5,995 bases of DNA from IMG/VR virus record IMGVR_UViG_2695420739_000005, positions 1 through 5,995 of that record; one strand, given 5' to 3'. Positions 1-5,995 of the stretch are shown here, in pieces; positions within the stretch are counted from its first letter, which is position 1; the number at the start of each line of letters is the position of its first letter. Both the position numbers and the translations under genes were made by a program. Origin of the DNA: a virus. Taxonomy: Duplodnaviria > Heunggongvirae > Uroviricota > Caudoviricetes. The notes under the pieces are model-generated. The model ran no database searches. It was not told the origin of the DNA and worked only from the letters and a program-made list of their open reading frames with translations.

Positions 1-2036
1 CAACGGTTCAGGGTGTCCTGGGTGGCTTTGACCGGGGCAATCAGGTTTTTAAACCACTGCCACGCGGCCTGTAACTTTTCGCCCAGCCAGTCAAACACCG
101 GCTTCAGTGGCGTGAACAGTTCCCCCACCGGCGCAAATGCCGCTTTCAGCCCTTCAACCACACCGCCAAAGAATGCGCTGACAGGCTCCCAGTATTTACG
201 GATAAGCAACGCCCCGGCGACAATGGCGGCCACCACGGCCACAACCGGCCAGCTAATCGCCCCGATGGCGGTTATAACAGCACTGCTAACCGTCGTGAAG
301 ATTGCCCCCATTGCGCCTGCTGCCGCGATAATGGCATTGATGCCGGTGATAACCGGCCAGGCTACAAGACCAATGGCACCGATGATGCCAATAAGCGCCA
401 GCGCGCCACCGACAATGAGGCCGATGGTTGACGCCAGTGATTTGTTTTTCTGGATCCAGCCGTCGAGTTTTAACACATACTTTGTGGCCGTCTGAGTGAG
501 CTTACGCAGTGCGCCTTCCTGCTGGTCAAACAGGTCAGTCCCCACCGCCTCATAAGCGGACTGAAACTCCTTAAAGTCACCGCCGAGGTTATCCTGCATG
601 ATTTTAACTAGCTCTTCCGTTTTACCGTCCGAGGCTTTCAGCGTGGCGGTCAGCGTATCCAGTTTTCCGCTTGCTGCCGCTGCCAGTAAAACGTTCGCTG
701 ATTTCAGGGCTTCCTCACCAAAAATGGTTTTAAGGTATTCCCCCTTCTGAGACGTTCCCAGCTTATGCTTATCAAAGCTGGCCTGAATCTCTTTCAGAAT
801 GGTGAACAACGGACGCATATTTCCCTTTTTGTCCGAGGTTTTAACGCCAAGCTCTTTGAGTGCATCCCATGCTTTTCCAGTCGGTGCCTGTAATCGGGTG
901 ACAACGGCACTGCTACCCGTACCCGCCATTGACCCCCTGATGTTATTGTCATGCAGCACACCGGTCATGGCCGCTGCCTGCTCAAGACTTACACCTGCCG
1001 TCCTCGCAACCGGGCCGAGGTAAGTCAGTGCATCACTGAGTCCCTGAAAATCAGCCGCCGACTTATTCATCGTTGCCGACAACACGTCGCCCACATGGCT
1101 GACATCATCATTTGACAGTTGAAAGGATGCCTTAGTCCCCAGCAACAATTGCGCGTTTTCTTCCATCGACCGCTGGTTTGCCAGTGCCATATTCAGTGTG
1201 ACCGGCGTTGCTGCCTGAATAGCCGCAGCATCTCCACCCGCTTTCGCAATGATAATCTGTGCACCGGCTGCATCATCTGCCGAGGCTGCGGTATTGTCGC
1301 CGAGCTGGCGCGCCTGCTTGCGGAGTGCGGTCATTTCGGCGGAGTCTTTTGCCACTCCGAGCACGGCCTGCAATTCTGAGTTTTTCTGCGCAAACTCATA
1401 ACCGGGCATCAGCAGCTTAACTCCGGCCATCGTTCCCGCCGCCGCAATCCCCACACCGGCAGCGCCCACTGAGGCCATATTTCCGGCCAGTTCCTTGCCT
1501 GCCTGATAACGCTGTTTTACTGCGTTAAGTTTTGCCTGTTGCGCGCTGACACGCGCCAGCGCGTCACGCTGACGGTTAAGCTGTGCGGTGGTTTCACTGA
1601 TACGGTTTTTCAGTCCCTGCTCATCATGTGCAAGATTGCGGGTATTAATTCCCACAACGGCCAGTTCCCGCTGCTGGCGTTTAACGGAATCCGTCAGGCG
1701 GTTATATTTCGCCTGTAAGTCCTCCGCCGCACGCTTTGCGGATTCCAGCACTTTCGCCTGAGCACGTGTCGGACGTTCGGTGTTTTTAAACTGTGTGGCA
1801 AGGGCTTCGGCCTCCTGCCGTGCCTTTTCAAGTGCATGACCAGTCACGGCGAGCTGTGCACTGGTCTTGCGAAATCCCTCAATACGGGATGCCTGACCGT
1901 TCAGCTCGCGCAGTGATTTTTGTGTTTCCCGGATATCCCCCGACAGCGATTTGCTCGCTGTGCGGATGGATTTAAACGGGCGGGATGCCTGGTCAACAGC
2001 CCTGAGCAATACCTGTAATTTTACATTGTTACTCAT
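1..2036 (-). CDS. T: Tail tape measure protein (P2 gpT-like), 5' part only; 3' end runs off the left edge of the window
   Basis: Minus-strand ATG at 2034-2036 opens a frame that I read as MSNNVKLQVLLRAVDQASRPFKSIRTASKSL... and that appears to stay open to position 1; it is absent from the ORF track, consistent with running off the window edge. The translation has long Ala/Gln/Leu-rich coiled-coil-like stretches and Gly/Ala/Ile-rich hydrophobic segments typical of tape measure proteins. It sits directly downstream of E/E' as in P2 (FI-FII-E-E'-T). Plus-strand ORFs 13..495, 799..1023, 1119..1379 and 1793..1975 are antisense to it. Confidence 0.88.
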   Translation of the reverse strand, partial: MSNNVKLQVLLRAVDQASRPFKSIRTASKSLSGDIRETQKSLRELNGQASRIEGFRKTSAQLAVTGHALEKARQEAEALATQFKNTERPTRAQAKVLESAKRAAEDLQAKYNRLTDSVKRQQRELAVVGINTRNLAHDEQGLKNRISETTAQLNRQRDALARVSAQQAKLNAVKQRYQAGKELAGNMASVGAAGVGIAAAGTMAGVKLLMPGYEFAQKNSELQAVLGVAKDSAEMTALRKQARQLGDNTAASADDAAGAQIIIAKAGGDAAAIQAATPVTLNMALANQRSMEENAQLLLGTKASFQLSNDDVSHVGDVLSATMNKSAADFQGLSDALTYLGPVARTAGVSLEQAAAMTGVLHDNNIRGSMAGTGSSAVVTRLQAPTGKAWDALKELGVKTSDKKGNMRPLFTILKEIQASFDKHKLGTSQKGEYLKTIFGEEALKSANVLLAAAASGKLDTLTATLKASDGKTEELVKIMQDNLGGDFKEFQSAYEAVGTDLFDQQEGALRKLTQTATKYVLKLDGWIQKNKSLASTIGLIVGGALALIGIIGAIGLVAWPVITGINAIIAAAGAMGAIFTTVSSAVITAIGAISWPVVAVVAAIVAGALLIRKYWEPVSAFFGGVVEGLKAAFAPVGELFTPLKPVFDWLGEKLQAAWQWFKNLIAPVKATQDTLNR

Positions 2037-2456
2037 TCGTGTTTCCGCTTCGCCGGAGCGCCTTTTCGCGCCATGTGATGAGTTCGGTCAGGCTCATGGG
2101 ATACAGTTCTGATGGCGGCCAGTGAAATATCACTGCCACATCCGCCATCAGGTCATCGACCGAGAGATTTTTCGGAAACGTCACTGCACCGAGTTCGGCG
2201 ACAAAAAACCGACCACCTTACCGGCCAGCGCCACAAGGTCAGGCAGTTCCAGCGCGGCGACCTCCTGCTCGGTCAGCATCGGTGCCGTCATGCGAGGCAG
2301 CACTTTAATCAGTGCATCGACTTCGGAGTTTGCGACCGCAGCCAGACTGACACCGCGCAGCGTCCCCGCACTGGGTTTCATCAGCGTGACCTGTTCGATA
2401 ACCTGCTCACCACGCTTGACCGGATTGTCCAGGGTAATCACATTTTCTTTGTTCAT
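2029..2456 (-). CDS. E+E': gpE+E' fusion made by programmed -1 ribosomal frameshift (predicted 142 aa)
   Basis: Minus-strand slippery heptamer T_TTT_TTG at 2202-2208 lies in E codons 84-85 (F-L). Shifting -1 there opens a 57-codon extension (VAELGAVTFPKNLSVDDLMADVAVIFHWPPSELYPMSLTELITWREKALRRSGNTNE) ending at TAA 2029-2031. That stop overlaps the T start in the string ATGAGTAA. This is the same architecture as P2 E/E' and lambda G/GT. Confidence 0.75.
2181..2456 (-). CDS. E: Tail assembly chaperone gpE (zero-frame product, 91 aa)
   Basis: ORF-track protein MNKENVITLDNPVKRGEQVIEQVTLMKPSAGTLRGVSLAAV...GFLSPNSVQ, recognised as P2 gpE. Position between FII and T matches P2 synteny. Ends 21 codons after a slippery heptamer. 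Confidence 0.9.
   Translation of the reverse strand: MNKENVITLDNPVKRGEQVIEQVTLMKPSAGTLRGVSLAAVANSEVDALIKVLPRMTAPMLTEQEVAALELPDLVALAGKVVGFLSPNSVQ
2202..2208 (-). promoter_or_regulatory. Programmed -1 frameshift slippery site T_TTT_TTG
   Basis: Plus-strand caaaaaa at 2202-2208 is TTTTTTG on the coding (minus) strand, in the X_XXY_YYZ register relative to the E frame. Confidence 0.75.
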
Positions 2457-2484
2457 GGTTTTCTCACTTCTTAATCAGGGTTAA

Positions 2485-2505
2485 CCGGTCAGCCTGGCTG
2501 ACCGG
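2485..2505 (-). other. GC-rich intercistronic hairpin between FII stop and E start (9 bp stem, 3 nt loop)
   Basis: ccggtcagc-ctg-gctgaccgg is a perfect 9 bp inverted repeat sitting in the 56 bp FII-E spacer. It is not followed by a U-tract on the transcribed strand, so it is not a canonical intrinsic terminator. Confidence 0.45.
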
Positions 2506-2512
2506 ATGAAAA

Positions 2513-3031
2513 TCACAGGCCGATATTTCGGCGGTGTTGCTCCAGCCGGTCGACGCCGTTCACCTTCTCAATCATGTTGATGGTGTCGATTTCGACCAGC
2601 TCCTTACCGTCCATCGTCAGCCGGAAATAGGTGCAGATCACGGAGATTTTCGACTCGGTGTCTTCTCCCTGTTTACCCTCGCCGGTGTCGATTTCTTTCT
2701 GACGTCCACGCATGACCACCTCGACGGCCACCGTTTCGCCGGTATCGTCGCGCTGGTAAGAGCCTGCAAAACGAATCGGTACGGCATCCACACCGGTTGC
2801 GGCGTAAAGCTCCCAGATAACCGAATCCGGGAAGCCACCGAGCGACCACTCCATTGACAGCGCATCGTCATCAAGGCCGAGGTCTACCGGTGCGCTGCCA
2901 TTCATCCCCGCACCGCGATAGTTTTCGAGCTTACGGGTCAGTTTTGGTAGCGTGACGGACTTCGCGACGCCCTGATAGCTGTAGCCGTTCAGAAAGACGT
3001 TCATTAACTTGAGTTTGCGCGGCATTGCCAT
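2513..3031 (-). CDS. FII: Contractile tail tube protein (P2 gpFII-like)
   Basis: ORF-track protein MAMPRKLKLMNVFLNGYSYQGVAKSVTLPKLTRKLENYRGAG... (172 aa), recognised as P2 FII. Strong SD (TAAGGAG) 8 nt upstream of the ATG, immediately after the FI stop. Confidence 0.92.
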   Translation of the reverse strand: MAMPRKLKLMNVFLNGYSYQGVAKSVTLPKLTRKLENYRGAGMNGSAPVDLGLDDDALSMEWSLGGFPDSVIWELYAATGVDAVPIRFAGSYQRDDTGETVAVEVVMRGRQKEIDTGEGKQGEDTESKISVICTYFRLTMDGKELVEIDTINMIEKVNGVDRLEQHRRNIGL

Positions 3032-3043
3032 CGGTCAGGCTCC

Positions 3044-4234
3044 TTAATTGCTGTTAACCGAGGTGACCAGATTTGCCAGGTATTTATCGGTAATACGCTG
3101 GCGCAGGGTCAGGTTTTCAAGAGGAGGTACCGGTGTATAGTCGTAGTCGATATACAGTTTTCCGGCCTTGAGGGTTTCCGCATCGTTGGATTCTTCGCTG
3201 AACCAGCAGGTCGCATCCACGATATAACCGTTTGTTTTCAGCTCACGGAATTTGGCATTGATGCCGTCAACGATGTCGCGAATCAGCGTTGCGGTGATGG
3301 GCTTGTCCACCGCCCACATGTGCGCCTCAGCCATCGTGTCGGCCAGCACCTGCGCGGTGCGGGTGTAGTTTTCAAAAAGGAACAGCGGGTCATCAGAGCA
3401 GGTACGGTTACCCCAGAATCGGAAACCGTCGCGGCGAATCAGCGTAGTGACGCCTGACTCGTTAAGCAGGTCAGCATCGGTGCCGGACTCCTGCAAATCC
3501 CAGAATACAGATGCGCTGATGCCGGTAACACCGTTTACCCCGACGTTGGACAGCGTTTTATGCCAGCCCTGCTCCTGGTCGATTTTAGCGCGCAGACCCA
3601 GCGCACGGGCGGTGGCATACGCGGTGGCGGTGGTACTGGCAACCGTATCCCATGCGAGGAAATCCGGCCAGATGACCATCAGCTCACGCTGGCTGAAATT
3701 CTGGCGGTAGGCTTTCACCTCGGAAATGGTCTTACAGCCCCACGCGCTGATATATCCGAAAGCGCGCAGCTTCTGACAGACGGATGCCAGTGCAATAGCC
3801 ACCTCTTTGGTATCCAGTCCCGGCACACCGAGAATACGCGGTTTAACACCGGTTACCGACTCCGCCGCCAGCAGGGCTTTCAGTCCGGTGTACTGACCGT
3901 TTTCGTCAGTGGTGCCGATGATATTGGAAACGGTCTGCGCGAGTTTCGTTTCCTCGTCGTCGCCGGTGCCGTCTTCCACACGCACGACAACGGTGACCGG
4001 TTTTGACTGGTCGGCGATAGCCTGCAACGATGCCGCCAGCGTGCCTTTTTTACCGGCCTTTGCAATTGCGCTTTGCACATTGGTAATCAGCACCGGTTTA
4101 TTGAGGGGGAAGGTTTCCGCATCCGCATCGCTGGCCGTGCAGACCATGCCGACAATGGCAGTGGATACAGTGGAAATGACGCGGGTGCCGTCGTTAATCT
4201 CCAGCACCTGCACGCCGTGATGATAGTCACTCAT
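3044..4234 (-). CDS. FI: Contractile tail sheath protein (P2 gpFI-like)
   Basis: ORF-track protein MSDYHHGVQVLEINDGTRVISTVSTAIVGMVCTASDADAETFPLNKPVLITNVQ... (396 aa), recognised as P2 FI. GGAG about 9 nt upstream of the ATG. Plus-strand ORFs 3447..3710, 3560..4006 and 3909..4220 and minus-strand ORF 3880..4080 are out-of-frame or antisense artefacts. Confidence 0.93.
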   Translation of the reverse strand: MSDYHHGVQVLEINDGTRVISTVSTAIVGMVCTASDADAETFPLNKPVLITNVQSAIAKAGKKGTLAASLQAIADQSKPVTVVVRVEDGTGDDEETKLAQTVSNIIGTTDENGQYTGLKALLAAESVTGVKPRILGVPGLDTKEVAIALASVCQKLRAFGYISAWGCKTISEVKAYRQNFSQRELMVIWPDFLAWDTVASTTATAYATARALGLRAKIDQEQGWHKTLSNVGVNGVTGISASVFWDLQESGTDADLLNESGVTTLIRRDGFRFWGNRTCSDDPLFLFENYTRTAQVLADTMAEAHMWAVDKPITATLIRDIVDGINAKFRELKTNGYIVDATCWFSEESNDAETLKAGKLYIDYDYTPVPPLENLTLRQRITDKYLANLVTSVNSN

Positions 4235-4293
4235 CCGTTTAACTCCGTGGTTAATGGGTGTGTGGTATTTTCAGTTGTGCCGGAGATATCAGG

Positions 4294-4887
4294 CTATTTG
4301 TCCCGGTTGGCTAAGGGATGACACAATTTATTCTTTGCCGCTGATGAGGGGAATTTTTTATAGAGCGTGGACAGGCCAATATCAAAAATCAGCGCCACAC
4401 GTTGACGAGATTCCCCCGCAGCCAGCAACCGTCCGACCTGCTCCCACTCACTCGTGGTGAGTTTCGGTCGTCTGCCACCAATACGACCTTTGGCTCTGGC
4501 CGCTTCCAGTCCGGCGCGTGTCCGCTCGACAATGAGTTCTCGCTCCATTTCAGCCAGGGCACCCATCACATGAAAGAAAAAACGCCCCATCGGCGTGCTG
4601 GTATCAATAGCATCCGTCAGGCTGCGAAAATTAACGCCGCGTTCGCGCAGTTCCTCAACCAGAATGACCAGATGCCGCATACTACGCCCCAGCCTGTCCA
4701 GCTTCCAGACTACCAGAGTGTCACCTGCTGATAATGTTCTGAGCAGCTTTTTCAGTCCCGGTCGGTCGGACTTCGTGCCGCTGATTTTATCCTCAAAAAT
4801 CAGCTCACATCCTGCGCACTCCAGCGCGTTACGCTGCAATTCCGTGTTCTGGTCATTTGTTGATACACGAACATAACCTATATGCAT
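4294..4887 (-). CDS. Site-specific serine DNA invertase (Gin/Hin/Cin/Pin, Din family)
   Basis: 197 aa. N-terminus MHIGYVRVSTNDQNTELQRNAL carries the catalytic-serine motif (YVRVSTxDQ) of resolvase/invertase catalytic domains. Also has the VVWKLDRLGRS and FFHVMGALAEMERELIVERT motifs and a C-terminal HTH region (GRRPKLT...LSTLYKKF). Sits beside an invertible tail-fibre cassette. Confidence 0.9.
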   Translation of the reverse strand: MHIGYVRVSTNDQNTELQRNALECAGCELIFEDKISGTKSDRPGLKKLLRTLSAGDTLVVWKLDRLGRSMRHLVILVEELRERGVNFRSLTDAIDTSTPMGRFFFHVMGALAEMERELIVERTRAGLEAARAKGRIGGRRPKLTTSEWEQVGRLLAAGESRQRVALIFDIGLSTLYKKFPSSAAKNKLCHPLANRDK

Positions 4888-5048
4888 AAAAATCCCTATA
4901 AAAACAGAATAATGACACAGAATTATCTATATATGTACAAGCGGACAAGACTATGGAGCACTCAATTACAATAATCTTGCAGGATAAGAATATTTACTGA
5001 TAGTGGATACATAGCCCACTTAGCATTCCCATGTGAATCAATTAAGTA

Positions 5049-5057
5049 TGGTAAGAT
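5049..5057 (+). promoter_or_regulatory. Candidate extended -10 promoter element (TGgTAAGAT) for the cargo ORF
   Basis: TG-n-TAAGAT lies about 30 nt upstream of the ATG at 5086. No convincing -35 was found, so this is weak. Confidence 0.25.
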
Positions 5058-5085
5058 ATGTTGACCTCAATAAAAGGAAAATCTG

Positions 5086-5403
5086 ATGAACATCGATACC
5101 AATAAAAAAACTACCACACTGAAATATTTTGTCGAAGCCTATCCAGAGAGAATCACTGCTCAAGCGTGGGAACGCCTGGTCAATGAAATTGGTGATTTAA
5201 AAGAAGTTTATGGATATATCGCCTTTCTGCATGACGATGGGTATCTTACAGGAAAGGTAATCTTTGATGGTTCTCCTGAAAGTATTGATGGATGGAGTGT
5301 AGATACTGACTCTCTAAGGATTACATCACAAGGTTATCATTATTGGAAAAAATCAAACCCTACAACACAAGGGAGTAGCGGAATCCTCAGAAGGAACAGA
5401 TAA
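5086..5403 (+). CDS. Hypothetical protein, 105 aa, unknown function (cargo gene in phage hotspot)
   Basis: ORF MNIDTNKKTTTLKYFVEAYPERITAQAWERLVNEIGDLKEVYGYIAFLHDDGYLTGKVIFDGS...; SD AAGGA at 5074-5078 with a 7 nt spacer to the ATG. It is the only ORF in the AT-rich island, is hydrophilic with no obvious transmembrane segment, and is followed by a strong hairpin at 5411-5440. I cannot assign it to a named family with confidence. Confidence 0.6.
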   Translation: MNIDTNKKTTTLKYFVEAYPERITAQAWERLVNEIGDLKEVYGYIAFLHDDGYLTGKVIFDGSPESIDGWSVDTDSLRITSQGYHYWKKSNPTTQGSSGILRRNR

Positions 5404-5410
5404 CTAATAA

Positions 5411-5440
5411 AGATGGTAGCACCATTTGGTGTTACCATCT
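5411..5440. terminator. Stem-loop (13 bp stem with one G-U pair, 4 nt loop), possible bidirectional terminator after the cargo ORF
   Basis: agatggtagcacc-attt-ggtgttaccatct starts 8 nt after the cargo stop codon. It is flanked by A-rich sequence on the 5' side (T-rich for a minus-strand transcript) and a weaker T content on the 3' side. Confidence 0.45.
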
Positions 5441-5529
5441 TAAAATATACCGTGACAATCAGCACTTTCCATTTTTATCTAACAATCAATACTAAAACAT
5501 TCCCTTCTTTCAACATCATATTTAACCGA

Positions 5530-5555
5530 TTCCATAAAACGTTGGTTTGGGAGAA
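5530..5555. other. Invertase crossover site (gix/cix/hix-like, 26 bp, imperfect dyad)
   Basis: TTCCATAAAACG-TT-GGTTTGGGAGAA. It has the AAAC..GGTTT core and TTC...GAA ends characteristic of Din-family crossover sites, and matches about 18 of 26 positions against Mu gixL as I recall it. It sits exactly where the tail-fibre variable reading frame begins. Confidence 0.7.
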
Positions 5556-5993
5556 GGCTCTGCATTACCTGTTGGTGTCCCTGTTCCGTGGCCTTCAGCT
5601 ACGCCGCCAACAGGCTGGCTGAAATGCAATGGCGCTGCCTTTGATAAGGTTAAATATCCCCGTCTTGCTACAGCATATCCATCAGGGAAACTACCTGATC
5701 TCCGCGGTGAGTTTATTCGTGGCTGGGATGATGGGCGCGGCATTGATACAGGGCGTGCTTTATTGAGTATTCAGAGTGATGAAGTCAGAAAGCTCGCATT
5801 AAAATACTGGGGACCAGCTTCAAACAGTTCACCATCAAAAACATTTGCACTCAGCGACAGTGCCGGTGGCGGGTTGTACACGGATGGAATAAGTCAGGCA
5901 AGCGGTGGGATTATCAACGCTTTTCAGCTCCCTGGCGGTAACGAAACCCGCCCACGAAATGTTGCATTTAACTATATCGTGAGGGCTGCATAA
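5547..5993 (+). CDS. Alternative tail-fibre C-terminal variable segment (silent cassette, Hv'/Sv'-like); no independent start
   Basis: The frame is open from 5538, just after an in-frame TAA at 5535-5537 inside the crossover site; the track start at 5547 is a TTG. The translation begins with the ...LPVGVPVPWPSATPPTGW... motif found at the constant/variable junction of Mu S and P2 H-type fibres and ends with NVAFNYIVRAA, the conserved C-terminal signature of these fibres. Orientation is opposite to the other tail genes, as expected for the unexpressed arm of an invertible segment. Confidence 0.8.
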   Translation: MGEGSALPVGVPVPWPSATPPTGWLKCNGAAFDKVKYPRLATAYPSGKLPDLRGEFIRGWDDGRGIDTGRALLSIQSDEVRKLALKYWGPASNSSPSKTFALSDSAGGGLYTDGISQASGGIINAFQLPGGNETRPRNVAFNYIVRAA

Positions 5994-5995
5994 TG
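5993..5995 (+). CDS. Start codon of the downstream gene, presumably a tail-fibre assembly chaperone (tfa'/U'-like); the body is outside the window
   Basis: ATG overlaps the cassette stop in the string TAATG, with GAGGG 7 nt upstream. Only the start codon is visible, so the identity is inferred purely from synteny with Mu S'-U' and P2 H-G. Confidence 0.35.

Follow-up and report, generated by a model that had tools for sequence, protein, structure and literature searches.

In phage lambda, the major tail (tube) gene and the tape-measure gene are separated by two overlapping open reading frames (ORFs), the first of which undergoes an infrequent -1 slip close to its end that generates a fusion protein at a fixed ratio, neither product being present in the virion (PMC5009743). 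In phage P2, a shift at the sequence TTTTTTG gives the 91-aa E and the 142-aa E+E' proteins (PMC3091744), both of which are made and are required for tail assembly, according to the findings of Christie et al. (2002) as they are summarized in PMC3091744 and PMC3931495. The E' frame of P2 extends 37 nt back into E, the P2 proteins are reported to have no amino-acid similarity to those of lambda, and relatives from Stenotrophomonas and Xanthomonas carry T7G or T7C instead of the P2 heptamer (PMC3931495).

The stretch of DNA analysed here (5,995 nt in full, hereafter the window) contains the minus-strand tail operon FI, FII, E, E', T of a P2-like (Peduovirus) prophage, and all feature coordinates refer to the minus strand, which the preliminary description did not specify. 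The E/E' pair is flanked by FII (tube) and T (tape measure), in the same order as in P2, and the layout is of the lambda G/GT type, with overlapping ORFs and a slippery sequence between the tube and tape-measure genes. The features of the locus, with the basis of each assignment, are as follows.

3044..4234, minus strand: gene FI, tail sheath protein, first gene of the operon (PF04984, PF17482, PF22671)
2513..3031, minus strand: gene FII, tail tube protein, directly upstream of E (PF04985 Phage_tube, E = 2.5e-60)
2181..2456, minus strand: gene E, zero-frame tail assembly chaperone, 91 aa (ORF list and codon table)
2202..2208, minus strand: slippery heptamer T_TTT_TTG in the X_XXY_YYZ register (codon table)
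2181..2217, minus strand: back-extension of the open -1 frame into E, 37 nt (-1 frame stop TAA 2220..2218)
2029..2202, minus strand: E' segment in the -1 frame, 57 sense codons (2202..2032) plus TAA 2031..2029 (translation)
2029..2456, minus strand: fused E+E', 142 aa, join(2456..2202, 2202..2029) (142/142 match to P2 NP_046780.1)
2029..2036, minus strand: ATGAGTAA, T start and E' stop (sequence)
1..2036, minus strand: gene T, tail tape measure protein, partial (PF10145, 1.5e-44; TIGR01760, 1.1e-99)

Gene E starts at ATG 2456..2454 and stops at TGA 2183..2181, and its zero-frame product matches PF10109 (Phage_TAC_7; E = 1.5e-12, 47.8 bits, cut-off 25), whereas no model in NCBIfam matches E or E+E'. 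As stated in the preliminary description of this DNA, a canonical T_TTT_TTG is present in E: it occupies positions 2208..2202 in the X_XXY_YYZ register, where it is formed by the third base of codon 83 (GGT), Phe84 (TTT) and Leu85 (TTG) of the 91 codons, and it is the only copy of TTTTTTG in the window. The spacing between heptamer and E stop, which had been given as 21 codons, was expressed in the wrong unit; it amounts to six sense codons (18 nt), or 21 nt when the TGA is counted.

The -1 frame opens after the upstream TAA at 2220..2218, base 2202 is read twice in E+E', and a stretch of 22 nt (2202..2181) is translated in both frames. The -1 frame then remains open, as had been proposed, for 57 codons (2202..2032) up to a TAA (2031..2029) that overlaps the beginning of T. 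The T start codon is ATG 2036..2034, the E' stop falls within T codons 2-3, and the overlap between E' and T is 8 nt. The frame of T is open for 678 codons, up to the edge of the window; by eye, the Shine-Dalgarno match before T appears weak.

Both products of the locus have exact counterparts in P2. An exact sequence look-up found that E is identical to P2 gpE (TAP_BPP2) in 91/91 residues, and comparison of the predicted 142-aa product with P2 gpE+E' (TAPFS_BPP2, UniProt O64312, NP_046780.1), which had been suggested as a check, revealed identity residue for residue (142/142). The DNA from E to E' (428 nt) differs from that of P2 at eight positions, all of which are synonymous third positions of E codons in the 5' part, whereas the stretch that begins with the heptamer and runs to the start of T is identical in both. 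The arrangement of the E, E+E' and T reading frames agrees base for base with the curated P2 and Wphi records, which contain the same join and are annotated with a '-1 translational frameshift'. The junction of E+E' reads ..G83 F84 L85 / V86 A87 E88.. (..GFLVAE..), and the predicted junction peptide is ..VVGFLVAELGAVTFPK... Leu85 is also present in the P2 reference fusion (..GFLVAE..), as expected from tandem slippage. A variant junction with Phe-Phe, ..GFFVAE.., exists in the database as QTN08932.1, and an exact look-up in the protein collection gave no entry for ..GFLFAE...

Taken together, the sequence makes it very probable that the locus, here in a P2-like prophage, employs the programmed ribosomal frameshift (-1) known from the tail operon of P2 (FI-FII-E-E'-T-U-D), and nothing in the window was found to contradict a frameshift. 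The exact identity of both products and the conserved heptamer and -1 ORF support the earlier assignment of the site to the P2 tail-chaperone frameshift. Ribosomes would initiate at the ATG of E (2456), and most of them would stop at TGA 2183..2181 to yield the 91-aa gpE. A minority would pause with tRNA-Phe on TTT (2207..2205) and tRNA-Leu on TTG (2204..2202), after which both tRNAs probably slip one base back, in tandem, onto T_TTT_TT. Decoding would then restart at GTC (2202..2200) and proceed through 57 codons of the -1 frame, so that the 142-aa gpE+E' would terminate at the TAA within ATGAGTAA, at the T start. By analogy with lambda gpG/gpGT, the E part shared by both proteins may bind the tape measure, and the E' extension may recruit the tube protein. 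The work on P2 and lambda suggests that the frequency of slippage would set a fixed ratio of E to E+E'; in P2, the 2002 study by Christie and colleagues reportedly puts this frequency at about 10%.

A search for related loci with the E protein gave only relatives that are 99-100% identical, which gauge how common the locus is and not its divergence, and diverged relatives were drawn instead from the phage collection. In the resulting 11-sequence alignment, which includes ten other Peduoviridae, TTTTTTG is invariant (columns 1-7) and the -1 ORF is 55-58 codons long in all sequences. The phages that conserve the heptamer come from six host genera: Escherichia, Klebsiella, Salmonella, Erwinia, Yersinia and Burkholderia. 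Among the 80 IMG/VR loci parsed, which represent 66 distinct DNA versions, the heptamer occurs in every one (80/80) and the same layout in 79. Either ATGAGTAA or ATGAGTGA is present at the E'/T junction in 9 of the 11 relatives and in 79 of the 80 IMG/VR loci.

Whether such an arrangement could arise without function can be judged from the window's own minus-strand genes, in which in-frame X_XXY_YYZ heptamers occur 4 times in 1538 codons, and a -1 frame stop density of 0.062 per codon gives P of about 0.02 for an open run of this length. Long open runs do occur by chance, since -1 runs of at least 62 codons are found in 2 of 101 runs in these genes. Nevertheless, it is scarcely conceivable that the heptamer and the open alternative frame are a functionless coincidence: the -1 peptide matches PF06528 (Phage_P2_GpE; E = 1.2e-21, 76.3 bits, cut-off 23) over fusion residues 104-139 and does not differ from E' of P2, both heptamer and ORF persist across the six host genera, and third positions of the E' codons are where substitutions relative to the relatives are commonest. 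As far as sequence comparison goes, coincidence is already refuted. The possibility that E' is an independent gene, translated by termination-reinitiation from GTG 2184..2182 into a free 51-aa protein, has some basis in that a GTG-started ORF of 51 aa exists at 2184..2029 (-), its GTGA start/stop overlap with E could in principle couple translation, and PGAP/RefSeq calls it as a stand-alone 'GpE family phage tail protein', the exact 51-aa sequence being found on at least 995 contigs as against 1-2 for the fusion. These entries, however, are the output of one annotation pipeline and not independent evidence, and they bear out the earlier statement that automated annotation misses the fusion. 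Furthermore, GTG 2184 is not conserved, the corresponding columns reading TTA in Kp4882-2 and ATA in PSP3 and Midge, and no conserved E' start codon is found across the aligned relatives; codon 19, three codons inside the conserved core, is the first start of the -1 frame in four of them (PSP3, Midge, Milagro and KpST11phi3.1). Conservation extends to the -1 residues that follow the heptamer and precede the GTG (VAE.G), the heptamer does not vary in the alignment, and E' of P2 reportedly has no ribosome binding site (PMC3931495). Independent expression of E' therefore seems very unlikely.

The other route to a longer product would be transcriptional slippage, in which RNA polymerase adds one U in the U6 run, so that a subset of the mRNAs encodes E+E' in a single frame. 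The heptamer does contain a six-T homopolymer, one inserted U would give the same downstream frame, and the Phe-Phe entry QTN08932.1 would fit, although that entry reflects an annotation choice. Efficient transcriptional slippage usually requires runs of approximately 8-9 or longer, which counts against slippage at U6. The final G of the heptamer is invariant even though its -1 codon encodes V, G or D, an argument that is weak because the zero-frame Leu codon places its own constraint on this G. The literature on P2 describes the event as translational (PMC3091744; PMC3931495). An origin of the longer product in transcription seems highly improbable, and ribosomal frameshifting remains the preferred explanation.

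P2 has been reported to lack a downstream stimulator (PMC3091744), and no canonical downstream stimulator was found after the heptamer in the window either. The 102 nt that follow the heptamer fold with -38.9 kcal/mol (z = -3.09), and the strength of this fold is due to a hairpin at 2151..2109 (-) with an outer stem of 9 bp, which is the sole strong hairpin and lies approximately 50 nt downstream of the slip site. The hairpin displays no covariation in the 11-sequence alignment (the observed values are attained in 200-360 of 500 shuffles), and its stem is disrupted in three phages (ENT90, AP3 and Milagro); it was therefore rejected as a conserved stimulator. No Rfam family matches anywhere in the window. 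The hairpin could modulate either the slip or coupling to T. As for such coupling, translation of T may depend in part on the termination of frameshifted ribosomes, a suggestion drawn from the conserved ATGAGTAA/ATGAGTGA overlap and the apparently weak Shine-Dalgarno match that we consider rather unlikely. If it were true, the slip frequency would set the stoichiometry of the tape measure to E+E' in addition to that of E to E+E'.

The practical value of these results is in annotation, as the free-standing 51-aa 'GpE family' call recurs on about a thousand contigs. The locus is correctly modelled as one E coding sequence and one joined E+E' coding sequence in which the ribosome slips at base 2202. 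Antisense to this region, on the plus strand, are the ORFs 2112..2474 and 2122..2484, which match no family and are not kept open in relatives; they look like shadow ORFs, consistent with their earlier description as artefacts, and should be removed from the annotation.

Compared with known systems, the locus follows the same logic as lambda gpG/gpGT (Levin et al., 1993; Xu, Hendrix and Duda, 2004, 2013, 2014). The tail of lambda is non-contractile, whereas P2 is a myovirus with a sheath. The slippery sequence of lambda is G_GGA_AAG, unlike T_TTT_TTG here. Other Peduoviridae (Wphi, PSP3, Midge, ENT90, vB_YenM_56.17, Klebsiella ST11-OXA245phi3.1, Burkholderia AP3, Milagro, KS5, KS14 and KL3) share T6G near the 3' end of E and a -1 ORF of 55-58 codons (see also PMC3091744), the E' core MAD..(I/V)F.W(P/T)P, and the flanking tube and tape-measure genes. 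They differ in that some have an N-terminally extended E of up to 116 aa, in that 18 to 48 nt separate the heptamer from the E stop, and in that the E' stop of Milagro does not overlap the T start. With P2, the window has in common the heptamer, the 18 nt to the E stop, the 57-codon -1 extension and the ATGAGTAA overlap, and the one difference noted besides the eight synonymous substitutions in E, that P2 carries fun(Z) where the prophage of the window has a DNA invertase, is outside the frameshift feature. The frameshift is real but ordinary and already known; because it has been on record for P2 since 2002 and neither protein differs from its P2 counterpart, its occurrence here adds no new biology.

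The locus is the textbook E/E+E′ frameshift of phage P2 carried by a P2-like prophage and is already known. The preliminary description, which had read it as a programmed -1 frameshift from the tail assembly chaperone gene E into its -1 frame extension E′, was correct, and both products are identical to those of P2. By megablast, the window falls among P2-like phages and prophages (Peduovirus), with pro483, S164, Wphi and P2-type phages at 94-98% identity. Among complete E. coli genomes, 3054 of the 5426 contain window-related sequence. According to the ORF list and the family searches of the window, every gene relevant to E/E′ is carried on the minus strand (the last two entries are the plus-strand ORFs discussed further below):

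4234..3044 (-), FI, tail sheath (PF04984, PF17482)
3031..2513 (-), FII, tail tube (PF04985, 2.5e-60)
2456..2181 (-), E, 91 aa (PF10109 Phage_TAC_7, 1.5e-12)
2036..1 (-), T, tape measure, partial, 678 codons and then the window edge (PF10145, 1.5e-44; TIGR01760, 1.1e-99)
2112..2474 (+), ORF antisense to E and E′
2122..2484 (+), ORF antisense to E and E′

The slippery heptamer T_TTT_TTG is present as claimed, and TTTTTTG occurs only once in the window, at 2208..2202 (-). Because it covers the last base of E codon 83 (GGT) together with codons 84 (TTT) and 85 (TTG), it lies in the X_XXY_YYZ register. Between it and the TGA of E lie 6 sense codons (18 nt); the distance to the E stop, formerly put at 21 codons, is 21 nucleotides through the stop. 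The -1 frame is open from after a TAA at 2220..2218 (-), 37 nt back into E, the same figure as for P2 (PMC3931495). Past the heptamer it remains open for 57 codons, as had been described, and ends with a TAA at 2031..2029 (-). With the T start codon at 2036..2034 (-), start and stop form ATGAGTAA (2036..2029), so that the E′ and T frames do overlap, by 8 nt.

In exact-sequence look-ups, the 91-aa product is P2 'Tail assembly protein E' (TAP_BPP2), and the 142-aa fusion, in which GFL is joined to VAELG, equals P2 'Tail assembly protein E'' (NP_046780.1, UniProt O64312, TAPFS_BPP2) at every residue; the proposed comparison with P2 gpE+E′ thus gives identity throughout. Pfam assigns the peptide of the -1 frame to PF06528 (Phage_P2_GpE, 1.2e-21). 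Over the 428 nt that begin with the E start codon and end with the E′ stop, the DNA departs from P2 at 8 sites; each is the third base of an E codon, and the stretch linking the heptamer to the T start has none of them.

The heptamer and the -1 ORF are shared by ten further Peduoviridae from Escherichia, Klebsiella, Salmonella, Erwinia, Yersinia and Burkholderia, which have 65-99% DNA identity in the E/E′ region. All ten have an in-register TTTTTTG towards the 3′ end of E, followed by a -1 ORF of 55-58 codons, and 9 of the 11 sequences have ATGAGTAA or ATGAGTGA at the junction with T. When the part of E′ past the overlap is compared without gaps, third codon positions of its frame carry more substitutions than first or second ones (for example, 4/3/12 by codon position against Kp4882-2 and 7/5/15 against Midge). 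Among 80 near-identical IMG/VR loci, which comprise 66 distinct DNA versions, 79 keep the 91-aa, 18-nt and 57-codon layout; the remaining one has a premature E′ stop that shortens the -1 frame to 30 codons (ending ...CCAGATGA), and probably reflects prophage decay or an error in assembly. A coincidental T-run and open frame without function is excluded by the PF06528 match, the conservation in relatives and the identity to P2 proteins. Even without homology, chance is a poor explanation: the minus-strand genes of the window contain 4 in-frame X_XXY_YYZ heptamers in 1538 codons, and their -1 frame stop density is 0.062 per codon.

Judged from the sequence and established knowledge of X_XXY_YYZ sites, tRNA-Phe on TTT in the P site and tRNA-Leu on TTG in the A site would both slip one base 5′ onto T_TTT_TT; Leu85 would be incorporated, and base 2202 would be re-read, now as the start of GTC (Val86). 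Such a tandem slip would give the junction ..GFLVAE.., as in the P2 reference protein. If transcription slipped in the U6 run instead, the same frame would be reached with a Phe85 junction, but this is unlikely, because the run is only six long and the P2 literature calls the event translational. By exact-sequence look-up, the Phe85 fusion variant has one entry (QTN08932.1), and a ..GFLFAE.. variant is absent from the collection. Codons K80-V81-V82 contain a Shine-Dalgarno-like AAGGTGG at 2213..2219 (-), with 4 nt between it and the heptamer downstream; in dnaX and prfB, internal elements of this kind modulate frameshifting according to their spacing.

No canonical stimulator is evident 3′ of the heptamer in a 102-nt fold or in the alignment of relatives, which agrees with the reported absence of a downstream structure in P2 (PMC3091744), and Rfam has no match anywhere in the window. 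The 102 nt do fold more strongly than shuffled sequences (z = -3.09) because of a hairpin at 2151..2109 (-), inside E′, which pairs the LMA codons with the PPS codons (CUGAUGGCG ... CGCCAUCAG, inner GUGAUAUUUCAC). As a conserved stimulator this hairpin was rejected: it lies about 50 nt from the slip site, shows no covariation in 11 relatives and has a broken stem in distant ones. It is probably a side effect of coding conservation.

E′ could instead be a stand-alone gene with a GTG start overlapping the E stop, and PGAP does call it from this GTG as a separate 156-nt 'GpE family phage tail protein'. However, the GTG is unconserved, the aligned columns being TTA in Kp4882-2 and ATA in PSP3 and Midge; the first possible E′-frame start in PSP3, Midge, Milagro and KpST11phi3.1 is codon 19, within the conserved core; and the residues between heptamer and GTG (VAE.G) are conserved too. 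Therefore, the heptamer is the only conserved route into E′. P2 E′ also has no ribosome binding site (PMC3931495). Automated annotation does miss the fusion, as had been anticipated: the 51-aa stand-alone E′ is found in at least 995 contigs, the fusion in one or two. In several deposited phage records (ENT90 and three others, L089, L090 and L091), E′ is a short separate ORF of 39-40 aa starting inside the conserved core, and the ENT90 record has antisense 'hypothetical proteins' over E and T; these are the same annotation artefacts. Dismissal of the two plus-strand ORFs as artefacts was likewise reasonable, since a Pfam search finds nothing for either of them, even at E = 1, and their stop-free runs are not maintained in relatives (72, 54 and 49 codons in vB_YenM_56.17). 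All 8 substitutions relative to P2 in 2112..2474, silent in E, alter its amino acids, and the frame of 2122..2484 shares its third positions with E, the usual kind of shadow ORF. Correct annotation is the sole practical consequence of the locus.

Upstream of FI, at the place of P2 fun(Z), lies a 197-aa serine DNA invertase gene (4294..4887 (-); PF00239 Resolvase, PF02796 HTH_7), whose counterpart in the nearest complete E. coli genome is a frameshifted pseudogene. A tail-fibre fragment (5547..5993 (+); Collar domain PF07484, 8.7e-15), encoded on the other strand from the tail operon, has at its start TTCCATAAAACGTTGGTTTGGGAGAA (5525..5550 (+)), which by eye resembles a gix/cix/hix-type crossover site. 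This arrangement suggests that the tail-fibre segment can invert, as Mu G and P1 C do; its partner site would then fall beyond the window. The ORF that separates the invertase gene from this fragment (5086..5403 (+), 105 aa) has no Pfam match; its RefSeq counterpart is a 318-nt 'hypothetical protein' gene (WP_025210643.1), and it may be a cargo gene.

In P2, Christie et al. in 2002 reportedly verified the shift with fusion polypeptides, at roughly 10%, and E′ is said to be essential. A -1 shift at TTTTTTG yields the 91-aa E and the 142-aa E+E′ of that phage (PMC3091744). By analogy with lambda G/GT (summarised in PMC5009743), the two proteins would use their E portion to bind the tape measure, recruitment of the tube protein would fall to E′, and the ratio of E to E+E′ would be fixed by the slip. 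The curated P2 record, which includes a 'site of -1 translational frameshift', places E at 19430..19705, the joined E+E′ at 19430..19857 and T from 19850, and the window has the same geometry as P2 and, likewise, Wphi.

Follow-up and report, generated by a model that had tools for sequence, protein, structure and literature searches.

We analyzed a 5,995-nucleotide stretch of DNA (hereafter, the window), which its six-frame open reading frames (ORFs), family scans and genome matches identified as the tail region of a P2-like (Peduovirus) E. coli prophage. E. coli chromosomes matched the whole window with identities of up to ~98%, and at least 80% of it was present in 558 of 5426 complete E. 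coli genomes. The ORFs and family scans placed the genes for a DNA invertase, FI, FII, E and the tape-measure protein all on the minus strand. The invertase, a Gin/Hin-type serine recombinase of 197 amino acids (4294–4887, identified by Pfam and by alignment to Mu Gin), ends with a TAG stop codon at 4296–4294. Downstream lies FI (3044–4234, ATG at 4234–4232), the tail-sheath gene that opens the F operon, which was recognized from the Pfam families Phage_sheath_1 and Phage_sheath_1C and from the P2 FI gene annotated beneath the match; it is followed by the tube gene FII (3031–2513), gene E (2456–2181) and, further on, the tape-measure gene T. Between the invertase stop codon and the FI ATG are 59 bp (4235–4293), which hold the predicted core promoter and 5′ UTR and lack an intrinsic terminator; the original prediction had located both codons correctly and given the length of this gap as 57 bp. 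The same junction of invertase, promoter and FI was found at 90–99% identity in 603 of the 5426 complete E. coli genomes (~11%, or about one in nine).

The invertase has a Pfam Resolvase domain at residues 3–135 (E = 2.9e-52), an HTH_7 domain at residues 138–181 (E = 4.7e-13) and a match to PHROG 125, 'DNA invertase' (E = 5.8e-100). Mu Gin (3uj3) aligned to residues 1–184 (E = 3.8e-93), leaving the tail beyond residue 184 unaligned. On the other side of the gene, we found one gix/hix-like crossover site, TTCCATAAAACGTTGGTTTGGGAGAA, at ~5528–5553, whose expected partner would lie beyond the end of the window. Immediately downstream of this site, a plus-strand ORF of 148 amino acids (5547–5993) that encodes a Phage Tail Collar domain is directed away from the tail operon and looks like the silent alternative tail-fibre C terminus of an invertible segment. 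Between the crossover site and the invertase gene is an AT-rich insert (4890–5530; 33–39% GC, as opposed to ~55% nearby) containing a plus-strand ORF of 105 amino acids (ORF105, 5086–5403) for which Pfam, PHROGs, PADLOC and NCBIfam all gave no match. The insert looks like a moron, one that has also displaced whatever promoter serves the invertase.

The late promoters of P2 and P4 that respond to Ogr or Delta carry a partial dyad of the TGT-N12-ACA family centred ~55 nt 5′ of the start, and in P2 either Ogr or Delta binds this dyad and activates RNA polymerase at promoters that have no -35 element. The promoter of the P2 F operon, PF, has reportedly been characterized by footprinting and mutagenesis, by Julien and Calendar in 1995 and Christie et al. 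in 2003. The textbook consensus, as restated in PMC3931495, is TGT-N12-ACA, and it was for this exact form that the region 4235–4420 had been searched when the original prediction concluded that no canonical late-promoter dyad was obvious between the invertase and FI. We confirmed that the exact form is absent from that region, which has only one-mismatch matches, at 4308–4325 and 4356–4373. The idealized consensus is also absent from P2 itself, with no exact TGT-N12-ACA in any of the three activator sites annotated in its genome (AF063097 3057–3087, 10239–10266 and 17555–17583). The PF site, TGTGCTGTCGATTAGCCA, instead has the form TGT-N12-CCA and is centred at -57.5 (within 17555–17583), and the PO/PP site, TGTGTCAGTGATAAGCCA, has the same form and is centred at -55.5 (within 3057–3087). 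The PV site (10239–10266) fits the dyad only with another spacing or another arm. The earlier search thus failed because it used an idealized form that none of the annotated P2 sites matches, and such searches miss real P2-type late promoters, including P2's own.

When P2's form was considered, a dyad became apparent: TGTGTCATCCCTTAGCCA, a TGT-N12-CCA on the minus strand at 4325–4308, inside the region that had been searched and with the form of both P2 sites. Its half-sites extend to TTGTG (4326–4322) and CCAAC (4310–4306). In substance, then, the claim of a missing late-promoter dyad does not hold. Counts of the motif do not exceed chance, with three exact TGT-N12-CCA matches in the window (3.3 expected) and 26 one-mismatch matches to TGT-N12-ACA (27.7 expected), and our argument therefore rests on homology and position. 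A second exact match on the minus strand, TGTATCAACAAATGACCA (4850–4867), lies ~20 nt inside the 5′ end of the invertase coding sequence and, with the count at chance level, is probably meaningless. The original prediction had also pointed to a TTGT...ACAA pair with a longer spacer; this pair exists on the plus strand (4298–4301 and 4323–4326, 21-nt spacer), ending at 4326 rather than 4325. We do not regard it as a dyad in its own right. Its minus-strand TTGT (4326–4323) is the true distal half-site, and its other arm belongs to the -35 block described below and not to the proximal half-site.

To place the dyad relative to known promoters, we searched phage records with window 4500–4150 (minus strand) as the query. 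The whole query was matched at 94–97% identity by invertase-carrying Peduoviruses (pro483, the T22 P2-like phage, S164 and a Salmonella phage), and the match to P2 was confined to window 4314–4150, which corresponds to AF063097 17572–17736 (96.4% identity over 165 bp). The GenBank annotation of AF063097, from which we took the P2 activator site and start, lists an 'activator binding site; activation of pF promoter' at 17555–17583, the start of the F operon at 17626–17628 and the FI ATG at 17652. Transferred through the alignment, the 29-bp activator site falls at approximately 4331–4303 and the start on the CAC triplet at 4260–4258, which would place the dyad centre 57.5 nt from the start, exactly as in P2, and give a 5′ UTR of ~25 nt with a Shine–Dalgarno GGAG at 4246–4243. 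Upstream of the predicted start is a -10-like hexamer, GAAAAT (4272–4267), and between this hexamer and the dyad is a conserved block in the -35 region, GACAAATAG (4302–4294), that is kept in most lineages with or without an invertase.

Aligning the two promoters (P2, GGTTGTGCTGTCGATTAGCCAACCGGGACAAATAGCC; window, AAATTGTGTCATCCCTTAGCCAACCGGGACAAATAGCC), as the original prediction had proposed, showed the same TGT-N12-CCA in both, with an identical -10 hexamer, start triplet and Shine–Dalgarno sequence and the same distance to the start. From the dyad to the ATG, only three bases differ (4288, 4278 and 4261), and the half-sites and their spacing are identical, which, together with the 96.4% identity, argues against the suggestion that the FI late promoter has diverged. 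Two of the substitutions, C to T at 4288 (~-29) and T to A at 4261 (-2), are private to the window when it is compared with P2 and other sequences of the invertase class, and the latter adjoins the predicted start. No TTGACA-like hexamer is present in the -35 region, where AGCCTG, 17 bp 5′ of the -10 hexamer, matches TTGACA at none of six positions, and a consensus scan of 3900–5100 found no sigma-70-type promoter. A -10-like GAAAAT without a -35 hexamer points to a promoter that depends on an activator. The original prediction had named a recognizable dyad with a mapped Ogr-dependent start in this interval as the observation that would speak against it, and the homology to P2 places such a dyad, and by extension probably such a start, here. 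From these comparisons of sequence, the interval is very probably the orthologue of the activator-dependent PF of phage P2.

We next compared the sequence upstream of FI in 80 viral contigs carrying FI relatives (86–99% identity). A TGT-N12-[A/C]CA centred 81.5–89.5 nt before the FI ATG, and mostly at 81.5–82.5 nt, was present in 79 of the 81 loci with enough upstream DNA; in the remaining two (L073 and L082), the motif at this position is TGT-N12-CGA. In a conservation alignment of 16 diverged representative sequences, the invariant positions were the TGT, the C and final A of the proximal arm (CCA or CGA), part of AAATAG, A71, A73, A74 and T75 of the -10 hexamer (A-AAT) and the ribosome-binding site. 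The dyad spacer varied while the arms remained constant, and no position upstream of the TTGT was conserved across the 16 sequences.

Conservation began at the distal TTGT regardless of what preceded it. In the commonest class, TTGTTTCATCCACTGACCAGC comes directly after a strong terminator (GCGGGCGAATTGCCCGC and then ATTTTCTTTA, as seen in L003), which apparently belongs to the V (tail-fibre) operon upstream. In the P2 class, a degenerate hairpin and T-run, which our simple terminator scan missed because the loop is too long, precede TTGTG. In the invertase class, which by the criteria of our script comprised 17 loci in addition to the window, the invertase ORF runs into TTGTGTCATCCCTTAGCCAAC with no terminator. 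Because the spacer of the window (TCATCC) is that of the commonest class and not that of P2, the homology reaches as far as the distal arm, and divergence of the spacer alone accounts for the BLAST breakpoint at 4314. That conservation sets in so abruptly at the distal TGT provides a clean comparative footprint and fits with a promoter whose upstream limit is the activator site.

Within the invertase class, promoter and coding sequence overlap. The dyad and the -35 block double as the codons for residues 188–197 of the invertase (LCHPLANRDK), with Leu188-Cys189 (TTG TGT) supplying the distal arm and GCC AAC the proximal arm, and the TAG stop codon is the TAG of the conserved AAATAG block. The suggestion that the FI late promoter might be embedded in the 3′ end of the invertase gene was thus correct. 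Two further diverged invertase lineages keep this layout, ending in ..SLCQTPPNPHG* (L073) and ..SMCQTSPNTDK* (L076 and L081). L082, a relative of L073 without an invertase, is homologous to it from TTGTG onward and not upstream, and this limit, together with the variability upstream of the dyad, places the boundary of the module precisely where the activator site begins. In our view, the overlap is a by-product of insertion into a variable slot upstream of PF, and selection acting on the promoter has maintained the sequence that starts at the dyad.

Alternatively, the overlap might itself be functional. If so, the run-on of the invertase into the promoter in three diverged lineages would represent selected dual use of one sequence, and, with no terminator between them, the invertase gene and F operon would be transcriptionally coupled. 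With Ogr bound over the last invertase codons, transcription of the invertase would then be blocked or superseded late in infection, or else basal read-through would give lysogens low levels of sheath and tube mRNA. We regard this possibility as very improbable and favor the by-product of insertion.

The absence of a terminator may also affect how FI is transcribed. In agreement with the original prediction, which saw no hairpin or U-tract between the two genes, our terminator scan of 4235–4293 was empty, and no intrinsic terminator (a G+C-rich hairpin followed by a U-tract) was found there or at the 3′ end of the invertase gene. The predicted RNA fold of 4345–4225 (minus strand) was no more stable than those of shuffled sequences (z = +0.26), which, with a chance snoRNA match as the only Rfam result (E = 0.79), led us to discard a hidden structured RNA or terminator. 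This missing terminator contrasts with the strong terminator abutting the dyad in invertase-free relatives and makes read-through from the invertase gene into FI plausible. Judging from the sequence, some transcripts of the invertase gene or of the late operon upstream may extend into FI, where they would supplement PF and not replace it.

A stronger version of this scenario has PF inactive or much weakened, with most expression of FI to T coming from transcripts that, unhindered by a terminator, read through from the invertase gene or from the late tail-fibre operon upstream. The empty scan and the lack of the dyad-abutting terminator are in its favor, but all of the promoter elements are intact across diverged invertase-carrying lineages, and half-sites that stay invariant while the spacer varies are the pattern expected of a working activator site. 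Moreover, the demand for sheath protein far exceeds what an invertase promoter would supply. We therefore consider a weakened PF very unlikely.

The converse possibility is that the coding sequence of the invertase contains a cryptic terminator or attenuator that insulates the invertase from FI, which we consider extremely unlikely. A simple scan found three terminator-like sites in sense orientation within the gene, and five such sites in 4200–5995 where 1.3 were expected; the candidates are a hairpin at 4407–4393 followed by CTGATTTTTG and one at 4596–4582 followed by TTTTTCTTTC. Against this excess, the stems are only five pairs long, the 4596–4582 site encodes a conserved PMGRFFF motif shared with Gin, so that the protein dictates the T-run, and stopping there would prevent synthesis of the invertase. 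The mini-hairpins with T-runs lie at 4582–4596, 4393–4407 and 4637–4650 (minus strand), and the clearest of them, that coding for PMGRFFF, is probably a by-product of the protein sequence.

The picture that we favor is thus that of a working PF. By analogy to P2, in which the mechanism is established, the small zinc-finger protein Ogr (or a satellite's Delta) would bind the TGT-N12-CCA ~57 nt 5′ of the start and recruit RNA polymerase, and transcription would start near 4259 on the minus strand and proceed across FI, FII, E and T. The ogr gene lies beyond gene D, outside the window. In pro483, the last gene (ORF44) encodes a protein with the Pfam Ogr_Delta domain (E = 1.6e-21) that is identical to P2 Ogr at 72 of 72 residues, and because pro483 has the same junction, this version of PF coexists with an activator of identical specificity. 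The invertase and its invertible tail-fibre module would occupy the variable slot upstream of PF with a boundary at the distal half-site, which would explain why the invertase frame crosses the dyad and ends at the TAG of AAATAG. With the V-operon terminator missing here, low-level transcription of the invertase gene or late transcription of the tail genes upstream would probably continue into FI, as a supplement to PF and not as a substitute for it.

The promoter is already known, and the prophage arrangement is common and ordinary. That the sheath-operon promoter overlaps the invertase stop codon in invertase-carrying P2-like prophages matters for their correct annotation and for little beyond it, except that deleting or engineering the 3′ end of the invertase gene, for example when retargeting tail fibres, would damage the promoter.

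Among known systems, the closest counterpart is P2 PF, which shares with the window the TGT-N12-CCA dyad and its TTGTG and CCAAC arms, the distances to the start and ATG, the GAAAAT hexamer, the lack of a -35 hexamer and the downstream operon. The two promoters differ at five of the seven central bases of the spacer, where the window resembles the commoner, non-P2 class, and in what lies upstream of the dyad, which in P2 is the degenerate hairpin and T-run and then fun(Z), and in the window is invertase coding sequence without a terminator. P2 PO/PP likewise has TGT-N12-CCA, and its TGTGTCA is identical to the distal arm in the window; unlike PF of the window, it serves two divergent promoters, and there is no homology beyond the motif.

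The same invertase-PF-FI junction, at 94–97% identity, is found in pro483 (NC_028943), the T22 P2-like phage (KC618326) and Salmonella phage MET_P1_103_31. In KC618326, the invertase is annotated as only 164 amino acids (2616–3110), ending 154 nt before FI even though the junction is nearly identical to that of the window, which may reflect a frameshifted or truncated gene or a difference in annotation. Like the window, pro483 has a 197-amino-acid invertase and a 59-nt gap to FI; it differs in that its silent tail-fibre segment lies only 30 nt from the invertase gene, an interval that in the window holds the ~640-bp AT-rich insert with its 105-amino-acid ORF. Elsewhere in pro483 (16499–16530), TTGTGCCATTCCCGACACC comes immediately after the stop codon of the gene that precedes the homologue of baseplate gene V; this may be another instance in which the distal arm of a late promoter adjoins the end of a reading frame.

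The switch itself resembles that of Mu, in which Gin inverts the G segment: the window has an invertase that aligns with Gin and a gix-like site beside an apparently silent tail-collar ORF in inverted orientation. Unlike in Mu, the switch in the window is embedded in a P2-type tail operon, and the C-terminal tail of its invertase, which is unrelated to that of Gin, is encoded by a late promoter.

Follow-up and report, generated by a model that had tools for sequence, protein, structure and literature searches.

Phage P2 carries a lysogenic-conversion gene, fun(Z), whose 528-aa product (NP_046777.1) is annotated as blocking T5. The gene lies between G and FI on the strand opposite the tail genes. 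Vassallo et al. described this locus as a second defence-enriched locus of P2-like phages (PMC9519451), and a 2026 NAR study named the Z/fun locus and described a defence hotspot within the tail genes (PMC13586616). The lambda-type morons (bor and lom; Hendrix and colleagues) are a second group of described systems. These are extra genes of atypical composition, with a promoter and a 3' stem-loop of their own, and they separate genes that are direct neighbours in related phages.

The window (the whole stretch of 5,995 nucleotides that was analysed) is the tail region of a P2-like (Peduovirus) E. coli prophage. A first-pass annotation had singled out one small open reading frame, here called ORF105, as AT-rich cargo in a slot equivalent to P2 Z/fun. 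The features of the window are listed below; L001 is a near-identical prophage of E. coli EC812A1.

Tape-measure gene, partial, minus strand
2029-2184, minus strand: E' part, 51-aa ORF overlapping 2181-2456
2181-2456, minus strand: E, 91-aa ORF
2513-3031, minus strand: tail tube gene FII
3044-4234, minus strand: tail sheath gene FI
4235-4330, minus strand: P2 pF late-promoter region, by alignment with the annotated pF of P2 (NC_001895); left boundary of the accessory slot
4294-4887, minus strand, divergent from ORF105: serine DNA invertase, 197 aa (Pfam Resolvase, E 2.9e-52; HTH_7, E 4.7e-13)
4888-5536, strand not applicable: AT-rich inserted island of ~645 bp, lying between the start codon of the invertase gene and the crossover site
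5049-5057, plus strand: predicted extended -10 promoter-like element TGGTAAGAT, conserved among homologous loci
5074-5078, plus strand: Shine-Dalgarno AAGGA, 7 nt before the ATG, read from the sequence
5086-5403, plus strand: ORF105, 105 aa, ATG start
5410-5441, plus strand: 3' stem-loop, 14-bp stem including one G.U pair, 4-nt loop
5503-5516, plus strand: degenerate copy of a crossover half-site, CCTTCTTTCAACAT (compare CCTTCTCCCAAACC), seen as inverted repeat I14 and by direct reading
5530-5555, strand not applicable: Gin/Cin/Pin-type crossover site TTCCATAAAACG-TT-GGTTTGGGAGAA, conserved with phage pro483
5547-5993, plus strand: silent, promoterless alternative tail-fibre C-terminal segment (Pfam Collar, E 8.7e-15; L001 annotation)

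As the first-pass annotation had stated, ORF105 runs opposite to the tail genes: the complete tail genes (E, FII, and FI) and the invertase gene are all on the minus strand, and the only plus-strand neighbour of ORF105 in the window is the tail-fibre tip fragment at 5547-5993. It is also the sole gene of the AT-rich island, where the GC content is 0.335 to 0.39 (~4800-5600) compared to 0.52 to 0.60 in the tail genes. The neighbouring invertase is labelled recombinase, DNA invertase, or pinE in related records. A tRNA scan found none, and an Rfam scan of 4700-5700 gave one chance sub-threshold match only. The two small ORFs at 2181-2456 and 2029-2184 correspond to gene E of P2 and to the E' portion of E+E', a product of -1 frameshifting according to the NC_001895 annotation; this is an ordinary P2 feature.

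The gene order in L001, the P2 reference, and the conservation of pF placed ORF105 between the tail-fibre assembly gene G and FI. Given that Fun(Z) of P2 occupies the opposite strand between the same two genes and that pF and its Ogr site are conserved just to the left, the proposed equivalence of the slot to P2 Z/fun held up. The annotated Ogr-binding site aligns to ~4303-4329, which is inside the 3' coding end of the invertase gene; the final dozen or so invertase codons (4294-4330, minus strand) extend into the conserved pF region. Judged by gene order, Fun(Z) is the closest positional analogue of ORF105. Both are single genes of non-essential cargo on the strand opposite the tail genes, with the tail-fibre module before them and the pF/FI operon after. 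The two proteins differ in size (528 versus 105 aa) and showed no significant similarity in a single BLASTP comparison (E 0.13), and in the case of ORF105, unlike that of Fun(Z), the slot also holds an invertase gene and an invertible tail-fibre segment. T5 exclusion is an annotated feature of Fun(Z); ORF105 is not known to confer this or any other phenotype.

Comparison with phage pro483 showed that window positions ~4890-5536 stand in place of ~50 bp, which is all that separates the invertase start codon from the crossover site in that phage. To survey the island, a 1,251-bp query containing both flanks was compared to all complete E. coli genomes. Of these, ~2,195 had a related invertase or fibre flank, and only 24 had the island. 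The two flanks were directly adjacent in the sampled rows that matched both, including e14 pinE of K-12. In other E. coli loci, the flank matches were ~660 bp apart over the 1,251-bp query, which indicated that the island was absent there. The island is a rare insertion into a normally tight junction. The claim that ORF105 sits in a hotspot was therefore only partly upheld. The G-FI slot as a whole is defence-enriched according to the literature, but the survey of the invertase-to-crossover-site slot in related E. coli loci found it nearly always empty, and so this exact point is not a recurrent hotspot.

The crossover site at 5530-5555 has an inverted partner ~1.9 kb away, within the tail-fibre gene of L001. 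The position of this partner puts ORF105 outside the invertible segment, between the segment and the invertase gene. Matches in many other genomes stop precisely at window positions 5556-5557, and this same prophage is found in three ST2747 assemblies (loci L028 and L029), which differ in the orientation of the segment but not in the place of ORF105. Because both orientations occur, a Gin/Pin-type system can evidently still invert its segment when 645 bp have been inserted between the invertase gene and the crossover site. As a result of this insertion, the invertase gene is ~645 bp further from the crossover site and its upstream region is now within the AT-rich island. The degenerate half-site at 5503-5516 is ~30 bp to the left of the real crossover site; it may be a scar of island acquisition, or it may have arisen by chance.

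The dN/dS value of ORF105 was 0.20 in a comparison with the Citrobacter freundii copy (75% amino-acid identity), and more distant copies have proteins that are still 62 to 67% identical even though synonymous sites are saturated. Thus, ORF105 is a genuine gene and not a chance ORF. The window and the Citrobacter locus are alike in DNA sequence only over ~5010-5405, which corresponds to the promoter region plus the ORF, and the signals around the gene are conserved as well. A TGnTAAAAT sequence is found 28 to 31 nt before the ATG in four divergent loci (the window, L003, L008, and L013), and the Pantoea locus L018 has a perfect extended -10, TGGTATAAT. A generic two-hexamer promoter scan did not call the conserved extended -10 of ORF105. 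The Shine-Dalgarno sequence that had been noted upstream of the ATG was confirmed at 5074-5078, and AAAAGGAG is kept in homologous loci. Folding against shuffled sequences likewise confirmed that the flanking hairpin at 5410-5441 is a strong stem-loop (dG of -22.5 kcal/mol and z of -7.3, with 0 of 200 shuffles folding equally well). It has no U-tract on the plus strand, and a terminator scan did not score it as an intrinsic terminator. Most homologous loci have a 3' stem-loop; the one in L013 is a canonical terminator, followed by TTTTATTTT.

With a promoter-like element, a 3' stem-loop, and foreign base composition together, ORF105 would fit the classical definition of a moron. The gene is absent where its flanking genes are adjacent, as in pro483 and in all but 24 of the ~2,195 E. 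coli genomes, and its base composition is atypical, as described above. The sequence features indicate that ORF105 is a horizontally acquired single-gene cassette with predicted signals of its own. The likeness to lambda-type morons extends to position, since distant relatives of ORF105 occupy a bor-like site in the gap between lysis and terminase genes on the opposite strand. It does not extend to the products: those of bor and lom are envelope proteins, whereas ORF105 is predicted to be cytoplasmic. Our reading of its sequence revealed no signal-peptide-like or transmembrane stretch, and its GRAVY value is -0.67.

The first-pass annotation had recognised no characterised defence family in ORF105 and had reported a weak impression of a winged helix. 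The first point was substantiated by PADLOC, which returned 0 families for ORF105. Searches against Pfam, PHROGs, PADLOC, and NCBIfam gave nothing above threshold, and profile searches against PDB sequences gave noise only, mostly antibody heavy chains. The winged-helix impression was borne out by an AlphaFold model, fold searches, and sub-threshold matches to the Pfam family YjcQ (PF09639). AlphaFold2 confidence rose only with the addition of distant members: six close sequences gave a pLDDT of 49.8, and 14 sequences that included distant members found by HMM gave 83.9 (pTM of 0.74; four of the five models at 74 or above). The structural model is built on only 14 sequences. The predicted structure has helices at residues 5-18, 25-35, and 38-50, beta strands of a wing near 58-60 and 70-72, a helix at 81-90, and a disordered tail at 95-105. 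Thus, ORF105 is predicted to consist of a winged-helix domain of ~90 aa, an S/G/T linker, and a basic C-terminal tail, ILRRNR.

Based on the model, the closest structural relatives of ORF105 would be YjcQ and small PadR/MarR winged-helix proteins. Foldseek E-values against small PadR-like/MarR proteins were 0.025 and above. The suggested Pfam check yielded a YjcQ signal but no hit above threshold. Specifically, ORF105 matched at E 0.12 and 13.1 bits compared to a gathering threshold of 23.3, and sub-threshold matches were found in 5 of the 14 family members (best E 0.0047). By sequence, then, ORF105 falls outside YjcQ, and its predicted model has a YjcQ-like winged-helix fold. Bacillus subtilis YjcQ (PDB 2HGC) belongs to a distant, Gram-positive family that is itself without known function, and it lacks the linker and basic tail of ORF105. 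The literature offered nothing informative for YjcQ or for the RefSeq accession. The MarR and PadR Pfam models gave no match at E<=1 in any of the 14 family members. ORF105 also differs from PadR-s2/MarR regulators in that its helix 4 is short (81-90, ~10 residues) and theirs is a long dimerisation helix, in its net acidic domain, in lacking Pfam membership, and in that no operator was found in 4888-5085.

Residues conserved in the family include P20, L48, W70, and G83, which are invariant in 20 sequences, and R78 of the wing, which does not vary among 14 members and hardly varies among 20. Residues 1-92 contain 10 K/R and 14 D/E, and pI values in the family range from 4.5 to 7. The putative recognition helix (helix 3) has one basic residue only. 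Because the domain is net acidic and helix 3 is poorly basic, ORF105 is atypical as a sequence-specific DNA binder, and both features speak against a simple repressor. In ~9 of 20 members, from both subfamilies, the flexible linker is followed by a C-terminal G-[ILM]-[LI]-R-R-x-R motif, and this basic tail may contact nucleic acid, serve as a docking peptide, or act as a degron.

Many MarR/PadR regulators bind the intergenic region that they share with a divergently transcribed gene. ORF105 (5086-5403, plus strand) and the invertase gene (4294-4887, minus strand) form a divergent pair, the upstream region of the invertase gene is inside the island, and the predicted fold is a winged helix. ORF105 could thus be a local regulator that binds the shared 198-bp intergenic region and controls the invertase and, hence, tail-fibre switching. 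We consider this very doubtful. An inverted-repeat search of 4888-5085 found no convincing operator-like palindrome in the ORF105 promoter region, inversion occurs with ORF105 present, more than 2,000 E. coli genomes have related invertase loci without ORF105, and none of the other homologue contexts that were read over more than ~1.3 kb contains an invertase gene.

The family to which ORF105 belongs is small and is found on mobile elements. Among 1.84 billion representatives, an exhaustive HMM search found 13 hits, and iterated word-indexed searches of 5.8 billion clusters levelled off at ~20 clusters; a third iteration added no new members, which indicated that the family was saturated. All of the homologues are from Enterobacterales (E. 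coli, Citrobacter, Pantoea, Cronobacter, Lonsdalea, and Kosakonia), and every one is annotated as hypothetical. Among 50,697 phage records, tblastn detected nothing that matched the ORF105 protein.

The genomic contexts of the homologues are varied. In two different Citrobacter prophage types, the homologue is at the prophage end and convergent with a tail-fibre assembly gene; in one of these types, it adjoins DinI, S24-peptidase, SIR2_2, or HipA_2/DUF3037 cargo. In L013, the homologue lies between a tail-fibre assembly gene and the sheath gene, which is the Z/fun position, and there is no invertase gene. In lambdoid prophages of Cronobacter, Lonsdalea, and Pantoea, the position is that of lambda bor: the homologue is flanked by the lysis cassette and the small terminase gene and runs on the opposite strand. 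One homologue (P0006) points the same way as the structural genes of a satellite-like element, and two have no phage genes within 6 to 7 kb: P0007, which is chromosomal and adjoins DUF2442, and P0023, which is near a TraI relaxase gene. What the contexts share is an accessory gene that is mobile and stands alone, with no invertase link and no fixed partner.

Homologues adjoin tail-fibre assembly genes in four phage backgrounds, which would suit a virion or tail-fibre accessory protein. A structural role of this kind, like the idea that the ORF is spurious, is extremely improbable. The gene is on the opposite strand, has its own predicted sigma-70-type promoter, encodes a predicted winged helix, and is absent from nearly all related phages; its other contexts are the lysis/terminase gap or lie outside phages. 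In the case of a spurious ORF, the dN/dS value of 0.20 argues against it.

The variable cargo at the C. freundii prophage ends (L003-L007, ~3800-7750) that adjoins the homologue includes an S24 peptidase with DinI, HipA_2 with DUF3037, SIR2_2 with a 686-aa protein, SRAP, and an IS element, and this region resembles an island of defence or accessory genes located at the edge of the prophage. A link to DinI was considered and rejected; DinI precedes the gene in L003, but the 83-aa gene upstream in L008 is unrelated. A 95-aa protein on another contig (P0008 in L022) joins an invertase N-terminus (~55 aa) to residues ~28-68 of a homologue resembling P0004 at a shared WK. It was rejected as a functional link to an invertase, as the contig is 1.3 kb long and adjoins an IS (rve) transposase gene, and P0008 is probably a rearrangement or assembly chimera.

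The Citrobacter copies beside SIR2_2 and HipA_2/DUF3037 cargo in variable prophage ends, together with the defence enrichment of the Z/fun-equivalent slot (PMC9519451; PMC13586616), favour the idea that ORF105 is a single-gene anti-phage or superinfection-exclusion protein that binds protein instead of DNA. A protein of the invader, or a host factor that the phage needs, would be bound by the acidic winged-helix surface or by the ILRRNR peptide. The acidic domain, the poorly basic helix 3, and the G-[ILM]-[LI]-R-R-x-R tail after a flexible linker in ~9 of 20 members all agree with this idea. We regard it as possible but on the unlikely side, since PADLOC gave no hit, many genes in such slots are not defence genes, and the family is too small and too poorly sampled for any enrichment beside defence systems to be assessed.

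The presence of the family on several unrelated mobile elements, including the satellite-like element and the region that adjoins the TraI relaxase gene, raises a different idea. ORF105, which is small, acidic, and stand-alone, could be a counter-defence or host-modulating factor that aids the phage on infection or induction and does not protect the lysogen; an acidic winged-helix inhibitor of a host defence or nucleoid protein is an example. A constitutive promoter would also give early expression on infection. However, a late-region, opposite-strand position is typical of lysogenic-conversion genes, and the family and profile searches gave no similarity to known anti-defence proteins. This idea therefore seems quite improbable.

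The general account that we favour, and to which we give about an even chance, is that ORF105 is a moron expressed in the lysogen and that its product is a small winged-helix protein that stands alone and acts by binding. The cassette, with a predicted sigma-70 extended -10 promoter, a Shine-Dalgarno sequence, a 105-codon ORF, and a 3' stem-loop, would have entered a P2-like prophage at the G-FI slot, with the gene for the tail-fibre invertase on one side and the crossover site on the other. Because ORF105 is on the strand opposite the Ogr-dependent late operons and has its own predicted promoter, we infer that it would be expressed from the resident prophage independently of late activation. 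The product would be a cytoplasmic, slightly acidic protein with a winged-helix domain of the MarR/PadR/YjcQ type at residues ~5-90, and it would most plausibly work in a stoichiometric manner, by binding. Contacts with nucleic acid, or else with a protein partner, would be made by the wing (where Arg78 is invariant), the N-terminal part of helix 3, and the basic tail. Such binding may alter gene expression or block a developmental step of an incoming element, which would produce a lysogenic-conversion or exclusion phenotype.

Several observations count against this moron account. The searches suggested no functional link based on homology, with no significant PADLOC, NCBIfam, or PHROGs hits. 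The predicted protein is net acidic, with a poorly basic helix 3, and has no long dimerisation helix; the 3' hairpin has no U-tract, and the ORF105 promoter region has no convincing palindrome. In addition, the P0006 gene runs with the structural genes of its element, and P0007 and P0023 are apparently outside phage contexts. The first-pass annotation had put ORF105 forward as a candidate defence, exclusion, or regulatory protein. It is a legitimate candidate, but defence is only one hypothesis among several because homologues also occupy other accessory positions, and two of them apparently lie outside phages.

A bolder idea is that ORF105 founds an unrecognised single-gene family of anti-phage or exclusion proteins. 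The members would combine an acidic winged helix with a basic docking peptide, would move as 400-bp cassettes between the moron sites of unrelated Enterobacterales phages, would be expressed in lysogens, and would act by an undescribed binding mechanism. We judge this unlikely. If an exclusion or conversion phenotype is real, then the locus would represent a very compact (105 aa) new family of prophage accessory functions at the P2 Z/fun hotspot, and a minimal 400-bp promoter-plus-ORF cassette that moves between the classic moron sites of unrelated phages. With no phenotype, ORF105 would be one among many hypothetical cargo genes of prophages. ORF105 is a legitimate but not exceptional candidate for phage challenge; prophage morons are a known kind, and the protein family is uncharacterised.

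One annotation in the family deserves comment. The Pantoea homologue in L018 (7001-7393) is annotated with a 33-aa N-terminal extension. Its annotated start is probably wrong because the extended -10 sequence TGGTATAAT is inside the extension and the family alignment begins at an internal Met.

Follow-up and report, generated by a model that had tools for sequence, protein, structure and literature searches.

The G segment of phage Mu, served by the invertase Gin, shares its architecture with the locus described here. The constant N-terminus of the fiber lies outside the segment, the alternative C-termini and their chaperone genes lie inside, inverted 26-bp sites delimit it, and the invertase gene is located just outside. 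Mu differs in having a G segment of 3 kb, with repeats that reach 41 bp (93% complementarity), and in its backbone and fiber sequences. The C segment of phage P1 with cin presumably follows the same switch logic as Mu G/gin. For Hin and Gin, dimers were described to synapse on a Fis-bound enhancer, with all four strands cut at the core and one pair of subunits rotating by 180 degrees before religation (PMC3798978).

The P segment of element e14 of E. coli K-12 with its invertase gene pinE (stfP-tfaP / tfaE-stfE) likewise consists of two convergent units of a fiber tip and a tail fiber assembly gene (tfa) on about 1.8 kb, and the chaperone gene of the relatives of our locus is annotated as tfaE. 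Its sites harbor the same inner half (TTCTCCCAAACC) and the same AA/TT core as found here. While e14 is a defective lambdoid element with its site about 55 bp from pinE, the module described here occupies the interval between H and FI of a contractile-tail operon of P2 type, and its site is separated from the invertase by 642 bp owing to an inserted island.

Such switches have also been found in P2-like backgrounds. In phage pro483 and in a P2-like prophage of E. coli O157:H7 (Peduovirus), annotations cover the invertase and the two tips with their tfa genes, but these loci carry neither the 642-bp island nor its orphan open reading frame (ORF), and about 56 bp separate the site from the start of the invertase gene. 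P2-like prophages of the enteropathogenic E. coli (EPEC) strain E2348/69 revealed the same gene order, with the invertase adjoining the sheath gene FI, followed by the site and convergent tip/tfa pairs. One EPEC locus (L028, 2977580-2979467) shows the same layout with an invertase about 81% identical and more diverged tail genes; this locus is the remnant of a prophage and has an annotated integrase fragment flanking the segment at its outer end. A second one (L029) harbors three crossover-type sites (4684-4709, 5123-5148, and 6684-6709) and represents the shufflon-like arrangement with four variants reported by Goldberg et al. (PMC4272514). In the same study, published in 2014, coexisting orientations were detected in two P2-like prophages of E2348/69 by paired-end sequencing and PCR (Table S1 therein).

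Classical P2 agrees with our locus in the order of the tail genes and in the PF late promoter, but it is organized as H-G-terminator-fun(Z)-FI, with fun(Z) at the position of the invertase and a single fiber tip unrelated to the one described here. It has no invertase, as the reading made from the sequence alone (the sequence-only reading) had stated. A vestige of the crossover site or of tip similarity in P2 H was considered and rejected, since there was no site at up to 7 mismatches and no BLASTP match to the tip. For the Z/fun hotspot of P2, a DNA invertase is described as "often" encoded together with inverted neighboring genes (10.1101/2024.10.15.618418). We found a full-length match to the junction of invertase flank and tip in 853 of 5426 complete E. 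coli genomes, some of them of the e14 pinE type (row H91). Annotations of the invertase exist for pro483 and for several hundred complete genomes of E. coli. Given this distribution, the annotation in pro483, and the inversion demonstrated in EPEC, the switch type is already known and common in E. coli prophages. The sequence-only reading, which had proposed a Mu-like switch grafted onto a P2-type tail, was right about the architecture, but the combination is not new.

Invertase, crossover site, and silent tip in a P2-type tail operon

The stretch of DNA analyzed here comprises 5995 bp (the window) and represents the entire draft contig CYDY01000045.1 of assembly GCA_001286345.2 (100% identity over 5995 bp). 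Its minus strand encodes a P2-type tail module and an invertase. The contig starts inside the tape-measure gene (T, partial, minus strand), which is accompanied by gpE, identified by a Pfam match of the gpE-type chaperone and a TTTTTTG slippery site (2208-2202, minus strand), and by the genes for the tube FII (2513-3031, minus strand) and the sheath FI (3044-4234, minus strand), both identified by Pfam matches. Upstream of FI, the sequence aligns with the PF promoter region of P2 almost base for base, so that FI, FII, E/E' with slippery site, T, and the PF late promoter are all present as in a P2-like tail module. The TTTTTTG motif at 2202-2208 (minus strand), near the end of gpE, corresponds to the conserved -1 frameshift site of P2 E/E+E', and the E' frame (ORF 2029-2184) overlaps it. 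Positions 1-4887 of the window were 96.8% identical to Peduovirus pro483 and 95.9% identical to the O157:H7 locus (strain BB24-1, L004). A search of the window against Rfam gave no matches.

Adjoining the sheath gene, we identified a gene for a Pin-like serine DNA invertase of 197 amino acids (4294-4887, minus strand). The deduced protein harbors the catalytic Ser9 in the motif YVRVST and revealed the Pfam domains Resolvase (2.9e-52) and HTH_7 (4.7e-13). It was 86% identical to PinE of e14, 76% to Gin of Mu, and 96% to the invertase of pro483, and the best match among solved structures was Gin (3uj3, E=3.8e-93). The catalytic domain with Ser9, the C-terminal helix-turn-helix domain, and the kinship to Pin and Gin place it among the Din family recombinases. 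Hin touches Fis with Q151, R154, and L155 (PMC3798978); according to this numbering, their counterparts Q150, R153, and L154 are conserved here, as are the basic residues of helix B. Altogether, the ORF is uninterrupted, and no catalytic or Fis-contact residue is missing.

A candidate region for the recombinational enhancer with Fis sites would be located in the 5' part of the invertase gene (4730-4795, minus strand), as indicated by Fis-like 15-mers. In a crude scan, the window, pro483, and pinE each revealed such 15-mers centered at positions 101 and 138 of the gene; the one at position 101 was matched in gin too, and a further one at position 151 occurred in the window only. This crude pattern scan revealed no pair with the canonical 48-bp spacing in the invertase gene. 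At the other end of the gene, the last approximately 11 codons (4294-4326, minus strand) form a C-terminal extension absent from PinE. The DNA of this extension can be aligned with the PF late promoter of P2 at its activator-binding site (P2 17555-17583), so that the invertase cassette abuts and reads into the promoter of the sheath operon.

The invertase-proximal crossover site, which the sequence-only reading had noticed as a 26-bp site of Din type at the start of a fiber frame, could be confirmed at 5530-5555 (plus strand; TTCCATAAAACGTTGGTTTGGGAGAA). It consists of two 12-bp half-sites, an outer one (TTCCATAAAACG) and an inner one (GGTTTGGGAGAA), around a TT core (5542-5543), the halves being alike at 7 of 12 positions. 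The 26-mer occurs once in the window at up to three mismatches, with none expected (200 shuffles). Reference Din sites were taken from the annotated records of the MG1655 e14 P segment, whose inverted repeats are AAACCTTGGTTTGGGAGAAGG and CCTTCTCCCAAACCAACGTTT, and of the Mu G segment (TTATCCAAAACCTCGGTTTACAGGAA...). The site of the window matched each e14 pix site at 21 of 26 positions and Mu gix at 18 of 26. A comparison with the invertase-side site of the EPEC P2-like prophage L028 (TTCTCCCAAACCAACGTTTAAGAAAA) resulted in 22 of 26 matches. The site of the window recurs with identical placement in 15 related loci (L002, L003, and L005-L017).

The site opens into a frame for a silent alternative C-terminal tip of the tail fiber protein H (5538-5993, plus strand), assigned to the Collar type by domain and profile matches. 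This frame is closed upstream by an in-frame TAA stop inside the outer half-site (5535-5537, plus strand) and is open from the site to 5993 without an ATG or GTG start, the sole start-like codon being a TTG at 5547. Its product revealed similarities to Pfam Collar (E=8.7e-15), to PHROG 523 "tail collar fiber protein" (E=1e-68, over the C-terminal part of the profile), and to the gp37 tip of T4 (2xgf, E=1.6e-20). The tip is encoded on the plus strand, whereas sheath, tube, gpE, tape measure, and invertase are all encoded on the minus strand, which agrees with the earlier description of a fiber C-terminus oriented opposite to the tail operon behind an in-frame stop. At the very end of the window, TAATG (5991-5995) forms a stop/start overlap with the cognate tail fiber assembly (chaperone) gene, as in the relatives; of this gene, only the ATG (5993-5995, plus strand) lies before the contig end. 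In the O157:H7 locus L004, a tfa gene for 200 amino acids begins at the same position as this ATG. With the silent arm of O157:H7 BB24-1 (L004 7720-8159), the tip itself shares 100% identity; it was 99.78% identical to the expressed C-terminus of a 499-amino-acid H protein in locus L016. By this sequence comparison, the portion from the core (5542-5543) onward is the one that would be joined to H after inversion.

An AT-rich island with an orphan gene

The only unusual detail of the locus is a 642-bp AT-rich island with an orphan gene between the invertase start and the crossover site (4888-5529). The island has a GC content of 35% (0.354 vs. 0.553 for positions 1-4887) and stands in place of the spacer of about 55-56 bp found in O157:H7, pro483, and e14-type loci. 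Apart from the window, it was detected in a subset of E. coli prophages.

Its orphan ORF encodes 105 amino acids (5086-5403, plus strand) and is divergent from the invertase gene. Searches of the product against Pfam, PHROGs, PADLOC, and NCBIfam resulted in no family match, YjcQ at E=0.12 being the only hit, and its AlphaFold model was unusable (pLDDT 49.8). Homologues form only five clusters in 5.8 billion proteins, originating from Escherichia and Citrobacter. Those of Citrobacter adjoin tail fiber and chaperone genes with no invertase nearby, and another homologue adjoins a sheath gene; based on these neighborhoods, the ORF looks like cargo of a fiber/sheath hotspot and not like a part of the switch. 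Furthermore, island-bearing loci were found in both orientations (see below), so the insertion does not abolish inversion. Thus, the island looks like cargo that is dispensable for the switch.

Between the orphan ORF and the crossover site, 90 bp before the latter, we detected a hairpin with a perfect 14-bp stem (5410-5441, both strands; dG -22.5 kcal/mol, z -7.5). It probably serves as the terminator of the orphan gene's transcript and, read from the opposite strand, probably also of the late operon once transcription has passed through the segment.

The separation of 642 bp removes the promoter context of the e14 and O157 loci and might influence expression or the way the reaction proceeds. 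We give only a small chance to the idea that the island is more than cargo, either with its 105-amino-acid product, possibly a winged-helix protein like YjcQ, regulating the switch or acting in defense or exclusion, or with the longer distance between enhancer and site changing the reaction, e.g., toward more processive strand exchange. The latter has been reported for Hin substrates with long spacers (PMC3798978).

Partner site and orientation of the segment in related prophages

Since the window ends at 5995, the partner site had to be deduced from relatives, namely pro483, several closed E. coli genomes, and contigs encoding an identical orphan ORF or invertase. Among them, 17 complete related loci reach far enough to the right for the partner site to be counted. 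All 17 harbor an inverted partner site 1686-1909 bp to the right of the left site, inside the fiber gene H. The order is the same in each of them: invertase (minus strand), the island where present, left site, silent tip and tfa (plus strand), tfa and tip (minus strand), and partner site, followed by the constant part of H (minus strand) and then I, J, W, and V. In the relatives, the region beyond the right edge therefore contains what had been predicted there, namely the partner site, the expressed segment, and the constant part of H, all of which are outside this contig. In the relatives, the partner site is composed of TTCTCCCAAACC-AA-GGTATG(C/T)GAGAA, i.e., TTCTCCCAAACCAAGGTATG(C/T)GAGAA; in some of them, one base of the inner half differs. 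Its inner half and core are the same as in the site of the window, the core dinucleotide being equal at both ends.

The fiber gene H reads through the partner site without interruption. In L004, it forms an ORF for 473 amino acids (...LLAYLGLGEAAKRN...), and in L016 one for 499 amino acids (...LLAYLGLGEGSALPVGVPVPWPS...), both with the junction LLAYLGLGE. In L016, the tip of the window is fused in frame to the constant part of H (...LLAYLGLGEGSALPVG...). Each tip unit of the relatives possesses its own tfa gene with a Caudo_TAP domain. The constant N-terminus of the fiber lies outside the segment, and alternative C-termini with their chaperones lie inside it, as in segments of the G type.

A comparison of orientations revealed that the segment really inverts among related prophages. 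L016 was 99.84% identical to window positions 1-5556, after which positions 5539-5995 were found on the other strand of L016 with 99.78% identity, joined to H. Judged by this alignment, L016 is the same phage with the segment inverted. Further pairs of opposite orientation were L007 and L008 (100.0% over 1746 bp), L004 and L016 (99.9% over 1861 bp), and L011/L014 and L015 (99.9% over 1848 bp). Where inner half-sites differ by a single base, the variant goes along with the cassette, and the outer halves remain where they are: variant GGTTTTGGAGAA is located on the left in L007 and L009 and on the right in L006 and L008, and variant GGTTTAGGAGAA is the left-hand one in L012 but the right-hand one in L013 and L017. 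This places the point of exchange inside the 26-bp site. In addition, three contigs assembled from short reads (L020, L021, and L023) break off 1-16 bp beyond the site. Such stops would be expected if the reads held both orientations, because the shared repeat alone is too short to cause them.

For O157:H7, a 301-bp junction of H and tip and a 301-bp junction of invertase flank and tip were compared with closed genomes. The same tip was joined to H at 100% identity in the complete genomes of strains ECP19-2498, 2-6-2, ATCC 43890, and Z1834, and to the invertase flank at 100% identity in those of FRIK944, BB24-1, Z1835, and Z1836. Strains Z1834, Z1835, and Z1836, which show differing junctions, carry the common source label "Bovine Faeces".

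Based on these results, we interpret the right end of the window, with a probability of roughly 90%, as the unexpressed arm of a G-segment-type invertible tail fiber cassette of a P2-like E. coli prophage (Peduovirus). This agrees with the sequence-only reading, which had recognized the signature of such an arm and is now joined by the adjacent invertase of Pin/Gin type and by L016 as the flipped form.

According to the proposed mechanism, dimers of the Pin-like invertase would bind the site at 5530-5555 and its inverted partner about 1.7-1.9 kb to the right, inside H. A Fis-bound enhancer, presumed in the 5' part of the invertase gene, would assist synapsis of both sites, whereupon the invertase would cut both at the 2-bp core, rotate half of the complex by 180 degrees, and religate. 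By analogy with the related systems, we infer that the switch depends on Fis. The segment flipped in this way would comprise two convergent units, each with a fiber tip followed by its own chaperone gene. The tip facing H would be fused in frame at ...LLAYL|GLGE..., where LGLGE is encoded by the inner half-site, and expressed with its chaperone from the late V operon. The other tip would be kept silent by the missing start codon, the TAA in the outer half-site, and the strong hairpin upstream. In the orientation of the window, the Collar-type tip is silent, and the expressed tip of this strain is probably gp53-like, as suggested by an O157:H7 segment of 99.9% identity. By analogy, the switch may affect the host range, as the assignment of its tips to different families (Collar and Gp53-like_C) would suggest.

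In regard to the strain of the window itself, inversion activity appears likely from the relatives. There is a slim chance that the switch is dead in this strain, its invertase promoter displaced or its partner lost, so that the tip would be a permanently silent pseudogene fragment. Such a state would be in line with the partner lying outside the view of a contig that ends at 5995, with the replacement of the invertase-site spacer by foreign AT-rich DNA, and with the position of the single sigma-70-like match in 4200-5995 (5471-5444, minus strand), which is located about 560 bp upstream of the invertase start, none being close. However, a dead switch fits poorly with an invertase ORF that is intact and has kept all catalytic and Fis-contact residues, with the occurrence of opposite segment orientations among island-bearing loci (L016/L018 vs. 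the window, L011/L014 vs. L015, and L007 vs. L008 at 100%), and with short-read contigs of island-bearing prophages breaking exactly at the site.

We regard it as very improbable that the orientations arose by occasional RecA-dependent homologous recombination between the inverted repeats instead of by the site-specific invertase. One EPEC P2-like locus does possess inverted repeats that are long enough (215 bp, 92% alike), but in the prophage family of the window, the two sites share only about 14-21 identical bases. Moreover, the exchange maps inside the 26-bp site, to a point that separates the outer half from the variable position of the inner half, and a dedicated invertase always adjoins the segment. 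An assembly chimera of unrelated pieces joined at a short repeat (5530-5555), which might be suspected in a short contig of a draft assembly whose combination of island flank and this tip has no full-length match of at least 99% among complete E. coli genomes, can practically be dismissed, since junctions of the same kind (island flank, site, Collar tip) occur in closed genomes (L002 and L012), the junction is the exact product expected from inverting the L016 arrangement, and the contig is listed for two samples.

Annotation and assembly of the switch region

The main value of the invertible cassette as the preferred reading lies in annotation and assembly; the knowledge of Din-type inversion is left unchanged. 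Start-less "phage tail protein" fragments beside a "recombinase family protein" in P2-like prophages are to be read as silent arms of a functional switch and not as pseudogenes. For host-range prediction or the engineering of tailocins, both tips and both chaperones have to be considered. Draft assemblies tend to break at the switch sites, and the orientation recorded is a snapshot of a mixed population.

In regard to the contig of the window, its left edge lies inside the tape-measure gene and its right edge exactly at the TAATG overlap of tip and chaperone. The tail fiber assembly gene occurs in one to seven copies per genome (median 1), and a repeat of this chaperone gene would be a plausible cause of the contig end at 5995. 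The contig of L018 ends 115 bp before the boundary of tip and chaperone. Altogether, this suggests systematic assembly breaks at the switch in short-read contigs of this prophage family.

RefSeq splits the H gene of O157:H7 BB24-1 (L004 9195-10616, minus strand) into an incomplete pseudogene and a separate "gp53-like domain-containing protein", and the same applies to L002. The continuous ORF for 473 amino acids spans both annotated pieces in L004, and the split looks like an artefact of the mosaic tip.

The invertible segments of L001-L017 revealed at least six different lengths (1686, 1746, 1848, 1861, 1903, and 1909 bp), and different pairs of tip and chaperone were found behind the same sites. 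Thus, besides being inverted, the cassettes are also passed between phages. The silent arm of L005 seems to be degraded, with ORFs of 112 and 65 amino acids.
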